Shown: piece by piece, positions 1 through 60,442 of the stretch | How the letters are laid out: each line of letters begins with the position of its first letter | Numbering within the stretch: position 1 is the stretch's first letter | The notes under the pieces: generated by a model | Databases searched by the model: none | Told to the model about the DNA's origin: nothing | What the model saw: the letters and a program-made list of their open reading frames with translations, nothing else | Source: Candidatus Tayloriibacteriota bacterium | GTDB taxonomy: Bacteria > Patescibacteriota > Minisyncoccia > Phycocordibacterales > PALSA-1337 | Length of the DNA stretch: 60,442 nucleotides | NCBI GenBank assembly: GCA_903857825.1 | Contig: CAIOGI010000003.1 | Location: 1 to 60,442, forward strand | Direction of reading: 5' to 3' | Program-made: the position numbers and the translations under genes

Positions 1-14
1 AATAAATTAATAAT

Positions 15-1907
15 ATGATAAATAAACAAACAGAAGTGGTAAAACCTACAGAGATTACAACAGCCCCGATAATAAGACGTGCGCCTTATATTTCTCAGAA
101 TACAAAAGCTCCCAAAAAAGCTTCGACTAGAAGCCATGGTAGACCTTCACGTCCCCCAGAAGCAACCCAGGTTCACAAAAAGGTTGAAGATATGATACCG
201 AGCTTGTCTGAGGGTTCAATAAGAATAATTCCACTGGGAGGAGTTGAGGAAATTGGAAAGAACATGACAATGATTGAATATGGCAATGATATTGTCGTAA
301 TAGATATTGGTTTTCAGTTTAAAGACGAAAACACTCCTGGAATCGACTATATTCTTCCAAATACAAAATATTTAGAAGAAAGGAAAGACAGAATAAAAGC
401 TGTAATAGTTACTCATGGTCACTTAGATCATATAGGTGGTATACCCTATGTAATGCCTAGAATTGGTAATCCGCCATTATATACAAGAATGCTTACATCA
501 GTAATGATAAAAAAGCGTCAAGAAGAATTTACTCATGTTCCACCTTTGGATATAAAGATAGTTGAGAAAGATGAGACCATAACTATGGGTGCATTGAAAA
601 TCAAATTTTTTGCTGTTACACATACTATTCCAGATGCAATGGGAGTGATAGTACAAACACCATTTGGCTCTATAGTTCATACAGGTGACCTAAAACTTGA
701 TCACGTAAATGGTATTCCTACTGACGAAGAAGAGGAGGAATTTGCTAGAGCATTCAAAACTCCAACAAGTCGCTCGCAGCAAGAAAAAGTTTTGCTTCTA
801 ATGGCAGATTCAACGAATGTAGAGAACCCAGGTTTTTCAATTCCAGAAAAAACTGTTCACAAAAATATTGAAGAAATAATAAAGAACACAAAAGGACGCT
901 TGATCATAGCTACATTCGCCTCCCTACTCGAAAGAATGCTAAAGATAATAGAATTTGCTGAAAAATACGGAAAGAAAGTTGTTGTTGAGGGTAGAAGTAT
1001 GAAAACAAATATAGAAATTTGTCGTAATTTAGGAATATTAAAACCAAAGAAAGACACCTTGATTACGGTTGAAGAAATAGACAACTTCCCTCCTGAAAGA
1101 ATCATAGTACTAGCTACCGGAGCACAGGGAGATGAATTTGCTGCTATGATGAGAATGTCCAATAAGACACATAAATATATAAAAATAACAAAGAGAGATA
1201 CTATTTTACTTTCTTCTTCAATTGTCCCTGGAAATGAAAGAGCTGTTCAAAAACTAAAAGATAATCTTTCTAGACAAGGTGCAAACATTATTCACTATCG
1301 TATTGCCGATGTTCACTCTTCAGGACATGCTAATAAAGATGAAACGGCTTGGATTCATCAGAAGATTAGCCCAAAATTCTTTATGCCAGTTCACGGTTAT
1401 CATTATATGTTAAGAGTGCATGGTGATATAGCAAGAGAAGCAAATGGTCTAAAGGAAGATGCGATTATTATTCCAGATAATGGTTCAATAGTTGAAATAC
1501 AAAATTCTGGTGAAAAAATAGTAAAACTAAAAGAAAAAGCACCATCTGGTATAGTCATGGTTGATGGATTTTCTGTGGGCGATATTCAAGACGTTGTTAT
1601 CCGTGACCGACAAATGTTGGCTCAGGATGGAATATTTATTGTATTCGCAATTATCAATGCCCAGACAGGTAAATTAAAGAAATCTCCAGATATTATATCT
1701 CGTGGCTTCGTATACTTACGTGAATCTCAAGAACTTCTACACCATGCAAGAATCATAATTAAAAATACAGTTGAAGAAAGTACAAAAGGAATGAATCCTA
1801 TAAATATTGATTATGTTAAAGGAATAATAACTGATAATGTAAGCAAATTTCTGATGCAAAAAACTGCAAAGAGACCGATAGTTATTCCTGTATTGTTAAC
1901 AATATAG
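15..1907 (+). CDS. rnj: Ribonuclease J (metallo-beta-lactamase / beta-CASP RNase)
   Basis: 630-aa ORF with MBL motif HGHLDHIGG, later DSTN and HSSGH motifs, and RNase J-like length and C-terminal domain. It has a basic N-terminal extension. Confidence 0.9.
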   Translation: MINKQTEVVKPTEITTAPIIRRAPYISQNTKAPKKASTRSHGRPSRPPEATQVHKKVEDMIPSLSEGSIRIIPLGGVEEIGKNMTMIEYGNDIVVIDIGFQFKDENTPGIDYILPNTKYLEERKDRIKAVIVTHGHLDHIGGIPYVMPRIGNPPLYTRMLTSVMIKKRQEEFTHVPPLDIKIVEKDETITMGALKIKFFAVTHTIPDAMGVIVQTPFGSIVHTGDLKLDHVNGIPTDEEEEEFARAFKTPTSRSQQEKVLLLMADSTNVENPGFSIPEKTVHKNIEEIIKNTKGRLIIATFASLLERMLKIIEFAEKYGKKVVVEGRSMKTNIEICRNLGILKPKKDTLITVEEIDNFPPERIIVLATGAQGDEFAAMMRMSNKTHKYIKITKRDTILLSSSIVPGNERAVQKLKDNLSRQGANIIHYRIADVHSSGHANKDETAWIHQKISPKFFMPVHGYHYMLRVHGDIAREANGLKEDAIIIPDNGSIVEIQNSGEKIVKLKEKAPSGIVMVDGFSVGDIQDVVIRDRQMLAQDGIFIVFAIINAQTGKLKKSPDIISRGFVYLRESQELLHHARIIIKNTVEESTKGMNPINIDYVKGIITDNVSKFLMQKTAKRPIVIPVLLTI

Positions 1908-1921
1908 CAAAATTGAGTTAG

Positions 1922-2058
1922 AAAAATTGAGACTCGGCACGGTGAGGAGGTCCTACTTTTTTGAACTTGTGAAAAAAAGAGGAGCCTCCGAGCGCGACAT
2001 TGTTTGATTTATCAAACAAGAAGTACTCCTGTGGTGCAAGTCGACGAGTCCAATTTTT
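1922..2058 (+). repeat. Type-A nested-hairpin intergenic element, copy 1 (inner module in orientation I)
   Basis: AAAATTGAGACTCG...CGAGTCCAATTTT outer stem encloses long hairpin H1 (GGAGGTCCTACTTTTTT/AAAAAAAGAGGAGCCTCC) and a 46-nt module (1992-2037) with palindrome TTGTTTGAT/ATCAAACAA. It is near-identical to the reverse complement of 53737-53871. Confidence 0.85.
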
Positions 2059-2063
2059 CTTAT

Positions 2064-2309
2064 GTTACGACTTATTTCACATGAGCTGTACTCAGCGAAT
2101 TTGTGAAATAGAAGTGCCCTTGTGGTACGACCTAAATTTCTTACGAGCAAAGCGAGTGTAGAAATTGGAAGTACTCTTTTGTGGTACGACTTATTTCACA
2201 TGAGCTGTACTCAGCGAATTTGTGAAATAGAAGTACCCTTTTGTGGTACGACTTATTTCACATGAGCTGTACTCAGCGAATTTGTGAAATAGAAGTACCC
2301 TTGTGGTAC
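2064..2309 (+). repeat. Tandem array of four type-B hairpin units (59-64 nt each)
   Basis: Units start at 2064, 2125, 2184 and 2246. Each has the form GTACGAC-[hairpin]-AGAAGTACCCTTGTG. Units 1, 3 and 4 carry the same hairpin (ACTTATTTCACA/TGTGAAATAGAAGT). Unit 2 carries a different but still self-complementary one (TAAATTTCT/AGAAATTGG). The unit ends resemble the ends of the 46-nt inner module of type-A elements. Confidence 0.85.
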
Positions 2310-2319
2310 AATATTCGTC

Positions 2320-3492
2320 ATGAAACATCATTTAAATATTAAAAAGTCTGGTGCACTCTATACATTGAGTGTACTGAGCTTTTTTCTTTCATTACATGTC
2401 GCATTACCATCATATTTCAACTCAAGCTTCCTAACCACACTAATAACTGAAAATGGTCTCAGTATCGTTTATTCAATTCAGTCTGTCTTAACAATAATAG
2501 GTTTTTTAATGATGCATAGTTTGCTGAGGAAGTTTGGAAATTTTAAGACATCTATTGCTTTGCTAGTTATACAAATCTTTGTCATTTATGGAATAATCAC
2601 CATGACAATTCCAAGTATTGTTATAATCCTATTTGTATTATCGATAGCAATAGTAAACATGATTGGTTTTACTCTAGATATATTTCTCGAAGAAAATACC
2701 AATATAGAAAATATCGGCACCGTACGAGGACATTTCTTAACAGCAGCAAATAGTGCATGGATTCTTGGACCATTAATAGGAGGAGTACTTATATTTGGTA
2801 ATAATTACAGGGGTATTTATATTGCTGCTATTTTACTACTATTCCCTATCATTTATATCGTATTTAGGAATTTCAAAAACTTTATTGATCCAAAATATGC
2901 AAAAATTTCCTTAACAAAAACAATTAGTGCAATATTCCATAATTCAGACATATCTAATCTAATTATTGTAACTTCCATATTAAACATATTCTATGCATGG
3001 ATGGTTATATATACGCCAATATATCTAAATACAATAATTGGTTTTAGTTGGGATGAGATAGGTATCATTTTTACAATAATGCTTATCCCATTTGTTCTCA
3101 TAGAAACACCACTAGGTAGAATCGCAGATAAAAAGCTAGGAGAAAAGGAAATAATGATTGCTGGATATATAATAATGGGGCTAGCTACTATTTCTCTTAG
3201 TTTTATTACTGGAAAAAATCTATTACTTTGGGCTGGTATATTATTTGTCACCCGTATCGGTGCAGCGGCTATTGAGATTATGATAGAGACGTATTTCTTC
3301 AAGAAAGTAGATAAAAGAGATACTGAGGTACTGGGCATATTTAGAGTAACAAGACCTATAGGATACATTGTTGCTCCACTGCTATCAGCAATTGGATTAT
3401 TACTAGTATCAGAGAAGTATTTATTTATTATACTTGGAGGTATTTGCCTACTAGCAATAATCCCTTTGGCAAAAATGAGGGATACTGCATAA
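2320..3492 (+). CDS. MFS-type transporter (about 12 TM membrane protein)
   Basis: 390-aa highly hydrophobic ORF with two six-helix halves and a central loop, typical of MFS proteins. No specific subfamily recognised. Confidence 0.6.
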   Translation: MKHHLNIKKSGALYTLSVLSFFLSLHVALPSYFNSSFLTTLITENGLSIVYSIQSVLTIIGFLMMHSLLRKFGNFKTSIALLVIQIFVIYGIITMTIPSIVIILFVLSIAIVNMIGFTLDIFLEENTNIENIGTVRGHFLTAANSAWILGPLIGGVLIFGNNYRGIYIAAILLLFPIIYIVFRNFKNFIDPKYAKISLTKTISAIFHNSDISNLIIVTSILNIFYAWMVIYTPIYLNTIIGFSWDEIGIIFTIMLIPFVLIETPLGRIADKKLGEKEIMIAGYIIMGLATISLSFITGKNLLLWAGILFVTRIGAAAIEIMIETYFFKKVDKRDTEVLGIFRVTRPIGYIVAPLLSAIGLLLVSEKYLFIILGGICLLAIIPLAKMRDTA

Positions 3493-3512
3493 TAAAAAGT
3501 AGACAAGTCTAA

Positions 3513-5834
3513 TTAGCTTTGTTTGAATGGATTCTTGCCTTCTTGAAGTTGTTTAATCAATGGTTCAATCTGTGTCTTTGTCTGTGGGAACTTTTCTATT
3601 AAAGATTTTAATTCATTTGTCGCTGTCCATGTCTGATCATCCATTGCATAAGCTGCGGCTAAGAAGAATTTAACTTGTGGATCTTCTGGCTTTTTATCAA
3701 CCAATTCTTTATATATTTCAATAACCTTAGCATAATTTCCTAATTTACCATAAATACCTATCATTCTTTCATCAGTAAATATTTTAGGATCATTACCAAA
3801 TATTTCATGAGCTATTTTTTCTTTTCCTCCATTAACAAGCGCTAAGGCATATGCAATTTTTGAAAGTTCATAGTCTGGTGCGGATTCATAAGCATCCTTG
3901 GCAATAGCGATAGCATCCTCTGCTCTATTGGTATTAATATAATTCGTAGCAAGATCAAACTTTACAGCTTGTTTACCTGGAGTAAGTTTGTTTGCTTTCT
4001 CAAGTATTGGTAGAGATATATCGAACTTACCCAAGCTATTATAAAATGATCCAGCTATAACATACATACGTGCGTCATTAGGAGTCTCTGTTATTTGTCT
4101 ATCGATTTCTTTCTTGGTTAACTCATAAAAATCAGTTTTTATCTGCGCTGGAATTTGGCTACTATTCAAAACATTTCCCGCGCAAGAAATTAACTGCTCA
4201 CGAATTTCTTGATTTGCAGTTGTCTGATTTAATTTTAGTGCATTTTCAAAAGTCTTAACTGAAAGAGTTTTACCATCCGAACAAGATCTAAGAGCTGTTA
4301 TAAGTCTAGTATTTGCCTGAATCACTCTAATATTTATAAAGTAAAAACCAGAAATGAATGCAATAACTATTATAGGTACAAATATATAATCACGAACAAC
4401 CACCGCATCTTCTGACATCTTTTTCGTAGGATCTCCAAGTAATTTGCACTTCTTTCCTGATACCAATGCACTTATCATAGCCAGTAATGTGAAAAACATT
4501 ACATAACTAGTTTGATTATCAAATACGAATATATTATGTATACCATAGGCAACAAGAAGACCTATCAAAACAGATTTTTGACCAATACTCAAATCAGCTT
4601 TCCATATATAGAATAGAGCTAATACATACAGTGCAAGATATGCCAATAAACCAAGCAATCCACCAGCAACCAACCAATCCAAGAAAACGCTGTGTGCTCT
4701 GTCGAACCATTGTTCATGACCATACATCAAAGGAGTATAATCTCTATTAAAGATATAATTAAAATTCTCTTGACCTATACCTATAATAGCGGTTTTTGGA
4801 TTATCAAATATACCCTTTACTGCCATGGGCCAAATATATCCACGTGCTTGAGTTTTTGTATCAGAAAGCGAAATCGAGGAAAGACGACCTAATACCTGAT
4901 TGTTCTTTATCCAAGAAACATTTTTTGCTTTATAAAGTGAGAAACCTAATATAATTACTAGAACAATTAATCCACCGGATACATATCTAGTAAGATTTGA
5001 TTGGCCCTTTTCTACATTACCCTCTTTTTTCGAGCGTCCGAATATCGCATAGATTCCAGAAGTTATTAATATACCTGCCACCCAACCTAGAATAGAACCT
5101 CGGGTTGCTGTTTGAAAAATAATAAATGAAGAGAACACAAAGATCAAAGAGTAAATAGATATGAGTGCCATTGCCCCGTCTTTCTTTGCGACTTTCCACC
5201 CCCAAGCAATGATGGCCATGTATAAAGCAAGAAAGGCATTAAATATCATGTAAGCGCCCATGTAAGCCGAGTTTCCAAGGGATGCATCCACTCGACTAGC
5301 ACTTTGATGGACTTCTGCCAAACCAAAAAACTGAAATAAACCATAGAATGCTGTAATCGTACCTGATAACAATAGGACATTCAAAAATCTATACCAGTTC
5401 TTTCTACCTTCACTATTTTCATTCTTTGTATTACCAAAAATACTAGACATTACAATAAAGTATGCCCAGAGGTGAATTATTGTCATCCAACCTTCCATTC
5501 TCTCGAAATTTGACCATATACTACGCAAAGGGTTATATCCAAGCAAATCTGCAATTAGTGCAACTACCGTAAATACAGTCACTGTAATAGTAAGATAATT
5601 CATTCTAGGGGCTATACTTCTATCTGTACCAGCGTCAACAGTTCCCTTCTCTCTCAGTACCAATACAAGCCACAAAACCAAAACAATTTCAACAATTATT
5701 CTAAATGCAAATGCTTTTCCAGTTATAAAAGGAAAGAAATTTGAATTTGCTACGTATAAAGGAATAAATGCTATTAAGGCAAGGCCGATAATAATGGAAT
5801 ACTTGAGCACGGTGTTGATTGTTGTATTGTTCAT
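3513..5834 (-). CDS. O-antigen ligase/polymerase-like polytopic membrane protein with C-terminal TPR repeats
   Basis: The ORF track gives 3513..5909. The start was moved to the ATG at 5834 (MNNTTINT...), directly before the first TM helix. It has about 10-12 TM helices followed by a ~280-aa soluble TPR-like tail. Confidence 0.55.
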   Translation of the reverse strand: MNNTTINTVLKYSIIIGLALIAFIPLYVANSNFFPFITGKAFAFRIIVEIVLVLWLVLVLREKGTVDAGTDRSIAPRMNYLTITVTVFTVVALIADLLGYNPLRSIWSNFERMEGWMTIIHLWAYFIVMSSIFGNTKNENSEGRKNWYRFLNVLLLSGTITAFYGLFQFFGLAEVHQSASRVDASLGNSAYMGAYMIFNAFLALYMAIIAWGWKVAKKDGAMALISIYSLIFVFSSFIIFQTATRGSILGWVAGILITSGIYAIFGRSKKEGNVEKGQSNLTRYVSGGLIVLVIILGFSLYKAKNVSWIKNNQVLGRLSSISLSDTKTQARGYIWPMAVKGIFDNPKTAIIGIGQENFNYIFNRDYTPLMYGHEQWFDRAHSVFLDWLVAGGLLGLLAYLALYVLALFYIWKADLSIGQKSVLIGLLVAYGIHNIFVFDNQTSYVMFFTLLAMISALVSGKKCKLLGDPTKKMSEDAVVVRDYIFVPIIVIAFISGFYFINIRVIQANTRLITALRSCSDGKTLSVKTFENALKLNQTTANQEIREQLISCAGNVLNSSQIPAQIKTDFYELTKKEIDRQITETPNDARMYVIAGSFYNSLGKFDISLPILEKANKLTPGKQAVKFDLATNYINTNRAEDAIAIAKDAYESAPDYELSKIAYALALVNGGKEKIAHEIFGNDPKIFTDERMIGIYGKLGNYAKVIEIYKELVDKKPEDPQVKFFLAAAYAMDDQTWTATNELKSLIEKFPQTKTQIEPLIKQLQEGKNPFKQS

Positions 5835-5883
5835 AATGGAAAAGAGTATATCATAAAATGATATGGTATGGTATGGTATATGT

Positions 5884-6324
5884 ATGAAAAAAATATTTGT
5901 TTCAGGCACTTACGATATAATACATGCTGGTCATATACAGTTCTTCAAGGATGCACGGGCATTAGGTGATCACCTTACAGTATCTTTTGCTAGCAAAGAT
6001 GTGATCGCTCTATCAAAAAAAAGACATCCCTCTCTTCCAGATAGTCATAAAGAAATTATTATAGGTTCAATTAGATATGTTGATAGAGTTGTTTCTAGTT
6101 CAGATATTGATCCTGTATTTGATTTTGTAAGTCATTGGAAAGAAGATAAGCCAGATATTTTGGTTGTAACAGAAGACGATCGAAATGCTGAGAAAAAAAG
6201 AATATTGTGTAAGGAGTTTGGAGTAGAATTAGTTATCTTACCAAAACATGTCTCAGTCGAGTCGGTTTCGACTTCAAGTATACTGGCTGGAATCAAAGAA
6301 AGAGCAAAAAATGAACAGATCTAA
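5884..6324 (+). CDS. Cytidylyltransferase-family nucleotidyltransferase (TagD/RfaE-domain-II-like)
   Basis: GTYDIIHAGHIQFF matches the GxFDxxHxGH motif. Start moved to the ATG at 5884 (MKKIFVSG). Confidence 0.7.
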   Translation: MKKIFVSGTYDIIHAGHIQFFKDARALGDHLTVSFASKDVIALSKKRHPSLPDSHKEIIIGSIRYVDRVVSSSDIDPVFDFVSHWKEDKPDILVVTEDDRNAEKKRILCKEFGVELVILPKHVSVESVSTSSILAGIKERAKNEQI

Positions 6325-6347
6325 GAAATATAGAAACAAGATACTGT

Positions 6348-6376
6348 TTGACACCTTTTGACACCTTTGATATTAT
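6348..6376 (+). promoter_or_regulatory. Sigma70-like promoter TTGACA-17 nt-TATTAT, with TTGACACCTTT present as a tandem direct repeat
   Basis: TTGACA at 6348-6353 and TATTAT at 6371-6376. The 10-11 nt motif TTGACACCTT(T) occurs twice back to back (6348-6357 and 6358-6368). The ATG at 6387 lies 10 nt after the -10 box. Confidence 0.5.
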
Positions 6377-6386
6377 ACACAGTAAC

Positions 6387-6635
6387 ATGATAGAAGAAAT
6401 TAAACCTCTCGGCGTTTATACTACAGAAGAAACTAAGAATGTACTTCGTATTAGTGACAGTACTATCAAAAGACTTCTAAAAAAGGGATTAATAAGAGCC
6501 AATAAAGTTGGAGGTCAATATCGTATTCTCGGAAAAGAGATACTTAGACTTGTATCTCCAGAGATCGAGGAGGAAGCAATCAAAACTTATTTAAAGGTCA
6601 AAGATAAGGTGGTTAATAAGATTAGTAAGTGGTAA
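6387..6635 (+). CDS. Small HTH DNA-binding protein (excisionase/MerR-like HTH_17 type)
   Basis: ISDSTIKRLLKKGLIRANKVGGQYRI is typical of excisionase-family HTH proteins. The start was taken at the first ATG (6387) because the track's upstream start overlaps the promoter. Confidence 0.6.
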   Translation: MIEEIKPLGVYTTEETKNVLRISDSTIKRLLKKGLIRANKVGGQYRILGKEILRLVSPEIEEEAIKTYLKVKDKVVNKISKW

Positions 6636-6646
6636 AATCATAAAAC

Positions 6647-7486
6647 ATGGAAAAAGCAGAGGCACAAATTCCGATAACTATAATAAGACCGAAGAAACTT
6701 TTCTCTTTACGTGATATTACAGAGGTATGGAAATATAAAGAATTACTATTTTTCTTTACATGGAGAGACTTGAAAGTTAGATATAAGCAAACATTTATCG
6801 GGGTAGCTTGGGCGATCTTTCAACCACTCATTACAATGGTGGTATTTACAGTTTTCTTTGGAGGCTTAGCAAAGATTCCTTCTGATGGTATTCCATATCC
6901 TATTTTCGTATTCACAGGATTATTATTCTGGCAGTTTTTTTCTACTGCGCTTAGTGATACAAGTAATTGTCTTATAGCAAATCAAGCCATTATTACAAAA
7001 GTATATTTTCCTAGACTAATACTTCCATTGTCATCTGTTATGACCAAACTGGTAGACTTTCTAATAGCCACACTCATACTAGTCTTAATGATGCTATATT
7101 ATGGTTTTATACCCAGGGTTGAAAGTCTCATCGTAATACCAATAGTTCTTATAATATCATTTATGTCGTCTGTGGGACTTGGTTTAGTGCTAGCCGCGAT
7201 AAATGTGAAATATAGGGACGTACGGTATGCTCTTCCATTTTTTATTCAAATGCTTCTTTTTGTGACTCCAGTTATTTATCCAGCCAGTATAGCTGGAAAA
7301 TATTCATGGATGCTATCCTTAAATCCAATGACAGGGGCTATACAAAGTGCTCGTGCCTCCCTTTTAGAAACAGCTCCAGTAAACTGGGAACTCGTGGGAA
7401 TTTCTTTTATGGCATGCCTTATTCTGATGTTTATAGGAGTTTATGTATTCAAGAAAGTCGAAAGATATTTTGCGGATATCGTATAA
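6647..7486 (+). CDS. ABC-2 type polysaccharide/teichoic-acid export permease (Wzm/TagG-like)
   Basis: 279 aa with 6 TM helices. N-terminal WRDLKVRYKQTFIGVAWAIFQP is the ABC-2 signature region. Followed by the cognate ATPase. Confidence 0.8.
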   Translation: MEKAEAQIPITIIRPKKLFSLRDITEVWKYKELLFFFTWRDLKVRYKQTFIGVAWAIFQPLITMVVFTVFFGGLAKIPSDGIPYPIFVFTGLLFWQFFSTALSDTSNCLIANQAIITKVYFPRLILPLSSVMTKLVDFLIATLILVLMMLYYGFIPRVESLIVIPIVLIISFMSSVGLGLVLAAINVKYRDVRYALPFFIQMLLFVTPVIYPASIAGKYSWMLSLNPMTGAIQSARASLLETAPVNWELVGISFMACLILMFIGVYVFKKVERYFADIV

Positions 7487-7503
7487 TTTATATTTAAAAT
7501 AAA

Positions 7504-8778
7504 ATGGAAAATCCAATTATAGAAGTTAGGAACCTAGGAAAAAAATACAATATAAATCACCAACAAGGTAAGTATATTGCTCTTCGTGATGTTTTGGCGG
7601 GAATTTTCAAAAATCCACTTAAATTTATTAGAGACAAAACAAAAGAAGTTGCTGGAATAAACACGAAAGAAGATTATTGGGCATTAAAAGACTTGAACTT
7701 CACAGTGAATAAAGGTGAAGTGATAGGCATTATAGGTAGAAATGGAGCTGGAAAATCTACTCTTTTAAAGATTCTTTCTCAAATTACTCCACCTACAACT
7801 GGTGAGATAAAGATACGTGGACGAGTAGGAAGCCTACTTGAGGTCGGTACCGGCTTTCATCCAGAACTTACTGGAAGAGAGAATATAAGACTAAATGGTG
7901 CCATTCTTGGAATGACATATAAGGAAATTGCAAAAAAATTTGATCAGATAGTAGAATTCGCTGGCATAGAGAAGTTCCTAGATACACCAGTAAAATATTA
8001 CTCAAGTGGAATGTACGTTCGACTCGCCTTCTCAGTTGCAGCACACATGGAGCCGGATATACTAATCATTGACGAAGTACTTGCTGTTGGTGATGCTGAA
8101 TTTCAAAAAAAATGTCTTGGAAAGATGGGAGAGATAACAAAACAAGATGGTAGAACCATACTCTTTGTGAGTCATAATATGGCAGCGATAAGACAATTGT
8201 GCACTAAAACAATACTATTAGAAAATGGCAAACTACTATTTAGTGGTAATACTGAAGAAGTAATACAGCACTACAATAGTGAAATGATTGATAAAACTGG
8301 ACAAAGTTGGAATGGTGATGCTGGTGATGATGAAATACGAATAACTAGGGTCTTGTCACAGAGTTTAGATCAGGAAGGCAAATTTCATACAAATGCACCT
8401 ATTGAAATCTCGATCCATGGAACAATACTTAAAATGACAAAACATATGGTTATTGGTTTTCATCTTTTTTCTCAATTTGGTTATGAATTGGCATATTCCT
8501 TATATGATGATAATGATGCGGACATGGCGCCAACAGTACTCAAACCAGGACCATTTATTAAAAAATTTGTTATACCCGCAGATACTCTTTCAGAGGGTAC
8601 ATATTTGATAGAGTTAGACGTTGGTATTCATAATCTAAACAAAGTTTTAAGACCTGATCAGGGACGTGTATCATTTTCTTTAAGTAATGTTAATGGGATA
8701 GGAAAAAGATTCTCAGTACCACAAAAGCAAGGTTATGTTAGTGTCTTTAGACCGCGCTGGTCACAACAAAATAATTAA
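7504..8778 (+). CDS. ABC transporter ATP-binding protein (Wzt/TagH-like) with C-terminal extra domain
   Basis: Walker A GRNGAGKST, signature YSSGM, Walker B ILIIDE, plus a ~170-aa C-terminal domain as in Wzt glycan-binding modules. Confidence 0.85.
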   Translation: MENPIIEVRNLGKKYNINHQQGKYIALRDVLAGIFKNPLKFIRDKTKEVAGINTKEDYWALKDLNFTVNKGEVIGIIGRNGAGKSTLLKILSQITPPTTGEIKIRGRVGSLLEVGTGFHPELTGRENIRLNGAILGMTYKEIAKKFDQIVEFAGIEKFLDTPVKYYSSGMYVRLAFSVAAHMEPDILIIDEVLAVGDAEFQKKCLGKMGEITKQDGRTILFVSHNMAAIRQLCTKTILLENGKLLFSGNTEEVIQHYNSEMIDKTGQSWNGDAGDDEIRITRVLSQSLDQEGKFHTNAPIEISIHGTILKMTKHMVIGFHLFSQFGYELAYSLYDDNDADMAPTVLKPGPFIKKFVIPADTLSEGTYLIELDVGIHNLNKVLRPDQGRVSFSLSNVNGIGKRFSVPQKQGYVSVFRPRWSQQNN

Positions 8779-8788
8779 GATAATTAAT

Positions 8789-9739
8789 ATGAAAAAAATA
8801 ATCGTAACAACAACAATAAATGAACCTACTGAAGCAACGTTAAAATATTGTCAAAAAAAAGATTGGGATTTTATAATTGTAGGAGATACAAAAACCCCAC
8901 ATAATTCTTATATAAGCCTTCAAAAAAAATATAAGAATGTTACATATCTAAGTCCCGAAGATCAAGAAAGAAAATATAAAAAAATAAGTGACCTAATTGG
9001 TTGGAAATCAATTCAGCGAAGAAACATTGGCTTTATTGAAGCATATTCAGCAGGAGCCGACATAATAGCAACAGTAGATGATGACAATATACCCTATGAA
9101 TCTTGGGGGGATAATGTCATGATTGGAAAAGAAATATATGTAGACATGTATGAACCAGAAAATAGTGTATTCGATCCACTTTCAATCACAAAGGATAATT
9201 ATGTCTGGCACAGGGGTTATCCAATTGAGCTACTTTCTACAAGACATCGTGTTCAATATAAAGGCAAGAAAAAGATTAAGGTATTAATACAGGCAGATTT
9301 ATGGGATGGCGATCCAGATATTGATGCTATTGCCAGGTTAACATTTAAACCAATAGTAAAATATACAGACATCACTAGTCCATATACATCAAATAGGATA
9401 TCTCCATTCAATTCTCAAAATACCTTTTTTTCACGTGAAGTATTGCCATATTATTCAGTGCTACCACACATAGGTAGAATGGATGATATTTGGGGAGGAT
9501 ATATTTTACAAAAATATTTTCCGAATAACCTAATATACAATAAAGCATCAGTTTATCAAGATCGAAACCTTCAGGACCTTATAACAAATCTGCAAAATGA
9601 AATTATTGGATATAGAAATAATCTTAACCTGACAAATGATTTGAATAATTATGAAAAATATCTTCCAGAAGCAACGCTAAACTTTTATAAAGAATATAGG
9701 AAACAATTCAATGAAATCTCTAAAAAAACAAGACGATAG
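8789..9739 (+). CDS. Putative glycosyltransferase (DxD motif; STELLO/DUF288-like layout)
   Basis: Start moved to the ATG at 8789 (MKKIIVTTTINEPT). Contains IIVGDTKTP and VDDDNIPY motifs. Family assignment is tentative. Confidence 0.4.
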   Translation: MKKIIVTTTINEPTEATLKYCQKKDWDFIIVGDTKTPHNSYISLQKKYKNVTYLSPEDQERKYKKISDLIGWKSIQRRNIGFIEAYSAGADIIATVDDDNIPYESWGDNVMIGKEIYVDMYEPENSVFDPLSITKDNYVWHRGYPIELLSTRHRVQYKGKKKIKVLIQADLWDGDPDIDAIARLTFKPIVKYTDITSPYTSNRISPFNSQNTFFSREVLPYYSVLPHIGRMDDIWGGYILQKYFPNNLIYNKASVYQDRNLQDLITNLQNEIIGYRNNLNLTNDLNNYEKYLPEATLNFYKEYRKQFNEISKKTRR

Positions 9740-10607
9740 AAAAATTATTATTTGTACAACTTTTAGAGAATTTAATGGAAATTCAAATGACAAAATACAA
9801 AGACTTTTTCTAGAATCCATAAAGGAACAAACGTACAAGAATTTCATCTTGTCAGTAACTACATTTGGAGAGAAAAATGTAGAGAAAGTACTTGTTCAAG
9901 AAGAAATCCCACATATTATATTTAAGGGTGATGCCGGAGAATATAGATTCTCACTAACACAGGTTTTACAAAATGCAATATCACTTATCATAAATAGTGA
10001 TTCGCATATTATACTGTGGACTACTTGTGATGTTATTTTTGAAAAAGACTTTTTTGAAAACATTATTAATGAGTTTAAACCTGGATACTGTGGAACATCT
10101 CTACCTCATTCTGTATATACTAATCATGATAATTATATAAATAATAACAACCCCTGGAAATTATGGTGGGGATTGGATCTAATTTTTTTCGATTCTGACA
10201 TTTTAGCTTCAGTAAAAGTTAATAATATAATTGATAATTATCCTAATAACGGTTGGGGATATTTTGAGTTTTTTTTAAGTGGGGTTGGTAAAAAGTTTTT
10301 TAAAAAGATGATAAATGTTAGACCATATACAGTTTCTAAAATAGAGAATGATAGGTTGGCTAATAATGAGACAAAGGCCTTTTTCTCATTATCAACATCT
10401 CATAATAAAAATACATATGAATCCTTTATGACAGATTACCATCTTAATAAGGATCCGTATTCTATTCTTTTAAATTACAAAGTTTTGAATAAAAACTTTA
10501 TTCAAAAGACAATTATATACTTTAATTTAAAAAGGAGACAGTTGGCGGCCAAACTAAATAGGTTTACCCACCATTTATATATAAAATATTTTAAAAATAG
10601 ATTTTAA
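9711..10607 (+). CDS. Hypothetical protein, possible glycosyltransferase
   Basis: 298-aa ORF inside the glycan cluster that overlaps the upstream gene by 29 nt. Only a weak GT-A-like N-terminus (IIICTTF...SIKEQTYKNF). Confidence 0.3.
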   Translation: MKSLKKQDDRKIIICTTFREFNGNSNDKIQRLFLESIKEQTYKNFILSVTTFGEKNVEKVLVQEEIPHIIFKGDAGEYRFSLTQVLQNAISLIINSDSHIILWTTCDVIFEKDFFENIINEFKPGYCGTSLPHSVYTNHDNYINNNNPWKLWWGLDLIFFDSDILASVKVNNIIDNYPNNGWGYFEFFLSGVGKKFFKKMINVRPYTVSKIENDRLANNETKAFFSLSTSHNKNTYESFMTDYHLNKDPYSILLNYKVLNKNFIQKTIIYFNLKRRQLAAKLNRFTHHLYIKYFKNRF

Positions 10608-10669
10608 AATCAAGAAAATAGGCTTAATTGTTCATAAATACAATAATTGTTACAAATACTACTAATATC

Positions 10670-11395
10670 TTATAATATTAGATTATGCAAATCACTAATC
10701 CTCCATAAAGATAAATTTTTATCAGCAAACTCACTATCCTCTATATATTCTTCTTTTATTTTAAAAATTGATTCGGGAAAATTAAATGGTGTAATATTTA
10801 AGTTTATTGGTCTCCAACGACCTGTAATTATATCATTATTCTTAATATGATCTGGGAATGTTGTTGTTAAAAGATATTTTGATTTACTCTTAATTATATT
10901 TAATGTAGCCCTTTTCACATCTTCATTACAGAGATGTACGAGACAATCACGACAAATAATTAAATCAACCTCTGGTAAGTCCCCCGTGATAATATCAATT
11001 TGTTTAAATGTTCTATTCTTATTGCTATATTCTTTATTATTTACATCAATTAGGGGTTTAACTATATCTGCGCCGATATATTTTATATCATTCATTTCGA
11101 CAGCTTTCATCCAATAAAAGTCACCACATGGAATGTCCAATATTGTCTTAATGTTATAGTTAGTAATTAGTTTTTCTATAGAATATCTGATAACTTCTGT
11201 TGCTGCTAAATTTGAACCTGTTCCTGATAGCGAATCAGCATCTCCCCAACTATTCTGATTATAAATATTTGTAAATCTTGATTCAGTATCTAATTTACTC
11301 AAACGATATTCGGCAAAAAGGTTCCAAGAAAACTTTATTCCTGGTATATTTTTGATGAGTCTTTTAATATTACTCATTGTTTTGTTATTATTCAT
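10670..11395 (-). CDS. Class I SAM-dependent methyltransferase
   Basis: ILDIPCGDFYW (motif I) and IICRDCLVHL (motif II/III). The start is uncertain: ATGs at 11419, 11395 and 11377. Confidence 0.6.
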   Translation of the reverse strand: MNNNKTMSNIKRLIKNIPGIKFSWNLFAEYRLSKLDTESRFTNIYNQNSWGDADSLSGTGSNLAATEVIRYSIEKLITNYNIKTILDIPCGDFYWMKAVEMNDIKYIGADIVKPLIDVNNKEYSNKNRTFKQIDIITGDLPEVDLIICRDCLVHLCNEDVKRATLNIIKSKSKYLLTTTFPDHIKNNDIITGRWRPINLNITPFNFPESIFKIKEEYIEDSEFADKNLSLWRISDLHNLIL

Positions 11396-11607
11396 CTTTA
11401 GTAGTATAAAACAAAACACAAACCATTACAATTTTTTGTTCCCTAGCTTGAACATATTCACAAAATTCAGTCACTTTGAAAATTCTTGTTTGAAATATAA
11501 CCCATATTTAGATGCTGTACACTATGAGATAGTAGCAACCAAAGTTTTGATTTGCCCCAAAATTGACACTTGATAAGTATACGCAAAAAAGCCATAATAA
11601 TCTATAC

Positions 11608-12510
11608 ATGTGTAACGCAATAAAAAAAATATTATATAAAATCCAAGGTAAAATTTACAGAAGTATTGCAAAACTCTTTAAATACAGATCAACGAGTTAT
11701 CCTTACATAAGTGGCGATGGTTTCAGATCAATGGCTGATCACATATATGATGAAACTTTTAAATGCAGAGCGAGTGAAGTAGAAGATAATGATGTGGTAT
11801 TTCTTAAGACAGATATGAAAGAAGAGTGGTTTACCTTAATTCATCCAAAAATTATGTCGAGATACAAATTAATTACTCATAACAGTGATGATGTTATTGG
11901 TAGAAAGGAGTCTTTATACATCGACGATAAAATCATAAGATGGTTTGCACAAAATAACATATATAAACACGAAAAAATTGTTCCCATACCGATAGGGATT
12001 GAGAATAAGCACTTGTTCGTAAATGGATGGGCGTTTATGAAAGTAGTAAAAAAAATAGTAAATATTTCAACAATTGAGAAAAAAAATAAAATACTATTTG
12101 GCTTCAACATTAAGACAAACCCAAAAGAGAGAGGTACGGCCATCAGTTCTCTAAGAAATAGTGTGATCTGTGATGAAATTATACACAGGGTAACACCGAT
12201 AGAGCATTTCAATTTATTGAATAAATATAAATTTGTTGCATCCCCAGAAGGAAATGGCCCGGATTGCATAAGAACATGGGAAGCTTTAGCTTTTAAGGTT
12301 GTTCCAATTATAAAAAATTCATCGGACTGCCAAGTTATAGAACAGAATAATTTACCAATTTTGAAAATAAAAGACTGGAGTGAAATTACAAATTTAAGCG
12401 AGGAAAAACTGGCAACTATATACAATAACTATGATTTTGCTTCAAAATCTGATATAACTATGTTTGACTATTGGAAAGAAATAATAAAAAAGAATGAAAA
12501 ACTTATATAA
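11608..12510 (+). CDS. Putative glycosyltransferase (exostosin/GT47-like C-terminal motif)
   Basis: YKFVASPEGNGPDCIRTWEALAFKVVPII resembles the exostosin-family motif. Start moved to the first ATG (11608). Confidence 0.4.
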   Translation: MCNAIKKILYKIQGKIYRSIAKLFKYRSTSYPYISGDGFRSMADHIYDETFKCRASEVEDNDVVFLKTDMKEEWFTLIHPKIMSRYKLITHNSDDVIGRKESLYIDDKIIRWFAQNNIYKHEKIVPIPIGIENKHLFVNGWAFMKVVKKIVNISTIEKKNKILFGFNIKTNPKERGTAISSLRNSVICDEIIHRVTPIEHFNLLNKYKFVASPEGNGPDCIRTWEALAFKVVPIIKNSSDCQVIEQNNLPILKIKDWSEITNLSEEKLATIYNNYDFASKSDITMFDYWKEIIKKNEKLI

Positions 12511-13354
12511 AGTAACCCAAGAAGTAATTCCACCGATTTTGTTTAACACATTTAAAAACAGTGTGTTTTATAAGAAACTAAAACCTATAGTTAAAAAAGT
12601 TGTAGAAAAAAAGATTCCTCCTAGTTGGAATCAGGTTTCTAAGGGGGTACTAAAAGGGACGTGGCTGTTCTTCTACCCACTCGGAGAGTGGCAAGCGAAA
12701 ATGCTTGCAGAAGAATACGATAAAGAATTATTTGATGCGCTTAGAAAGCTCAATCTAAAGGGAAAAACAATTTTTGATATAGGCTCACACATTGGTTATC
12801 ATTCAATATTTTTTTCTAAACTTGTTGGACCAACTGGTGAAATACTTGCATTCGAGCCAAATCCCTTTAATGCAGACCGCATACAAAAAAACGTTGATAA
12901 AAACTTAATAAAAAATATTAAAGTAAACAATATTGCACTTTCATCAGAAAACTCTGAGACTGATTTTCTGTTTAGTGAAAATATCGAAAATGGAACCAGT
13001 AGTGGAGGTTTTATAGATGAATCAGATACATTTTATAGTAAAGACACATATGAAAATGGGATTGGTTTCAAAAGAATGAAAGTGATAACACAGAAAATTG
13101 ATAATCTCGAAAAGATCAAAAACAATACCTTAAAGATCGATATACTAAAAATTGATGTGGAAGGTGCCGAGAGCCTAGTCTTAGAGGGTGGCATTAATAC
13201 AATACTTAGAGACGAGCCTATTATATTGATCGAAATACATACCATTAGCAATATGTTCTACTTTATGGATTTCATAAATAGAATAAACTATACATACAAT
13301 TTACTTAAAAAAGAGCCTGATGGTAGACATCTTATACTGGCAAAGAAAAAATAG
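12494..13354 (+). CDS. FkbM-family methyltransferase
   Basis: FDIGSHIGYHSIFF and ILKIDVEGAESLVLEG are typical FkbM motifs. Confidence 0.7.
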   Translation: MKNLYKVTQEVIPPILFNTFKNSVFYKKLKPIVKKVVEKKIPPSWNQVSKGVLKGTWLFFYPLGEWQAKMLAEEYDKELFDALRKLNLKGKTIFDIGSHIGYHSIFFSKLVGPTGEILAFEPNPFNADRIQKNVDKNLIKNIKVNNIALSSENSETDFLFSENIENGTSSGGFIDESDTFYSKDTYENGIGFKRMKVITQKIDNLEKIKNNTLKIDILKIDVEGAESLVLEGGINTILRDEPIILIEIHTISNMFYFMDFINRINYTYNLLKKEPDGRHLILAKKK

Positions 13355-13356
13355 AT

Positions 13357-14175
13357 TTATTCACACTTTTTAAAAACTCCTACATAGCTAATGTTACAAA
13401 AGTCATTATATCTGTTTTTTCTTTCAAAGTAATACGAAATTACATCAACGAAATAGTAGAATATTTTAATAATCCATATAAAAAGTGGACTAAGAACCCT
13501 ATAAATTGGGTTTCGAGAATACCTTTTGTCTCTAATTGAAATAGAAAAGATGTAACGCTTAAAGAAGTTTTTTACTTTTCCTTCTTCATAACTATCAAAA
13601 ATCTTTTCATATTTATATTTATTCATAACTTTATTAATCTCAATACGATCATAATGCTTATAATGTCCCTCATGATCTGATTTTCCTCTATTATGAAAGA
13701 TGGAAGATTCGCTTGCTGGCCCACAATAAATTGGATTGGGTGTCAAAATATAGAGTACTCCTCCTACATCCTGTACTTTACTGACTTTTTCTAGAAGTGA
13801 CGGCATATCAATCAATGGTATATGTTCAAATATATCTGCCATTAAAATAAAATCAAATTTTTCATCAAAATCTAATTCTTGAATAAACCCAAGCTTTACA
13901 GAAAAATTCTGATATACTCGTAGAAGATCCAATAAGTGCTCATTGTGATTTGCTTCAATAGCAGTTCCCTTTCTAAATTTGTGCAATAGTGCTGTAGAAT
14001 AATGCCCCGTCGAAGCTCCAATATCAAGAAAGTTATCCCATTTATCACATAGATTAATAGCATTATTTATTACTTCTATAGTAGATCTTTTTGTCACATC
14101 TGGAAATCTGCGACTCATTCTATCGTCATTATTATACTTCTTATAAAGTTTATATAAATCTTTGTTTTTATACAT
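13357..14175 (-). CDS. Class I SAM-dependent methyltransferase
   Basis: FLDIGASTGHYS (motif I) and ILMADIFEHIP. Confidence 0.6.
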   Translation of the reverse strand: MYKNKDLYKLYKKYNNDDRMSRRFPDVTKRSTIEVINNAINLCDKWDNFLDIGASTGHYSTALLHKFRKGTAIEANHNEHLLDLLRVYQNFSVKLGFIQELDFDEKFDFILMADIFEHIPLIDMPSLLEKVSKVQDVGGVLYILTPNPIYCGPASESSIFHNRGKSDHEGHYKHYDRIEINKVMNKYKYEKIFDSYEEGKVKNFFKRYIFSISIRDKRYSRNPIYRVLSPLFIWIIKIFYYFVDVISYYFERKNRYNDFCNISYVGVFKKCE

Positions 14176-14179
14176 AAAA

Positions 14180-16129
14180 TTATGATTTCATCCAATTATG
14201 AAAAGAGACTGTCTTATACTTATTGGAGTATCTTTTTGTTAGTTTTTCAAGACTATTAAAATGACTTCTTGATAGCCCTGTATTATATAACGGTCGTGTC
14301 ACAACATTTTCTGGATGGTTATAAAGAACCCAGTTAGCATATGTGTCGTAATCACTCATCGATGAAGCTTCTTTCGGATCAGCCAAATCAATATACGCCT
14401 CATCCCAAGTTTTACCATTTTTGTTTTCAATTTCTCTTTTCATCTCCGCAAGATATTCAACATCGAAAAGCATCATGTGGGAAGTGAAAGAAAGTCTAGT
14501 GGGGGCATCATATCCAAAAAGCTTTTTGAATGATTTAAAGTAAGCATCATGCCATTCTGTATTGTATCTAAAAACTACTTTATCATTATTATTACCCTCA
14601 AGAAATATGTGTGGATTTATAAGTATTGTATCAGAATCAACAACTAGATATCTTCGTGTTTTAACAAACTTATCTCCAGCAAATTTGATAATCTGTTGAA
14701 AAACCCATCCACTCCTATCTTTTCCATTTACTTCGTATTTAATGTGATCCTTATCATACCCAAGAACAGATTTTTCATCTATAAAATGATATCCTTTTTG
14801 ATTACAAAAGTGAATCAGATCTTCTTCAGTCTTAGATACGATGTAAACATCACCAAGGTTATTACATACATTCTTTTCTAGGCTTTGAAGCATAACTTTC
14901 ATAATCGCACGATCCCAATAAACGGTCTTAATAAAAATATCAATTTTTTCTTTACTATTTTTTACAAGAGAACAATCTTCAGCAAAGTCAATCCTTATGA
15001 TTTGCTTCGCACACAGTAATATATAATTCATTGTGATAGAAATTTGATGCTTAATACCTAATCGTGTTTTTATATCGTAAATAAATATATAGTACGGCTT
15101 AAGAATCTTCTTTACTTTTTTTATGTATGGAGTATAAAATTTAAGCTTTAATGCAGGTGATTCAATTTGTTTTTTGATCGATTCTATTTCATATGCACTT
15201 AATTTATCCGACAATCGTCTTTTCTCACAAGATACTAATTGAGTATTGTAATCACCTACAAATAACGGATCGAAACATCTTGAAACTAAATTAAATAGAT
15301 CCCCTTCATTGTTTAGATTAAAAGATAGAATAAATTTCTTAACTTCAGGATCAAATAAGTATAAAAATTCAGTAAGAATACGAAACCAATTTCTATTTGA
15401 TCTTCCAGATCTAGCTTCTCGAGTATAATATGATGCGTAAAATCCTCTAGGATGCAAACGGTGATAATACTCTGCATCTGGACAGGTATATGCGACCAAT
15501 CCACTAGCCAGGAATCTCCATGCAAATGCTTGAGTGTCGAAACCATGATTTTCTGGATAACCGCCTGACAGAGTAAACGCTTCTTTTGTGTGCATAAAAA
15601 CAGAATATAATGGACACAATACATTATTTATTTGCAAAAGACTCTCAAATGGAATCCTTTCTCCAGAATATGAAAATGTATCAATCCTATCAATATATTT
15701 TTTATCGATACCACGAAACTTGCCTTTAAACTTTATAGATCTGTGCAAACCTACACCATCACAAATTAATCCTCTTTTCTTTTTATCCTCCATAAATAGA
15801 TACATCCTTGATAAGGTGCCATCTGGTAAAATGTCATCACTATCAAGACAAAATATGACATCACCAGATGATTTTGATATAGCAGTATTACGAGTTGCTC
15901 CCCCTCCCTTATTTTGAGTGTGAAAAAATATTTTAATCTCCTTATGCTCAGATGCTATCTTTCTTAAAAACTCTGGCGTTGTGTCTTTTGAACCATCGTC
16001 AACCATTATAATTTCAAAAGTAATCATATTTTCCTTAAGATTTTGTCTAAAACAAGAAGAAACAGCCTCCGAAACAGTACGGGCAGAATTAAACGTCGGA
16101 ATTATTATTGAGAGTTTGGGTTTAGACAT
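14180..16129 (-). CDS. Two-domain glycosyltransferase (N-terminal GT2 plus C-terminal uncharacterised transferase-like domain)
   Basis: N-terminus LSIIIPTFNSARTV...VDDGSKDTT...CLDSDD is classic GT2. The C-terminal ~300 aa contains LVVDSDT (DxD-like). Confidence 0.7.
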   Translation of the reverse strand: MSKPKLSIIIPTFNSARTVSEAVSSCFRQNLKENMITFEIIMVDDGSKDTTPEFLRKIASEHKEIKIFFHTQNKGGGATRNTAISKSSGDVIFCLDSDDILPDGTLSRMYLFMEDKKKRGLICDGVGLHRSIKFKGKFRGIDKKYIDRIDTFSYSGERIPFESLLQINNVLCPLYSVFMHTKEAFTLSGGYPENHGFDTQAFAWRFLASGLVAYTCPDAEYYHRLHPRGFYASYYTREARSGRSNRNWFRILTEFLYLFDPEVKKFILSFNLNNEGDLFNLVSRCFDPLFVGDYNTQLVSCEKRRLSDKLSAYEIESIKKQIESPALKLKFYTPYIKKVKKILKPYYIFIYDIKTRLGIKHQISITMNYILLCAKQIIRIDFAEDCSLVKNSKEKIDIFIKTVYWDRAIMKVMLQSLEKNVCNNLGDVYIVSKTEEDLIHFCNQKGYHFIDEKSVLGYDKDHIKYEVNGKDRSGWVFQQIIKFAGDKFVKTRRYLVVDSDTILINPHIFLEGNNNDKVVFRYNTEWHDAYFKSFKKLFGYDAPTRLSFTSHMMLFDVEYLAEMKREIENKNGKTWDEAYIDLADPKEASSMSDYDTYANWVLYNHPENVVTRPLYNTGLSRSHFNSLEKLTKRYSNKYKTVSFHNWMKS

Positions 16130-16236
16130 CTTTAATGATTAAATTTATGTATAATTAAATGTATTGTAGGTAATTATGATATCATATACTATAAAATATA
16201 CTACAAGATATATTATAAGATTATCAAAAAAAACAT

Positions 16237-17112
16237 ATGATACTCATCAACCTAAAAGGCGGTCTAGGAAATCAGTTATTCCAATACGCAACTGGAAGAG
16301 CTTTGTCATTACGAAATGATAATAAGCTCAAACTCGATATAACAGGCTATAGCAAAAACAATAACATAGACACTGTGCGCCACTATGCCCTATCACCATT
16401 CGACATAAAGGCTGAAATAGCTTCTGCCGCAGAAATAAAGAAACTAAAATATCCGTTCGGGCTAATCTCAAAAGGGTGGAGATTTTTCAAGACAAAAGCA
16501 CTAAGAATATTCAACATATCTTTTAATCCAAAGATATTCTATTCAAAAAAGCCTTTGTATCTTGACGGATTTTTTCAAACAGAAAGGTACTTTATAGACA
16601 AAGAAGATGAGATTAGAAAAGATCTAACACTCAAGGATTCCTTGAGTCCGAGAGCTTTAGAGGTGCTGTCAAAGATAAATAGCTGCCCAAATAGCGTTTC
16701 TCTACATGTTAGACGCGGCGACTATGTTAGCGATAAGAGTACGAATCTGCACCACGGCACTTGCGATCCATCATATTACACGAAGGCAGTAGAATACATG
16801 AGCACAAAAATCGGCAACAACATACATATCTTCGTCTTTTCTGATGGAATAGAATGGGCAAAGGAAAATATCAAATTCCCTTACGAAACATCCTATGTGT
16901 CACCGATCAAATCAACACCATTAGATGAAATTGAAGAACTAATCCTTATGAGCAAATGTAAACACAACATTATTGCCAATTCTTCTTTTAGTTGGTGGGG
17001 TGCTTGGTTAAATCAAAACCGTGATAAAATAGTTATCGCACCTAAAAGATGGGTATTAATGGGTGAAAAAAACTACAAGGATATAATTCCCTCAACATGG
17101 CACAGAATATAA
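16237..17112 (+). CDS. Alpha-1,2-fucosyltransferase (GT11 family)
   Basis: GGLGNQLFQYA, HVRRGDY and SSFSWWGAWL are the three GT11 signature motifs. Confidence 0.75.
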   Translation: MILINLKGGLGNQLFQYATGRALSLRNDNKLKLDITGYSKNNNIDTVRHYALSPFDIKAEIASAAEIKKLKYPFGLISKGWRFFKTKALRIFNISFNPKIFYSKKPLYLDGFFQTERYFIDKEDEIRKDLTLKDSLSPRALEVLSKINSCPNSVSLHVRRGDYVSDKSTNLHHGTCDPSYYTKAVEYMSTKIGNNIHIFVFSDGIEWAKENIKFPYETSYVSPIKSTPLDEIEELILMSKCKHNIIANSSFSWWGAWLNQNRDKIVIAPKRWVLMGEKNYKDIIPSTWHRI

Positions 17113-17126
17113 GTAAAATATAAATT

Positions 17127-17933
17127 ATGCAAGAAAATCAAAAATTCACAAATAATGAAAATTTAATGACACCGAAAGTGTCTGTGATTATTGCTACTTA
17201 TAATAGGGCAAATTATATTCACGAAGCTATTGATAGTGTGCTTAAACAATCCTATTCAAATTGGGAAATAGTAATTATTGATGACGCTTCAGAAGATACT
17301 ACTGGGGAAATAGTAAGAAAATATAGAGAAAAAGATCCACGAATTTTTTATTATAAAAATCAAAAGAATTTAGGTATAGCTAAAACAAGAAATAAAGGTC
17401 TGGAATTGGCTCGTGGTGAATACATCGCCCCACTCGACAGTGATGATATTTGGCTTGATAAGGACAAATTGAAAAAACAAGTAGAATTTCTCGATGCAAA
17501 TCCAGACTATGCAATGCTTGGTGGTGGTATTATGCATATTGATGCACAATCTAAACCTATTAAAAAAGTGCTATTCCCTGTTTATGATTCGGTTATTCGC
17601 AATATCATACTTCAGTTCAATCCATTTGCTCAATCAACTCTGCTCTTCAGAAAAAGTGCAGCTTTAGAAGTTGGCGGATACTCTACAGAATACAAGGTTG
17701 CAGATGATTATGATCTTTGGTTAAAGATAGGAATGAAATACAAATTCACAAATATTCCTCAAGTCTTGTCTGGTTACCGAATACACGGTGGAAATATTAC
17801 ACACACAAAAAGATTGACCACAGCGAAAGAAATCTTGGAAATAGTAAGGAAGTATGCCAAGTACTACAAAAGACCGACTATGGGCATTATAAAGGCTTAT
17901 ATGCGTATATTATTGTCGTATTTCAGGACCTAA
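17127..17933 (+). CDS. Family 2 glycosyltransferase
   Basis: VSVIIATYNRANYI...IIDDASEDTT...LDSDD. Confidence 0.8.
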   Translation: MQENQKFTNNENLMTPKVSVIIATYNRANYIHEAIDSVLKQSYSNWEIVIIDDASEDTTGEIVRKYREKDPRIFYYKNQKNLGIAKTRNKGLELARGEYIAPLDSDDIWLDKDKLKKQVEFLDANPDYAMLGGGIMHIDAQSKPIKKVLFPVYDSVIRNIILQFNPFAQSTLLFRKSAALEVGGYSTEYKVADDYDLWLKIGMKYKFTNIPQVLSGYRIHGGNITHTKRLTTAKEILEIVRKYAKYYKRPTMGIIKAYMRILLSYFRT

Positions 17934-17955
17934 TTAACCCAAAGTCATATTTTGT

Positions 17956-17991
17956 AAAATTGGACTCCCTCACCGCGTCGAGTCCAATTTT
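17956..17991 (-). repeat. Minimal type-A element (outer stem plus loop only), copy 5
   Basis: Read on the minus strand it is TAG-T-AAAATTGGACTC-GACGCGGTGAGG-GAGTCCAATTTT. This gives a perfect 12-bp stem. The loop equals the 5' flank of the full-length copies, and the element starts 1 nt after the stop of 17993..19909. Confidence 0.8.
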
Positions 17992-17992
17992 A

Positions 17993-19909
17993 CTACTCCA
18001 CCTTTAATATATCTCTAAGCTTCTCTTCTGGTATCTCTTTAACTAAACTTGGCTGCGGTTTTGATTCTACTTTTTGCTCTTTTTTTTCCTGAATTTTATC
18101 TTCTTTTTTATTTTCAACCTTATTTGCCGACATTAATGATGCTAATGCATTCTTTAAGTCATTTACTCTTTGTGGTTCAGCTTCTTTTATATTTCTTTGT
18201 GATGACAGTGAATTTAATGATACTGGATTTGGCTTATTAATATTGACCTGTGTTGGTGTATTGGGAATTTTGTTTTCAATTATTGATTCTGGCTTTGCTT
18301 GAATTGTCTCTTTAATTTTAATTTCTTCAAAAGCTTTTTTGAATGGCTGTACTACTGTTGGGACACTTACTGGTGTAGATTCATGACCAGGATTCGGTGT
18401 TGGTTTTACAGGAGAAGGATTAATCGTATTTGGTACGGTATTAGATATGGTATTCGGGATTGAATTTGCAATTACTGGATTATTCTTAACAATACTATTT
18501 TCTTTTGGTATATGATTCTTTAGTTCCGAGACATAGACTTCAGGTTTCTTAATAACCGGAACATTTAACAACGGTTTTACATACGTAGGAGCAGGGCTTG
18601 ATTGTGGTTTTTGAGGTGCCTTAATAGGAGCCATCCAATCATCGATAGCCTTCTCTACATCTATTCTTGGATGCGCATACTGTTTCCTAGACATTTCTAT
18701 CACTGATTGCATACTAGAACTCTCTGGTTTTGCAATAGGTGGTAAAGTGGTGGCAGAAAATGGTTGTGAACTTATACCATCAATCATTAATTTTAAATAT
18801 GTCTGAAAAATTCCAAGATTTACCAGATCCTCAGCTGTGAACTGTGGCATAAATTCTTTTTCAAGAACCTCTGCATCAAATGCACCGACTCTGAACACGA
18901 TCATTGTTCCAACGTTACCGAATACAGCTGCCCTTACCTCTTCTTCCATCTGCTCTATGTACTGGTGAGCAATAGTTAAATTTAATTTATATTTTCTTGC
19001 CTCAGACAAAATATCAGCAAAGCTTTCGTTGGCAAAAGACTGAAACTCGTCAACGAATAGATAGAAATTTGGCATTGTCCTTAATATACGATCTGGAGTA
19101 TCTGCTCGAGAAAGTGCGGCGAGATATATCTTTGTTATTAGCATACCACCTAGAAGATTGGCATTTGCCTCTCCTATTCTTCCCTTTGAAAGATTGATTA
19201 TGAAAATTTTTCCATTATCCATCATTTCTCGAATATCGAAAGATGATTTTGGTTGCCCTATCATGTTTCTGATAAGAGCATTTGCTGTGAACTGTCCAAT
19301 CTTGTTCTGAATTGCAGGCACTGCTTCTGCCGCCATTCTCTCTGTGTAATTTGCAAATTCTTGAGTCCAAAAAGCTTTTACTGATGAGTCTGTAATATGA
19401 GTGATGACTTGATTTCTGAAGTTCTTATCAGACAACATTCTATTCACACCGAGAAGTGTTGCACCTGGGTATTCTAGTAGTGCCAACAAAGTGTTTGTCA
19501 AAATGTATTCCATTCTTGCTGACCATGCATCTTGCCAAATCTTTTTAAATGTACTCATTAAACCAGATACGACTAGGTGTCTCTTGTCTGGATCAACACT
19601 TTCGAGAACATTGAAAGCAATAGGATAGTCCATATCAAAAGGTGCAAAATACACAACATCCTTTTGTCTATGTTCTGGTACATATTCCAAAAGTAATTCT
19701 GCAGTTTTTCCGTGAGGATCTATGAAGGCCATTCCTTCTCCATTCTTTATGTCCTGCACTGCCATATTTTCAAGCAAGGTAGACTTTCCCATACCCGTCT
19801 TTCCGATAACATAAACGTGCTTTGTTCTATCTTTGGCTTTAATACCAAATGTTACCTTTTTGTTTCTGGCATCAGTTTGCCCAAAAAATGTAATCCTTTC
19901 TTCATTCAT
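17993..19909 (-). CDS. VirD4/TraD-like P-loop NTPase (T4SS-coupling-protein-type DNA-binding ATPase) with low-complexity C-terminal tail
   Basis: Walker A GKTGMGKST, FIDPHG, Walker B YLFVDEFQ, and LSEARKYKLNLTIAHQY. The last ~220 aa are a P/N/K-rich repeat-like tail. Paralogue of 54706..57507. Confidence 0.55.
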   Translation of the reverse strand: MNEERITFFGQTDARNKKVTFGIKAKDRTKHVYVIGKTGMGKSTLLENMAVQDIKNGEGMAFIDPHGKTAELLLEYVPEHRQKDVVYFAPFDMDYPIAFNVLESVDPDKRHLVVSGLMSTFKKIWQDAWSARMEYILTNTLLALLEYPGATLLGVNRMLSDKNFRNQVITHITDSSVKAFWTQEFANYTERMAAEAVPAIQNKIGQFTANALIRNMIGQPKSSFDIREMMDNGKIFIINLSKGRIGEANANLLGGMLITKIYLAALSRADTPDRILRTMPNFYLFVDEFQSFANESFADILSEARKYKLNLTIAHQYIEQMEEEVRAAVFGNVGTMIVFRVGAFDAEVLEKEFMPQFTAEDLVNLGIFQTYLKLMIDGISSQPFSATTLPPIAKPESSSMQSVIEMSRKQYAHPRIDVEKAIDDWMAPIKAPQKPQSSPAPTYVKPLLNVPVIKKPEVYVSELKNHIPKENSIVKNNPVIANSIPNTISNTVPNTINPSPVKPTPNPGHESTPVSVPTVVQPFKKAFEEIKIKETIQAKPESIIENKIPNTPTQVNINKPNPVSLNSLSSQRNIKEAEPQRVNDLKNALASLMSANKVENKKEDKIQEKKEQKVESKPQPSLVKEIPEEKLRDILKVE

Positions 19910-19937
19910 AAATATAGATCTTTATAAGAATAATATT

Positions 19938-19999
19938 ACCACAAGGGCACTTCTATTTCACTATTCGCTGTGTACAGCTCAGGTGAAATAAGTCGTACC
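19938..19999 (-). repeat. Solitary type-B hairpin unit
   Basis: The minus-strand reading GGTACGACTTATTTCACCTGAGCTGTACACAGCGAATAGTGAAATAGAAGTGCCCTTGTGGT differs at a handful of positions from unit 1 of the 2064-2309 array. It lies 28 nt upstream of the start of 17993..19909, in the same sense. Confidence 0.8.
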
Positions 20000-20047
20000 A
20001 TAAAAAATTTAAATAGGTGCGTGGTGGTAATGTGTATAAAAATGAGT

Positions 20048-20350
20048 AAAAGAAAACCCGCCGAGCGCTCCAAGCTCGGTGGGTGATTAAATCAAGTGTG
20101 TGTTTACCTGGGCTCAAATTCGTGTAGCTCCTCTACCTCATCACGAGCCCCCGCATCAGGATTCATAAAAAAAACGGAGTTAGATTGTTCGAAGTGGGGA
20201 ATGTTATTGCTATGCAACCGCAACAACACGACAATTCTTGAAACCCTGATTTCCTGCCTTTGACGAATTTCCCAATTGGCAGGGACCTTACCCAAAGCGA
20301 CTTCGCTTGTCACCGTTCCGAGTGTTCTCTTTGCACGTCTTTCCATAATA
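20048..20350 (-). ncRNA. GC-rich structured RNA with its own intrinsic terminator; candidate RNase P RNA
   Basis: GC content is clearly above the surroundings. The minus strand ends in CCCACCGAGC-uuggagc-GCUCGGCGGG-UUUUCUUUU (20083-20048). It contains GGAAAGAC, AGCGAAGUC, GGCAGGAAA, CCCCAC..CGAAC and GAUGAGG..ACACGAA segments, in the same order as the RNase P RNA segments GGAAAGUCC, AGCGAAGUC, GGCAGGAAA and so on. The identity is not proven and the 5' end is uncertain. Confidence 0.4.
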
Positions 20351-20439
20351 ACTAGTAACTTCTTGCTTGTTTATTGTTATGAATGCTACCATGACACCTT
20401 CCTATTCAAAAAGTGTACATCCGAATATAAATGCTACGC

Positions 20440-21588
20440 CTATATCTTCTCTAGGTCAAGTGCTGAAGCTGTGTAAACATTCGAAGCATTCCAAAGCATC
20501 CAGCTATTTAAACCTACGTCATAAGTCGCCTTTATCTGTGCCCTCACCATATCTGAACTATAATTAGTACCACCTATACTAAAGTCTTGTAGCCATGGTC
20601 GAAGTTTGTAGGGACTGGTGCTAGCAATATTTGCTCGAACAACGGCTTTTGACATTGCATACAAAATGACTTCATATGGTTTCTCTGCTGGCTTCTTCCA
20701 ACCATTAAAATTTGTTGGATAATGAGATGGATATACCATAGGAGATACATAATCAAAATACTTTAATGCATCTTCGAGTACCTGCCCAATACCCAAATCA
20801 TCATAATTAGAAGTAGTCATGCCAAATAGGTCGGCAGAAATAGTAATATCTTTATTATGGAAATACCCACTAACAAATGAAAAAAACTCTCTGAGGGCAG
20901 TAGCCTTAACCTTTCCCTGACTAAATGGATAAGCGATATCTTCCATATTTCCATCCGATGGAAAACGAATATAATCAAAATTCAATTCATCAAAGCCAAC
21001 AGAATACGCCTCATCACCTATCATTGCTAGATAATCCCAAACTGGTTTTGCACCTACATCGAGCCATGCTACACCTTTATAATCTTTCCAAACAGCACCC
21101 GCTTTGTTTTTTACCGCATATTCTGGATGTGTCTTAACTAAGGATGAATCTTGAAAAGAGGAAATTCTCCCTATAACATATATTCCCTTTTCATGTAGTC
21201 TACCAATAAATTCTTTTACATCTGGAATCCTGTTCTCTGAAGAACCAAACTTTTCTAGCTTAGGATTAGAAACCAAAAAACCTATTTTACCCGTATAGTC
21301 TTTTATATCAATAACAACAGAATTTAATTCTGTTTTATCAATCAGATTAACAAGATTGGTCCTGAGTTTCTCATTACCAGCAACCCAATTTGACATATAT
21401 ATAGCCTTTACTGAATCTGGCGTTTTGACGTGTGTTACAACAAAAGGCGTAGGAACAACAACTACAGATGCAGGTTCACCAGCTACAAAAGTACTTTGAT
21501 ATTTAAATGGAAAGATGAAACCAAAGGAAATGCCCAGTATTACTAAACTTGCTATTACTATACTAGGAGCATTCTTTTTCATTATCAA
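20440..21588 (-). CDS. Putative glycoside-hydrolase-like TIM-barrel protein (DUF4015-type), membrane anchored
   Basis: N-terminal TM/signal segment. VVIDIKDYTGKIGF, GIYVIGRISSFQD and GFDELNFDYIRFP are typical of this family. Confidence 0.5.
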   Translation of the reverse strand: MIMKKNAPSIVIASLVILGISFGFIFPFKYQSTFVAGEPASVVVVPTPFVVTHVKTPDSVKAIYMSNWVAGNEKLRTNLVNLIDKTELNSVVIDIKDYTGKIGFLVSNPKLEKFGSSENRIPDVKEFIGRLHEKGIYVIGRISSFQDSSLVKTHPEYAVKNKAGAVWKDYKGVAWLDVGAKPVWDYLAMIGDEAYSVGFDELNFDYIRFPSDGNMEDIAYPFSQGKVKATALREFFSFVSGYFHNKDITISADLFGMTTSNYDDLGIGQVLEDALKYFDYVSPMVYPSHYPTNFNGWKKPAEKPYEVILYAMSKAVVRANIASTSPYKLRPWLQDFSIGGTNYSSDMVRAQIKATYDVGLNSWMLWNASNVYTASALDLEKI

Positions 21589-21794
21589 ACTATTTCTTTA
21601 TGATTACTCTCAACAAATGATGAATCCTTTCCAACCTCATCAGCCTTAATCTCTTGTGGGATATTATAAGCAATGGCAATAATTATTAATCCGGAAACAA
21701 TTAATATTATCTTGTGCCAAGAAGAAGGAAATCCTAGAAAAAGAAATACCATCACCCATGCACCAAAAACAGTTAGCCATTGTCTTTTTGACAT
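21585..21794 (-). CDS. Small membrane protein (2 TM)
   Basis: 69 aa with two hydrophobic helices. Its stop overlaps the start of the downstream gene (ATGA), suggesting coupling. Confidence 0.45.
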   Translation of the reverse strand: MSKRQWLTVFGAWVMVFLFLGFPSSWHKIILIVSGLIIIAIAYNIPQEIKADEVGKDSSFVESNHKEIV

Positions 21795-21879
21795 ATTATT
21801 GTTTATTAAATGTATTAATTTTTATGCTAGCAATTATACACCGAGATGATAGCATGTACCAGGAAAGGAGGTGAGGAAA

Positions 21880-22212
21880 ATGAACATAGCACCTTCTAGA
21901 TTACAAGCTTGCTTGAAAATTAAGTTTGACAATTCGACCCCCGCTGTTGTTTCTGATGGATTATATGGGATAGCAAGATTCTTTGGGCTCAGTGAAACCT
22001 GTGTCGACATCACATTCGTGTGGATAGTTCAGAATGGAAAAACATCACTCGGAGAAGCAATGTCTTTCAACAATTGCCTGGTTGAATCTGATGGAAACGA
22101 TGTTTTGATCATTAAGTCAGACGAGGCAAGACTGACACTCACAAATCTGTGTTCCAAAAAGATATTCCTGGAGATAAAGCGACGTCGATTTGAACAAACG
22201 AAACCCAAGTAG
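21880..22212 (+). CDS. Hypothetical protein (GC-rich orphan with a strong Shine-Dalgarno site)
   Basis: GGAGGTGA at 21867-21874 lies 5 nt before the ATG at 21880. The ORF is 110 aa and is followed by a CCCTCGC...GCGAGGG hairpin. Composition is richer in GC than neighbouring genes. Confidence 0.5.
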   Translation: MNIAPSRLQACLKIKFDNSTPAVVSDGLYGIARFFGLSETCVDITFVWIVQNGKTSLGEAMSFNNCLVESDGNDVLIIKSDEARLTLTNLCSKKIFLEIKRRRFEQTKPK

Positions 22213-22215
22213 CAC

Positions 22216-22255
22216 CCCTCGCACGAACTTATGATCCGAGCGAGGGTTAACTTTT
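22216..22255 (+). terminator. Hairpin downstream of 21880..22212
   Basis: CCCTCGC (22216-22222) pairs with GCGAGGG (22240-22246) and is followed by TTAACTTTT. The loop is large, so this is a weak terminator call. Confidence 0.35.
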
Positions 22256-22267
22256 CCCAAAATCTAA

Positions 22268-22954
22268 CTAATTAGAAACAATCACCACAAACTCCCCCTT
22301 TTGCTTTTCTGGAGTATCAGTAAGCATTTTTAATATTTCTTCAGCGGAACCCTGCAGAACTTCCTCATATATTTTCGTAAGCTCGCGTGCGATAGTAGTT
22401 TTCTTATTCATCTTCTTTAATGATTCAAGTGTCTTCAAAATACGATGCGTACTTTCATAGAAGACCATAGTTCTTTCTGACTCGGCAATTTCTTTAAATA
22501 AAGTTTCTCTACCCTTCTTGTGTGGCATAAAACCTAGAAAAATAAATTCATGAGTTGGTACACCGGAAATAGAAAGTGCAGAAGTGAGAGCAGAAGCACC
22601 AGGGATAGAAACTATTTTCAATTCGCCTAATAATAGTTGATCTTTAAATTGCTCTCTGACCTTAGATACCAAAACTGAACCAGGATCAGAAATACCAGGA
22701 GTTCCAGCGTCTGTAACCAAGGCGATGTTTTTGCCCTCAGAAATTTTCTCTAAAATAAGATCGACTTTCGCTTCACCACTTTGTGCATGATAGCTCATAG
22801 AAGCTGTAGAAATAGAGTGCTTTTTAAATAATCTCTTAGTCACTCTAGTATCCTCGCACAGCACAAGATCAACCTCTTTTAGTATGCGAAGAGCCCTCAA
22901 GGTAATATCCTCTAGATTTCCAATAGGTGTCGCAACAATATAAAAAGTAGACAT
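22268..22954 (-). CDS. rsmI: 16S rRNA (cytidine1402-2'-O)-methyltransferase
   Basis: MSTFYIVATPIGNLEDITLRALRILKEVDLVLCEDTR is the canonical RsmI N-terminus. Start moved to the ATG at 22954; the upstream 51 codons in the track look non-coding. Confidence 0.85.
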   Translation of the reverse strand: MSTFYIVATPIGNLEDITLRALRILKEVDLVLCEDTRVTKRLFKKHSISTASMSYHAQSGEAKVDLILEKISEGKNIALVTDAGTPGISDPGSVLVSKVREQFKDQLLLGELKIVSIPGASALTSALSISGVPTHEFIFLGFMPHKKGRETLFKEIAESERTMVFYESTHRILKTLESLKKMNKKTTIARELTKIYEEVLQGSAEEILKMLTDTPEKQKGEFVVIVSN

Positions 22955-22981
22955 AAAGATATAATATACTACACTAGATAT

Positions 22982-24169
22982 ATGACAAGTATCATATACA
23001 TTGCTAGAGACATTGAAAGAGCCCTCGGCCAAGTGCCTGAAGGTGATTATTATATTGTTACAAACAAGACACCTTATGCGGAAGAAATAAAAATTGCCCA
23101 TCCTCACAATATTTTTCTTATAGACTCAAAAGAGATACTTGATACTTATGAGTTATTAACCAATGCGGAGGTGCAGGAGATAATCGCCAGGCTAAATGGT
23201 GGCCTTTTAGTTTTCAAAAATAATATTCATATTGAACAACTTTGCAAAGAGAAGAATTGGAAATTATTAAATCCTAGCGCGAAACTTTCTGACAAAGTAG
23301 AAAACAAGATATCTCAGATTGAATGGCTAGGTGAACTCGCTTCCCTTTTGCCTCCACACAAAATATTGGAGGTTAAGGACATTTTCTGGGATAAGAAACC
23401 TTTCGTACTTCAATGGTCACATGGTCACACAGGCGAAGGAACCGTTCTTGTGAAAGATGAGAATGAATTAAATGAATTAAAGAAAAAGTTTCCATATCGA
23501 GAAGCTAGAGTTACTGACTATATAAATGGACCGATGTTAACTGTGAACATTGTCGTAACAAAAACTGTAATCCTTTTGGGCAATATCAGTTATCAAATCA
23601 CCGGCATGCTCCCATTCACCACAAATCCTTTCAGCACTATTGGTAATGATTGGAGTTTACCACATACCATTCTAACCGAAGCACAAATAAAAGATTTTGA
23701 AGCTATAGCAGAAAAAGTTGCACAAAAAATGCAAAAGGATGGATGGTTAGGACTTTTTGGTATAGATGTTATTTATGATTCAGAGAGAGACAGTCTTCAT
23801 CTCATCGAAATCAATGCACGACAGCCGGCATCCACAACCTTCGAATCAGAACTTCAGAACATCATCCGTTCTCATAGTGTTGGTGGAATAACAACATTTG
23901 AAGCACACTTACTTTCACTTACTGACGGTAAGGTTCCCGCTTCACTTATCCCCATTAATGACGGCGCGCAGATAATACAAAGAGTTACGGGAAAAGAAAT
24001 AGACGCAGATGTGAAAGGTTTAATAGAAAATGGTAATAAAGTAATTATTTACAACAATATAACACCAAATGCAGACCTATTACGTATTCAGACAACGAGA
24101 GGCATAATGAAAACGCATAATAAATTTAATGAGAGGGGGAAGAAAATTTTGGAGGGGTTACTCGTATAG
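22982..24169 (+). CDS. ATP-grasp domain protein, substrate unknown
   Basis: GLFGIDVIYDSERDSLHLIEINARQPAST is an ATP-grasp C-terminal motif. The central FVLQWSHGHTGEGTVLV region fits the fold. No Ddl- or RimK-specific motifs seen. Confidence 0.6.
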   Translation: MTSIIYIARDIERALGQVPEGDYYIVTNKTPYAEEIKIAHPHNIFLIDSKEILDTYELLTNAEVQEIIARLNGGLLVFKNNIHIEQLCKEKNWKLLNPSAKLSDKVENKISQIEWLGELASLLPPHKILEVKDIFWDKKPFVLQWSHGHTGEGTVLVKDENELNELKKKFPYREARVTDYINGPMLTVNIVVTKTVILLGNISYQITGMLPFTTNPFSTIGNDWSLPHTILTEAQIKDFEAIAEKVAQKMQKDGWLGLFGIDVIYDSERDSLHLIEINARQPASTTFESELQNIIRSHSVGGITTFEAHLLSLTDGKVPASLIPINDGAQIIQRVTGKEIDADVKGLIENGNKVIIYNNITPNADLLRIQTTRGIMKTHNKFNERGKKILEGLLV

Positions 24170-24418
24170 TTCAGAATGCTTACCTAAATCAAAAAAATAA
24201 TAATTATCCCTTGATACTAACTTGTATATCGCTCTTATATCGCCTGTAATATTTATACTTCTACAGCCTTCAAATTCTCCGTGTAGCTTATGATTATTCA
24301 ATATGACATCAAATTCGTTTGCTTCAAAAATACGAATTCTCATATCAAATTTCTCCTGAATCTTCTTAGATAATTTTTTATAACTTTTATTAATATCTGA
24401 TGAAAAGGCAAGATTCAT
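24158..24418 (-). CDS. Type II toxin, RelE/YafQ-family mRNA interferase
   Basis: 86 aa with HKLHGEFEGCRSINITGDIRAIYK. Lies directly downstream of a DinJ/RelB-like antitoxin. Confidence 0.65.
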   Translation of the reverse strand: MNLAFSSDINKSYKKLSKKIQEKFDMRIRIFEANEFDVILNNHKLHGEFEGCRSINITGDIRAIYKLVSRDNYYFFDLGKHSELYE

Positions 24419-24439
24419 GTGAAATAAATATTAGATATA

Positions 24440-24712
24440 TTATGATTTCAGATTTTTAAGAAACAAATCTGAACCCTTATGAAAAACGACTTTACCTTCT
24501 GCAAGTTCTTTTTCTCCTCGTGCTATAACATCTCTTAAATGCGCAGATGGTTTATATGAAGCAGAAAAACTAACTTCTCGATCTCTCACAAACTGCTTCA
24601 AGAAAGCATTTATGACAGTGCTTAGAGGCACACCAATTTCTGATGCAACATCCTGTGCAAGGTTCTTTATTACTTTATCTGTTTTAATAGTTAAAAGTGT
24701 TTTTGTATTCAT
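24440..24712 (-). CDS. Type II antitoxin, RelB/DinJ family
   Basis: 90 aa. LTIKTDKVIKNLAQDVASEIGVPLSTVINAFLKQFV is a typical RHH DinJ N-terminus. Confidence 0.65.
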   Translation of the reverse strand: MNTKTLLTIKTDKVIKNLAQDVASEIGVPLSTVINAFLKQFVRDREVSFSASYKPSAHLRDVIARGEKELAEGKVVFHKGSDLFLKNLKS

Positions 24713-24756
24713 ATATTTATATTATATACCATAGTATATATAATGGTATGATTCTG

Positions 24757-25545
24757 TCAAATGCTAATATCAAACCACCTCAATCTCCTCACCTCCGTCA
24801 CTGACTTCTGTGCGCGAGAAAAAGTATAGTTCTGATCTCCTGTCTTTTCATTTTCTATCCATCTTTGTTCCACAATATTTTTGTTTAAATCTAAAATATC
24901 AATTCTCCCCTCATGTATTCCGTGTCCATACTCGCCATCTGTAGGCCAAGCAACGGCATGAGTATAATGTATTACGGTTGGTAAAAGATTTTGATACTCT
25001 ACTTGATCGATAACTAACATATGATCTCTTTCTCCATTATCAGGACCACCAACCATGGTTATCATGTCTCCAACCTGTACTTCTTTTACACTTATAGCTT
25101 TACTATTCACATCATGAGCAAAAGTCTGTACTCCAGCGTTTTCTATTGGTCGAAATTTACTTTTAATTTTTCCAAAAACACCCTTCGCATAAGGAAATGA
25201 AAAATATCGGTCAAGCGCGCCCCTCACCAAACTTAAGCTCTCTTCATTTAATACATAGTATGCATAACCAGAACAATCAATACCGAGACTATTATCCACA
25301 AGAAACTTTTTTAGAGAATTTGAATCAAGTGATTTTAGGTCAATCTTTTCCTTGAACGCTCTTTGTTCAACTTCTTCATAAATATCTTTTGGACTTCCTT
25401 TACCACTTTCGACTCTAAAAGATGCCCTGTTACCAGTATGCTTATTATTAAAATATGGCACTGAACATACCACATCACCAACTTTAAAATTTGTATATTG
25501 ATCGATTACATCGAGTGCTTTTTGAGAAATATGTTTAATATTCAT
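24757..25545 (-). CDS. NlpC/P60-like cysteine hydrolase, apparently cytoplasmic
   Basis: GIDCSGYAYYVL (catalytic Cys context) and GDMITMVGG...DHMLVI (His context). No signal peptide visible. Confidence 0.4.
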   Translation of the reverse strand: MNIKHISQKALDVIDQYTNFKVGDVVCSVPYFNNKHTGNRASFRVESGKGSPKDIYEEVEQRAFKEKIDLKSLDSNSLKKFLVDNSLGIDCSGYAYYVLNEESLSLVRGALDRYFSFPYAKGVFGKIKSKFRPIENAGVQTFAHDVNSKAISVKEVQVGDMITMVGGPDNGERDHMLVIDQVEYQNLLPTVIHYTHAVAWPTDGEYGHGIHEGRIDILDLNKNIVEQRWIENEKTGDQNYTFSRAQKSVTEVRRLRWFDISI

Positions 25546-25604
25546 AAGTAATAGATTATCACAAATAATTGGAAAAATCGCCCTTTTTATGATAATCTGA
25601 AACC

Positions 25605-26732
25605 ATGATAAGTATATTAGAAGGAACAGCAGACTTGGCTATAATACTTGGTTTTTCTCTATTATCTTGCGTAGTCGCTTTTATTTGGTCACCGATTCTA
25701 ATAAAAATACTATATTATTTTAGAATAATTAAAGGGGCAAAAAGAGAATTGGCGATGATCGATTCTCAAAAAAATAAAGATCAAACTCCAGTCATGGGAG
25801 GACTTTTGATCATAATAACTGTTGCATTGATTACTCTGGTTTTCAATTGGTCAAGAAGTTATACATGGGTTCCAATTAGTGTAATGCTTCTGTCTGCACT
25901 ACTTGGTGCTGTTGATGACTTACTAAACATTTTCGGATCTGAAAGGCGATCTAGAAAACTTACTCAAATCTTCGCATTAATAAGAGTGCATCGTGAATTT
26001 AAAATGAGGATGTGGTACATAATCACATTACCATGGTCGATGTTCAAGAGAACTTCAGTTTGGATTGGTTCTAGAACTAGCAGAGGAATACATGTTCATG
26101 AAAAGCTATTACTTCAATTCGTCGCTGGTTCCATAACTGCATGGTGGATATACGACAAGCTTGGTTCTGCATGGCATTATATTTATTTCCCATTTAGCAT
26201 CGATATTTATGTAGGCTGGATAATCATTCCAATAGTTATTCTTATAGTAATGTTTACTGCAAACGCTGTGAATATAGCTGACGGTATGGATGGACTTGCT
26301 GGAGGCATGCTCATCTCATCTTTTAGTGCTCTTATGCTTTTGAGTTGGATAAATGGTTTCGGCGAAATAGCAATACTGAACGCAACTGTCGTTGGTGCCC
26401 TAGCGACATATACGTATTTCAATATTAAACCAGCCAGATTTATGATGGGAGATGTAGGATCCTTGGGATTGGGTGCCTTGTTCGCGGTAAACACAATAGC
26501 CATTGGCGAGATCGGCTCAATATTTTTCCTAGGCTTCCTTTTCTACATTGAAGCAATAACAGTGTTGATACAGGTACTAGGAAGATATATTCTGAATAGA
26601 AAGATATTTAAAATGGCACCAATACACCATCATTTTGAATTAAAAGGATGGAGTGAAGAAAAGACGATTATGCGTTTTTGGATAATACATTTTGTTTTTG
26701 TAGTCTTTGGTGTGTGGTTGGCTTTGCATTAG
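25605..26732 (+). CDS. mraY: Phospho-N-acetylmuramoyl-pentapeptide transferase
   Basis: NAVNIADGMDGLAGG, MGDVGSLGLGA and APIHHHFELKGW. Confidence 0.9.
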   Translation: MISILEGTADLAIILGFSLLSCVVAFIWSPILIKILYYFRIIKGAKRELAMIDSQKNKDQTPVMGGLLIIITVALITLVFNWSRSYTWVPISVMLLSALLGAVDDLLNIFGSERRSRKLTQIFALIRVHREFKMRMWYIITLPWSMFKRTSVWIGSRTSRGIHVHEKLLLQFVAGSITAWWIYDKLGSAWHYIYFPFSIDIYVGWIIIPIVILIVMFTANAVNIADGMDGLAGGMLISSFSALMLLSWINGFGEIAILNATVVGALATYTYFNIKPARFMMGDVGSLGLGALFAVNTIAIGEIGSIFFLGFLFYIEAITVLIQVLGRYILNRKIFKMAPIHHHFELKGWSEEKTIMRFWIIHFVFVVFGVWLALH

Positions 26733-26733
26733 T

Positions 26734-26869
26734 AAAATTGAGACTCGACGCGGTGAGGAGGTCCTACTTTTTTTGAACTTGTGAAAAAAAGAGGAGCCTC
26801 CGAGCACCACAGGGGTACTAGTAGTTTGCTAAAGCAAACTATGTCGCGCAAGCAAGCGAGTCCAATTTT
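26734..26869 (+). repeat. Type-A nested-hairpin element, copy 2 (inner module in orientation II)
   Basis: The 5' 70 nt are the same as copy 1. The 46-nt module (26804-26849) is the reverse complement of the copy-1 module in its ends, with a different compensated hairpin (TAGTTTGCT/AGCAAACTA). The element starts 1 nt after the mraY TAG. Confidence 0.85.
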
Positions 26870-26884
26870 ACTTAAAACAAACAA

Positions 26885-27514
26885 ATGAAATACTTAAATT
26901 GGAAAGAAGAAAAAATATCGGACTTTAGAGCAGAAAACATTTCTAAAATGTATAATGCAGGTTTTGTCTTTACTCGTATAGACAAAGGAGTTATTCAGCA
27001 AACTAGAAGTGTTCGCATAAATTTAAGTAAATTTGAATTATCAAGTGAGAACAGGAGAATACTAAGGAAAGGAGTAGAAGTTTCTATGAAGGAAAGCGTG
27101 ATACCCTTTTCAGAATATTCTTGGCAAATAGGAAAAATGGCCAAAGACTTTTATGAGAAAAAAGCAGACGGAGCCTTTACTGCAAATAAAATAAAAGAAC
27201 TCATTACAACTGAGCAGAATTTTAATTTTCTATTATCATTCTCAGACACAGGTTATGCTATTTGTTATAAAAATCCGGCAATGATTCATTATTGTTATCC
27301 TTTTTATGATTTAGCAACAGCAGTAAAGGATATGGGGCTCATAATGATGACAAAGACTATAGAGTCTGCTAAAAATTCAGGTCTAAAATATGTTTATCTT
27401 GGTTCCCTACAACGTCCAGGGGATGTATATAAATTACAGTTTTCTGGCATAGAGTGGTTTGATGGAAAAAAGTGGTCGGAGGATTTGGAGGAGGTGAAAA
27501 GGGTTTTGAAGTAA
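26885..27514 (+). CDS. Ate/Bpt-family (aminoacyl-tRNA--protein transferase-like) protein, divergent
   Basis: NAGFVFTRIDKGV..TRSVRINLSKFELSSENRRILRK parallels Bpt GFRRSG...VRI....ELSRSQKRLL. YVYLGSLQRPGDVYKLQF parallels WLYLGYQI....MNYKVRF. It lacks the Cys-rich motif. Confidence 0.45.
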   Translation: MKYLNWKEEKISDFRAENISKMYNAGFVFTRIDKGVIQQTRSVRINLSKFELSSENRRILRKGVEVSMKESVIPFSEYSWQIGKMAKDFYEKKADGAFTANKIKELITTEQNFNFLLSFSDTGYAICYKNPAMIHYCYPFYDLATAVKDMGLIMMTKTIESAKNSGLKYVYLGSLQRPGDVYKLQFSGIEWFDGKKWSEDLEEVKRVLK

Positions 27515-27727
27515 TTAGTTACTTCATTTCTAACAATTTACTAGCTTCAGAAAATTGATCTTGCTATAATAAAAAAGGCTAATACCCGTCATTTTCCCGA
27601 TATCAGGAAAATGATACTGTAGTTAATTTTATTAATAGTAGTTCTTAATATTTATGCATTGTATTATTTTAAAAAATAAATACTAGTTCATGTAATCAAA
27701 TTTTTGTGTTATAAAAATAATTTGTAT

Positions 27728-27758
27728 AAAAAAAGCGACCCATCTTATAGATAGGTGC
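27728..27758 (-). terminator. Intrinsic terminator of 27745..28203
   Basis: The minus strand reads GCACCUAUCU-aua-AGAUGGGUCGC followed by UUUUUUU. It overlaps the stop codon. Confidence 0.6.
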
Positions 27759-28203
27759 TGAGCCATGGGAACTTCTTCTTTAGCAATAGGACGACCAACA
27801 AAGTGTAGAGCATTCCTATTACCAATGAGACCAAAAAGATTGTTACTGGTTTCCAGTTTAATCTTTTTGATGAATCGAAATATGCAGTAAGCACCACTGG
27901 ACTGAGTTGTGTTGACATGAAGATCAAAACAAAGAATCTATTAAACCTTGAAAGTAGCCGTGTCAATAAAATGAATAGTGCCTCATCTTTCAAAACTCTC
28001 TGCTCATTGAAATATGCCCTTAGAAGGAAATACCCAATGAGAGAAGTCGCCACCAAAAGAAACAAGAACCCAGCCAACATGCCATACTTAAAACATATCA
28101 GGGGGAACAAAAACCAACGAACGAACTTGCTTTGCAATTGGTCAATCAAGAGGCCAATTGCAGTGAGGATAAACTTCCTAAACCACAAAACTCTTTTTCT
28201 CAT
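27745..28203 (-). CDS. Small integral membrane protein (4 TM), function unknown
   Basis: 152-aa hydrophobic ORF followed by a terminator. Confidence 0.45.
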   Translation of the reverse strand: MRKRVLWFRKFILTAIGLLIDQLQSKFVRWFLFPLICFKYGMLAGFLFLLVATSLIGYFLLRAYFNEQRVLKDEALFILLTRLLSRFNRFFVLIFMSTQLSPVVLTAYFDSSKRLNWKPVTIFLVSLVIGMLYTLLVVLLLKKKFPWLSTYL

Positions 28204-28286
28204 CTTTGAACTCCTTCACAGATACTAACACAAAATTTCATACCTGTAAATAGAGCGAGAAATAAACAATATAGTACAATAAAACA

Positions 28287-29672
28287 ATGGATTCTTCACC
28301 AAAACACATTCACATCGTTGGTATATGCGGTGTAGCTACTAGCGCACTTGCTATTGCCTTTCACAATAAAGGCTGGAAAGTTACTGGTTCAGACAAAGGC
28401 TTCTTCCCTCCCGTTTCGACAGAACTAGAAAAACATGGGATATCTTTTTATGCAGGCTGGCATCCAGAAAAAATGATTGAGGGTGGAAAACTTGACATAG
28501 TAGTGATTACAACTTTTGCTGGAACAAAAAATCCAGAAATAAAATATGCTGAGGAAAATAACATTACTTTAAAACCTTACATGGAGGTATTCAGAGACTA
28601 CTTCATAAGACCAAAATCAATAGTCTGTGCGGGCACGTGGGGAAAGACCTCATCTTCAACTCTATTATCATATATCTTACAAGAAGCAGAGTTTGATCCC
28701 ACATACATGTTTGGCGGTATTTCTCTTTCCCATAATGCTTCGGCAAAACTGACAGATAGTGAGTACAGCGTATTTGAAGGAGATGAGTATAAAAGTTCAC
28801 CCACCGACAACACACCGAAGTTTGTATATTACAAACCTACGCATCTATTGTTGAGTGCAATATCTTGGGACCATGCGGATCTGTATCCAACAGAAGAAAG
28901 TTATTTTAATGTTTTCAGAAAACTAATATCAGGAATACCAAAAGATGGTTTCGTTGTGGCAAATAGAGATAATGAAAAGGTCAAAGAACTTGTACAAAAT
29001 GCTATATGGTATGGGAAAAGCGATGCGAAATATGTTTATAGTGATGTTAATCAAACAAAAGATGGTCTAGATTTCAAAATCAATGGAATTAAAATTCACT
29101 CGCCAATGATCGGGACATTTCAAGCAGAAAATATTACCGGGTGTTTCGCCATGGCATCAGAAATTGGAATACCAACTGAAAAAATCGTTAAAGCCATCTC
29201 CAACTTCAAAGGATTAAAAAGAAGACTTGAAAAAAGATTAGATAGCAAGGTAACAATATTCGATGACATAGCACATTCTCCAGAAAAAGCTGCTTCCGTT
29301 CTGAAAACCATTAGAGCAGTATATCAAGGAAAGATAATTACTATTTTCGAACCAAACAGTGGAGGTCGTCAAAGAGAGTCGTCAACAAAATACAACAACG
29401 CCTTCAAGGACTCCACCACAGTCATTATTCCCCGCCTTACGAAACTTAAGGTTGCTGACGATGGATCTGAAAAGCCTTTTGAAGGTGACGAACTTGCAGA
29501 GACCATAAAGAAAACTCAGCCAAATACTCTTTACATTGAAGACGATGATAAATTAGTAAAATATCTAATAGAAAACACAAGAGACGGCGATGTTATCGCC
29601 TTCCTTGGTTCACACGGATTTAGAGGTATGATAGAAGAGACGATTACTTCCCTTCGTCAACAATCTCAGTAG
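28287..29672 (+). CDS. Mur ligase family protein, MurC/Mpl type
   Basis: N-terminus IHIVGICGVATSALAIAFHNKGWKVTGSD..FPPVSTELEKHGI is closest to the Mpl/MurC pattern. P-loop GTWGKTSSS. Confidence 0.75.
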   Translation: MDSSPKHIHIVGICGVATSALAIAFHNKGWKVTGSDKGFFPPVSTELEKHGISFYAGWHPEKMIEGGKLDIVVITTFAGTKNPEIKYAEENNITLKPYMEVFRDYFIRPKSIVCAGTWGKTSSSTLLSYILQEAEFDPTYMFGGISLSHNASAKLTDSEYSVFEGDEYKSSPTDNTPKFVYYKPTHLLLSAISWDHADLYPTEESYFNVFRKLISGIPKDGFVVANRDNEKVKELVQNAIWYGKSDAKYVYSDVNQTKDGLDFKINGIKIHSPMIGTFQAENITGCFAMASEIGIPTEKIVKAISNFKGLKRRLEKRLDSKVTIFDDIAHSPEKAASVLKTIRAVYQGKIITIFEPNSGGRQRESSTKYNNAFKDSTTVIIPRLTKLKVADDGSEKPFEGDELAETIKKTQPNTLYIEDDDKLVKYLIENTRDGDVIAFLGSHGFRGMIEETITSLRQQSQ

Positions 29673-29808
29673 TTAGATTTTCCCCATCTACTTTCTTGGC
29701 AAGTAATGTAATACCACAATGATTACACTCGATAACCATTCCCTCATTTACAACTGGAAAACGAGAAAGATCGATACCATTCTTACATTCTGGACATATT
29801 GATTTCAT
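29644..29808 (-). CDS. LysW-like zinc-ribbon protein (amino-group carrier protein family candidate)
   Basis: From the ATG at 29808 the ORF is 54 aa: MKSI-CPEC-x19-CNHCG-...acidic tail EIVDEGK. It has the same length and Cys spacing class as LysW (CPECG...CxxCG...EDWGE). Its 3' end overlaps the convergent Mur ligase gene by 29 nt. Confidence 0.45.
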   Translation of the reverse strand: MKSICPECKNGIDLSRFPVVNEGMVIECNHCGITLLAKKVDGENLTTEIVDEGK

Positions 29809-29882
29809 AACTTTTATTGATTGGAAATACATAATTAATAAAGTACCTTCTAATACTACCTAAAACGTTGTATTATATCAAT

Positions 29883-30758
29883 ATGATAACACCAAACAAA
29901 GAATGCCCACAGCTAAAAGAGGCTTTAGAGATGGAATCCGTTTTCTTTAAACGTGAGGACCTTCATCCTTATGGTTCCCACAAAGGCAGATCAATACCCG
30001 TAATGATCGATCTATACTTGGCTCAGGGTAAAAAACATTTTGCTATTTCATCTTCTGGTAATGCGGCTTTGGCGGCATGTTTTCATATTGAAAAATTAAA
30101 TAATAATAGACTAGATAAAATTAAACTGGAAGTACTTGTTGGGCAACATATTTTTACAGAAAAATTAAGAAAACTAGAAAAATTTAAAAATGAAAGTATT
30201 TCAGTAACAATGCATGATCGTCCACTTCAAACTCTTTTCCAAAAAACAAAGGATGGCGATATTTGTACGCTAAGACAATCAACAGACGACACTGCCCTTA
30301 TTGGCTATAGTGAACTTGGCAAAGAATTATTAGAAATTCCAAACTTATCAGCTGTTTTTATTGGAACTTCTTCAGGTACTACAGCCCAAGCTTTGGCTGA
30401 ATATTTTATTAGAATTAATAAAAAAGTTGAATTACATATTGTACAAACATCATCTTGTCACACTATTTCTAATCATTTCGTTGATGACGAAACTCTCGAC
30501 GAGAAATCCATCGCAGATGCGATAGTCGATCATGGAGCATTGAGAAGAGACAATGTAATCAGATTAGTAGAAGAAACTAATGGTAGTGGTTGGATAGCTT
30601 CAAATGAACAAATTTTGTCAGCGCAAGAAATTACAAAAATAAATGAGGGAATAGATATATCTACGAATAGCGCTCTTTCAGTAGCTGGTTTAATGCAGGC
30701 TGTATATACTGGCAAAACTTGGGATGGTTCTGTTGTGTGCGTGATTTGCGGGGATTAA
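29883..30758 (+). CDS. PLP-dependent enzyme of the Trp-synthase-beta (PALP) superfamily
   Basis: FFKREDLHPYGSHKGRS matches the E..NPxGSFKDR lysine motif. GTSSGTTAQA is the glycine-rich phosphate loop. Start taken at the ATG at 29883. Confidence 0.6.
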   Translation: MITPNKECPQLKEALEMESVFFKREDLHPYGSHKGRSIPVMIDLYLAQGKKHFAISSSGNAALAACFHIEKLNNNRLDKIKLEVLVGQHIFTEKLRKLEKFKNESISVTMHDRPLQTLFQKTKDGDICTLRQSTDDTALIGYSELGKELLEIPNLSAVFIGTSSGTTAQALAEYFIRINKKVELHIVQTSSCHTISNHFVDDETLDEKSIADAIVDHGALRRDNVIRLVEETNGSGWIASNEQILSAQEITKINEGIDISTNSALSVAGLMQAVYTGKTWDGSVVCVICGD

Positions 30759-30772
30759 CAGTAGAAAATTTT

Positions 30773-32077
30773 CTACAATTCTCGCACAGCTCTTACAAAC
30801 CTCTCTCCCCTTTCTTTTCTAGAGACATCAACACCCACCGCATCAAAACCCGGACTAAATAAAACTATACCTTCTTTTTTTGTAGAATCTTTTGCCTTTA
30901 GAACTGCATCTTCAAGATTTAAAACTTGGTATACCTCAAGCCCTTCTATTTCTTCTATGTGCTTTCTTAATCCTATTGTTCCACTTCCAGGTAGTAATAT
31001 AACAGTAGATACATACTGAGACAGATTCTTGATCAATAGATCATAATCTTGACCGGTATATGCTCCTCCAAAAATTAAAGTAGTATTTTTGTCTTTATAT
31101 ATTGCTCTTAGTGCTGCTAAAGTAGATGCGGGACTTACGGATGACGCATCATTATAGTAATCAACATTTGCAACTTTTTTTATATATTCTATATGCCCCC
31201 TAAGACCTAGAAAGGTTTGAATCACTTCCATCGATATTTCCTTTGAAACCTTAAATAATTCACTAGTTTGTAAAGCTAATGAGGCATTTTCTTGATCATG
31301 AAGTGCTTTTTTTTCCATACCCCATTCTTTGGGAATTGAACTAGCTCTAGTACGAAGAATCTTTGCTTTAGAGATTATACTTGATCTTGATTTTATACTG
31401 TCTATCACCTCATCAGTAGCTACTATAAAGTTATTATAAGTCTGGAATTCAAGCATTTTAAATGATGTGACAGAAGTTAAAACTGCGACATGAGGACTCA
31501 TACGTATACCATAATAATATTCTATTAATGATTCTGGGATTCTGGCAAGAACTACATCACCTTTTTTTATCTTCTTTAAATGTGTTAATGCTCCTCCAGT
31601 AGAACTAGAGTCAAGCAAGAATAATCCTTGATCATCATACTCAAGAAAAGCCTTTTTCAGCATTCTGTATATCAAATGTACTACTGTACTTTTCCCATAC
31701 ATACCCATTACCCCCACAAAGGTGACTGGTGGCGCTAATTTAAAAAACAGAATATCAGCATATTCAATTTTGATTCCAGCATCAATAGCCTTCTTTAGAA
31801 AAGTTGATCTATAAGATACTTCTGTTGAAAGAATAATTTGATCAAATTCAAGCAAATCAATATCAATTATCTTTCCAAAGGAAAATCTATGAAGCCCACC
31901 TATTGAGAGGTCCATTATATAGTTTTTTATACGTTCTTCACTATGAGTATCGAATAAAGATACCTTTGCCTTATTTCTTAATAAGAATTTAATATCAGCG
32001 ATCATTTCTCCATGAGGACCTATACCTATAACCGCAATCTTTTTATCTTTGAAATAGTCTTTATAATTCACATGCAC
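30773..32077 (-). CDS. murD: UDP-N-acetylmuramoylalanine--D-glutamate ligase
   Basis: N-terminal Rossmann-like KIAVIGIGPHG and Mur P-loop GVMGMYGKST. 434 aa, in mur gene context. Confidence 0.6.
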   Translation of the reverse strand: MHVNYKDYFKDKKIAVIGIGPHGEMIADIKFLLRNKAKVSLFDTHSEERIKNYIMDLSIGGLHRFSFGKIIDIDLLEFDQIILSTEVSYRSTFLKKAIDAGIKIEYADILFFKLAPPVTFVGVMGMYGKSTVVHLIYRMLKKAFLEYDDQGLFLLDSSSTGGALTHLKKIKKGDVVLARIPESLIEYYYGIRMSPHVAVLTSVTSFKMLEFQTYNNFIVATDEVIDSIKSRSSIISKAKILRTRASSIPKEWGMEKKALHDQENASLALQTSELFKVSKEISMEVIQTFLGLRGHIEYIKKVANVDYYNDASSVSPASTLAALRAIYKDKNTTLIFGGAYTGQDYDLLIKNLSQYVSTVILLPGSGTIGLRKHIEEIEGLEVYQVLNLEDAVLKAKDSTKKEGIVLFSPGFDAVGVDVSRKERGERFVRAVREL

Positions 32078-32091
32078 TATTATATCAAATT

Positions 32092-32400
32092 TTATGGTTT
32101 TAATTTACTCTCATCAATTATCATACTCTTAACCTTTATCATTTCTTGAAGTAATGCCTGAAGCTTAATTGAACTTTCATTATTTATTGTATCTGAAGCT
32201 ACAAATATAGATATCTTGCATAGGAATAGATTGTATATATCATTAAAATACTTCTCTAATATATCTGTACGGTCAATAGCCCCATTGTCTTTATCATTTA
32301 AAAAAAAGATATCTACCGGCCTATTTATGCCTTCAAAATACAAGAAGTCATCTGATAATATTCCATCTATTACTGGGTATGATTTTTGGTATTTTTTCAT
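32092..32400 (-). CDS. Hypothetical protein
   Basis: 102-aa ORF packed tightly between radC and murD. No recognisable motif. Confidence 0.35.
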   Translation of the reverse strand: MKKYQKSYPVIDGILSDDFLYFEGINRPVDIFFLNDKDNGAIDRTDILEKYFNDIYNLFLCKISIFVASDTINNESSIKLQALLQEMIKVKSMIIDESKLKP

Positions 32401-32414
32401 AATGTATTTATTAA

Positions 32415-33155
32415 TTAATAACCAGCATGAATACTAATAAAATTATCTTTTGTAATGATTACGTGGTCTAAAATATTTATACCTATCATCTTACCTGCCT
32501 GTACAAGCTGTTTGGTGATTTCTATGTCTTGCTTGCTTGGTGTTGATATATTTGAAGGATGATTGTGAGCAAGTACAATAGCCACAGCATTGTATTCTAT
32601 GGCAGGTCTAAATACTTCTCTCGGATGAACAATGTTTGAATTTATTGTGCCTATAGAAATTACTTCATCGTGAATGATTAGATTATGACTATTCAAATAC
32701 AATCCCCGAAGATGCTCTTTTGGTAGATTACGCATATCTTGTAAATACTCATAAGTATCTCTTGCGGTACGTATTGTTGTAAAACCATTTTCATGTTTTT
32801 CATAAAATCTCCTTCCCAATTCTCCACAAGCAATTATCTTGCTAGATTTTATAATTGAAATATTCAAATCCTTGGACATTTTATTAACATTTTTTTGTGA
32901 AATTACACTTTTTTCTCCATAATCTTTGATTATACGATTTGATACCTCGATCACATCTTCATTCTTATTTCCTGTATTTAAAATAATTGCCAATAATTCA
33001 GCCGAGGAAAGTGTACTCGGGCCATATTTTATAAGTTTTTCTCTTGGTTTCTGCTCAATGGGCATATCTCGAATCCTAAGAACATATTTTCTTTCATTGT
33101 CTAAAAAAAGATTTGTATCTTTTTGCTTATAATTTTTTTGTATATTTTTATTCAT
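32415..33155 (-). CDS. radC: RadC-family JAMM-motif protein
   Basis: AHNHPSNISTPSKQDIEITKQL (JAMM HxHPxG..PSxxD). N-terminal HhH-like region LSSAELLAIIL. Confidence 0.8.
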   Translation of the reverse strand: MNKNIQKNYKQKDTNLFLDNERKYVLRIRDMPIEQKPREKLIKYGPSTLSSAELLAIILNTGNKNEDVIEVSNRIIKDYGEKSVISQKNVNKMSKDLNISIIKSSKIIACGELGRRFYEKHENGFTTIRTARDTYEYLQDMRNLPKEHLRGLYLNSHNLIIHDEVISIGTINSNIVHPREVFRPAIEYNAVAIVLAHNHPSNISTPSKQDIEITKQLVQAGKMIGINILDHVIITKDNFISIHAGY

Positions 33156-33176
33156 TTCAAAATTATACTTCTAAAA

Positions 33177-33208
33177 GAAATATGCCCACAAGGGCATATT
33201 TCATAAAA
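33177..33208 (-). terminator. Intrinsic terminator after pyk
   Basis: GAAATATGCCC-acaa-GGGCATATTTC is an 11-bp stem. On the minus strand it is followed by UUUUAG. Confidence 0.6.
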
Positions 33209-33243
33209 AATTTATCGTTTCTTTAGAATCTGTGGATAAGTGA

Positions 33244-34659
33244 CTATAAAACCTCGATAAGCATCATATTTGTCTCTTTTATCTTTCCAAATGGCATACC
33301 TCCAACGATAACAACTTTATCGCCCTCGGCAGCAATTTTTTCTTTTAGCGCAACATCTCGGACGACGGACATGATTTGGTCAATTGTTGTAAATCTTTCA
33401 ACTACAATAGGATAACAACCAAAAGATAACATCAATTTTCTTGCTACGGCAGAAGTCATAGTCAATGCTACAACTCTTTCTGCAGGGCGATACCTTGCCA
33501 ACATTCTTGCTGTTCTTCCAGATTCAGTTAATGCAACAATAAATCTCGCGTCTACTTCGTGAGAAGCTAGAACAGCAGATTGAGAAGTTATGTCTGTAAT
33601 ACCATGTGAATCATCATATTCAGCAATGGTATCTGCAGTGTAAACATCTTTTTCTACACGCGTCGCGATGCGTGTCATCATTTCTACGGCTTCAACTGGA
33701 AATTCTCCCAATGTTGTCTCCTCGGAAAGCATGATTGCATCTGTACCATCGATAATAGCATTTGCTATATCTGACACTTCAGCTCTTGTTGGTACTGGAC
33801 TTTTTATCATTGATTCAAGCATTTGTGTCGCTGTAATAACAGGCTTACCCAATGAATTACATTTCTGTATAAGCATTTTCTGCACTAGTGGAACTTCCTC
33901 AGCAGGAATTTCTATTGCCAGGTCCCCTCTAGCAACCATCAAACCATCAGCAAGATTTATTATTTCATCTATATTTTCTAATGCTTCTGGTGTTTCAATC
34001 TTCGCTATTATACCAGCCTTAGAGTCTGCAGCTTTCAATATATCTCTCAATTCAGTAATATCTGATGGTCTTCTAACAAATGAAAGTGCTATAAAATCAA
34101 CTTGATTTTTTATACCAAATTCTAAATCTTTTCTATCTTTATCTGTGATTGAACTGATAGAAAGATATGCTCCTGGCAGGTTTACTCCTCTCTTGTTCTT
34201 TATTTCCCCTCCAACGATAACTTTGGTAATAACATCATTTCCTTTTATATCTGTAATCTGTAGTTTTTTCTTTCCATCATGCAACAATACATATCCACCA
34301 ACCTTTACTTCCTTTGGTAGTTTTTTGTAATTAACCGAAACCTTACTTTCATTACCCATTACTTCGTCCGTAGTAAGGATAAACTCTTGACCCTCGACTA
34401 AAGTTGCAAGTCCTTTTTCAAATTCACCTATTCTTATTTTTGGTCCACCAAGATCCTGCATTACCGCAATCGTCTTCCCTGTATTATCTGTTACCTTCTT
34501 AAGATTTTCTATACGATTCTGATGTTCAGCAAAATCTCCATGTGAGAAGTTTAAACGCATTACATTCATTCCTGCTTCCACCAACGCATTTAGCTTTTCT
34601 TCACTTTCTGTTGCTGGACCGATTGTACAGACTATTTTTGTCTTCTTTCCAAGATTCAT
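33244..34659 (-). CDS. pyk: Pyruvate kinase
   Basis: KIVCTIGPA, MNVMRLNFSHG, MVARGDLAIEIP and TQMLESM. Confidence 0.9.
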   Translation of the reverse strand: MNLGKKTKIVCTIGPATESEEKLNALVEAGMNVMRLNFSHGDFAEHQNRIENLKKVTDNTGKTIAVMQDLGGPKIRIGEFEKGLATLVEGQEFILTTDEVMGNESKVSVNYKKLPKEVKVGGYVLLHDGKKKLQITDIKGNDVITKVIVGGEIKNKRGVNLPGAYLSISSITDKDRKDLEFGIKNQVDFIALSFVRRPSDITELRDILKAADSKAGIIAKIETPEALENIDEIINLADGLMVARGDLAIEIPAEEVPLVQKMLIQKCNSLGKPVITATQMLESMIKSPVPTRAEVSDIANAIIDGTDAIMLSEETTLGEFPVEAVEMMTRIATRVEKDVYTADTIAEYDDSHGITDITSQSAVLASHEVDARFIVALTESGRTARMLARYRPAERVVALTMTSAVARKLMLSFGCYPIVVERFTTIDQIMSVVRDVALKEKIAAEGDKVVIVGGMPFGKIKETNMMLIEVL

Positions 34660-34869
34660 TGTATTTTATTAAACTATTAATTAGAGATTTAATACTACTA
34701 CATAAACGCAGTTCTGACAAAATTTCAAAAATTGATGTCTTAGTATTTTTATCCATATTATTTTGATTTTAGTTAATAAAATTGGATTAAATATGAATGA
34801 ATTTTATCACTAATAAAAATGAAAACACTATTGTGTTAGGATGATTTTTGTATTTAAAAAATACTAAAA

Positions 34870-35307
34870 TTAGAGTACCTTGTAAGACCTGGCAATACAT
34901 TCGAAAGTACCATCTTTCATAAAAAAGACAAAGTGTATACAATCACTAATATTTTTGTATTCTTCATTCAAAATATTAGTACCCTTTCCCAGCAAGGAAT
35001 TCTTCCAATCATAACCTTTAACGATATAAAAAGCATTAAATTCTAGATCGGGAAATCTGGTAAAAGAATATATACTATCATTCTTGATTTTGGGATTTGA
35101 TTTTGAGTCAAAGAAACCCTCGTCGTTTGGGTCGCCTATACGATACATAAGGGGTTCATTAAAAATAATCTTACCCTCTGTATTATAAACATTTGTAGAA
35201 AAACTTAATAATAAAGTATCACTAAACACGTCAACTTTGGGAGTGGCGGTATTTGGTTCAGGTTTAAGTGGAATATCTAATTTATCAAACGTTATTTTTG
35301 TATTCAT
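34870..35307 (-). CDS. Hypothetical protein
   Basis: 145-aa ORF whose ATG lies 3 nt after the 3' end of the tRNA. No recognisable motif. Confidence 0.4.
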   Translation of the reverse strand: MNTKITFDKLDIPLKPEPNTATPKVDVFSDTLLLSFSTNVYNTEGKIIFNEPLMYRIGDPNDEGFFDSKSNPKIKNDSIYSFTRFPDLEFNAFYIVKGYDWKNSLLGKGTNILNEEYKNISDCIHFVFFMKDGTFECIARSYKVL

Positions 35308-35310
35308 TTG

Positions 35311-35383
35311 TGCGCCCGGAGGGACTCGAACCCACGGCCAATCGAGTATAAGTCGACCGCTCTACCAACTGAGCTACGGGCGC
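35311..35383 (-). tRNA. tRNA-Ile, anticodon UAU
   Basis: 73-nt cloverleaf. Acceptor GCGCCCG/CGGGCGC, D arm GCTC-AGTTGGTA-GAGC, anticodon arm GTCGA-CTTATAC-TCGAT, variable loop TGGCC, T arm GTGGG-TTCGAGT-CCCTC (one U-U mismatch), discriminator A. No encoded CCA. The body resembles bacterial tRNA-Ile2. Confidence 0.8.
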
Positions 35384-35403
35384 TCTCATATAATAGACTA
35401 TTA

Positions 35404-36081
35404 TTAGTTTTTTCTCAACATTACAGAATCTTTAATATATTTTAAAGAGGAAATTATTTTATTGTATAGAACCATATCATATACCATAAGTGAACATGTT
35501 CCATGACCAAATCCACTTTTATAAGTGATATCAGTGAGATTTGATTTCTTTATATATGGTTTTTTAAAATTTTCTTTTGAAATCTTTAATAAATTTGACC
35601 AAAATTCTACTTCTTCTTCAATATCCATATCCTTATACAACTGCAACCTTACGAATATTTTGTCTTTTGGCACCTTAATTGTTATTAAAAATTTAAGAAA
35701 AAATAATACCATTGCAGGATCAGTATTAGAAAGTACAACCGAACTACTTGCTACCTTAGTTCCTTCACCCCAATATAGAAACAAACCACATAATTTTATC
35801 TCTCGCTCTGATAACCTACCAATATCTCTTCCAACTTCATTATAGACATTTTCCAATTTTTTCCTTTTATTATTTTCTTTAGTATTTCTACATTTTTCTA
35901 TTCTTATTTGACTATTATCTCTCAATTCCCTAATTTTCTCATTAGACAAAGGAAAAAAATGCAACCACTTGCTGAGAGTGCTTTTACTTACTTTTACCTC
36001 ATTTCTTATCTGACTATAACTCTTACCTTCTAATCTTAATTTTATTGCTTTTTCTTTTTCTAATTTCTTTGACATCAACAA
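35404..36081 (-). CDS. HTH plus LAGLIDADG-like protein (free-standing homing-endonuclease-like)
   Basis: N-terminal resolvase-type HTH GKSYSQIRNEVKVSKSTLSKWL. The central CGLFLYWGEGTK resembles a LAGLIDADG motif. Confidence 0.4.
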   Translation of the reverse strand: MLMSKKLEKEKAIKLRLEGKSYSQIRNEVKVSKSTLSKWLHFFPLSNEKIRELRDNSQIRIEKCRNTKENNKRKKLENVYNEVGRDIGRLSEREIKLCGLFLYWGEGTKVASSSVVLSNTDPAMVLFFLKFLITIKVPKDKIFVRLQLYKDMDIEEEVEFWSNLLKISKENFKKPYIKKSNLTDITYKSGFGHGTCSLMVYDMVLYNKIISSLKYIKDSVMLRKN

Positions 36082-36082
36082 A

Positions 36083-38008
36083 TTATACTATCTCTTCCTT
36101 CTTCTTCGGCTGTATACCATGGGCCACTATTATACTCTCATATTCATCTCTTTCAAGATTCTCAATTTCAATCAACCTCTTTGCTACTGCATCCAATGCT
36201 GGCTTGTACTTTATAACAGCATCCTCGGCTTTTTTATAGGACTCTTGCATAATTCTAGCCACCTCTGAGTCTATATCCGCACTCACTTTCTCTGAATAAT
36301 CTTTATCCTCAACCCCCTTACCAAACAGCGCCCGGCCACCAGAACTTTCCAAAGCAAGTACACCGATTTTCTCTGACATACCATATTTAGTTACCATATC
36401 TCGAGCAAGCGCAGTAGATACTTGAAGGTCATTTGATGGTCCAGTTGTTACATCATTAAACATCATTTTTTCTACAACATAACCACCCAGAGATACCGCA
36501 ATATCGTCGAGGAATTCTTTTTTGCTTTGTAATTTTCTATCTTCCAGTGGCAAATGAAGTGTATATCCAGCCGCTCTACCACGAGAGATTATGGATATTT
36601 TATGAACTGGATCTGCGTAAGGTAAAACAGATGAGACCAAAGCATGTCCAGCTTCATGATATGCCGTAATTTCTTTTTCTTTCTTTGAAAGCAAATGACT
36701 CTTTCTTTCTGGGCCAAGCATAACCTTTTCAATAGCTCTTATGAGGTCATACTGCGAAATCTTTGTCCTATTCTCTCTTGCGGCAAGTATGGCTCCCTCA
36801 TTCATAAGTGAATATAAATCTGCACCAGAAAATCCTGGAGTTCTCTCAGCGATTACACGAAGTACAACATCTTCAGCAAATGGTTTCTTTGTTGAATGTA
36901 TTTTCAAAATTTCTTCTCTGTCATTTCTATCTGGTAAATCAATAGTAACCCGTCTATCAAATCTTCCTGGACGAAGCAAGGCAGGATCAAGTACGTCAGG
37001 CCTATTTGTTGCAGCCATGACAATCACTTTTTCATTTGGCTCAAAACCATCCATTTCTACAAGTATTTGATTTAATGTCTGCTCTCTTTCATCATTTCCA
37101 CCCCCAACACCAGTACCTCGAACTCTTCCGACGGCATCTATCTCGTCGACAAAGATAATGGCTGGAGCATTTTGTTTCGCCATTTTAAATAAATCCCTTA
37201 CTCTGGAAGCACCAACACCAACAAACATTTCCACGAACTCCGATCCTGAAATAGCGAAGAATGCCACACCAGCCTCCCCTGCGACAGCACGAGCAAGTAA
37301 AGTTTTTCCAGTTCCCGGTGCCCCCATTAGCAAGATGCCCTTAGGAATTACTGCACCAATTTCTAGAAACTTTTTTGGATTTTTAAGAAAATCTACAATC
37401 TCTGCCAGCTCCTGCTTCGCCTCCTTTGCTCCGGCAACATCTTTAAAAGTGACTTTCTGTTTTTGATCATCTGGCATTGTTATTCTTGCTTTGGATTGAC
37501 CAAAAGTAAATGCCTGCATACCAGCACCTTTAACCTGTCTAGTAAGAAACCAAATAATCAATCCGAGAAATAGAAGAGGTGCCAGAAAAGGAGCTATTTG
37601 TACAAACCAATACATAAAACCACTTGGACCTTCTACATTTATTTTCACTGCATTTAATTTCTCTGGGGTGAGACCATATCTTGCAAATGTCTCTGTTACT
37701 GAAGAGTCTGTTTCCTTATTTGTTTCTTTTATTGTCTTTTTTTCATCATTGTATTCTGCAAGAAGACTATCACCTTTAACAGTGACCGAGGTTACATTTC
37801 CAGCTCCAATATCCTTAACTAATTCTGAAAGTGTGATTTTAACGGTTGATGTCTTTTTATCCACAATCATCGAGTACAGGCCAGAAATCATAAAAAGTAT
37901 TAGTAACCCAATGGTAATAGAATTTAGTAAACCAAACTTATTTGGCTTCTTGACTCCCTTTTTATCTCCATTATTTGTTTTATTTTGCTGTTGATTCATA
38001 TATTTCAT
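36083..38008 (-). CDS. ftsH: ATP-dependent zinc metalloprotease FtsH
   Basis: Walker [12 protein letters not shown] region, zinc motif HEAGHAL, and an N-terminal TM pair. Confidence 0.95.
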
Positions 38009-38061
38009 ATTACTATTAAAACAGGAAAATTGAAAGAAAAAATGCTATTATAATTTATGCG

Positions 38062-38511
38062 ATGACTGAATCACTTATATACAACAAAAAAGCCGGAATG
38101 GACTATGAAATCATGGAGTCCTTCGAGGCTGGAATAGAACTTCTTGGGCTAGAAGTTAAAAGTTTAAGAAAAAACCAAGGTTCTTTACTTGGCGCGCATG
38201 TTACAGTTAGAGGCGGTGAAGCTTTCATCACAGCTTCAAATATCCCAGCATATCAAGAAAAAAATACTCCAAAAGAATATGATCCAAAAAGGAATCGCCG
38301 ACTTCTATTAACAAAAGCAGAAATTCAAAAGCTTGCTGCCCTCGAAGCCAAAAAGGGTTTGACAATAGTTCCTATTTCAATGTATAATAAGGGCAAGAAA
38401 ATCAAGGTTCAAGTCGCCATTGTCCGTGGAAAGAAGAAGTTCGATAAGCGTGAGGACATAAAGAAGCGCGATACCGACCGAGAGATTCGAAGAGAGTTTA
38501 AAGATCGTTGA
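38062..38511 (+). CDS. smpB: SsrA-binding protein
   Basis: NKKAGMDYEI..E.GIELLG.EVKSLR and KRNRRLLL. Directly upstream of the tmRNA gene. Ends in TGA. Confidence 0.9.
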   Translation: MTESLIYNKKAGMDYEIMESFEAGIELLGLEVKSLRKNQGSLLGAHVTVRGGEAFITASNIPAYQEKNTPKEYDPKRNRRLLLTKAEIQKLAALEAKKGLTIVPISMYNKGKKIKVQVAIVRGKKKFDKREDIKKRDTDREIRREFKDR

Positions 38512-38517
38512 CAACTT

Positions 38518-38637
38518 AGAAAGAGGGCTGTGATATTGTTTCTCGAAAACGAAAAATTTCTTGCTAGAAATTTTCCTCGGTCCTCAGGCCGTCGCCTTGC
38601 GGATGTTTCTCAAAAGCAATATCACAGCCTTCTTTCT
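38518..38637 (+). repeat. 120-nt nested hairpin between smpB and ssrA
   Basis: A 21-bp outer stem (38518-38538 with 38617-38637) includes one G-U that would be a C-A mismatch on the other strand. It encloses a perfect 10-bp hairpin GAAAATTTCT-tgct-AGAAATTTTC and a GC-rich segment. Confidence 0.7.
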
Positions 38638-38646
38638 TAAACACAT

Positions 38647-39060
38647 GGGGATGAAAGGCCTCGACAGTTGAGGTACTTCATATTGTGCATTGTAGAGCTC
38701 CATTGTCTCTTAAAACCGATGGAAACTCGTAACTGCTAATTCAGCAATTACAAAGGTAAAGGCTGCTGTGTCTCCATATTTTGGATCACACAACTTTACT
38801 TTCGCTCTAGCTACGGCTTAAGCGACGTCTCACATCATGCGTTCTGAATGGTGTTGAGGTGATATAAACATGAACTAGAATTATATTCGCTTCCCTGCTT
38901 ATAATTCGAAACCTTGGGAATCGCCTACATATATTTTGTTTACTTTATAGTATGTAAGTTAAAAGAGTAGGTTGAAAGATCTGCTCGCTAAAGTTTTCTA
39001 TACAATGTAGAAGCAATATAAGATTTCATCTGCACGGCGGTTCGATTCCGCCCATCTCCA
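38647..39060 (+). ncRNA. ssrA: tmRNA
   Basis: The 5' GGGGAUG pairs with the 3' CAUCUCC, including G3-U. T-arm GGUUCGAUUCCGCC. Tag reading frame GCU AAU ... GCU CUA GCU ACG GCU UAA (38735-38821). Located after smpB. Confidence 0.85.
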
Positions 39061-39189
39061 CAATATTGAGACATGTAATATTCCTTGCCTAATATTCTAA
39101 CAAGTTGTAAGCTAAATGTAGCTAGAAAACTAATCCTGTACTAAATTCGCCTGTTGCGAATCTGGTATTGGAGAATAATCGAAAAATCT

Positions 39190-39435
39190 ATGAGCACGAA
39201 GCATAGGGTACTCCATACTGAGCCAGCCGCGCCAGGCTTCTTTACAAAAAGGTGTGTGGTAGTTCCCGAACCAAGAAAGACATCAAGAGTAGATGTCATC
39301 ACCTACGGGGCAGGTGCCTTTTATTTACACAAATCAAAACCACCAACCACATATGTGGTCGTCAGAATCGGCGCCGACGCACCACAAGAGTTGGTGGAAT
39401 TTGGTCGATTAGCAAAAAAACTAAGACAAGGATAA
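39190..39435 (+). CDS. Hypothetical small protein in a GC-rich island (coding status uncertain)
   Basis: 81-aa ORF from the ATG at 39190, with no clear RBS, followed by a strong terminator. Could alternatively be a structured RNA. Confidence 0.3.
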   Translation: MSTKHRVLHTEPAAPGFFTKRCVVVPEPRKTSRVDVITYGAGAFYLHKSKPPTTYVVVRIGADAPQELVEFGRLAKKLRQG

Positions 39436-39455
39436 TCTCGTCAACAATTCCCACA

Positions 39456-39486
39456 AAGCCCTTTTGCGAAAGGGCTTCTATTTTTT
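39456..39486 (+). terminator. Intrinsic terminator
   Basis: AAGCCCTTT-tgcg-AAAGGGCTT followed by CTATTTTTT. Confidence 0.7.
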
Positions 39487-39491
39487 ATCAT

Positions 39492-39620
39492 TTACTTCTT
39501 CCCCTTATCTCCTCCCTTACCCCCCTTCTTATCGTCCTTCTTTTCCTTTGATTTAGTATGAGGACCAAAAAATAATAACCAGAATATTCCTACAGCTATA
39601 AATAGTCCTAAATTTTCCAT
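39492..39620 (-). CDS. Possible 42-aa membrane peptide with Lys/Gly-rich tail (not in the ORF track)
   Basis: Translation MENLGLFIAVGIFWLLFFGPHTKSKEKKDDKKGGKGGDKGKK. A TATAAT box (39633-39628) ends 7 nt before the ATG. Confidence 0.25.
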   Translation of the reverse strand: MENLGLFIAVGIFWLLFFGPHTKSKEKKDDKKGGKGGDKGKK

Positions 39621-39667
39621 ATAGAATATTATAGCTGTAATTAGTAACTTATGCTAGGCTTATACTA

Positions 39668-40747
39668 ATGAATGAAACTACCTGGAAACTATTCACATCA
39701 AATAAAGATGCTTTAGAGGCTATGGTTCAAGCATGTGAAAATGCCAAGGAGACTATCGATCTCGAACAATTTATATTTGTACCAGATAGTTTTGGCAGTC
39801 AATTGATTGATATTTGTATTAAAAAAGCTTCCCAAGGGGTTAAAGTTCGCTTTATTTGGGACGCAGCAGGTAGTTTTACTTTATTCGGATCAGGAATAAT
39901 ACAAGACTTAAAGAACAAAGGAATTGAACTTGTCTTTTTCAAAACTCTTTTTCCTAATTTTTTTGATGTGCCAAATTATAGATCATGGTATTTCAGAAAT
40001 CACAGAAGAACATTAGTTGTAGATAAAAAGATCGGTTTCACTGGAAGTATATGCATTTATGAAAAAATGAAAGATTGGCGAGATACAAATGTAAAAATAG
40101 AAGGCCTCGTCGTAACAGATATGCAAAAAGCATTCGATAGAATGTGGGATAGAGCTCATGGTGTAAAATTACCAAAAATAAGACACGAGAAGACTAGTGA
40201 TCATGAGTTTAGATACATAAGCAATAATCCCATCCCCCGTCACAGAAGACTTTATCATCAAGTGATTGAAGCGATACGTAATTCAAGAAAATATATTTAC
40301 ATAACAACTCCATACTTTGTTCCAACAAGACATCTTTCTAGAGTATTACGCTTGGCTGCTCACCGAGGAGTAGACGTAAGAATAATGATGCCAAAATCAT
40401 CTGATCAAACATTCGTAGATCTGAGTTCAAGAACTTTTTTTCACAGCATGCTGAAATCTGGTGTAAAAATCTTTTTATATGAAGGAGAAATGCTACATAG
40501 CAAGACGATAGTAATAGATGGTGATTGGTCTAGTGTTGGCACATTAAATATGGACAATGTTAGTCTTCTATATAACTTCGAAGCAAATATAGTATCTAAC
40601 AATGGCAGATTTGCAGAGGAACTAGTATCACATTTCACGTACGATATGAATAAGTGTAAAAGACTAACTCTTGAAGAATGGAATTCTCGTTATTGGGTAG
40701 AAAAGTTTGCAGGATTCTTTATGAAGTTTATAAGAGGATTTTTCTAG
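39668..40747 (+). CDS. Phospholipase D / cardiolipin synthase family protein (two HKD-type motifs, no TM)
   Basis: NHRRTLVVDKKIGFTGS (motif 1 with Arg in place of Lys) and LHSKTIVIDGDWSSVGTLNMD (motif 2). Confidence 0.7.
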   Translation: MNETTWKLFTSNKDALEAMVQACENAKETIDLEQFIFVPDSFGSQLIDICIKKASQGVKVRFIWDAAGSFTLFGSGIIQDLKNKGIELVFFKTLFPNFFDVPNYRSWYFRNHRRTLVVDKKIGFTGSICIYEKMKDWRDTNVKIEGLVVTDMQKAFDRMWDRAHGVKLPKIRHEKTSDHEFRYISNNPIPRHRRLYHQVIEAIRNSRKYIYITTPYFVPTRHLSRVLRLAAHRGVDVRIMMPKSSDQTFVDLSSRTFFHSMLKSGVKIFLYEGEMLHSKTIVIDGDWSSVGTLNMDNVSLLYNFEANIVSNNGRFAEELVSHFTYDMNKCKRLTLEEWNSRYWVEKFAGFFMKFIRGFF

Positions 40748-40787
40748 ACATCCAAAAGAAAATATGCTATAAATAAGGCTTCTTCAC

Positions 40788-41303
40788 ATGAGTATACAAA
40801 GAGTAAGAATAAATAACTTCATAAAGGCGCCAGAATTGCGTGTCATTACCGATGATGGTGAAAATCTAGGAGTTATTACTCTTGCTGAAGCTTTGACACA
40901 AGCTAAGAACAGAAACCTTGATCTTATTGAAATATCCCCAAATGCCACTCCACCTGTTGCAAAAATCATGGATTATGGTAAATTTCAATACGATGAAAAG
41001 AAGAAGCAGAAGGTAGCAAAATCCCGTACTCAGACTTCAGAACTGAAGAATGTACAGGTGAAAATCGGCACAGGAGAGCATGATCTCGAACTCAAAGCTA
41101 AAAAAGCCTCAGAATGGCTTAAGGACGGCAATAGAGTGAAGATTGACCTCTATCTAGTAGGACGATCAAAGTATATGGACATTAACTTCTTGAAGGAGCG
41201 AATGGAACGTATAATGAAACTTATTACAACTGAATATAAGGTTGTAGTAGCCCCAACAAAGGGCCTAAAGGGATTATCTGCTATTATAGAGGCCCAAAAA
41301 TAA
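40788..41303 (+). CDS. infC: Translation initiation factor IF-3
   Basis: RINNFIKAPELRVITDDGENLGV and IMDYGKFQY, in infC-rpmI-rplT order. Confidence 0.9.
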   Translation: MSIQRVRINNFIKAPELRVITDDGENLGVITLAEALTQAKNRNLDLIEISPNATPPVAKIMDYGKFQYDEKKKQKVAKSRTQTSELKNVQVKIGTGEHDLELKAKKASEWLKDGNRVKIDLYLVGRSKYMDINFLKERMERIMKLITTEYKVVVAPTKGLKGLSAIIEAQK

Positions 41304-41333
41304 GGAGCATAGAGAATATATTAATAAAACATT

Positions 41334-41525
41334 ATGAAAACAAATAAATCATATTTAAAAAGATTAAAAGTAACTAAAAGTGGCAAGATCCTTGCAAGAG
41401 CAAAAGGTCAAAATCACTTCAATTCAAAGGAAAGTCGTCGATCTCAATTATCAAAGAAAAGAAGCAAAGAGTTTCCAATGACAAATAAGGAAAAAAGTCG
41501 ATTCTTAATAAACGCGAGAGGATAA
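41334..41525 (+). CDS. rpmI: 50S ribosomal protein L35
   Basis: 63-aa basic protein with MKTNKS..KRLKVTKSGK, positioned between infC and rplT. Confidence 0.85.
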   Translation: MKTNKSYLKRLKVTKSGKILARAKGQNHFNSKESRRSQLSKKRSKEFPMTNKEKSRFLINARG

Positions 41526-41546
41526 TTAATCAATTAAAATAATAAC

Positions 41547-41897
41547 ATGGTACGAGTAAAGAAAGGCGTAAATGCGCTAAAAACAAGAAGAAATATACTA
41601 AGCCAAGTAAAAGGCTATCGTTTTAATAGAAGCACAAAAGAAAGAACAGCTTATGAAGCTATTTCACATGCAGGTACTTATGCTTTTGCTCACAGAAGAG
41701 ACAAGAAGGGTGATTTCCGAAAGCTTTGGAATGTTAGAATCAATGCAGCCCTTAGAAACCTTGATGCAAAGTACTCATATAGCAAGTTCATTGGCAATCT
41801 AAAGAAAGCAAATATCGAGCTAGACAGAAAGATACTTTCTACCCTAGCGCATGAGAGCCCAAAGACTTTCGAGGTTATTGTGAAGAAAGTGAACTAA
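41547..41897 (+). CDS. rplT: 50S ribosomal protein L20
   Basis: MVRVKKGV..KTRRNILSQVKGYR and AFAHRRDKKGDFRKLW. Confidence 0.9.
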   Translation: MVRVKKGVNALKTRRNILSQVKGYRFNRSTKERTAYEAISHAGTYAFAHRRDKKGDFRKLWNVRINAALRNLDAKYSYSKFIGNLKKANIELDRKILSTLAHESPKTFEVIVKKVN

Positions 41898-42721
41898 ATT
41901 TTATTTGAAAGTTCCTTCAATTCCCTCCTCCTCTTTTGTTCTATTTTCTCTAGATCCTCTTCTGACTTAAGATTTTCTGGTATTATATTTCTACTTAATA
42001 AAGTTTTTCTAGTAGCTTTACTATTAGCAATAACTTCGTTTGATAGTTGAGGTAAACCTTTAAGATTCTTCTCTTTTATATTATGGTCTGTCATTGCCAA
42101 AGAAAAGTCTTTTGCTTTTAGTTCTACATGTGTATCAAAATCTGCTAATGCTCTACCTTTAGGTATATTTCTCTTCTTTCTTAGATCTACAGTACTTAAT
42201 CCGCCGTATAGAGCCTCTATATGTCTATTTTTAAATGTTGCGAATTCCACAGGCAGCCTTATCCCTCTTTCATAAATAGTTCTTTCTATTTTCTTTTCCG
42301 TCTCTTTTAATTTACCCCTTGTCTCTAATCTCTTGTCTTCGTATTCTCTTTGATCTAAAAGTTCTTGCCTTCTAGTCTGTGAAGCAAAATACGTTTGTGA
42401 TAGAGCAATCTGTGGTTTCCTAGAATCTCCATTTTGGGCTATTAAATAGCAAGCATAACGAGTTAATAGAATATCTTCTATTTGGCGTTGTGCTGTGGAG
42501 CCTGTCAATACCATTTTACCGGCGTGGATAAAATGGTCACCAACAATATATCCGCTGGTTTTACAAGCATCTTTTGCTTTCTCAATAACTTCTATAAACT
42601 TTTGCCACTTAACATATCCTAACACAATCATAAGTTCCCTAGCAGACCAATATTCAAAGTCTTTATCTTGTTTTTTAATAGAGTCTAAATCAGCTTGTAT
42701 CTTTAATATTATATTATTCAT
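41894..42721 (-). CDS. dinD: DNA damage-inducible protein D-like
   Basis: FEYWSARELMIVLGYVKWQKFIEVIEKAKDACKTSG..DHF is the DinD N-terminal pattern. 275 aa. Confidence 0.55.
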   Translation of the reverse strand: MNNIILKIQADLDSIKKQDKDFEYWSARELMIVLGYVKWQKFIEVIEKAKDACKTSGYIVGDHFIHAGKMVLTGSTAQRQIEDILLTRYACYLIAQNGDSRKPQIALSQTYFASQTRRQELLDQREYEDKRLETRGKLKETEKKIERTIYERGIRLPVEFATFKNRHIEALYGGLSTVDLRKKRNIPKGRALADFDTHVELKAKDFSLAMTDHNIKEKNLKGLPQLSNEVIANSKATRKTLLSRNIIPENLKSEEDLEKIEQKRRRELKELSNKI

Positions 42722-42905
42722 ACTATTATTTTTAAATTAGATTAATAAAGTATGAGTAATTATACCCACCCTCATTTTTATAGGAAGTTCCATCTGAGAA
42801 TAATTTGTGTTACAAAAAGTTTAAACTATTGACAAGACAAACCATTCAGTATGTTCCAAAATAGAAATGACTGAATTTGAACTGTAAAGAATTACTTGTA
42901 GGTTC

Positions 42906-42930
42906 AACTTGTGCATTTATTGCACAAGTT
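42906..42930 (-). terminator. Perfect 10-bp hairpin after the large surface-protein gene
   Basis: AACTTGTGCA-tttat-TGCACAAGTT. There is no U-tract, so terminator function is uncertain. Confidence 0.3.
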
Positions 42931-42942
42931 CAGTATATACAG

Positions 42943-45900
42943 TTACCTACTCAAATTAATAAATTGTTTAGTTAATGGTCCAAAGTATCCAGTAGATGGG
43001 ATCTTGTTGTCCTTCTGGAATTTCATAAGGGCTTTTTTTGTAAGAGAACCGAACATAGTAGTTTCCTGTCCTTTTGATCCTGGTCCTGTGTTTGCTAGAA
43101 TGTAGCCTTTGGAGTTTAGGAAGATTTGTAATTGTTTAACATCATTACCTGTTTGACCGAGTTGTAGATATCTAGAGAAGGTTGGAGTTTTATTAGTTAC
43201 TGGAGCAACTGCTTGATTTGGTATTACTATGTTGTATTGTTGAGCAATTTGATTAGCTAATGTTGTGTTACCCATAGCCAGGAGATTGTTTACTCGACTT
43301 TGGGCTGTACCACCACTGGATGAAGGACAAGGAACTCTAAATGTTAATGTATCTGAATTTGTAGTATTGCTATTGTTATCTGTAGCTATTACATACCATG
43401 TATGAGTGCCACATGATAGGTGGTTTGATAATGTTATGGAATTTGTGGTAGATGATATGTTGTCTGCATTTAGAGTATTATCAATATATAACTGATACTT
43501 TGATATTCCTGATTCTGTATCTGTACTTGCATTCCATACTAGAGTTAGTGGATTACTAACATTTGCATTATTTACTGGTGTAGATAGAGCAAATGATGAT
43601 GGTGAGGTAGTATCTGGAGTTACTGTAAATGTATGAGTAGAAAATCCTCCAGAATAAGTGAAAGTGATAGTTCCTGAATAGTCAGCAACACAGATACTAT
43701 TTGAACAGTCAGTACCTGTAATAGTGGTCGTTGTGGCACTATCACGGGTGATAATGTATGACTTGTTGGGAACTAAGTCGCCTACTGCAAATATTGCTTG
43801 AGTATTTGATACCGAGCTAGATGCCACCCACTCCTTGTGATATGAGCCAGAGGTTTGCCAGTCCTGTATAAACACGTCAAGAGAGCCATTATTAGCTGTT
43901 ACGGCCAGATTGACTGAGTCTGTATTAGTTGGAATAGATGAATATGAAACATAATCTGTTGATGATGCGGTGTTCGTTACATTTCTGAATATTGTGCTAT
44001 ATCCACGAAATACACTTACTGTAGATGATCCTGTGGTTGTGATGGGCTCAGCGAACGAATATGGCCTTATCCTTATTTCATCAATATACACTGTATCCGA
44101 GATGGAACCCGGAATATTCATTATTGGTCTGATCTTGGCTAGGTTGTCAAAGCTCCCATTCGTTGGAGTCGATGAAGCGTATAACAACGTGCTACTACTG
44201 TTATAAATTGAAAACGAGAATCTGGCTTGCGTCGGAGCCGTTGTAGATCCCACGAAGCCAACACTTACGCGATACCAAACATTTGCCTGATATAAAATAC
44301 CAGTGTCCTTGGAACTTCCATAACCAGACGAAATATTGAAACGGCCATTAGTACCCATTCCTAGCGCCGACGCATACGAGCTCTGTCCAGTGCCATAGAG
44401 ATACATATTGAATGCAGCCGCTGGGCTGCTCGAACTTCTCTTTATCCAATATTCAAGAGTTCCAGATGTCACTGGGACAGGGTATGTATTTGCACCAGTA
44501 AAGCCATAGCCGGAGACTGTGGAAGTGGAAGTAATACTCATTGCTTTAGAGTTCAAATAAGTGTCGCTACTTACAAAAGCTATCCTACCAGGACCTTCTC
44601 CTTGCCATATTTGATTTGGAGGTACGGTAGCGGATGATACTGGACTCACAAGGCTGTCAATTACCCCTGGCGGTGTAATTAAAAGACTTGTACTCCAGCG
44701 TGTCGTGGCGTCAGCTATGGCCTTGATGCTTTGTGTCGCATAATACAGATATATTGATCCAGTAGTGGTAGCCATCCTAGTTACATCATCAGTTAAAACC
44801 TGTGGAGTATCTAGATTAAGACCGTCGGAACCATCTGCTTTGGGAAATATCATAGTCCTTACAAATTGTCTGTCTGTACTCAAAAAATATGGGTCTTTTG
44901 TATCAACATACAAGTCCATGCGAGGAGCACCTGGCCCCACGCTACTAATTGATGGCACCATCAAATAAAACGCGTTGTTATATTTAAACACACCTGGACA
45001 AAAACGATTCTTGAAAGGATCACTGTTAATTCCACTGGATTGAAAGACAGGGCTACTGCTAGAGTTCCAATTAACGAGATCAGTACTTGTGGCAACTCCA
45101 ATTTCACGATTGTCCCACCCACTGTAATACATATAATATATTCCTCTATCTTTTATAACACTATCGCAAGCTTCAAAGTTACGAACTGAACCTTGACTAT
45201 CATAAAATACCGGATTAGCGGAGTCCCTTGTCCAAGTATATCCATCCGAAGAAGTGGCGTGGCTAATGGCTCTATAAATTGACGAGGTCCCGACACCAAA
45301 CATCATATGATATACAGACCCTTCTTTCCAAGCAATAGGAGGGCGTAGAGCATATTCATTAACACCCATTATGGTCGTGGTTCCAATGACAGGATTATTG
45401 GAATATCTAGTCCAACTGATACCATCAGTACTAGTAGCCAGTCCGATCAAACCCCTATTTGAACCATTTTCTCCCCAATAATACATTTTGTAACTATTAT
45501 CGCCATCCTTCAAAACATGTGCAAACGTGCTTGAGTTCTTGTCCCACGCACTAGTGCTAGCAATTTGTGGAACAAACACCGCTGCATTGCCATATGTAGG
45601 ATTTATATATGTATTTGGCCATTCTCCCGGATTATAATCAGTGCGTCCTGCGGGGTAATTTTCAAAACCATCATAGAAAGTCGAAAAAGTAGTAGTTCCA
45701 TTACTCGTATTAGTAGCCGAAGCGTTACCGTAATAGATATATACTGTAGTAGAAGCAATCGATGACACTTGTGACATTTTTACCCAAACTGTTGCTGCAT
45801 TATTTGTTGCATTCCAATTCTCTATCCACAGAGGAAGTGGGGTTATTTTATCTGAGCCTGTAACTCGAAGATCAGTGCCACTAGGTAATGTCTTGGAGAA

Positions 45901-46164
45901 ATCAATGAAGTTCGTGGCTGTTGATGATGTTCCTTGTAAAATGATCTGTGCAACATAATTAGATGTAGTAGTCGCTATAGTGCCTACTATAATTGGGGTT
46001 CTATAATCCCAACCCGTAAGCCAATCTGATACCGCAAAGGATTTTGTAGGCAAAACTAAGATTATAGATACAAAAAAAGAAATCGCCATCAAAAACAAAA
46101 CACCGAACTTTTTACTTCTATTTCCGAGCGAAGCCTTTACTCTCTCTCTCGTAACTGCTTTCAA
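42943..46164 (-). CDS. Large secreted multidomain protein (DUF2341-like N-domain, beta-propeller glycosidase-like region, LamG-like, Ig/Fn3-like, C-terminal peptidoglycan-binding domain)
   Basis: TTG start, signal/anchor FGVLFLMAISFFVSIILVLPTKSFA, then WLTGWDYRTPIIV. Several W/Y-rich propeller-like repeats. The C-terminal GQTGNDVKQLQIFLNSKGY...KKALMKFQKDNKIPSTGYFGPLT is PG_binding_1-like. Confidence 0.6.
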   Translation of the reverse strand: MKAVTRERVKASLGNRSKKFGVLFLMAISFFVSIILVLPTKSFAVSDWLTGWDYRTPIIVGTIATTTSNYVAQIILQGTSSTATNFIDFSKTLPSGTDLRVTGSDKITPLPLWIENWNATNNAATVWVKMSQVSSIASTTVYIYYGNASATNTSNGTTTFSTFYDGFENYPAGRTDYNPGEWPNTYINPTYGNAAVFVPQIASTSAWDKNSSTFAHVLKDGDNSYKMYYWGENGSNRGLIGLATSTDGISWTRYSNNPVIGTTTIMGVNEYALRPPIAWKEGSVYHMMFGVGTSSIYRAISHATSSDGYTWTRDSANPVFYDSQGSVRNFEACDSVIKDRGIYYMYYSGWDNREIGVATSTDLVNWNSSSSPVFQSSGINSDPFKNRFCPGVFKYNNAFYLMVPSISSVGPGAPRMDLYVDTKDPYFLSTDRQFVRTMIFPKADGSDGLNLDTPQVLTDDVTRMATTTGSIYLYYATQSIKAIADATTRWSTSLLITPPGVIDSLVSPVSSATVPPNQIWQGEGPGRIAFVSSDTYLNSKAMSITSTSTVSGYGFTGANTYPVPVTSGTLEYWIKRSSSSPAAAFNMYLYGTGQSSYASALGMGTNGRFNISSGYGSSKDTGILYQANVWYRVSVGFVGSTTAPTQARFSFSIYNSSSTLLYASSTPTNGSFDNLAKIRPIMNIPGSISDTVYIDEIRIRPYSFAEPITTTGSSTVSVFRGYSTIFRNVTNTASSTDYVSYSSIPTNTDSVNLAVTANNGSLDVFIQDWQTSGSYHKEWVASSSVSNTQAIFAVGDLVPNKSYIITRDSATTTTITGTDCSNSICVADYSGTITFTYSGGFSTHTFTVTPDTTSPSSFALSTPVNNANVSNPLTLVWNASTDTESGISKYQLYIDNTLNADNISSTTNSITLSNHLSCGTHTWYVIATDNNSNTTNSDTLTFRVPCPSSSGGTAQSRVNNLLAMGNTTLANQIAQQYNIVIPNQAVAPVTNKTPTFSRYLQLGQTGNDVKQLQIFLNSKGYILANTGPGSKGQETTMFGSLTKKALMKFQKDNKIPSTGYFGPLTKQFINLSR

Positions 46165-46292
46165 AATATTGTTTACTCATAAATAATGTATTAATTAGTA
46201 GTAGTATTATACACCAAAACCCACTATAGAACCCACCCCACAAATTTTGCAAATGTGGAAAAACAATGGAGTTATTTTTTATTTTAAATTAT

Positions 46293-49200
46293 TTATTTTT
46301 CCTCAGGCTTTATAAGCATTACGTACAGTAGTGGAACCGCAAACAACGTTAAGAATGATGAGAGTAGTAATCCGAATATCACAACACTGCCGAGCGCGGT
46401 CCATGTCTCATTTGAAAGAGTAATTGGTAGAATTCCAAATATGGTAGAGATAGATGTAATAGTGATCGCCTCAAGTCTAGACTTTCCCGCATCTATGATA
46501 GCTTCCACAAATGGGATACCAAACTTTATATTTAGATTCATTTTGTCGATAAGGATTATTGCGTTCTTCACGACGATTCCAAATAATGCGAGTATCCCTA
46601 TCAAACCAGGAAAACTCAGTGTAACATTTAGCAATGCCATACCGAAGAATACTCCTATTAGGGCCAGAGGAACAGTCACCAGGACGATTATTGTTTTTCT
46701 GAAAGAATTAAATTGAATCACCAGTGTAGAGATAATCAGCAATGCTGCTAGAAACATGGCGCGTATTATAGACATTACAGACTCTGTATTCTGTTCATTT
46801 TCTCCACCATAAATTATGCTATAGCCTTGTGGCATAACATACTCCTTAGCAACTTTTTTTGTAAAGTCTGCAACAACCTGATTTGAACTTGTCTTTGCGC
46901 CGATACTAGCTGAAAGTAGCACGGTTCTCTTTTGATCTACATGGGTAATAGCATTGACCGAGGGTATTAATTCTATATCTGCAATATCTTTTAGGTATAC
47001 AGCATTACCGAGAGGATTCAAGATCTGCGTATTCTGAATTGAAATTAGATCAGGTATCTTTTTTTCATCAAATTTAGCAATTATTTTTATTTCTTTATTG
47101 TCCCTTAACACTGTTGTCACCTCTGTGCCAGATATTGCTGTCCTGAGCGTAGAACCAACATAAGCAGAACTTAGTCTATACTCATTCATCTTTGCTTGAT
47201 CAAGTTTAAATGTGTATTCAGGCATTGTTTCTTTCAAAGATATGTCTGTACTTACAACACCATCAACAGAAGCCAGTATTGGCTCGAGATCATGAACAAT
47301 CTTATCAAGCATGGCTAGATCATTTCCTGAAACTCTAGCCTCAAAAGCTGCCCCACTTGGAGGACCACCTCTAGGTGCTTCTGCACTTACTTTTGCTTCG
47401 AAAATGTCTGCCATTTCCTTATTTATTTTTTCTGAAAGGACATAAGACTTCATTGATCTATCGTCTTTCAAAGAAACAACTATGGATGCGAGGTGAGATG
47501 AGGGAAGAGAACCTGGATTACCAACTATTGTGGAAAAATTAACGATATCGGTATATTTTAGTAATCTTTCTTCTACCTTTTTTACAACACCATCAGTTAC
47601 ATCCAGTTTTTGTCCTGGCGTACCTTCTATACTAATATAGATTGTCTCAAAGTCGGCCGCAGGGAAAAATTCGGAACGAACAATACCTGACACAGGCAGA
47701 GCTATAGCAATAATAAATAATATTCCTATATATATAACAGACTTCCTTCTATTTTCTTTAATAGTAATAATTTTCCTAAGATATTTTTCATAAATAGGCA
47801 GAACTCTATTCATATGAAACATGCCATGGATAAGGCGTCCAGCGAAACTATCATTCTCATGAGAACTCTGATCCTTTAACTTCTTTTTTATTAGTTCATC
47901 ACTTTTCCACTCCCCTTTACTCAAGATCTCATTTTGAATCATGATGCCCTTGCCACCCTTTTCATACCAGGAAACCATCCAAATCATTACTCCTACAAGG
48001 ATAATAGCAAAAATGAATGAAACCACTCCGCCTGTGTAGAACAAAATAGCCGATACGATCAGTAAAGATATTTCTATTAAGTAGAAGAATTTTCTTGTTA
48101 ATCTTATTCTCTCCAGCACAGCCGCAAGTGGATGATTCACCATCAATGCTATTAGCAGAGAACCTATCAAAGTTACAGATACAGTAATAGGTATAGACTT
48201 TATGAACTGTCCCATTATTCCTGTAGCCAAGAGCAAAGGCATGAAAGCCCAAACCGTTGTTAATGTCGTTGTAGTTAGAACAACTTTAAAGTCATTTAGC
48301 ACCAGAAGTACGGCCTCCTCGGGTGTGTACTTCCCAGTCTTCATGTATTGTTTAGTTGCAGAGACGACCACTATTGCATCGTCAACAAGGAGACCGAGCG
48401 AAAGAATTAAAGAAAATAATGAAAGAAAATTAAGAGTAATGCCAGTCATCTGCATGACACCGAATGTCAAGAAAAACACCAATGGTATTGCCAGAGCTGC
48501 TACAAATGCCTCTTTCAAGCCCACAACAAGAAACAATATACCACCAACAAGTATCAAGGTGAGCAAGAAGTCATGTGATAATTGTTTGAAATCACTATCA
48601 ATACCCTTTGCAAGATTCGAGGTCGCATCATACTTTATTCCCTCTGGGAAGGTTTTTAGAAGATTATCTACTATTTCTTTTGACTGTTTAACAGTGTCTA
48701 TAATAGACCCACCGGTACGTTTAATAACACTCAACGTTATAGCATCCTCTGAAGGTTCACCAGCAATTGATAATCTCGAGTAAATAGTCTTCTTGATCGC
48801 AGTTTCTGAAACATTTGCAATATCACGTAAAGCCACAACACTTCCTCCCGCCGTTCTCGACACAGGTAATTCACCTAGTGACTTGGCATCATAAAATCTT
48901 CCATCTGATCTAATGGCATAATTATAAACCTCTCCTTCAAAGTTTCCTGCGGGGATACCTAGGTTTGCAAGCTTAATAGCTTGATTCGCAGCATCAATAG
49001 AAACACCATAGAAAATTAATTTACTTGGATCATACTCTACTCTAAATTCTTTTTCATCTCCCCCAGAAAGTCTCACCTCACGAACTCCAGAGATCTTTTC
49101 TATTTCATCTCTTATTGTTTCCGCATATTCCCTCATTGCGAAGCCATTATATGGACCGGTTATAGATATTGACCATATAGGTGTATCGTCAAAGGATATT

Positions 49201-49661
49201 TCATTTACCACCGACTCACTTGCATCAGTGGGTAAATCATTTTTTACTGAAGTCACTTTGTCACGAAGCTTTCTTATTGAATCATTCAAGTCCTGATTTG
49301 CCTCAAACTCCACAGTGATGGCTGAAAAAGAATTTGCCGAGCTAGAACTGAGCTTTTTTATACCTTGCAAACTAGATATAGATGTTTCTAGCTTCTTCGT
49401 GACCAGTTCTTCTATGTCCGCAGGCGATGCCCCAGAGTAAACAGTACTCACAACTGCGATCGGTATTTTTACTTCTGGATTTGACTCTCTTGGTAAGATT
49501 GAGAACGAGTAAATACCCCAAGCAGATATAAGAAAGATTATTAAAGCTACAACTCTAAAGTTTGTAACAAAGAAGCTAAGCCAAGATTTACGTAAATCTG
49601 GATTAAATTCTAGTTTTTCCAAATATTTTAAATCTGAATTTTGATTATTATTTTCACTCAT
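46293..49661 (-). CDS. RND-family efflux transporter permease (AcrB-like) with an extra two-helix insertion
   Basis: 1122 aa. Typical RND N-terminus FFVTNFRVVALIIFLI, DDAIVVV, and two large loop domains. A ~85-aa insert with two extra hydrophobic helices follows TM6. Confidence 0.85.
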   Translation of the reverse strand: MSENNNQNSDLKYLEKLEFNPDLRKSWLSFFVTNFRVVALIIFLISAWGIYSFSILPRESNPEVKIPIAVVSTVYSGASPADIEELVTKKLETSISSLQGIKKLSSSSANSFSAITVEFEANQDLNDSIRKLRDKVTSVKNDLPTDASESVVNEISFDDTPIWSISITGPYNGFAMREYAETIRDEIEKISGVREVRLSGGDEKEFRVEYDPSKLIFYGVSIDAANQAIKLANLGIPAGNFEGEVYNYAIRSDGRFYDAKSLGELPVSRTAGGSVVALRDIANVSETAIKKTIYSRLSIAGEPSEDAITLSVIKRTGGSIIDTVKQSKEIVDNLLKTFPEGIKYDATSNLAKGIDSDFKQLSHDFLLTLILVGGILFLVVGLKEAFVAALAIPLVFFLTFGVMQMTGITLNFLSLFSLILSLGLLVDDAIVVVSATKQYMKTGKYTPEEAVLLVLNDFKVVLTTTTLTTVWAFMPLLLATGIMGQFIKSIPITVSVTLIGSLLIALMVNHPLAAVLERIRLTRKFFYLIEISLLIVSAILFYTGGVVSFIFAIILVGVMIWMVSWYEKGGKGIMIQNEILSKGEWKSDELIKKKLKDQSSHENDSFAGRLIHGMFHMNRVLPIYEKYLRKIITIKENRRKSVIYIGILFIIAIALPVSGIVRSEFFPAADFETIYISIEGTPGQKLDVTDGVVKKVEERLLKYTDIVNFSTIVGNPGSLPSSHLASIVVSLKDDRSMKSYVLSEKINKEMADIFEAKVSAEAPRGGPPSGAAFEARVSGNDLAMLDKIVHDLEPILASVDGVVSTDISLKETMPEYTFKLDQAKMNEYRLSSAYVGSTLRTAISGTEVTTVLRDNKEIKIIAKFDEKKIPDLISIQNTQILNPLGNAVYLKDIADIELIPSVNAITHVDQKRTVLLSASIGAKTSSNQVVADFTKKVAKEYVMPQGYSIIYGGENEQNTESVMSIIRAMFLAALLIISTLVIQFNSFRKTIIVLVTVPLALIGVFFGMALLNVTLSFPGLIGILALFGIVVKNAIILIDKMNLNIKFGIPFVEAIIDAGKSRLEAITITSISTIFGILPITLSNETWTALGSVVIFGLLLSSFLTLFAVPLLYVMLIKPEEK

Positions 49662-49673
49662 TTTTATTTGAAA

Positions 49674-51245
49674 TTAATTTGTTTTAACCCTTACACTAGC
49701 TCCATCTTTTAGTCCAATTATAGGGGTGACTATATTCATTCCCTTTTCAATACCCTCTATCACTTTTATACTCTCTCCATACACTTCACCAAGCTTAACA
49801 TCATGAGCGACTACAGTTTGCATTGAAACATCATCCGTTGTAGTTGCCAATGTATAAACATGAGCTCCAGAATTTGATATATTTACTGAAGAAATTGGTA
49901 AAGTATAAACTGAATCAGTAGTTGTCGAAACAGAATATATCTTTACATTTGAAATGCCACCAATAACAAGATTTGTATTTACATCACTAACAGCAATTCT
50001 TATCTCCACTTTTTTTGTCTGTGTATCAACACTTGGAGATATTCTAGAAATTATCGCCTTATACTTGTCATCAATCAAAACCCTATCACCCTCTTTCACA
50101 TATGAAGCATCTTCACTAGAAATATATCCCTTCAACTCTAAACCATCATCGTTAACAACTCCAGCTATAATGGCATTTGGAGAAACAAGATCACCAACAC
50201 GGAATGGCAAAACTGACACACTACCACTTATGGGTGATACTATTACTGATTTATTATATACAGATTGAACACCTTGAAGTGCAGCTTGCGCTTGTGAGAC
50301 AGAAGCTTCTGCTAAAACTAGCTGCTCCGTAGTAGCACCAGCCTTTTTTAGTGATAGGTTATCACCGGAAACTTTCCAAGCTGACACCGCTCCTGAATAC
50401 GCCGCTGACGCGCCATTTACCTGCATTTGTGCCCCACTTACAGCATTTCTATAACCATCTATTGTCGACTGAACCATGCCAGAATTTCCAACTGAAAGGT
50501 CCCCGATTATATTTGCCAAAGTATCAAAGTAGTTTTTTGAATAACTAATAATAGCTGAAATTTCTGCTTCACTTTCTCTTGTTATATTATCACCCAAAAA
50601 GAATTTTCCTTTCCATAATTTCATCTGTTCACCGAGTCTTAATCTTTTAAAATTAATATCTTGTTGAATTGCCCTGCTCTCTGTTCTTACTATTAAGTCT
50701 GGATTTACAGAAGCTGCATTTGTAAATAAAATATCAGTTTTGTTTCTGGTTGCGTCTTCAATTTTCGTATACGCATCTCGAACTGCATTATTCATATCTC
50801 GCTCAGCATTTTTATATTGTTGCTCATAGATAGTCATCTCTTCTGCCCTTGTACCCTTTTTAGTATCAGCTAGTCTTGCCTCAGCAGAAGCTAGATTTGC
50901 TCTTGCCTGAGAAACTTGTGCGACAATATCATCGTTCTTCAAAACAAGAAGTGTTTGACCAGCATAAACAGCATCACCAATACCAACATTCAAACTCTGA
51001 ACAGGAGCTGATATTTGAGCCCTTATCTCTATCTGTCCTTTAGATTCTATCGTAGCATTTGTATCGATTTGTCTTATGTTTCCAAGATAATCGTCTACTG
51101 AAATCAATGATACCAATGATTTATACTCTGCAACCTTATCTAGAGAATTATTATTTCTAAAGACTCTCGGAAGTATGATCGCTAGAAGTATTATGATTCC
51201 ACCAAATATATACATTATTTTTTTGTGATTTTTGAAATATGACAT
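49674..51245 (-). CDS. Efflux adaptor (HlyD/MFP family), long form
   Basis: N-terminal TM, lipoyl-like motif VGIGDAVYAGQTLLVL, a long coiled-coil, and beta-barrel domains. Confidence 0.7.
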   Translation of the reverse strand: MSYFKNHKKIMYIFGGIIILLAIILPRVFRNNNSLDKVAEYKSLVSLISVDDYLGNIRQIDTNATIESKGQIEIRAQISAPVQSLNVGIGDAVYAGQTLLVLKNDDIVAQVSQARANLASAEARLADTKKGTRAEEMTIYEQQYKNAERDMNNAVRDAYTKIEDATRNKTDILFTNAASVNPDLIVRTESRAIQQDINFKRLRLGEQMKLWKGKFFLGDNITRESEAEISAIISYSKNYFDTLANIIGDLSVGNSGMVQSTIDGYRNAVSGAQMQVNGASAAYSGAVSAWKVSGDNLSLKKAGATTEQLVLAEASVSQAQAALQGVQSVYNKSVIVSPISGSVSVLPFRVGDLVSPNAIIAGVVNDDGLELKGYISSEDASYVKEGDRVLIDDKYKAIISRISPSVDTQTKKVEIRIAVSDVNTNLVIGGISNVKIYSVSTTTDSVYTLPISSVNISNSGAHVYTLATTTDDVSMQTVVAHDVKLGEVYGESIKVIEGIEKGMNIVTPIIGLKDGASVRVKTN

Positions 51246-51251
51246 ATAATT

Positions 51252-51794
51252 TTATTTATTTTTTTCTAAAAGTTGTGATAAGTATTTCGCATAATCTCGT
51301 GGCTTGACTGACATGTTATGACAAGAAGATTTTATAGTGTAGGCATGAATGGCATTTAGTGTAACTTCCGCGGCTACTTGGGGCTGCCCTACGCCTGCAT
51401 CCTTGCATATTTTCCTAAAAAGATCCTGCACATCTGAAATACCTCGATGTATTTCAGAAAGACCTTTTGATGATTTGTTTATCGAATCTGTATCTAAAAT
51501 ATAGGCTATTATGCTATCTTTAGAACTAATTATTATTAATTTTTCAATTATCTCTACAAAATTGTATTTCTTAACTTTTTCAACGTCCTCAAGGTAAGAA
51601 AGAATATTATCTAAAGCTTTTCGCATTATCTCAAAGTATAAGTGCTCTTTATCCTCAAAAAAGTAATAAAGTGAAGCTTTATTTATACCAACCTTCGAGC
51701 TGATATCTGACATTGAGGTTGAATCATAGCCCTTTTTCATGAATAATTCCCTAGATACTTTTAATATTTTATCTTTTGTTTTGTCTGTTGGCAT
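51252..51794 (-). CDS. TetR/AcrR-family transcriptional regulator
   Basis: ILKVSRELFMKKGYDSTSMSDISSKVGINKASLYYFF is the TetR HTH. First gene of the MFP-RND operon. Confidence 0.8.
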   Translation of the reverse strand: MPTDKTKDKILKVSRELFMKKGYDSTSMSDISSKVGINKASLYYFFEDKEHLYFEIMRKALDNILSYLEDVEKVKKYNFVEIIEKLIIISSKDSIIAYILDTDSINKSSKGLSEIHRGISDVQDLFRKICKDAGVGQPQVAAEVTLNAIHAYTIKSSCHNMSVKPRDYAKYLSQLLEKNK

Positions 51795-51820
51795 GTATTT
51801 TAATATAATTGATAAGACAC

Positions 51821-51838
51821 CTACCGAACGTTAGGTAG
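51821..51838. promoter_or_regulatory. Candidate TetR operator (18-bp palindrome) over the -35 region of the tetR operon promoter
   Basis: CTACCGAAC|GTTAGGTAG matches 8 of 9 positions per half-site. It lies 14-31 nt upstream of a TATATT box that ends 7 nt before the tetR ATG. Confidence 0.55.
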
Positions 51839-51940
51839 TCATCATAGCACACATTCAGTGAAATATTCAACTAGATATAATATCCCCCTCAGTTCTCATG
51901 GGAAGTTCCGTCCAAAAATTCTTTGTGTTGCAAAGAGTTT

Positions 51941-53311
51941 CTACCCCAACTCATACCTCTTCAATCTCTCCGGATACATGGCCTCAAGTCCTAGATTATC
52001 TCTTATCTTCTGCGCTAGAAACAGTGAAGCTTTCGGCTCGCCCATAGCCACGAATATTTTCTTTATACTGTCTTGTGCTGTGGCAACAAACTCTACCAAA
52101 TGGTCTGAGTCCTTATGTGAAGAATATCCCAAAATTGTTTCTATTTTTGCCCTTACTGGTATGTCATTTCCATGTATAGATACCTTTTTATCTCCATCGA
52201 GTAAATGCCTACCTATTGATCCTAAGGTCTGATATCCGACAAGCAAAATTGTATTTTTTGAATCTGGTAAATATATCCCTTCATGATGCACCACCCTGCC
52301 CCCGATAGACATGCCTGAGCCGGCGAGAATAATCTTTGGTGACTTTGAATGATCTATATCTTTTGACTCTTGCATACTTACAGTGAATGATAGTTTTGGA
52401 AAACTAAATATGTCATCACCTCCCTTTATTTCCCCCTGAGCGATCTTATTGAAAAGATATGTACTAGACTTGTATACTTCAGTTATACGCGTAGCCAAAG
52501 GTGAATCGACATATACAGGTATAGACGGCACAGCTTTTGTTTCAATTAATTTATTCAACTCATAAAGAATGACCTGTGTCCTCTCTAAAGAAAAAGCAGG
52601 AATAACCAAAGTACCATTTTTTTGTATAATATCCTTTATTACTTGGGCAAGCTTTCCTCTTCTTTCATCTTTTGATTCATGATTTCTATCACCATATACA
52701 CTTTCCATAATCACATAGTCAGCTCCAGTTATAGGCTCAGTGTCTTGTAGTAGTGGTGTAGGTGTATTACCAAGGTCACCAGTAAACACAATCTTTTTCC
52801 CATCGTAAGTGAACTGTATCATTGATGAACCGAGTATATGCCCCGCATCTCTAAGATAAACAGAAAATCCCTCTGAAAAAGGTGTTTCTGTATGATACGG
52901 AATAGTCTTCCACAAAGTCATAGCTTTTCTCAAGTCTTGTGCCTCGTATAAAGGTAAAATACCTTCATTTGTCGCCTCCTTTTCTAGCAATCCTACGGCG
53001 TCTTCCAATATAAGTCCTGCTAGAGCCATTGTTTCTGAGGTCGAATATATGACACCTTGAAATCCATCTTTAACAAGTTTTGGTATACGACCAACATGAT
53101 CAAGATGTGCATGTGTCACAAAAAGTATATCTATATCAGCAGGATCGTATACGAAATCTTCCCTGTTCTCCACCTGGGATATTTTATCACCCTGAATCAA
53201 TCCGCAATCTACTAGAATCTTCGTAGTCTTCTCTCCATTTGAAAGCTCAAAAAGAAAATTCGCTCCCGTAACACTTCCTACTCCACTACAGAATGTTAAA
53301 TTTATACTCAT
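51941..53311 (-). CDS. MBL-fold beta-CASP hydrolase (RNA-metabolising type)
   Basis: FVTHAHLDHVGRIP with beta-CASP-type later motifs (GDLG, ESVYGD, SSHKD). 456 aa. Confidence 0.7.
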   Translation of the reverse strand: MSINLTFCSGVGSVTGANFLFELSNGEKTTKILVDCGLIQGDKISQVENREDFVYDPADIDILFVTHAHLDHVGRIPKLVKDGFQGVIYSTSETMALAGLILEDAVGLLEKEATNEGILPLYEAQDLRKAMTLWKTIPYHTETPFSEGFSVYLRDAGHILGSSMIQFTYDGKKIVFTGDLGNTPTPLLQDTEPITGADYVIMESVYGDRNHESKDERRGKLAQVIKDIIQKNGTLVIPAFSLERTQVILYELNKLIETKAVPSIPVYVDSPLATRITEVYKSSTYLFNKIAQGEIKGGDDIFSFPKLSFTVSMQESKDIDHSKSPKIILAGSGMSIGGRVVHHEGIYLPDSKNTILLVGYQTLGSIGRHLLDGDKKVSIHGNDIPVRAKIETILGYSSHKDSDHLVEFVATAQDSIKKIFVAMGEPKASLFLAQKIRDNLGLEAMYPERLKRYELG

Positions 53312-53312
53312 T

Positions 53313-53693
53313 TTATTTATTTTTAATAGCTAAATATACAATAATCGAACCAATGACATCATTAAACAAATCCTTGATTGTATCTATGTAGTAAGGTGTA
53401 GTCCAAACCTTTGACCCAGTTAAATTGAAAATCACTTCGAAAGCTTCCCAAGCGAGACCTGCTATGAAGGTGAGTGCTATTATTCTGCTTAGTTTTCCCT
53501 TAATCAATTCAATATTAAAAAACACGGCAACGCTGTATACGGACATAGCTATACCGACACCACCGAGTATGTGCAAAATAATGTCATAAAACCAAAATCT
53601 TATATATAGATCATGTTCCATACCATACAAGTGTAAGACCAACATCGCTGCTAAAATGATAATGGTTGCTATTGAAATTTTTATATTTTGCAT
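53313..53693 (-). CDS. Small integral membrane protein (4 TM)
   Basis: 126-aa hydrophobic ORF. TGGTATAAT (53710-53702) ends 8 nt before its ATG. Confidence 0.45.
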   Translation of the reverse strand: MQNIKISIATIIILAAMLVLHLYGMEHDLYIRFWFYDIILHILGGVGIAMSVYSVAVFFNIELIKGKLSRIIALTFIAGLAWEAFEVIFNLTGSKVWTTPYYIDTIKDLFNDVIGSIIVYLAIKNK

Positions 53694-53736
53694 GTTTAAC
53701 TATTATACCAGAACCAACAAAAAACACCTGTCTTAC

Positions 53737-53871
53737 AAAATTGGATTCGTCGACTTGCACCACAGGGGTACTTCTTGTTTGATAAATCAAACAATGTCGC
53801 GCTCGGAGGCTCCTCTTTTTTTCACAAGTTCAAAAAAGTAGGACCTCCTCACCGTGCCGAATCTCAATTTT
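53737..53871 (-). repeat. Type-A nested-hairpin element, copy 3 (orientation I)
   Basis: Reverse complement of copy 1 with a few substitutions. These include a compensated pair in the outer stem (GATTCG/CGAATC versus GACTCG/CGAGTC). Confidence 0.85.
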
Positions 53872-53892
53872 GTTATACAGATGTACTTTGTC

Positions 53893-54029
53893 GGCTATAA
53901 GAGTATCAAGCCTAGTAAAATTACTAGGTGGGTGATCTCAATGCTAATACCAAGGTACAGCATAATTTGAAGTGCGAAACTTCGTCGATCTCCCAGTTAA
54001 AAAGTTATAGATTTAATACTCTTATAACC
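53893..54029 (-). ncRNA. Candidate structured small RNA (four or more helices), family unknown
   Basis: A 14-bp closing stem (54029-54016 with 53906-53893) encloses GGGAGATC/GATCACCC, GAAGT/ACTTC, TGCT/AGCA and CCTAGTA/TACTAGG helices. G-U pairs exist only on the minus strand. A TATAAT box (54041-54036) ends 6 nt before the first stem base. A type-A element follows 22 nt downstream. Confidence 0.45.
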
Positions 54030-54035
54030 TATTCA

Positions 54036-54041
54036 ATTATA
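54036..54041 (-). promoter_or_regulatory. -10 box (TATAAT) positioned for a transcript starting at the sRNA candidate's closing stem
   Basis: The minus strand reads TATAAT-tgaata-GGTTATAAGAGTAT. There is only a weak TTGTAT -35 box 16 nt upstream. Confidence 0.35.
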
Positions 54042-54083
54042 TTACTATGTCAGACGAATACAATAGCAAAAACACTTCAGACA

Positions 54084-54701
54084 TTATTCTAGAATTCCGT
54101 CCAGATTGACATCGTACAAAATCTTCTCCTGCACATGATTATATTTTATTATCTCATTATTATTAAACCAGTGCTTTATCTCATCATTTGCCTCTTTTAC
54201 TGATCCAGATGCGTGAACTAAGTTTCTTACTGCTCTTCCATCCTCATCGGTCATCTTATATGAATCAAGGACGAAGTCTCCACGAATAGTTCCAACATCT
54301 GACATGAGCGGTTCAGTCCCTCCAGTGATTTTTCTCACAATAGCGACAGCATGCGCCCCTTCCCATATCATAACGATCACTGGCCCGCTCGTCATGTATT
54401 TACAATTATTTGCCAGTATTTTCTTGGTGATATCTAAAGGATTTTCTGATGGTGGGACTAGACCCTTATCATGATAGCCTTTTATAGTTTTCTCACCTGT
54501 TATTCTTCTCCACTCTGGATCTAAAGTGTAATGTTTCTCTATAAGATCAGAAGTAGGCACCATCATTTTCATAGCCACAAGCTTCAAGCCAACACGTTCA
54601 TATCTCCCTATTATTTCGCCCATCAGGCTTCGTTGAATTCCATCTGGTTTTATAATAACTAGGGTTTGCTCGTACTTTGGGTGTGTTGTTTTGTTTTTCA
54701 T
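54084..54701 (-). CDS. ndk: Nucleoside diphosphate kinase (long form)
   Basis: QTLVIIKPDGIQRSLMGEIIGRYERVGLKLVAMKMM and catalytic NLVHASGS. Confidence 0.85.
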   Translation of the reverse strand: MKNKTTHPKYEQTLVIIKPDGIQRSLMGEIIGRYERVGLKLVAMKMMVPTSDLIEKHYTLDPEWRRITGEKTIKGYHDKGLVPPSENPLDITKKILANNCKYMTSGPVIVMIWEGAHAVAIVRKITGGTEPLMSDVGTIRGDFVLDSYKMTDEDGRAVRNLVHASGSVKEANDEIKHWFNNNEIIKYNHVQEKILYDVNLDGILE

Positions 54702-54705
54702 TTTA

Positions 54706-57507
54706 TTATATTAGTTTTTCTTTTGATATTACAGGTTCTGGTTTTTTATACTTACTCATTATTTCTGCTTCTACTATTGTTCTATCCTTTCCATATTTTA
54801 AGTATGATAGTTGTTTTACTGGATCAACGATAGCCTTCTCACCCTTTGGAGGTGGCAGAGTCTCTATATTGAAGGGCTTTACTGGACGACCATTGGCTAG
54901 GATTTTTAGATATGCATTGTAATTGTCTATAGACATTATATCCTTTGCTGTAAACACTGGTGAGAATTGCTTTTCTAAATATTCAGCATCTTCTGCCCCG
55001 ACACGGAATGCAGCGATAGAGCCGACGTTTCCAAATACAGAATCACGAATACCTTCCTCGAGCTGTGCTATGAACTGATGAGCAATATTTAATGAAAGCT
55101 TATACTTTCTAGCTTCAGAAAGAATAGTTGAAATAGAATCAGTCGTAATGTTTTGGAACTCATCAATATAAAGATAGAATGGTGGTAAATTTTGACCAAT
55201 AGAATCAACTCGAGACAAAGCTGCCATCAAAATCTTTCCTACAAGGATAAGACCGATAAGATTCGCATTGATATCACCAAGTCTTCCCTTTGAAAGATTT
55301 ACTAGAAGTATCTTCTTTGTATCCATTATTTCACGAAAATTTATCGTTGATGTTTCTTGAGCGATAATAGGCCTCATAATATCGTTTGAAAGAAACACAT
55401 CAAATTTACTGGTTATGTAAGGAACTATATTGGCCAGAGATGCTTCTCCACCAGCCTTTTCAGCTACTTCTTTCCAAAATTGAACAACTATGGGATTCTT
55501 ACACTTTGAAATCTTTAACTCTCTAAATGTTTTATTTGCAAGCACACGCGAAACATCCAAAAGAGTATTTCCTGTTTCAGGGTCCTCCATAACAAGCAAT
55601 ACAGCATTTCTGAAATATTGTTCAAACATAGGACCTCCTGCAGTTTTCATATCAAAAAGCTTATTGAAAATAGAGAGCATTTCATTAACCACGAATGTTT
55701 TCTGCTCAGGATATCTTCTATCATATTCGAGCATGTTTAATGCCATTGGTCTCTCAGTATAGCTAGGGTCAAAATATATAACATCCTCATATCTATTTTG
55801 GGGGATAAGTGAAAGAATGTCTTGAATATCAGAACCATGAGGATCGATCATACATACACCTTCTCCATTTGCTATATCTTGTGCAATCATATTCTTTAGA
55901 ATAGTTGTCTTACCAGTACCTGTCTGTCCGATAACATAGAAGTGGCGCAGACGATCTTCCGGCGTCATAAAGACCTTTGTCTCTGTTCCTCGGTCTTTGT
56001 TTACTCCTAACAATACTCCATTTTTTGGTAACTCTAGAGGCGCTGGAGCACTTCCAGACTTTGCAATCTTTAGATGCGGAGCTGAACGAATAACACTAGA
56101 TGGAAAATGCATTAGCCCTGTGAGCTCTTTTAAGTTTGCTAAAATACGTTTATTTTCATCAAAGAGCCTAAATGAAAAACTATATTCCAATTCCTTTAGC
56201 TCAGTTTTTTCAACTCTCTTAAATTCCAAATTATTGCCATGAGTATTTTCAAATTGATTGAATGAGGATTCAATATCAGATAGTATTTGTTCTGCAGTCG
56301 CTTCATCTTCTGCTGAAGTAATAATTCTAATATTTGTAGCTACAATAGGTGATATAATTTTTTCTTTTATCGCATCGACAGAAATCTGATCGACTTGTGA
56401 TGCAGCTTCTTTCTTTTTTTCTTTTTGCTTTTCCTTATCCTCTTTTGTCATCATTAAACTAGATATTCCATTTATAAATCCATCTACATATTTAAAAACG
56501 CCTTCACTATTTTTTGATATGGCATCAGATATTTTTTCTCCTTTCAAAATATCATCTAGTGTCTTTTTAAATCTTTTTGTATGGGAACTTCCTTGTGGTT
56601 TTATCAAAATCTGTATAGATGCACCTTCACCGTGTGTCTTTATTTTAGAAAAACTATTCAATAATGAATTAATAGGATCAAAATCAAATTTATCATAAGT
56701 TTTCAATGGCCATATTGAATCTTTACTGTACTTTGCATATGAAGCAGTTGTAATACCCTTTTCATTAAAAATATTGTAGTCATCCTTCTTTTCTGTAATC
56801 TTTGCATTATGAAATGAGGACAATATCTGCTTTTCAAAAAGACTTTTCTTACTATCATGTATTGATACATAAAAAGTAAATTCATCACTATGATTTGCTA
56901 CAGCAAGTTCTATTGAAAAGTATTTTGTATTGTCGTCTTCACCGTCCTCAACCGACATCATTCCAGAATAGAACTGCTCCATAGCAGACAACATTTCTTT
57001 TAATGCACGCTCTTTACTTTCATCTGTTTTTTCTGGCAGGGTTACTTCGAATAGAGTCATGTGTAATGCTTTGAACTCTGGACTTTTCTCAGATAGTCCT
57101 TGAACTGGAAACCCTGATTTTATGTATTGAACTAAAAATCTTTCAAAGTCATCCTGTATATGTGGATCATTCATTTTTTCAATAATACTCAAAACATTCT
57201 TTATTCCCTGTGTCTGCATAATACCTAGCAATTCAGAGATTTTATTGTCATGCTCCTCTGGTGTAAGCTGTAGAACTATTTCCTCTGCCTTTTTAACAGG
57301 CATGACATAATCCTTATGAAGGATTTGAGCCGCTTGAATTTGTTTGTATTCATTTATTGTTTCCTTATGAATTTCTTCTGGTTTCTTTTCTATCTTCAGA
57401 GAAGCAACCTCTCTCTCTTTCTGCGCCAGCTGTTCCCGTAGAAAATTCAACTCTTCCTCTGGTGATTTTAATGACTTTGATTCAAATGAAGGGGTGGTGA
57501 TTTCCAT
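54706..57507 (-). CDS. VirD4/TraD-like P-loop NTPase, long paralogue with ~500-aa N-terminal extension
   Basis: HFYVIGQTGTGKTTILKNMIAQDIANGEGVCMIDPHG, YLYIDEFQ and LSEARKYKLSLNIAHQF. The C-terminal ~430 aa align with 17993..19909. Confidence 0.55.
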   Translation of the reverse strand: MEITTPSFESKSLKSPEEELNFLREQLAQKEREVASLKIEKKPEEIHKETINEYKQIQAAQILHKDYVMPVKKAEEIVLQLTPEEHDNKISELLGIMQTQGIKNVLSIIEKMNDPHIQDDFERFLVQYIKSGFPVQGLSEKSPEFKALHMTLFEVTLPEKTDESKERALKEMLSAMEQFYSGMMSVEDGEDDNTKYFSIELAVANHSDEFTFYVSIHDSKKSLFEKQILSSFHNAKITEKKDDYNIFNEKGITTASYAKYSKDSIWPLKTYDKFDFDPINSLLNSFSKIKTHGEGASIQILIKPQGSSHTKRFKKTLDDILKGEKISDAISKNSEGVFKYVDGFINGISSLMMTKEDKEKQKEKKKEAASQVDQISVDAIKEKIISPIVATNIRIITSAEDEATAEQILSDIESSFNQFENTHGNNLEFKRVEKTELKELEYSFSFRLFDENKRILANLKELTGLMHFPSSVIRSAPHLKIAKSGSAPAPLELPKNGVLLGVNKDRGTETKVFMTPEDRLRHFYVIGQTGTGKTTILKNMIAQDIANGEGVCMIDPHGSDIQDILSLIPQNRYEDVIYFDPSYTERPMALNMLEYDRRYPEQKTFVVNEMLSIFNKLFDMKTAGGPMFEQYFRNAVLLVMEDPETGNTLLDVSRVLANKTFRELKISKCKNPIVVQFWKEVAEKAGGEASLANIVPYITSKFDVFLSNDIMRPIIAQETSTINFREIMDTKKILLVNLSKGRLGDINANLIGLILVGKILMAALSRVDSIGQNLPPFYLYIDEFQNITTDSISTILSEARKYKLSLNIAHQFIAQLEEGIRDSVFGNVGSIAAFRVGAEDAEYLEKQFSPVFTAKDIMSIDNYNAYLKILANGRPVKPFNIETLPPPKGEKAIVDPVKQLSYLKYGKDRTIVEAEIMSKYKKPEPVISKEKLI

Positions 57508-57529
57508 AATGGATATATAATATCATATT

Positions 57530-58672
57530 TTAGGCAGATAAATGTTCTACTATGTTTTCTTTATTTATACATTCGAAGCTAGCCTTTTGATACATCTCCA
57601 TCCAGGGCCTTGGTGCACTAACTGCTTCTTTCCATTTGCATTCGAATGCTTTTATTTCCTCACCTATAACTTCTACAAAATCAACTTCACTTCCACCTCG
57701 GCTCTTCCAGAAATGTATTTCGCTTTTTTTACCTGAATATTCCCTCTCCTTAACCTTTTCAGCTATAAAGAAGTTTTCAAAAATCGCACCTTTGTCCGGT
57801 CTTAATTCCATGGGGTCTATATTATTTATAACAGCATTTCTTATTCCTACATCATAGAAATATATTTTATGGCTTTTATTTATCTCTTTAGTTTTATTTG
57901 TATAAAGTGGAGTCAATCGAAATATAATAAAGGCTTGCTCTAGCAAATTTATATAATTAAGTACAGTATCTCTACTTATTCCAACTTCATTGGCTAATTC
58001 ACTATATGAAATTTCACTTCCAATACGCAAAGCTATAAGTTTTATCAATTTTTCGAAAGCAAATGAATTTCTTATATCTCCAAACATAAACAAATCCTTA
58101 AATAAATAGTCTCCGGCTAACTCCTTTATGAGTAAAGCTTTTTCTTCTCTTGATTCTGTAGCTACAATTTTCGGATACATACCAAAAGTCATATAAGTAT
58201 CGAGTTCTTTTTTTATATTTATATTTCCATATGTATCCACTAATTCTTTTATAGAAAGCGGGTATAGGTAAAATTTACGATTTCTTCCAGTAAGTGGCTC
58301 GCTGAGTTTATTCGCCAGTTCAAAAGAAGAAGATCCTGATGCAATCACCTTTACGTCTTTAACATTATCAGCTATTAATTTTAATGTAATTCCTATATCT
58401 TTTATTCTCTGTGCCTCATCAATAACTATAAGTTCATAACCGGACACTAAAGCAGAAAGTTCGTCTGCAGATCTATGTTCAAGGAGTAAAGCATCCTTTG
58501 GATCATCTCCCTGTAAATACAATGTTTTTTTAAATTCTTGTAATACAGTTTTGATAAGAGTGGTTTTCCCAACTTGGCGAGCACCATAAAGAACCAAGAT
58601 CGGCTTCTTACCTATATTATCTAATAAATGTCTATATATTGTTCTATTGTAATTCATGGATATAGTATACAA
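57530..58672 (-). CDS. AAA-family ATPase with DUF4143-type C-terminal domain
   Basis: ILVLYGARQVGKTTL (Walker A), LIVIDEAQ (Walker B), winged-helix-like middle region and a restriction-endonuclease-like tail (EVDFV). Confidence 0.6.
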   Translation of the reverse strand: MYTISMNYNRTIYRHLLDNIGKKPILVLYGARQVGKTTLIKTVLQEFKKTLYLQGDDPKDALLLEHRSADELSALVSGYELIVIDEAQRIKDIGITLKLIADNVKDVKVIASGSSSFELANKLSEPLTGRNRKFYLYPLSIKELVDTYGNINIKKELDTYMTFGMYPKIVATESREEKALLIKELAGDYLFKDLFMFGDIRNSFAFEKLIKLIALRIGSEISYSELANEVGISRDTVLNYINLLEQAFIIFRLTPLYTNKTKEINKSHKIYFYDVGIRNAVINNIDPMELRPDKGAIFENFFIAEKVKEREYSGKKSEIHFWKSRGGSEVDFVEVIGEEIKAFECKWKEAVSAPRPWMEMYQKASFECINKENIVEHLSA

Positions 58673-58740
58673 TATAAGTACTTAAAATAGCAAGTATACC
58701 CGCATATTGTGGATAACTTGGGTAATTGAACTAGTAAATA

Positions 58741-58757
58741 GCCCCCCCAGGGGGGGC
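58741..58757. other. G-C7-A-G7-C homopolymer hairpin
   Basis: GCCCCCCCAGGGGGGGC lies between map and the AAA ATPase gene. It is the only long G/C homopolymer run seen in the window and could act as the map terminator. Confidence 0.5.
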
Positions 58758-58762
58758 AAAAA

Positions 58763-59533
58763 TTATATTTTCGTCAAAATCTCCGACTCCCCTTTCGTTA
58801 TCACCACAGTATGCTCAAAGTGAGCACTTGGCTTTCCATCTCTTGTTCTATATGTCCAATTATCTGAATCTAGTACGACATGGCGACTACCGATATTAAA
58901 CATCGGCTCTATGGCTATTACCATACCAGGTCTCAGACCATCTCCTTTTCCTGCTTGACCAAAGTTTGGTACAAAAGGATCCTCATGAACATCATAGCCA
59001 ACACCATGACCTGCAAGTTCCTCGACAACACCATACCCTTTGGCTATAGCCATTCTCTCTATTGCAACACCGATGTCACCAGTTGTTTTACCCCCTTTCG
59101 CAGCCCTTATACCCGCCATTAGCGCCTTTTCTGTAACTTCAAGTAGTGTTTCAAGCTCCTTTGATATTTTACCAACACCGACCGTTATGGCAGCATCAGT
59201 TATTAGGCCTTTATGAATAAGCCCAAGATCTAAGCAGACAATATCTCCCTCTTTTAAAATCTTTTCTTTTTCATTTGGAATACCATGGACAACTTCGTCA
59301 TTCATAGAGACACAAAGACTTGCAGGAAAAGGGCGAACAGCCCCGGATGGCTGATAATTTAAAAAGGCTGATGTGTCGCCACCCTCAGTTATAAGTCTGC
59401 GGCTTTCTTCTTCAAGTGCTTTAGTAGAAACACCTGGCCTTACCATTGCTCTAAGAGCCAAAAGAATCTCAGCATGTCGCTTCCCTCCTTCTCTTAGTAT
59501 CTGTATATCTTCTTTTGACTTTATTTTTATCAT
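58763..59533 (-). CDS. map: Type I methionine aminopeptidase
   Basis: VHGIPN, DLGLIHKG, GHGVGYDVHEDP, EPMF and FEHTVVIT. Confidence 0.9.
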   Translation of the reverse strand: MIKIKSKEDIQILREGGKRHAEILLALRAMVRPGVSTKALEEESRRLITEGGDTSAFLNYQPSGAVRPFPASLCVSMNDEVVHGIPNEKEKILKEGDIVCLDLGLIHKGLITDAAITVGVGKISKELETLLEVTEKALMAGIRAAKGGKTTGDIGVAIERMAIAKGYGVVEELAGHGVGYDVHEDPFVPNFGQAGKGDGLRPGMVIAIEPMFNIGSRHVVLDSDNWTYRTRDGKPSAHFEHTVVITKGESEILTKI

Positions 59534-59547
59534 TGTATTTTCTCTGT

Positions 59548-59687
59548 AAAATTGAGGCTCGCCTGCTTGCGCGACATAGTTTGCTTTAGCAAACTACTAG
59601 TACCCTTGTGGTGCTCGGGAGCACTTTATTTTTATACGCATGCTAGTAAAAATAAAGTCCCCCCTCACCGCGTCGAGTCTCAATTTT
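59548..59687 (-). repeat. Type-A nested-hairpin element, copy 4 (orientation II, alternative H1 hairpin)
   Basis: The minus strand reads TAAAATTGAGACTCGACGCGGTGAGG..., and its first TAA is the adk stop codon. H1 is replaced by GGGGGGACTTTATTTTTA/TAAAAATAAAGTGCTCCC. The H2 module is identical to copy 2. Confidence 0.85.
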
Positions 59688-60270
59688 ACAATTTACTAAT
59701 TATCTCATTATGAATCTCCTCGATACCTCTCTCTCCATTTATCTGAACAAACTTGTATCTCGGATTATTCTTATAATACTCAATGGTTGGGACTACGTCT
59801 GTGTTGTACCATGCTAGTCTCTTTGCAATATCCTCACTCTTATCATCCATACGATGTCTTGCCTCTAGTCTTTCTGTTGCCCATTTTTCACTTACATCAA
59901 TGTTTATGACCACAGGATGCTCTAAACTATAAAAACCAAAAGTAGAATCGAGAACTCCTGCTTCATGCCTCCTACGAGGGGCGCCATCAAAAATTAAATG
60001 CTTTTTTTCAGTGTAATTCTTTATCAAAACATTGATCCACATATAAACAGACAGAAATTCTGGTTGAAGTTTGTCGGCTGCGTATAGAGCATTTGAAAGC
60101 TTCTGTGTAGCAGAATCACCTTTTATAAACTCACGAAACTCAGCACCACTTGTAATATACAAAGTGTCTCTTTCTGGATCTATTTCTTTTAAATACTTAG
60201 CTATCAGCGCTCCTTGTGTACCCTTTCCACAACCCGAGCGACCAATTAATATGAAGGTTTTTTGATTCAT
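59686..60270 (-). CDS. adk: Adenylate kinase (short, lid-less type)
   Basis: P-loop GRSGCGKGTQ. 194 aa, in adk-map order. Confidence 0.75.
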   Translation of the reverse strand: MNQKTFILIGRSGCGKGTQGALIAKYLKEIDPERDTLYITSGAEFREFIKGDSATQKLSNALYAADKLQPEFLSVYMWINVLIKNYTEKKHLIFDGAPRRRHEAGVLDSTFGFYSLEHPVVINIDVSEKWATERLEARHRMDDKSEDIAKRLAWYNTDVVPTIEYYKNNPRYKFVQINGERGIEEIHNEIISKL

Positions 60271-60328
60271 GGTGAAAGTATATCAAAATTTGTTACTTTC
60301 TACCAAATAGTCACTCTAAATGCAACAG

Positions 60329-60442
60329 TTACGATTTGGTAAATAGTGATGTTGGCGATTTGAAATTAAGACGTTTTCGTTCACGAGAATTGAGACGACG
60401 AACAACATGTTGTAATTCTTTTTCAGTGATGAGGTTAAAATC
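60329..60442 (-). mobile_element. 3' end of an IS30-family transposase gene (truncated by the window edge)
   Basis: The minus-strand translation DFNLITEKELQHVVRRLNSRERKRLNFKSPTSLFTKS* matches the IS30 C-terminal signature LNxRPRKxLxxxTP..F. It is not in the ORF track because it is shorter than 60 aa. Confidence 0.55.

Follow-up and report, generated by a model that had tools for sequence, protein, structure and literature searches.

The 60,442-nt stretch of DNA analysed here (the window) contains four collinear elements of about 135-140 nt in which the same slot is occupied by a 46-nt module in two opposite orientations, as was apparent both from direct reading and from repeat finding. The question raised by this locus is whether the module is a segment that flips or a small palindromic unit that was inserted either way round, and both explanations had been offered in an earlier note, in which the four elements were recognised. 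Our analysis indicates that the arrangement is probably a three-layer nest resembling the REP/BIME repeats, in which a unit was inserted in either direction beside a GCGC tetramer within a larger scaffold, and in which the two orientations (A and B) were acquired separately.

The closest relatives of the window proteins are encoded in Patescibacteria MAGs, part of which are labelled Candidatus Taylorbacteria. The window has a low GC content (~35%), carries a set of housekeeping genes (RNase J, mraY, mur ligases, ndk, adk-map, ftsH, smpB, tmRNA and tRNA-Ile(TAT)) and is matched at 100% identity by contigs of other samples; sister genomes with 87-92% protein identity were used for the comparison of loci. 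The tRNA-Ile gene (35310-35383, minus strand) has the anticodon TAT, uncommon in bacteria, and its neighbour is a 225-aa ORF with a weak match to HTH_23 (35404-36081). The tmRNA gene (38647-39063, plus strand), adjoining smpB, encodes a long tag peptide of 28 residues, ANSAITKVKAAVSPYFGSHNFTFALATA. In the 92% sister, the region L033 6003-7366 contains a reverse transcriptase and a bAvd gene, the signature of a diversity-generating retroelement, beside a YafQ/RelB pair; the retroelement pair is absent from the corresponding place in the window.

The first scaffold (c1; 1923-2057, plus strand; 56.9 bits with the covariance model) begins 15 nt past the RNase J stop codon and is of type I, with the 4-mer GCAC in its 5' part (1937-1940) and the tetramer TCGA in its 3' part (2041-2044). 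Its module (1992-2037, plus strand) is in orientation A and consists of GCGC (1992-1995) and a 42-nt unit (1996-2037), composed of GACA, a hairpin (TTGTTTGAT/ATCAAACAA), GAA and a small hairpin GTACT-CCTGT-GGTGC. The second scaffold (c2; 26734-26869, plus strand) begins 1 nt past the mraY stop codon and is of type II (ACGC at 26748-26751, 3' tetramer CAAG). Its module (26804-26849, minus strand) is in orientation B, with a bottom-strand 42-nt unit (26804-26845; hairpin TAGTTTGCT/AGCAAACTA) placed 3' of GCGC (26846-26849). The third scaffold (c3; 53737-53871, minus strand; type I, GCAC at 53854-53857) carries its module (53757-53802) in orientation A and is 97.8% identical to c1, the two being duplicates of a whole element, module included. 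The fourth (c4; 59548-59687, minus strand; type II, ACGC at 59670-59673) lies between adk and map, differs in the long hairpin of the scaffold (hairpin 1) and holds a module (59569-59614) in orientation B, with the unit on the plus strand at 59573-59614.

The 46-nt slot reads GCGCGACA-hairpin-GAAGTACYCCTGTGGTGC in c1 and c3, and GCACCACARGGGTACT-hairpin-TGTCGCGC, i.e., the same ends reverse-complemented, in c2 and c4; the repeat finder reported the corresponding pair 26804-26849 and 53757-53802 at 87% identity on opposite element strands (family D12). The flank before the slot, described earlier as a constant CCTCCGA, is constant in all four copies as CCGA, but not in the longer form (c4 reads GCTCCCGA). 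Scaffold motifs occur far more often than expected by chance, with 3 matches against 0.05 expected and, for CGGTGAGG, 5 against 0.3. Orientation A and the reverse complement of B are identical at 40 of the 46 positions, and the six differences include two compensated stem pairs and a changed linker. Two further observations of the earlier note hold: the hairpin versions differ between the states, each remaining self-complementary, and the module termini are imperfect inverted repeats (5/7 match). Since the unit variants agree at only 40/46 positions and stand in opposite orientation, while c1 and c2 are separated in hairpin 1 by only one T indel, the unit has a history different from that of the scaffold. 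The B module of c4 is identical (46/46) to that of locus L036 in the sister genome, in which both hairpin 1 and the scaffold subtype are different.

The scaffold itself is a rod-shaped palindromic repeat of about 96 nt present in several Patescibacteria genomes. Its helices are (i) a 13-bp outer stem (AAAATTG(A)GACTCG / CGAGTCCAATTTT), (ii) a short inner helix and (iii) the long hairpin 1, of variable sequence and conserved pairing. Scaffolds were collected by pattern scans of genome and metagenome collections, and 282 kb of the loci retrieved were then searched with a covariance model, giving 17 full scaffolds: c1-c4 of the window, L036:5596-5729, L027:18990-19087 and one each in L001, L002, L004, L005, L009-L013, L015 and L016 (the pattern matches L006 and L014 are due to chance and were left out of the set). 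Twelve of them come from more distant genomes, namely a Hainich groundwater MAG, JGI sample Ga0194060 and an 81% sister genome. A truncated scaffold (c5; 17953-17992, minus strand; 22.4 bits) comprises only the outer stem and ACGCGGTGAGG; it retains ACGC, has no module and is absent in sister L035. It looks like a full copy that has lost the stretch between two direct repeats of GAGTCC (at the start of hairpin 1 and in the 3' outer stem), which suggests a route by which scaffold elements decay.

For the structure test, 15 scaffolds were aligned with the modules cut out, and shuffled and slid controls were run. In the consensus rod, formed by the outer stem, the inner helix and the base of hairpin 1, 98.5% of cells were paired and 7 pairs showed double changes, with compensatory changes in all three helices; none of 500 shuffles attained the observed values, and slid controls gave at most 48% pairing. 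An invariant U-G wobble can pair only on that strand which runs in the direction of the upstream gene. In most copies, the window's five included, the scaffold starts 0-17 nt past a co-directional stop codon, with larger distances for c3 (212 nt) and L001 (102 nt); at least one scaffold, L012, does not share the direction of the gene before it. Neither the scaffold nor the unit matched a family of Rfam 15 at the gathering threshold, and both were also unmatched when the element regions and three related loci were compared with Rfam up to E=10. A terminator scanner made no scaffold call; the scaffold loops exceed its 3-8-nt limit.

Two scaffold subtypes, GCAC...TCGA and ACGC...CAAG, were distinguished, and both are old. 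The 5' 4-mer had earlier been taken to co-vary with module orientation and to pair with the module end. Within the window GCAC and ACGC do match orientation in 4/4 copies, but the 4-mer is not adjacent to the module, lying about 50 nt upstream of it (1937-1940 in c1) and beyond another hairpin. The co-variation broke at the first added module-bearing copy, as L036 combines GCAC/TCGA with orientation B, and the supposed pairing is contradicted by module-less copies, which carry either 4-mer (GCAC in L001, ACGC in the others). With c1 and c3 being duplicates, the match in the window amounts to effectively three cases, and a perfect 2+2 split would arise by chance once in three times even with four independent copies; it has no statistical weight and is a within-window coincidence. 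The 4-mer goes with the 3' tetramer of the scaffold, GCAC with TCGA and ACGC with CAAG (CAGG in c4), and does so in module-less copies too (GCAC...TCGA in L001, ACGC...CAAG in eleven others). In the consensus fold its third base (alignment column 17) is partnered by column 83, where the 3' tetramer starts, and this one compensatory pair is G-C in 12 copies and A-U in the other 3. The 4-mer is a marker of scaffold subtype, unrelated to the module.

Module-less scaffolds (n=12; ~89-98 nt) have the order AAAATTGAGACTCG - ACGC/GCAC - GGTGAGG - hairpin 1 - CCGA - ACGC - AAG - CAAG/TCGA - CGAGTCCAATTTT, and the slot is empty (CCGA-ACGC-AAG) in 12/12 non-redundant full scaffolds from the more distant genomes. 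All five module-bearing scaffolds belong either to the window species or to its ~90% sister. Because the empty slot is common and represents the outgroup state, and because modules are confined to these two close relatives, the module is a gain. All occupied slots contain GCGC and all empty ones ACGC, so an additional A-to-G change or a clade-specific ancestral G must be assumed; the set holds no full-length empty scaffold from the window's own species.

Comparison of orthologous loci, proposed in the earlier note, placed the scaffold at a second level of presence and absence, as none of c1-c4 was present at the corresponding positions in sister genomes: (i) the adk-map gap (c4) is 152 nt in the window and 1 nt in L022 and L024 (90% and 87% Adk identity); (ii) the distance from mraY to the next gene (c2) is 152 nt compared with 20 and 39 nt in sisters; (iii) the ndk-DUF2238 spacer (c3) can be aligned in L022 and L027 except that exactly c3 is missing (junction CTGTA/ATGCAGGTG); and (iv) the RNase J-MFS spacer (c1 and a tandem array described below) is 412 nt in the window, while sisters have 28 nt or a different gene. 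Since c1-c4 are missing at the same loci of sisters, the scaffold is itself a present/absent, MITE-like insert. It has terminal inverted repeats of 13-14 bp, 17 full copies and presence/absence between relatives, and agrees with a MITE in all respects save a demonstrable target duplication: the empty/filled comparison for c3, with diverged flanks, allows TA or TGTA, c2 and c4 show no definite duplication, and none is established. Nor is one established for the unit, as GCGC and GTGC are mismatched always at the same position and hence are part of the element.

Reduced forms of the scaffold were observed at the adk-map junction of two relatives. In the 81% sister (L027 10584-10616) the junction holds a 33-nt mini-hairpin consisting of the outer stem only. 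In the 78% sister (L030 10586-10605) it holds only the scaffold 3' end, fused to the adk reading frame and forming the last codons of a longer Adk (205 vs 194 aa). As relatives hold such reduced forms, this site was occupied repeatedly or for a long time, with subsequent decay. Between ndk and c3, a ~190-nt non-coding block (53875-54075, minus strand) is preserved almost base for base in L022 and L027, and a weak match to 6S RNA (53887-54035; 18.4 bits, E 0.11), below the gathering score, falls within it. Judged by sequence, this block could represent a small RNA gene, either a diverged relative of 6S or one of another kind, just after which c3 was inserted.

The module is composed of the palindromic tetramer GCGC and a 42-nt unit, which in turn consists of GACA, a hairpin of 8-9 bp, a linker of 3 nt and a small hairpin GTACC-N5-GGTGC. 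Units of this kind also occur outside scaffolds, and every unit follows a common plan in its predicted folds: GAC(A), a variable hairpin, a 3-nt linker and a small hairpin GTRCY-N5-7-GGTRC. Each unit is predicted to form two hairpins, of which that on the 5' side begins 3-4 nt inside the unit and that on the 3' side is terminal. Four longer units (59-62 nt) form a tandem array next to c1 (2069-2309, plus strand; period 62, 4.2 copies), each built of GAC, a long hairpin and GAAGTRCYC(T)nGTGGTAC, the second with a different hairpin; they are preceded by GTAC, and the first one by TTAC. A single long unit (19936-19999, minus strand), reading GGTAC/GAC, hairpin, GAAGTGCCCTTGTGGTAA, lies outside any scaffold and is kept at the same locus in the sister (L035 4868-4929, 95% identity). 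The 60 kb of the window contain 9 units in total, the one 4-unit array included; all of them lie between genes, both strands are used, and the strand of the unit is unrelated to GC skew or transcription direction.

On its own strand, the unit is preceded by GCGC in 5/11, GTAC in 5/11 and TTAC in 1/11 cases (window and sister units together). The head-to-tail arrays can be explained by the unit ending in GTAC, which recreates the preferred neighbour. Short units occupy only the four scaffold slots among the 55 GCGC sites of the window (4/55), which points to recognition beyond the tetramer or to amplification after capture. The copy number in the array differs between strains: a contig whose RNase J and MFS proteins are identical has a spacer of 350 nt instead of 412 nt, corresponding to one 62-nt unit fewer. 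A CRISPR-like nature of the region 2069-2309 was considered and rejected: its repeat measures only 21 nt, one hairpin recurs in three of the four segments between repeats, and cas genes are lacking. In viral contigs the scaffold pattern had 0 matches, while the 3' motif of the unit had 1 and 19, with the unit architecture in none of them on inspection. The sequence AGTACCCTTGTGGTRC occurs in the loop or upper stem of terminator-like hairpins of two unrelated viral contigs (L037 2798-2813 and L049 5595-5610), probably by chance.

These observations bear out the second explanation of the earlier note, a small palindromic unit that inserts in either direction, by way of the empty slots, the units outside scaffolds and the same B variant in unlike scaffolds. 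As GCGC is its own reverse complement, a unit that always joins its 3' side could land on either strand at one site; GCGC followed by the unit (A) and the reverse-complemented unit followed by GCGC (B) agree base for base with both arrangements observed. The junction is ambiguous by 2 nt, as unit and slot both end in GC. The nest would comprise (i) the ~96-nt scaffold, dispersed at the 3' ends of genes in a MITE-like manner, and (ii) a separate 42-nt unit, inserted in the lineage of the window and its closest sister beside a tetramer in the 3' internal loop of the scaffold, here GCGC. A and B are two sequence variants, which would have been gained separately and would not be one flipping segment. 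The likeliest route would be strand-specific insertion of single-stranded DNA 3' of a GYRC tetranucleotide, carried out by a trans-acting HUH/Y1 enzyme (IS200/IS605- or RAYT-like) putatively encoded elsewhere in the genome; Pfam searches of the ~50 ORFs of the 60-kb window gave no HUH/Y1, RAYT or other transposase, the weak HTH_23 match being all that turned up. The claim of either orientation amounts to one A event against up to three B events, because c1 and c3 are duplicates, and recombinational exchange of segments between scaffold copies could mimic independent insertions.

A history with a single ancient insertion, followed by a one-off inversion through replication template switching at the quasi-palindrome, divergence and spread by duplication or recombination, appears unlikely. 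It would accommodate c1 and c3, which show that whole scaffolds duplicate together with the module, and the mosaic make-up of scaffolds with respect to subtype, hairpin 1 and module, a pattern that could arise by recombination between copies. However, the unit variants are 13% apart, compared with a single indel in hairpin 1 of c1 and c2, the unit family exists without scaffolds, and direct reading found no scaffold inverted repeats directly flanking the slot that could drive a loop inversion.

Less likely still is a functional role of the module, either as a dispensable domain of a structured RNA or as a DNA palindrome bound by a protein, in which selection would keep it irrespective of its orientation. 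The candidate 15-bp site GTACC-N5-GGTRC is nearly the same on both strands, the central hairpin of the unit and the outer stem of the scaffold are predicted to form in both orientations, and the scaffold combines RNA-like covariation and U-G wobble pairing on the upstream-gene strand with a start 0-17 nt after a co-directional stop codon in most copies. Nevertheless, most scaffolds lack the module, units also form arrays away from scaffolds, and no Rfam family was matched. Selection of this kind would account for retention and not for origin, and is thus compatible with insertion.

A programmed invertible segment, i.e., a 46-bp module flipped by a site-specific recombinase between imperfect terminal repeats for phase variation, is very improbable: one slot does hold both orientations, the module ends are 5/7 inverted repeats and a flipped GCGC plus unit would, GCGC being palindromic, give the B arrangement exactly, but the two states are not reverse complements (40/46, with two compensated stem pairs among the six differences), each locus has one orientation among independent assemblies, module-less scaffolds are the common state, and the search by Pfam among the ~50 window ORFs for the enzymes that the earlier note had named, with tyrosine recombinases added, found no invertase, Piv, RAYT or tyrosine recombinase. 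Fixed orientation was seen in assemblies of three other samples, 100% identical to the window over c3 and c4 (L019), c1 (L020) and c2 (L057), which leaves room for rare minority forms. The Hin/Gin/Fim systems use segments and sites far larger than 46 bp with 7-nt imperfect repeats.

The preferred reading, insertion in either direction, turns an apparently tiny DNA switch into a nested mosaic of palindromic repeats and removes a false inference of base pairing. Once transcribed, the structures may help to form or stabilise mRNA 3' ends, and besides being MITE-like the scaffold could represent a new structured RNA. There is some chance, albeit a small one, that the scaffold is an undescribed constrained structured RNA of Paceibacteria-type Patescibacteria (e.g., an mRNA 3'-end or processing element) and that a tetramer of its internal loop has become the favoured target for single-strand hairpin transposons of a new family, moved by an unrecognised HUH-type enzyme in ~1-Mb genomes thought poor in mobile elements. 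On the preferred reading, the locus consists of ordinary "junk-like" mosaic repeats in a groundwater bacterium that has not been cultivated; it is not a genetic switch and opens no new kind of biology. It is apparently the first record of REP/BIME-like and MITE-like repeats in a lineage of Patescibacteria (CPR) with a very small genome; a full-text literature search found no description of such repeats in Patescibacteria. The repeat families are a concrete place to seek the enzyme that moves such repeats in CPR bacteria and, given the strain-dependent length of the array, might be useful for telling strains apart.

Among known systems, Hin/Gin, fim and the shufflon share with this locus a segment present in two orientations between fixed flanks. 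They differ in that the states here are not exact reverse complements, the segment is 46 bp with 5/7 repeats, no recombinase is encoded nearby in the window and orientation is fixed per locus across assemblies. The array at 2069-2309 is comparable with the dRS3 mosaics among the intergenic elements of Neisseria, in which, according to a passage of PMC3733652, dRS3 repeats alternate with RS segments: a ~21-nt repeat (GAAGTACCCTTGTGGTACGAC) alternates with segments of 36-39 nt. In contrast to that system, the array segments are themselves hairpins, three of the four near-identical, and there is no sequence relation to dRS3.

Elements of the IS200/IS605 type insert strand-specifically on one side of a specific tetranucleotide. 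The unit, too, would attach to a single side of a defined tetranucleotide, apparently leaving the target unduplicated, and its ends are predicted hairpins; strand-specific insertion at a palindromic target would yield both orientations. Unlike in these elements, no TnpA gene was found in the window, and the 3' hairpin of the unit reaches the very end instead of being subterminal. REP hairpins, too, have been noted to resemble IS200/605 ends (in a part of PMC3333891).

The closest comparison is that with the REP/BIME repeats of Enterobacteria and Pseudomonas, which are associated with RAYT (Y1) transposases and are characterised in sections of PMC2817692 and PMC3733652 as short extragenic hairpin repeats with many copies in both orientations, which form mosaic arrays with conserved linkers and lie mostly downstream of genes; in BIMEs, as outlined in the former source, REP units alternate in orientation between conserved linkers. 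The units of the window are similarly extragenic, present in many copies (9 in 60 kb), in both orientations and clustered. They differ in having 42-62 nt and two hairpins, whereas classic REPs have 20-40 nt, in the host, which belongs to Patescibacteria, and in that no RAYT was found among the window ORFs. REPs are defined, in the relevant passage of PMC3733652, by an unpaired 5' tag GTAG or CGTC (variants TGTC and CCTC) beside the stem. Membership in the CGTC-tagged group was considered on account of a TGTC beside the stem and rejected, as each unit has GAC(A) at its start and GGTRC at its end, and TGTC is present only at the 3' end, on the opposite strand.

The nesting as such also has a counterpart, as the same source (Di Nocera et al. 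2013, PMC3733652) mentions, in the part that deals with them, REPs nested in larger conserved palindromes: GTAG-15 of Anabaena variabilis, CGTC-1 of Halothiobacillus neapolitanus and GTAG-23 of Thermomicrobium roseum. Here, too, a small palindrome occupies a fixed internal position of a larger repeated palindrome, but the host palindrome is a 96-nt structured element found in several genomes, mostly in its empty form, and the guest is a single unit in either orientation and not a dimer. The unit is best described as REP-like in its behaviour and not as a member of the REP family; the repeat family is new and its host unusual, while the kind of biology that it represents is already known.

Follow-up and report, generated by a model that had tools for sequence, protein, structure and literature searches.

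Analysing a 60,442-nt stretch of DNA (hereafter the window) together with contigs from its relatives, we found that the short palindromic elements lying behind several of its genes form a previously undescribed repeat family, type A, which is confined to a clade of Patescibacteria. Type A is probably a palindromic DNA repeat of the MITE, REP or ERIC type, whose copies would have spread and been homogenised as DNA, selection leaving them only in the bases that follow stop codons. The pairing of its hairpin is clearly under constraint, its copies are shown to have been gained, lost, truncated and homogenised at the DNA level, and the long copies of the window are composites, in which type B, an unrelated 42-nt repeat, has been inserted into the type A core.

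Five type A loci were found in the 60 kb of the window. Motif searches allowing mismatches (for the 5' end, the CTCG-N4-GGTGAGG core and a 9-nt half-site) recovered all five copies that an earlier note on this DNA had reported, and gave no further convincing copy in the window; CTCGNNNNGGTGAGG with up to two mismatches matched nine times against 3.2 expected, the five true matches having zero or one mismatch. The copies measure 36–140 nt and are pairwise 62–98% identical, c1 and c3 sharing 132 of 135 positions (98%) despite their unrelated loci and flanks. Pfam domains of the neighbouring genes (RNase J, MFS transporter, GT4/MraY-type, ATE-like, NDK, Map, ADK, VirD4/TrwB-like and GT2) agree with the gene context given for these copies in that note. 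The type A copies and the type B units of the window are distributed as follows.

1909..1917, + strand: solo 9-nt half-site AAAATTGAG, 1 nt past the rnj stop codon TAG and 14 nt before c1, as first reported.
1923..2057, + strand: type A copy c1, alpha variant (GCAC ... AAGTCGA) with a forward type B module, 61.3 bits with the covariance model; separated from the rnj stop codon by 15 nt.
1996..2037, + strand: type B module in c1, GAC-hairpin-GAAGTACTCCTGTGGTGC, directly 3' of GCGC.
2069..2309, + strand: type B tandem of four head-to-tail units, 59–62 nt each, starting 11 nt past c1 with TCTTATGTTAC in between.
17956..17991, - strand: minimal type A copy c5, 25.2 bits, which keeps the outer stem and the loop GACGCGGTGAGG and has lost H1 and the 3' internal part; 1 nt past the stop codon of the VirD4-like gene, with convergent genes on either side.
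19936..19994, - strand: solo type B unit upstream of the VirD4-like gene, with GGTAC ahead of the unit.
26734..26869, + strand: type A copy c2, beta variant (ACGC ... AAGCAAG), 66.8 bits; starts 1 nt past the mraY stop codon TAG, ends 15 nt short of the next gene and is flanked by TTA...TTA.
26804..26845, - strand: type B module in c2, inverted relative to type A, on the other side of the same GCGC.
53737..53871, - strand: type A copy c3, alpha variant with a forward type B inside; flanked by TAA...TAA, 22 nt past a conserved 6S-like RNA candidate.
53757..53798, - strand: type B module in c3, forward relative to type A.
59548..59687, - strand: type A copy c4, beta variant whose H1 is different, 44.2 bits; outer stem of 14 nt with one mismatch; contributes AA to the adk stop codon TAA and stops 14 nt short of map.
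59573..59614, + strand: type B module in c4, inverted relative to type A.

Several details of the earlier description are borne out by these copies. Their anatomy reads, as described, AAAATTG(A)GAYTCG, GCAC or ACGC, GGTGAGG, H1, CYCCGAGC, H2, AAG.. and CGARYC(Y)CAATTTT, and their ends pair over 7 + 6 bp around one bulged A, or over 12 bp in the minimal copy. The arrangement TAG-T-AAAATTG is present both after mraY and after the VirD4-like gene, the stop codon TAA of adk combines the flanking T with the AA of the element, and c3 does follow a small RNA candidate, the conserved 6S-like region. The extent of the outer stem had nevertheless been underestimated, two further flanking base pairs belonging to it (14 bp in c5 when the flanks are counted), and H2, taken at the time for an integral 46-nt module, is instead a separate 42-nt element, inverted in c1/c3 relative to c2/c4.

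This second repeat, type B, is represented by nine units in the window, including the four-unit tandem and the solo copy, and GCGC, GTAC or TTAC stands directly 5' of its GAC in 9/9 of them. Removing the 42-nt piece (GAC-hairpin-GAAGTACYCCTGTGGTGC) from each long copy restores exactly the core CCGAGCGCAAG, as found in the relative L031. Within type A, the palindromic GCGC has the unit on its 3' side, read on the top strand in c1/c3 (alpha) and on the bottom strand in c2/c4 (beta), which is why "H2" appears inverted between the two pairs of copies; the four-unit tandem beside c1 places it in an independent repeat family. Insertion 3' of a fixed tetranucleotide without duplication would resemble the behaviour of IS200/IS605-derived elements. 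In the relative L033, which has no type A in 20 kb, a B-like sequence (3707–3783) is found just upstream of its own VirD4-like gene. The copy number of the array at 2069–2309 appears variable from one assembly to another, with a spacing between rnj and the MFS gene of 350 nt in one sample versus 412 nt here, a difference of one 62-nt type B unit. TIGR arrays combine tandem units with different dual spacers and an adjacent Tas (Nop-domain) gene (PMC12045711); we rejected a TIGR-Tas stem-loop array for the type B tandem, three of its four units being near-identical and its neighbours being rnj and an MFS gene.

Outside the window, exact-pattern scans of 185,579 species genomes and of JGI/ENA metagenomes, collections that do not include the window's own species, yielded 20 stretches. 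Four of these, in Rhizobium, Raoultibacter and two metagenome contigs, were chance matches without the 3' end, and all the remaining ones belonged to Patescibacteria, from groundwater (Hainich MAG H51-bin097_1) and from the metagenome Ga0194060. More copies were reached through Map and ATE-like homologues on contigs of close relatives (L028 18363–18460, L028 9957–9989 and L031). In all, 13 more independent copies came from related Patescibacteria; a covariance model (R1) run over 245 kb of window and relatives added none, its weak matches in L025 and L028 being ordinary terminators on inspection.

The core measures about 90–96 nt; in the relatives, the whole element is 89–98 nt long and runs AAAATTGAGACTCG, ACGC/GCAC, GGTGAGG, H1, CCGAACGC, AAG followed by CAAG/TCGA, and CGAGTCCAATTTT. 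Every full copy carries a 14-nt inverted terminal repeat with one bulged A, AAAATTG(A)GACTCG / CGAGTCCAATTTT, and the extreme ends are 2 bp that vary yet remain complementary (R-N ... N'-Y). The asymmetric internal loops (ACGC/GCAC, GGTGAGG ... CCGAACGC-AAG-CAAG/TCGA) are conserved as well, and an alignment of 17 sequences shows ends and loop sequences to be almost invariant across genomes. The distal hairpin H1 differs between genomes, is near-identical inside one genome and always pairs. Partial copies also occur: the deletion derivative c5, the half-site at 1909–1917, and a solo inverted 3' end at L013 1091–1103 (AAAATTGGACTCG), which lies 18 nt upstream of a full element and resembles that half-site. 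They point to a turbulent history at the DNA level. In the H51 MAG, an RNase P RNA-like sequence (GAGGAAAGTCCGAGC, L005 about 3400–3460) was recognised by eye behind a type A copy, which appears to sit between a protein gene and rnpB.

The long window copies fold far better than shuffled sequences (z about -6 to -7), and their reverse complements fold equally well. RNAalifold, applied to 17 cores and their flanks as aligned by plain MAFFT, gave a single rod-like imperfect hairpin, composed of a 9-bp outer stem (two flank pairs counted), the bulged A, a 6-bp helix, an internal loop, two short helices and H1. That the stems are kept by compensatory change is supported by this alignment: paired cells reach 99.0% versus 90.2% in shuffles, 12 of 29 pairs are changed on both sides versus 6.0, and the covariation score of 0.292 compares with 0.114 in shuffles, none of the 500 reaching it, and with at most 0.108 in a control with slid partners. 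Complementarity at the two flank positions holds in 17/17 and 16/17 independent loci; at the next positions it drops to 5–6/17, which is background. Individual comparisons go the same way, as two of the three differences between c1 and c3 form one compensatory pair, and the element ends at the mraY junction differ in a compensatory manner between L031 (AAAATGAGGCTTG/CAAGCCCATTTT) and the window (AAAATTGAGACTCG/CGAGTCCAATTTT). The alpha/beta difference holds one compensatory pair, G-C versus A-U in columns 25/91; a pairing of the 5' with the 3' tetranucleotides of the two variants could be accounted for only in part. Double-changed cells number 53 and G·U cells 2, and this near-absence of G·U, together with the use of both orientations, makes the hairpin constraint lean to the DNA level, as pairing in DNA or copying from arm to arm predicts few G·U and equal folding of both strands better than RNA pairing does. 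An invariant U·G in a short helix (columns 28–30/85–87), for which the other strand would give a C·A mismatch, belongs to 3 bp that show no variation at all, and it may not truly pair.

The earlier note had also held that the elements always lie sense to the upstream gene and always start at a stop codon. The first generalisation does not hold as a rule outside the window: the totals are 13 sense to 5 antisense, the 5:0 of the window (two-sided p about 0.06) being set against 8:5 elsewhere, and the five antisense copies, all in relatives, were verified by Pfam on the flanking gene calls.

L009: antisense type A between a Wzy/TPR gene and murB.
L020: antisense type A between rplJ and rplL.
L014 and the orthologous L012: antisense type A between infB and rbfA.
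L018: antisense type A between yebC and the next gene.
L007: antisense type A, 149 nt past the H+-PPase gene.

Closeness to the stop codon is real, but either end of the element may face the upstream gene. Gaps to the stop codon are at most 17 nt for most copies (they include -8, -2, 1, 1, 2, 2, 4, 4, 6, 7, 12, 12, 15 and 17 nt), several copies sit inside conserved operons, and the downstream start codon, where known, is at least 10 nt away. Spacers at empty sites are tiny, with adk and map 1 nt apart or overlapping, 20 nt between mraY and ate, and 27 nt between GT2 and VirD4; the post-stop position is probably due to such spacers and to the need to leave the ribosome-binding site of the next gene in place. 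Read in sense, the 5' end offers a stop codon in either of two frames (T-AA and AAT-TGA), so that the element can replace a stop codon, as for adk in the window and in L028, and this may create a mild sense bias where an insert touches the stop.

Filled and empty orthologous sites could be compared at four junctions (adk-map, mraY-ate, downstream of ndk, and smpB-ssrA). At adk-map, the window carries the element, L023/L024 (91% Map identity) are empty with the genes 1 nt apart (TTTAAAATGATA), L025 (86%) is empty with overlapping genes, and L028 (82%) has a degenerate minimal hairpin of 33 nt. Between mraY and ate, the window has a beta copy with type B, L031 (90%) an alpha copy without it, and L033 (83%) an empty site; L033 also lacks a hairpin at the GT2/VirD4 junction. 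Downstream of ndk, L028 is empty and the window filled. In the smpB-ssrA spacer, L017 and L010 carry type A and the window carries an unrelated, single-copy palindrome of 120 nt with 33-nt arms (38518–38637), which fills the smpB-tmRNA spacer; different palindromes thus occupy the same post-stop spacer. The relative L011 was rejected as an orthologue of the c5 site, its flanking proteins being unrelated.

The boundaries of these insertions are less regular. TTA or TAA direct repeats, lying outside the terminal G/C(N), occur at 5 of 17 independent loci (c1, c2, c3, L007 and L012/L014) and any 3-nt direct repeat at 6 of 17 versus 1.8 expected (p about 0.002–0.004 by permutation); the TTA/TAA repeats are absent at 12 of 17. 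The comparison is unclean at two of the four junctions, adk-map and ndk, where filled alleles carry 10–20 extra bases, unlike a clean insertion.

The elements resemble no family that we could recognise, in line with the initial impression. Rfam returned no match to them at gathering thresholds and only noise up to E = 10 (at most 19.8 bits), BLAST against phage and plasmid collections and a scan of viral contigs found no match to the element, and a literature search on such repeats in CPR, Patescibacteria or Parcubacteria returned no relevant description. As in MITEs, terminal inverted repeats bound a short, non-coding, multi-copy sequence with filled and empty orthologous sites. Departing from REP/RAYT systems, where a G+C-rich hairpin of 20–40 nt with a conserved 5' tetranucleotide (GTAG type) goes with a RAYT gene, type A is a 90–140-nt A+T-rich rod without a conserved 5' tetranucleotide in its flanks, and type B, with GCGC, GTAC or TTAC on its 5' side, comes nearer to them. 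Integron attC sites are a poor description of elements that end in AAAATTG / CAATTTT and neighbour housekeeping genes. Hammerhead and other small ribozymes were discarded, the junctions being a misfit to the hammerhead core by eye and Rfam giving nothing, as was a K-turn or box C/D-like motif formed by GGTGAGG/CCGAAC, whose loop sizes, also judged by eye, misfit a standard K-turn.

Among the roles proposed at the outset, that of terminator now looks weak. A terminator scan did not flag the elements, their loop measures at least 12 nt, and their 4-nt T run pairs with the A run, contrary to the G+C-rich stem, 3–8-nt loop and unpaired U tract of an intrinsic terminator. The relatives use ordinary G+C-rich intrinsic or bidirectional terminators (L011 about 350–385, L025 18430–18469 and L028 19294–19327), the one in L011 lying about 50 nt downstream of a type A element, and type A copies occur inside operons. 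The alternative of a very specific insertion preference fits better, provided that selection in very short spacers is added.

Under the reading that we prefer, a palindromic DNA repeat of MITE, REP or ERIC type, type A would be mobilised in trans, possibly with a 3-bp TWA target duplication, and gene conversion between copies would homogenise them. As spacers measure about 0–30 nt, copies would survive only between a stop codon and the next ribosome-binding site, and this surviving position would produce the pattern of starting at a stop codon for either end of the element. Type B would have invaded type A secondarily in the window genome. Several observations go against this reading. TTA/TAA repeats are lacking at 12 of 17 loci, and the extra bases of the filled adk-map and ndk alleles do not fit a clean insertion. 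The last 2 bp of the element differ between copies of the same genome, an uncommon trait for ends recognised by a transposase, and all five window copies are sense. The internal loops also show more conservation across genomes than would be required of a purely selfish element. In the 245 kb and among the ORFs tested (20 in the window), neither an autonomous partner nor a transposase with matching ends was detected. Two candidates were rejected, the IS30-like element at the window end, whose right end is unlike those of type A, and a 315-aa ORF at 11563–12510 with AAAATTGACACTTG at its start, which is not a transposase.

A cis-acting RNA element of the upstream transcript appears unlikely. It would act as a 3' exonuclease barrier, a processing site (for a double-strand-specific or RNase J/Y type activity) or a weak terminator, a roughly 45-bp imperfect hairpin after the stop codon setting the relative stability of cistrons, with mobility secondary or absent. 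The 5:0 sense orientation in the window, the location of most copies within 17 nt of a stop codon, the strong covariation with internal loops conserved across genomes, and the invariant U·G that would be C·A on the other strand speak for it, and ERIC and Correia elements work in this way (PMC3184786). Against it stand the five verified antisense copies inside operons, the equal folding of both strands, the 2 G·U cells against 53 double changes, the patchy presence among close relatives at the same junctions, and the canonical terminator behind the element in L011 with the terminator scan silent on the elements themselves. The RNA and selfish-repeat readings are not exclusive, because ERIC and Correia elements do both, and the loop conservation and 5:0 sense orientation of the window are compatible with a co-opted RNA role.

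Even less probable is a structure-specific single-stranded-DNA recombination site, moved or inverted by a tyrosine recombinase or a Y1 enzyme of the IS200/IS605/RAYT type that would recognise the folded hairpin, its bulged A and its asymmetric loops, as for attC or REP. The preservation of pairing rather than sequence in H1, the invariance of extrahelical bases and loops, a covariation restricted to Watson-Crick pairs as pairing in DNA predicts, the lack of direct repeats around most copies, and the IS200/IS605-like behaviour of type B, always 3' of a specific tetranucleotide on either strand, are consistent with such a site; however, no recombinase or Y1 transposase gene was detected among the ORFs tested, neither attC core sites (RYYYAAC/GTTRRRY) nor the REP GTAG motif can be read in the sequence, the surroundings are housekeeping operons and not cassette arrays, and five loci carry TTA/TAA direct repeats. 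It is improbable, though slightly easier to entertain than either of these two readings, that the loops GGTGAGG / CCGAACGCAAG and the rod hairpin are the recognition site of a dedicated protein of these ultra-small bacteria and make type A a selected, functional post-stop part of operons rather than a mere selfish insert; such a protein could belong to a DNA recombination, RNA-processing or 3'-UTR system, whose machinery could have made or selected the covarying two-base flanks. Similarity by chance or through an assembly artefact is refuted by five copies of 36–140 nt being 62–98% identical, by the same loci recurring in independent assemblies and by homologues in other genomes. Repeat copies spread at the DNA level and filtered by selection remain our preferred explanation of type A.

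Several other features of the window deserve mention. On the minus strand at 53887–54035, a strongly conserved structured non-coding region closed by 22-nt arms lies between ndk and a DUF2238 gene and is near-identical in L028 (about 14680–14840). Its best Rfam match is 6S RNA (18.4 bits, E 0.057, for a gathering score of 46.4), and the region may encode a divergent form of 6S RNA. An IS30-like transposase, cut by the window end, is represented by its C-terminus at 60332–60442 (minus strand), and a variant contig has a 315-aa HTH_38+rve protein upstream of adk. Breaks at this IS30-like end and at a point 14 nt ahead of rnj recur in several independent assemblies, which makes it probable that the window is an entire contig with repeats at its limits; the species is carried by more than 50 metagenome samples, but since assemblies break at the same places, extending the window from its end genes gave no new sequence. 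A tRNA-Ile with the anticodon TAT is present at 35310–35383 (minus strand), which is unusual in bacteria, where AUA is normally read by a lysidine-modified CAT anticodon, and a tmRNA with a long tag peptide of 28 residues at 38647–39061 (plus strand).

The genomes of Patescibacteria, at about 0.7 Mb, contain hardly any spacer DNA, and the group is usually regarded as repeat-poor. At least two interacting families of palindromic repeats nevertheless fill the post-stop bases of core genes here (mraY, adk-map, rplJ-rplL and infB-rbfA). These families offer natural markers of strain divergence and explain contig breaks and intergenic regions of variable length in these metagenome assemblies. With 12 covarying pairs and both orientations in use, type A is a clean test case of whether DNA mobility or mRNA fate preserves such hairpins, and its cognate enzyme, if it exists, would provide a structure-specific tool for nucleic acids, drawn from an unexplored lineage.

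We finally compared types A and B with known repeat systems. In ERIC elements, size variants come from internal insertions at fixed sites, and mycobacterial MIRUs abut or overlap stop and start codons. ERIC/IRU sequences are imperfect palindromes of transcribed intergenic regions, found in either orientation, whose RNA hairpin can alter the stability of the upstream mRNA (PMC3184786). The ERIC/IRU of Enterobacteriaceae (127 bp) share with type A an imperfect palindrome over the whole length of about 100–130 nt, a frequent location at gene 3' ends, a patchy presence between relatives, either orientation, and size variants via internal inserts. They have no sequence similarity to type A and occur in another host phylum, their flanks are TA rather than 2 variable complementary bp with sometimes TTA/TAA, and, unlike in ERIC, the internal insert of type A is a member of a second repeat family.

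The Correia elements of Neisseria (CREE), which occupy sites in one relative that are empty in another and which are transcribed along with their neighbours into hairpins (PMC3184786), and bacterial MITEs have, like type A, terminal inverted repeats and a non-coding body of about 100–160 nt. Correia elements, however, regularly duplicate TA and carry IHF and promoter features, whereas duplication was seen at only 5/17 type A loci, and the maintained hairpin spans the whole of type A versus just the ends in Correia elements and MITEs. SPRITE elements and intrinsic terminators resemble type A as hairpins that lie at gene 3' ends between A and T tracts, and the placement of c5 between convergent genes is terminator-like; type A differs by its A+T-rich stem, its loop of 12 nt in c5 and of about 65–110 structured nt in full copies, its paired 4-nt T run and its copies inside operons. 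REP/RAYT, the IS200/IS605-derived PATEs and attC sites share with type A a hairpin conserved in structure over sequence with asymmetric or extrahelical bases, and share with type B the insertion 3' of a fixed tetranucleotide without duplication, but type A showed no GTAG motif, attC cores, RAYT or integrase gene and is 3–4 times longer than REP.

MIRUs are found in operon spacers within polycistronic transcription units, as tandem units of variable copy number (PMC3184786). Their intergenic position in operons, abutting or overlapping stop and start codons, recalls types A and B; yet they are direct tandem minisatellites with small ORFs, reported in gene orientation, and not hairpins, whereas type A is a palindrome found in both orientations. 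Pneumococcal BOX elements and the BIMEs of E. coli are, like types A and B, mosaics of short units with variable unit number and tandem arrays, a pattern matched by the fourfold type B array next to c1 and by type B inside type A; where BOX keeps a fixed A-B(n)-C order, type B is nested in type A at a specific GCGC, in either orientation.

Follow-up and report, generated by a model that had tools for sequence, protein, structure and literature searches.

A gene for a 54-aa zinc-ribbon protein in the window (the whole 60,442 nt stretch of DNA analyzed here) is co-inherited with a PLP enzyme and an ATP-grasp ligase across seven families, and it is embedded in a cluster of mur and mraY genes, which links it to the cell wall. 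This gene set, referred to here as the module, suggests that in ultra-small bacteria a carrier protein takes part, in a step not described before, at the position of D-glutamate in peptidoglycan. The 54-aa mini-protein is very probably a carrier or partner protein of the two enzymes. The function of the module is likely tied to D-Glu, the second residue of the wall peptide.

The mini-protein gene

The mini-gene is an open reading frame on the minus strand (positions 29644–29832). The conserved start is Met9 (position 29808), which gives a protein of 54 aa (positions 29644–29808). The protein is a LysW-like Cys4 zinc ribbon and putative carrier, in which CPEC is followed by 19 residues and CNHCG, and its C-terminal end is TTEIVDEGK. 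The ORF, the cysteine layout and the tail are all as given in a preliminary description of this DNA. There are 173 homologues at E ≤ 0.01 in which the four Cys and the tail are invariant, and 118 matches were confirmed in species-representative genomes. A divergent PALP neighbor is present in 76 of the 77 mini-protein family loci that have enough context. The ORF is therefore far beyond a chance reading frame, and it is a genuine conserved gene.

The terminal lysine is the hallmark of the mini-protein family. It is present in 155 of 156 homologues, and the doubt expressed in the preliminary description over an ending in Gly-Lys was apt. Both E52 and K54 are invariant in the family, which produces a Glu-x-Lys-COOH tail, either DEGK or EEEK. 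The versions found in family f63 (...CGAEHEVIS..P..LELIEEEK) are very near LysW.

The spacer between the mini-gene and the divergent PLP gene is 74 nt (positions 29809–29882), and the PLP gene starts at ATG 29883, the same start as in its PALP homologues. Promoter-like hexamers are present in the spacer on the minus strand (TTGATA-17-TAGTAT, positions 29881–29853) and represent a putative promoter, as a consensus match only. On its other side, the mini-gene overlaps by 29 nt the 3' end of the convergent MurC/Mpl-like ligase gene (positions 28287–29672, plus strand). The same 29-nt overlap is present in 26 related loci, and elsewhere there are arrangements from shorter overlaps to gaps, i.e., the overlap is typical but not fixed. 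Both the spacer and the overlap had been correctly reported from the sequence.

Relationship to LysW

Profile comparisons identify the zinc ribbon of the mini-protein as homologous to the LysW domain. When a profile of the broad family (A3) was compared with the PDB, the top two matches were Thermus LysW (3wwl, E = 4e-6) and Thermococcus LysW (5k2m, E = 2e-5), and RPB12 dropped to E = 0.34. The narrow family profile (A1) gave RPB12 at E = 0.09 and LysW at E = 0.64. The Pfam model PF21344 is matched by 19 of 19 family members tested, with a best E value of 5.5e-11; the mini-protein from the window alone scores 20 bits, below the gathering score of 27.

The LysW/ArgW route consists of LysX, LysZ, LysY, LysJ and LysK, and the amino group of the substrate is held on the gamma-carboxyl of a terminal Glu. 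The EDWGE tail and the terminal Glu attachment site are absent from the mini-protein family. LysY (Semialdhyde_dh) and LysJ (Aminotran_3) were not found in this genome, which is rated 100% complete. There is also no LysX/RimK-type ligase in the genome; the RimK model matches the Ddl gene only. Thus, of the LysW/ArgW-like candidate that had been proposed, the kinship of the ribbon stands on the profile and PF21344 matches, but the attachment site and the genes for LysX, LysY and LysJ are missing. By the established definition of a LysW/ArgW amino-group carrier, the mini-protein is not one.

Two further identities were weighed: a conventional LysW/ArgW that functions in lysine or arginine biosynthesis, and a zinc ribbon of unrelated origin, such as an RNA polymerase or ribosomal mini-protein. 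The label 'RNA polymerase subunit RPC12/RpoP' that JGI gives to homologues and the slight lead of RPB12 with the narrow profile would fit an unrelated ribbon. The first is contradicted by the absence of LysX, LysY and LysJ and by the tail, and the second by the broad profile, where LysW ranks first. In addition, the patchy distribution of the gene (see below) and its tie to two enzymes are not those of a core component of transcription or the ribosome. The probability of this explanation is so slight that it can be set aside.

The PLP enzyme

The gene divergent from the mini-gene (positions 29883–30758, plus strand) encodes a compact, threonine-synthase-like PLP enzyme of fold type II that is 291 aa in length. 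It is the sole PALP gene in the genome. The match to PF00291 (PALP) is 114 bits compared with a gathering score of 35, which upholds the superfamily assignment made in the preliminary description. The Schiff-base Lys is found in GSHKGRS, and the Lys of the SHKGR motif is invariant among homologues. The fold is nearest to that of ThrC (TM-score 0.84), in a position intermediate among threonine synthase, serine dehydratase and racemases; SbnA is also among the structural neighbors.

The enzyme as a true threonine synthase (ThrC) was rejected. With the best NCBIfam threonine-synthase model the score is 51.6 bits vs. a cut-off of 421, the loop is SSSGN where threonine synthase has STGN, and the phosphate-binding block NSxNPxRxEGQK of threonine synthase is replaced by an invariant LRQSxDD. 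The PLP aspartate racemase 5ybw likewise has Ser before Gly in this loop (HSSGN). A Ser at this position is also present in PALP enzymes that are not racemases, e.g., CysK. Also rejected was an origin of the mini-protein from the N-terminal zinc ribbon that archaeal-type threonine synthases carry, as it shows no similarity to the models of those enzymes.

PALP enzymes bind the C-terminal tails of partner proteins, such as serine acetyltransferase (CysE) with CysK in the cysteine synthase complex, and CysO with CysM. With these precedents, the mini-protein may be regulatory, where the Glu-x-Lys-COOH of the unloaded protein would enter the active site of the PLP enzyme and switch it on or off. 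An invariant terminal residue with a free carboxylate fits such a role, as do the strict pairing of the two proteins and the back-to-back order of their genes, which is kept at every locus that has context. However, the co-inheritance of the ATP-grasp ligase is equally strict and would be left unexplained, as would a cytoplasmic amidase in the set. The ribbon is also homologous to that of a bona fide covalent carrier. A regulatory tail is considered unlikely.

The ATP-grasp ligase and the NlpC/P60 peptidase

The ATP-grasp gene is at positions 22982–24169 (plus strand), where it had been placed before. It encodes a carboxylate-amine ligase, the putative loader of the carrier, with a three-domain fold similar to those of PurK, biotin carboxylase and peptide ligases; it is neither Ddl nor LysX. 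A Foldseek search with the model of the ligase gave generic three-domain ATP-grasp neighbors only, and the ESM Atlas gave only 'ATP-grasp_3'. Since the enzyme is not LysX/RimK-like, the LysX precedent is not directly transferable to it.

The NlpC/P60 cysteine peptidase (positions 24757–25545, minus strand) has the catalytic motif DCSG and no signal peptide, and it is a putative release amidase. Profile searches of the PDB with this protein and with the ligase showed nothing specific. All 11 type-B module genomes, the type found in the window, carry this NlpC/P60 subfamily, and 0 of 56 other genomes do. In type A, a different NlpC/P60 gene adjoins murD. Against the putative role in release, the bonds cut by known NlpC/P60 enzymes are those of gamma-D-Glu to an alpha-amino group, and not to an epsilon-amino group.

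Co-inheritance and gene order

A sample of 401 genomes of the same class was analyzed for co-occurrence. The PLP subfamily is present in 28 genomes from seven families. The ATP-grasp orthologue accompanies it in 27 of these 28, and the remaining 373 genomes have none. The mini-protein is found in 26 of the 28; one of the two exceptions is due to an assembly gap and the other is a bin of 88% completeness. It is absent from three control genomes (0/3). The co-occurrence of the trio in related genomes, which had been raised as a question, is thus present. The ligase, previously termed an orphan, is a partner in the trio, and the orphan status does not hold.

The mini-gene is located between murC and murD and near mraY, i.e., within a peptidoglycan-precursor cluster, and the segment is not one with little biosynthesis, as had been stated. 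In module loci the mini-gene always adjoins murC or murD. The gene order in f63 is murD, convergent with the mini-gene, then the mini-gene, the divergent PLP gene, the ATP-grasp gene, ftsW, murG and murC. MraY (glycosyltransferase family 4; positions 25605–26732, plus strand) is a conserved neighbor. An ATE/Bpt-like aminoacyl-tRNA transferase homologue of 209 aa (positions 26885–27514, plus strand) occurs only in the window's family and was ruled out as a general member of the module. An apparent MurD-PALP fusion in one locus (L104) is an artefact from a run of N.

Mur ligases and the supply of D-glutamate

The enzymes MurC, MurD, MurE and MurF, together with MurI or Dat for D-Glu, are regarded as near-universal and are antibiotic targets. 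This genome has a canonical MurE (332 bits), as well as MurF, Alr and Ddl. The MurD-like ligase (positions 30773–32077, minus strand) is strongly diverged but retains the P-loop and the C-terminal half. Its score with the murD model TIGR01087 is 131.5 bits (cut-off 212), and the best-matched stretch is at model positions 211–440. There is no second murD candidate in the genome. The MurD-like gene is present in 77 of 80 mini-protein family loci. The MurC/Mpl-like ligase scores 250.6 bits with the murC model TIGR01082 (cut-off 335) and 215.8 bits with mpl (cut-off 388.7).

A survey of MurD and MurC in 67 genomes (39 non-module, 11 type-B and 17 type-A module genomes) reveals that MurD is altered, strongly diverged or missing in the module genomes. 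Of 39 non-module genomes, 32 have a full-length murD above the cut-off, compared with 0 of 11 type-B genomes, and the type-A murD is N-terminally altered in 14 of 17. MurC is below the cut-off in all 11 type-B genomes and is fully canonical in type A. Two non-module relatives (G190 and G364) have no MurD and a diverged MurC.

The survey bears on a scheme in which the terminal Lys is itself the substrate. Here the mini-protein would be a scaffold. The PLP enzyme would add a C3/C4 amino-acid unit to the epsilon-amine in a replacement reaction like that of SbnA or threonine synthase, or the Glu-x-Lys tail would be lengthened or closed by the ligase. A building block of the diamino-acid type or a modified peptide would then be released, much as in the scaffold-peptide (PEARL) and graspetide pathways. 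SbnA-type enzymes, to which the PLP enzyme has structural likeness, take amine nucleophiles; the invariance of both E52 and K54 and the inclusion of a peptidase in the set also agree with the scheme. But the excision of an encoded Lys would use up one carrier per turnover, the MurE of this genome is ordinary, and the association of the module is with the loss or alteration of MurD, not of MurE. We consider this scheme quite unlikely.

The diverged MurC suggests another reading, that of peptide salvage. The ligase would be of the Mpl type and re-use host-derived wall peptides, which the NlpC/P60, ATP-grasp and PLP enzymes would trim or re-tailor, with the mini-protein as an adaptor. The nearly equal scores of the window's ligase on mpl and murC are consistent with this, as are G190 and G364, which share the loss of MurD and the divergence of MurC. 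Cytoplasmic NlpC/P60 enzymes also act in peptide recycling, e.g., YkfC. However, type-A genomes keep the trio despite a fully canonical MurC, and salvage would have no need for a LysW-type protein with an invariant Lys. Salvage is judged very unlikely.

MurI and a class-IV aminotransferase (Dat type) were not found in this genome. Their absence discriminates only weakly as evidence for the role of the module, because MurI is absent from 301 of the 401 class genomes, and 13 of 19 tested genomes that are without both MurI and the module also have no Aminotran_4. One module genome (G291) has MurI, and an Aminotran_4 gene is present in 4 of the 28 module genomes.

A proposed mechanism

We propose that the mini-protein may be a LysW-type carrier turned round, which would offer the epsilon-amino group of its invariant C-terminal Lys on the acidic Glu-x-Lys tail. 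In a first step, the ATP-grasp ligase would link the gamma-carboxyl of L-glutamate to the tail lysine. The threonine-synthase-like PLP enzyme would then invert the free alpha-amino-acid end to produce D-Glu. In the third step L-Ala and the tethered D-Glu would be linked; where MurD is altered, this would take place directly on UDP-MurNAc-L-Ala. In the window's lineage the diverged MurD-like, ATE-like and MurC/Mpl-like enzymes may take part; an L-Ala step with the ATE-like enzyme would not be general, as this gene is confined to the window's family. Lastly, the cytoplasmic NlpC/P60 peptidase would cut the gamma-D-Glu-Lys bond, which would leave the gamma-carboxyl free for the canonical MurE and regenerate the carrier. 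We infer covalent loading on the tail by analogy; what the cargo is, that the PLP enzyme acts as a racemase and how release takes place are inferred as well.

A carrier with lysine-held glutamate, inversion by the PLP enzyme, transfer to position 2 and release by a peptidase is the best explanation overall, and is considered a good possibility, though short of probable. The exact chemistry, i.e., Glu on Lys via the gamma-carboxyl, PLP inversion and NlpC/P60 release, is offered tentatively. Similarly tentative is the proposal of a third route to D-Glu by way of a LysW-derived 'carboxyl-group carrier protein', which may replace glutamate racemase and the canonical MurD in several ultra-small lineages, and the canonical MurC as well in the window's lineage.

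If this is true, the LysW principle would be extended from the tethering of amino groups to that of carboxyl groups. It would explain how peptidoglycan is made by many Patescibacteria that have 'incomplete' wall pathways. Database labels would be corrected as well, where homologues are now unannotated or are listed as an RNA polymerase subunit, a ribosomal protein or a sulfonate transporter. A search of the literature on LysW in Patescibacteria, with peptidoglycan or with a C-terminal lysine, and on murD in Patescibacteria, found nothing relevant.

Comparison with known systems

Among published exceptions to the scheme of MurC–MurF with MurI or Dat, only MurD2/MurL was found. This is another ATP-driven route in bacteria without MurI and Dat (Xanthomonas, Micromonospora; PMC8788868). 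The module is similar to it in the lack of MurI/Dat and a changed MurD and, as proposed here, would also spend ATP to deliver D-Glu to position 2, but except for the MurD relative the components are not homologous.

Glutathionylspermidine synthetase/amidase also combines an ATP-grasp ligase with a papain-like amidase (CHAP/NlpC-P60 type), one forming and the other hydrolyzing an amide bond of the same type. Unlike in the module as proposed, both activities are fused, the substrates are small molecules, and there is no carrier and no PLP step.

CysO-CysM and CysE-CysK are similar in that a small partner would insert its C-terminus into a PLP enzyme of fold type II, at the active site. However, CysO has a ubiquitin-like fold and a Gly-Gly thiocarboxylate, and the CysE tail has a terminal Ile and is purely inhibitory. 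Unlike the mini-protein, CysO and CysE have no zinc ribbon, lysine tail or link to the cell wall.

The LysW/ArgW proteins (Thermus, Sulfolobus and Thermococcus; AmCP pathways of Streptomyces) share with the mini-protein a size of 50–54 aa, a Cys4 zinc-ribbon domain that is homologous by profile, and a flexible acidic C-terminal tail. Both have an ATP-grasp ligase partner, and in both the carrier is probably regenerated by a hydrolase. The tail of the mini-protein ends in an invariant Lys (Glu-x-Lys), whereas LysW/ArgW have EDWGE with a terminal Glu, and the ligase is PurK/biotin-carboxylase/peptide-ligase-like and not RimK/LysX-like. In place of the kinase, reductase and aminotransferase of LysW systems, the module has a single PLP enzyme of fold type II together with an NlpC/P60 peptidase. 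The context differs too: LysW/ArgW function in lysine and arginine biosynthesis, whereas the setting of the module is peptidoglycan precursor synthesis in Patescibacteria.

The mini-gene and its conservation

The minus-strand ORF at positions 29644–29832 is a real gene. A conserved start at 29808 gives a mini-protein of 54 aa that has a CPEC motif, 19 further residues, CNHCG and the terminus ...TEIVDEGK. The ORF list and translation agree with the preliminary description in these motifs, in the divergent spacer of 74 nt to the PLP gene (positions 29883–30758, plus strand), in the 29 nt overlap of 3' ends with the convergent Mur ligase gene (28287–29672, plus strand), and in the ATP-grasp gene at 22982–24169 (plus strand). 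Comparison of homologues shows that the start of the PLP gene, ATG 29883, is common to all of them. In 26 related loci the overlap with murC (29644–29672) has this exact length of 29 nt, and in loci of family f40, another family of the same class, it measures 20 nt; elsewhere it is variable, reaching gaps of > 1 kb.

There are 173 homologues of the mini-protein in databases, every one from Patescibacteria, the phylum of ultra-small bacteria of the CPR (candidate phyla radiation). CPECKN, ECNHCG and the tail I-x-DEGK are invariant among them. Their public annotations are blank or wrong, e.g., 'RNA polymerase subunit RPC12/RpoP', 'ribosomal protein L37AE/L43A' and 'sulfonate ABC transporter'. 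Species-representative genomes yield 118 confirmed mini-gene matches, from which the 80 loci counted below for the window's own family were drawn.

Relation to LysW

The preliminary description read the mini-protein as a LysW-like carrier. Taken alone, it matches LysW zinc-ribbon models weakly (PF21344, E = 5e-4, under the gathering score; NCBIfam LysW, E = 1.5e-3). Profile A3, which combines the mini-protein family with more distant members from other families of the class, has as its best two PDB matches Thermus LysW (3wwl, E = 4e-6) and Thermococcus LysW (5k2m, E = 2e-5); RNA-polymerase and ribosomal ribbons appear only at E > 0.3. PF21344 is matched by 19 of the 19 family members tested, with a best E of 5.5e-11. 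The mini-proteins of family f63 are 50 aa, nearly LysW-like by eye (...CGAEHEVIS..P..LELIEEEK), and equal LysW in acidity with a net charge of -12 to -14. Together, the profile matches and the f63 versions establish that the ribbon is homologous to LysW.

The tail differs from the LysW tail: it has invariant E52 and K54, and a C-terminal Lys is present in 155 of 156 collected homologues (DEGK in 116, EEEK in 34). A search of this genome found no LysY-type reductase, no LysJ-type aminotransferase and no RimK/LysX-type ligase, the RimK-type search matching Ddl only. Given this tail and a genome without the LysX, LysY and LysJ types, the mini-protein appears to work like a relative of LysW but outside the LysW/ArgW pathway family. 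The LysW-like reading thus holds for the fold and the partner genes, and not for family membership.

Co-inheritance of the three genes

In the window's family, the PLP gene (291 aa) and the mini-gene stand back-to-back in 76 of the 77 loci with context, murC is convergent in 79/80, and the MurD-like gene (30773–32077, minus strand) is upstream in 77/80. Most loci also have mraY (25605–26732, plus strand), the NlpC/P60 gene (24757–25545, minus strand), the ATE/Bpt-like gene and the ATP-grasp gene within 10 kb. Just upstream of the MurD-like gene lies an ORF of 102 aa (32092–32400). It is shared by 73 of the 80 family loci, matches nothing in Pfam or NCBIfam, and could be an additional member of the module that is specific to the family.

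Among 401 genomes drawn evenly from the class, the PLP subfamily is found in 28, from seven families. An orthologous ATP-grasp gene (> 300 bits) is present in 27 of these 28, the remaining genome being fragmentary, and in 0 of the 373 others; the mini-protein is present in 26 of the 28, though genomes of one family are not independent, so that these counts overstate the statistical support. Of the two genomes without the mini-protein, one has a run of N exactly at the expected site and the second is a bin of 88% completeness. The mini-protein is absent from the three control genomes, which have only an ATP-grasp paralogue. In every case where the contig is long enough to show it, the mini-gene and the PLP gene lie side by side in divergent orientation, with the ATP-grasp gene next after the PLP gene or at most a few kb beyond it. 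In f63 the module sits inside a cluster of classical division and cell-wall genes (mraY ... murD, convergent with the mini-gene, then the divergent PLP gene, ATP-grasp, ftsW, murG and murC). This co-occurrence and gene order show that the trio, proposed earlier from a single locus, is a co-inherited unit across seven families, and that the 5.5-kb separation in the window is a derived state.

The ATP-grasp paralogue (~500 aa, ~200 bits) is widespread in other families, e.g., G306:C3:7529–8719 and G029:C8:89067–90320, and is a second copy in 7/7 module genomes of f40. In the window, two small ORFs on the minus strand (86 and 90 aa, positions 24158–24712) resembling a toxin-antitoxin pair split the ATP-grasp and NlpC/P60 genes, which are adjacent in other families. 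Just 3 of the 80 related loci have homologues of them, so they are probably a recent insertion. In one locus (L104:4464–6569) MurD and PALP seem to be fused in an ORF of 701 aa, an artefact that arises where a run of N bridges two genes; the mini-gene of that locus is probably hidden in the gap.

The PLP and ATP-grasp enzymes

The PLP enzyme is the sole PALP enzyme of the genome and is a minimal fold-type-II protein. Its closest match is threonine synthase (TM-score 0.84; profile E = 1e-13); serine/threonine dehydratases and the PLP-dependent racemases of serine and aspartate come next. Where threonine synthase has its phosphate-binding block, this enzyme has LRQSxDD, which is invariant. The loop that binds the substrate carboxylate is SSSGN, compared to STGN in threonine synthase, and has a Ser before Gly as in aspartate racemase 5ybw (HSSGN). 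In fold-type-II racemases this Ser acts as the second base, on the re face, but CysK has it too, so that it only permits a racemase reading. The ATP-grasp protein has a confident predicted model (pLDDT 93) that is closer to PurK, biotin carboxylase and peptide ligases than to LysX.

Wall-peptide genes

The genome is 779 kb and is rated 100% complete. It has Alr, Ddl and four Mur-type ligases: a canonical MurE (332 bits, above the cut-off), MurF, and the MurC-like and MurD-like proteins of the window. The MurD-like protein reaches 131 of the 212 bits that the cut-off requires; its best stretch is model positions 211–440, the C-terminal half, and the P-loop is kept.

MurD and MurC were compared in 67 genomes only, 28 with the module and 39 without. 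A full-length murD (model positions 1–440) is above the curated cut-off in 32 of the 39 non-module genomes. No murD is above the cut-off in any of the 11 type B genomes (the module genomes of the window's family f1 and of families f40, f56 and f61). In type A genomes (f63, f103 and f43), the murD adjoining the mini-gene passes in 14/17, with ORFs of 490–520 aa whose alignment starts only at about position 33–140. MurC is sub-threshold in type B (172–250 bits vs 335) and canonical in type A and most non-module genomes. The window's NlpC/P60 subfamily, without a signal peptide, is present in 11/11 type B genomes and 0/56 others; a different NlpC/P60 gene adjoins murD in both type A loci examined. 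The ATE/Bpt-like aminoacyl-tRNA transferase homologue (26885–27514, beside mraY) is found in this genome only among the 67, is conserved in 62–64 of the 80 family loci, and is confined to this family.

MurI and a class-IV aminotransferase were not found in this genome. Absence of MurI discriminates poorly, because 301 of the 401 class genomes are without it; a class-IV aminotransferase is likewise missing from 13 of the 19 genomes tested in which MurI and the module are both absent. The module genomes include one with MurI (G291) and four with an Aminotran_4 gene.

Seven non-module genomes are without murD above the cut-off. G337 and G037 have canonical MurC, and G305, G004 and G007 have no murC match at E <= 1e-40. 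The other two, G190 and G364 (same order), have a diverged MurC like that of module genomes. Peptide salvage through an Mpl-like ligase therefore stays a live alternative.

A proposed carrier cycle

The module is probably assigned correctly to cell-wall synthesis, at the second residue (D-Glu) of the wall peptide; the exact chemistry suggested here is tentative, and we infer each of its steps from the gene-level facts. Fold-type-II PLP enzymes need a free alpha-amino acid, so that any cargo on this carrier must be attached through its own side chain; the terminal lysine is the one invariant side chain able to tether an acidic amino acid. The ATP-grasp ligase would join the gamma-carboxyl of Glu to Lys54, and the PLP enzyme would invert the alpha-carbon of the tethered Glu. 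In type A, the altered MurD would then acylate the alpha-amine, on UDP-MurNAc-L-Ala; in this window, acylation may involve the MurD-like, ATE-like and MurC/Mpl-like enzymes. NlpC/P60, of a family known for cleaving gamma-D-Glu-diamino-acid bonds, would release a product with the gamma-carboxyl required by MurE. By analogy with CysE-CysK, the tail might instead enter the PLP active site in a purely regulatory role, which is considered unlikely.

Comparison with known systems

No paper on a lysine-tailed LysW relative or on a carrier-protein step in peptidoglycan synthesis was found in the open-access literature. The MurD2/MurL route (PMC8788868) concerns the same physiological gap as the module, but with unrelated proteins. 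The LysW/AmCP pathways have the carrier fold and logic in common with the module and differ in tether polarity, enzymes and the pathway served. The module would be a new form of carrier-protein system, serving an important pathway in which none was expected.

Follow-up and report, generated by a model that had tools for sequence, protein, structure and literature searches.

Which RNA, if any, is encoded in the 390-nt gap between ndk and the gene of a small membrane protein in this bacterium? The stretch of DNA analyzed here (60,442 nt, in the following called the window) belongs to a genome of 779 kb in 13 contigs, and the DNA runs containing the window sequence are lake-water metagenomes. The original prediction, made from the letters of the window, had proposed an unannotated RNA with several helices at this site and had found no riboswitch or sRNA class to match it. 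We confirmed that a real structured RNA, missed by automatic annotation, lies at 54029-53893 on the minus strand. The lack of a class did not stand, as the element is very probably a diverged 6S RNA (ssrS) of a Parcubacteria/Paceibacteria bacterium near ‘Candidatus Taylorbacteria’. 6S RNA is a widespread global regulator of transcription that is poorly annotated outside the well-studied phyla.

The upstream neighbor of the RNA is ndk (54084-54701, minus strand; Pfam NDK, E 1e-37). Its product is 82-85% identical to the Ndk proteins of ‘Candidatus Taylorbacteria’ and other Parcubacteria MAGs, which are the closest named records. Ndk has 205 amino acids, compared with 135 positions in the Pfam NDK model; the match is split in two stretches, and the best-matched stretch covers residues 93-184 only. 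This pattern points to an insertion or extension shared with the Parcubacteria relatives. On the other side of the gap, on the same strand, follows a membrane ORF of 126 amino acids (53693-53313; 53313-53707 when its -10 box is included) without a Pfam match, and after it a gene for a beta-CASP/RMMBL ribonuclease. A coding explanation for the element was rejected, because the sole ORF over the site is a 54-aa frame on the plus strand, the substitutions are paired and not codon-like, and the indels do not come in threes. In the 60-kb window, a tmRNA (38647-39063, plus strand, 108 bits) and a tRNA (35311-35383, minus strand) exceeded the Rfam gathering threshold, and nothing else did.

Read on the minus strand, the segment 54029-53893 folds with a minimum free energy (MFE) of -46.0 kcal/mol, compared with a mean of -23.7 kcal/mol for shuffled sequences (z -6.7; none of 200 shuffles was as good). 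The plus strand of the same segment reaches -40.7 kcal/mol. Based on fold, covariation and model matches, the body of the RNA comprises a closing stem, a central bubble, a terminal domain and a hairpin within the 3′ strand of the bubble. The closing stem P1 (54029-54013 with 53909-53893) lies where it had been predicted, with 17 pairs including G-U instead of the 14 bp originally given. The 5′ strand of the central bubble follows (53996-54012, minus strand, AAUCUAUAACUUUUUAAC), 17 nt long and unpaired in both the MFE and the consensus folds; within it, CUAUAACUUUU is invariant in the genus. Helix P2 (GGGAGAUC/GAUCACCC, 53995-53987 with 53937-53929) pairs as GGGA-G-AUC / GAU-C-ACCC. Covariation is seen at the inner pairs (AU/GC/CG/UA), and GGGAG does not vary. 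In alignments to the Rfam consensus for 6S RNA, the 5′ strand of P2 falls on the GGGag...CCCACCU core.

The terminal domain of this particular RNA is branched. P3 (GAAGU-uucgc-ACUUC, 53983-53979 with 53973-53969) is a clade-specific extra hairpin which creates a three-way junction, next to the terminal hairpin P4 with its C-CUUG-G loop (53963-53955 with 53950-53941). Three of the five P3 pairs show compensatory covariation in an alignment of 17 sequences from the genus. P3 is missing, however, in four genomes of the same genus (G024, G007, G020 and G022) and in about 40 of 53 homologs from the order, so that the core consists of the closing stem, the bubble and the terminal hairpin. The three-way junction of the original prediction is thus present in the fold of this RNA and is not a core feature of the family. 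The last helix, P5 (CCUAGUA-auuu-UACUAGG, 53928-53922 with 53917-53911), was confirmed as the perfect hairpin that had been proposed. It lies in the 3′ bubble strand directly behind an invariant CACCCA, and its CACCCACCU...AGG also occurs in Rfam-validated 6S RNAs of other classes.

Conservation among relatives was examined at two levels. By BLAST, about 20 of 24 genomes of the same genus were found to contain a single copy of the element, with 73-88% identity. In 17 aligned copies from the genus, the -10 box, the unpaired 5′ strand and GGGAG are invariant. This alignment was made and folded with MAFFT and RNAalifold, independently of a covariance model, and supports 47 pairs: 97.3% of the cells are paired and 16 of the 47 pairs show compensatory changes. 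None of 500 shuffles reached the observed values, and structures slid along the alignment were 33-45% paired. A model built from the 17 sequences (R1) and run under strict filters detected the element in 111 of 201 genomes of the order, representing 87 of 155 genera, and always at a single locus. Such a distribution resembles that of a housekeeping gene.

The second level comprised 53 homologs from the order, one per genome. Here, 93.2% of the cells are paired, compensatory changes affect 39 of the 47 pairs, and the covariation score is 0.512 compared with at most 0.075 for slid structures; these sequences were fitted to the model and their alignment is therefore biased towards the structure. 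The support for the structure holds despite this bias, because the margin is very large and the independent MAFFT/RNAalifold result agrees. Compensatory pairs in P1 rise from four in the 17-sequence alignment to 15 of 17 in the 53-sequence alignment. In P4, seven of ten pairs covary in the genus and nine of ten in the order, and the CCUUGG loop is kept in most homologs. P5 is invariant in the genus, and order-wide five of its seven pairs covary (CCUGG/CCAGG, CCUAA/UUAGG). The sequence CACCCACCUAG in the 3′ bubble strand is likewise invariant in the genus and, together with GGGAG, near-invariant in the 53 homologs. The conservation and covariation that the original prediction had named as a check were thus found in relatives.

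Could the element nevertheless be a chance palindrome or a repeat acting at the DNA level, for instance the end of a mobile element, without any function as RNA? The genome is AT-rich and has many structured repeats, one of which adjoins the element, and this would favor such an origin. The compensatory variation is massive, however, there is one copy per genome, and the G-U pairs work on one strand only. The model scores are also asymmetric, with R1 giving 184.7 bits on the minus strand of the window and 37.9 bits on the plus strand. The probability of this explanation is close to nil, and the strand-specific fold of the original prediction is borne out by the free energies, the scores and the G-U pairs alike.

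A common layout can be delineated for the order. It begins with TTGnnn (in most homologs), 16-17 nt, TATAAT, about 7 nt and AGG(G)UUAUUUGGGAUAUUA, which is the 5′ strand of the closing stem. An unpaired stretch of 17-20 nt, GGGAGnnn and a terminal hairpin usually capped by C-CUUG-G follow, and then nnnCACCCACCUAG-loop-CUAGG, the 3′ strand of the closing stem, an A-rich tail and a hairpin with a U-run. Most homologs are about 150 nt long and have a plain closing stem, a bubble and an unbranched terminal hairpin. Judged from this sequence layout, the RNA forms a transcription unit of its own across the order, about 175 nt in length.

The promoter elements were located as follows. The -10 box TATAAT (54036-54041, minus strand) ends 6 nt ahead of G54029, the first paired base, as originally described. 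It is kept as TATAAT, TACAAT or TATACT in essentially all homologs and is invariant or nearly so across the 17 genus-level and 53 order-level sequences. The -35-like element TTGTAT (54058-54063, minus strand) is located 16 nt upstream of the -10 box, and TTGnnn occurs with equal spacing in most homologs. It matches TTGACA at three of six positions and is hence absent from a simple promoter scan. Transcription would start at about A54030/G54029.

The 3′ end is more complex in this genome. A conserved tail, GACAAAGUA, leads into CAUCUGU (53883-53877), the 5′ half of a terminator stem (both at 53877-53892, minus strand). The tail is conserved in the form AAAGAACAUC, and in every homolog the end of the tail is paired as part of a hairpin with a U-run behind it. 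In close relatives, ...AACAUC-UGC-loop-GCAGGUG-UUUUU comes straight after the tail. The 3′ half of the stem in the window, ACAGGUG (53731-53725), and the U-run at 53724-53719 (together 53719-53731, minus strand) were assigned from the fold and from the relatives; together they match GCAGGUGUUUUU of close relatives with an uninterrupted terminator.

Inside the loop of this terminator hairpin lies a dispersed repeat of about 135 nt (53737-53871, minus strand). It starts at 53871, which is 22 nt past the last paired base of the RNA body, and in this position it corresponds to the ‘type-A element’ of the original prediction. The role suggested for it there, that of the terminator, was rejected because relatives show a plain hairpin and U-run at the same place; the repeat was inserted into the loop of the ancestral terminator hairpin. 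It has 23 matches in the 779-kb genome, many of them as separate halves (query 8-80 or 77-122), and two further copies lie within the window at 1913-2062 and 26724-26874. The repeat folds as a long composite hairpin, and the terminator stem and U-run around it are intact. Relatives have an empty site without the repeat, and in their contigs from public runs the equivalent of 53871 is joined directly to GGUGUUUUUUGUUGG, which is found at about 53727 in the window. Because the insertion splits the terminator, the primary transcript may be about 310 nt long here instead of about 175 nt. The A-rich tail (GACAAAG, 53884-53892) can also pair with the U-run (53716-53722); an A-tract/U-tract layout is typical of terminators working in both directions.

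The position of the RNA between the same genes in many genomes raises the question of whether it acts in cis, as a riboswitch-like leader of the membrane-protein and beta-CASP ribonuclease genes or as a structured 3′ UTR of ndk. The succession of ndk, the RNA, the 126-aa ORF where present and the beta-CASP gene, all on one strand, is shared by about 30 of 33 loci from the order, and ndk is located upstream of the RNA on the same strand in 30 of the 33. No terminator separates the ndk stop codon from the RNA, and riboswitches classically consist of an aptamer with a terminator behind it. Among the metatranscriptome contigs from relatives, one spans the ndk 3′ end into the RNA, and another reads through the terminator. 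Two wastewater metatranscriptomes hold copies from relatives, in short assembled contigs without informative ends or strand (X21-X23, X13), and in the metatranscriptome with the organism’s own sequence (X6), ndk alone is covered.

Several points speak against a role in cis. A conserved promoter of its own precedes the RNA, and past the terminator the 126-aa ORF likewise has a TATAAT (53707-53702), 8 nt ahead of the ATG at 53693, which makes the RNA a separate transcription unit. The gene next to the RNA also varies between loci, being either the 126-aa ORF or directly the beta-CASP gene. One genome has the RNA gene in the opposite orientation relative to its usual neighbors ndk, a small membrane ORF and the beta-CASP ribonuclease gene (L032, G123:C8:6245-6434). 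The homologous loci in other classes of Patescibacteria have neither ndk nor beta-CASP neighbors, and searches up to E ≤ 10 gave no match to a riboswitch family. The TPP riboswitch (RF00059), whose resemblance had already been called superficial, was absent at this threshold both in a scan of 601 nt around the site and in a scan of 20 homologs. The likeness is restricted to a short UGAGA..ACCC string; in contrast to the TPP riboswitch, there is no pyrophosphate-sensing helix here, the RNA gene stands alone and ends at a terminator of its own, and a separate promoter serves the gene behind it. On balance, and despite the conserved gene order, we consider a cis-regulatory element very unlikely. 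The mRNA of the 126-aa ORF is probably leaderless, since its TATAAT lies only 8 nt before the ATG and there is no Shine-Dalgarno sequence.

The assignment to 6S RNA was obtained from searches below the usual cut-off. At the gathering threshold, Rfam yielded nothing at the site. A permissive scan of 601 nt across the gap gave RF00013 at 53887-54035 on the minus strand with 18.4 bits (E 0.16; cut-off 46.4), and the remaining matches were snoRNA and miRNA noise. The RF00013 alignment is in register for GGGAG, CACCCACCU, the 5′ bubble and both strands of the closing stem. The Rfam search that had been proposed to challenge the novelty of the element was thus empty at the threshold and led below it to a known family, which in spirit counts against an unknown class.

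We then considered how specific these weak matches are. In whole-genome scans of 41 relatives with RF00013, the sole matches at E ≤ 1 were the loci homologous to the element, with 24.1 bits in G007, 19.5 bits in G020 and 23.1 bits in G026, each the only match genome-wide. The gathering cut-off was reached in none of the 41, and the whole-genome scan of this genome with RF00013 gave no other 6S candidate; searched in the same way, 9-10 of 14 control genomes were also missed by RF00013. Applied to loci of 200 nt from 20 families of the order, RF00013 matched 10 of 20, with 17.5-26.3 bits and always on the strand of the RNA. It was the sole Rfam family recurring over the RNA body in these 20 diverse homologs. 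When the same 20 loci were searched as pieces of 3 kb, the overly large search space prevented any 6S match at E ≤ 1.

A connection to accepted 6S RNAs came from the rest of the phylum. Over 301 genomes, RF00013 found 28 loci, eight of them above the cut-off with up to 73.2 bits; all 28 are in other classes and 145-195 nt long. We used a second model (R2), built from the 53 homologs of the order only, for a local search of the 12 best of these loci, eight of which exceed the Rfam cut-off. R2 matched all 12 at the same place and on the same strand, with 20.9-52.8 bits (E 1e-9 to 0.02). The core common to the R2 family and these loci is UAGGGAGCC...GGCACCCACCUAG...CUAGG. In whole-genome searches of the 301 genomes, R2 gave a single match in 86. 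It coincided with RF00013 at 17 of the 28 loci, including six of the eight above the cut-off, and the two models never pointed to different loci; the remaining two above-cut-off loci had been matched by R2 in the local search. The sub-threshold Rfam matches and the bridge by R2 to Rfam-validated 6S RNAs together identify the element, with high probability, as a diverged member of the 6S family.

Compared with RF00013, the element shares the general organization of a single-copy gene of about 150-180 nt, within the 150-200 nt expected of a 6S RNA, and it is flanked by a dedicated promoter and a terminator, the latter here interrupted by the repeat. Further common traits are the closing stem, the large central bubble and the terminal stem, with the 5′ side of the terminal stem carrying GGGAG and its 3′ side CACCCACCU, both of which the Rfam consensus also has, and the model-to-model bridge to above-cut-off members in the same phylum. 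In line with a 6S RNA, P1, P2 and P4 covary, the 5′ strand of 17-20 nt is unpaired, and the nucleotides GGG...CCCACCU are present. There are also clear differences. Where the family was scored with RF00013, it reached 18-26 bits, below the cut-off of 46.4. Its closing stem is shorter (17 bp), its 3′ bubble strand forms a covarying hairpin of 5-7 bp, and its C-CUUG-G loop is conserved; the first two of these and the strong conservation of the CUUG loop count against a 6S RNA. The three-way junction at P3 is a trait of this subclade and the repeat in the terminator loop one of this genome.

The Rfam-detected 6S RNAs of other Patescibacteria classes (L159-L170) are closer. They share the UAGGGAGCC...GGCACCCACCUAG-loop-CUAGG core, a length of 145-195 nt and a single copy per genome. 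They differ in that ndk and beta-CASP neighbors are lacking and in that their closing stems are longer or richer in G+C, and owing to such stems the Rfam model scores them at 47-73 bits.

These differences bear on the most serious alternative, a small RNA specific to the lineage that has a 6S-like shape and a short motif in common with 6S RNA and serves another function, without acting on RNA polymerase. The Rfam 6S scores under the cut-off would suit such an RNA, as would the conservation of the CUUG loop and P5, which is stronger than expected of a pure promoter mimic. On the other hand, the family model matched 12 of 12 Rfam 6S loci in other classes along a continuous gradient of scores, validated 6S RNAs share the GGGAGCC...GGCACCCACCUAG..CUAGG core and the size of about 150-160 nt, and these genomes have no alternative 6S RNA. 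We therefore judge an sRNA of other function to be improbable and retain the assignment to 6S RNA. A literature search outside the subscription journals brought up no paper on 6S RNA in Patescibacteria/CPR lineages.

If the element is a 6S RNA, its mode of action can be sketched by analogy. Open-promoter mimicry and release by product RNA synthesis are known from E. coli SsrS and B. subtilis 6S-1. The RNA would be transcribed on the minus strand from a dedicated promoter of the sigma-70 type (TTGTAT, 16 nt, TATAAT), with the start near 54030 and the end at the intrinsic terminator that directly follows the short A-rich tail. The RNA would then mimic an open promoter and fill the active-site cleft of the housekeeping sigma holoenzyme, and sequestering the holoenzyme would damp transcription as growth slows. 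Upon nutrient upshift, the polymerase would use the 5′ bubble strand, the predicted template strand, together with the closing stem next to it to make a short product RNA, the synthesis of which would refold the 6S RNA and free the polymerase. Both the binding of RNA polymerase and the templating of product RNA by this RNA are inferred from these well-studied systems. In a simulation of product RNA invasion, with 18 nt of the 5′ closing strand and the bubble forced to be unpaired in 12 homologs, no consistent alternative helix appeared.

A tentative and rather doubtful extension is that the Paceibacteria 6S RNAs constitute a distinct structural subtype, in which the P5-type hairpin and the C-CUUG-G cap are kept for reasons beyond promoter mimicry, perhaps with a transcript of about 310 nt in this genome. 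The non-template strand of the bubble would be permanently folded as a conserved, covarying hairpin, and the C-CUUG-G cap would be invariant. Possible reasons for such a subtype would be another way of docking on, or release from, the reduced RNA polymerase of CPR bacteria, or a second protein partner.

For annotation, the Rfam model calls a 6S RNA in none of the 41 searched genomes of the order and in eight of 301 of the phylum. Under strict filters, 55% of the genomes of the order and 29% of those of the phylum yield a single locus with the alignment and models presented here. Genomes as small as 0.5-1 Mb thus keep a 6S RNA. The finding is no surprise in kind, yet it is useful for annotating CPR genomes, and a seed alignment could extend the coverage of Rfam.

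The terminal domain shows further variation within the order. In about one-fifth of the order-level homologs (L059, L065, L071, L073, L075, L082, L084, L090, L091, L046 and L047), a longer insert replaces the CUUG-capped hairpin, with GAUGAG...CUGA(C) strings that resemble a kink-turn (C/D-like) motif.
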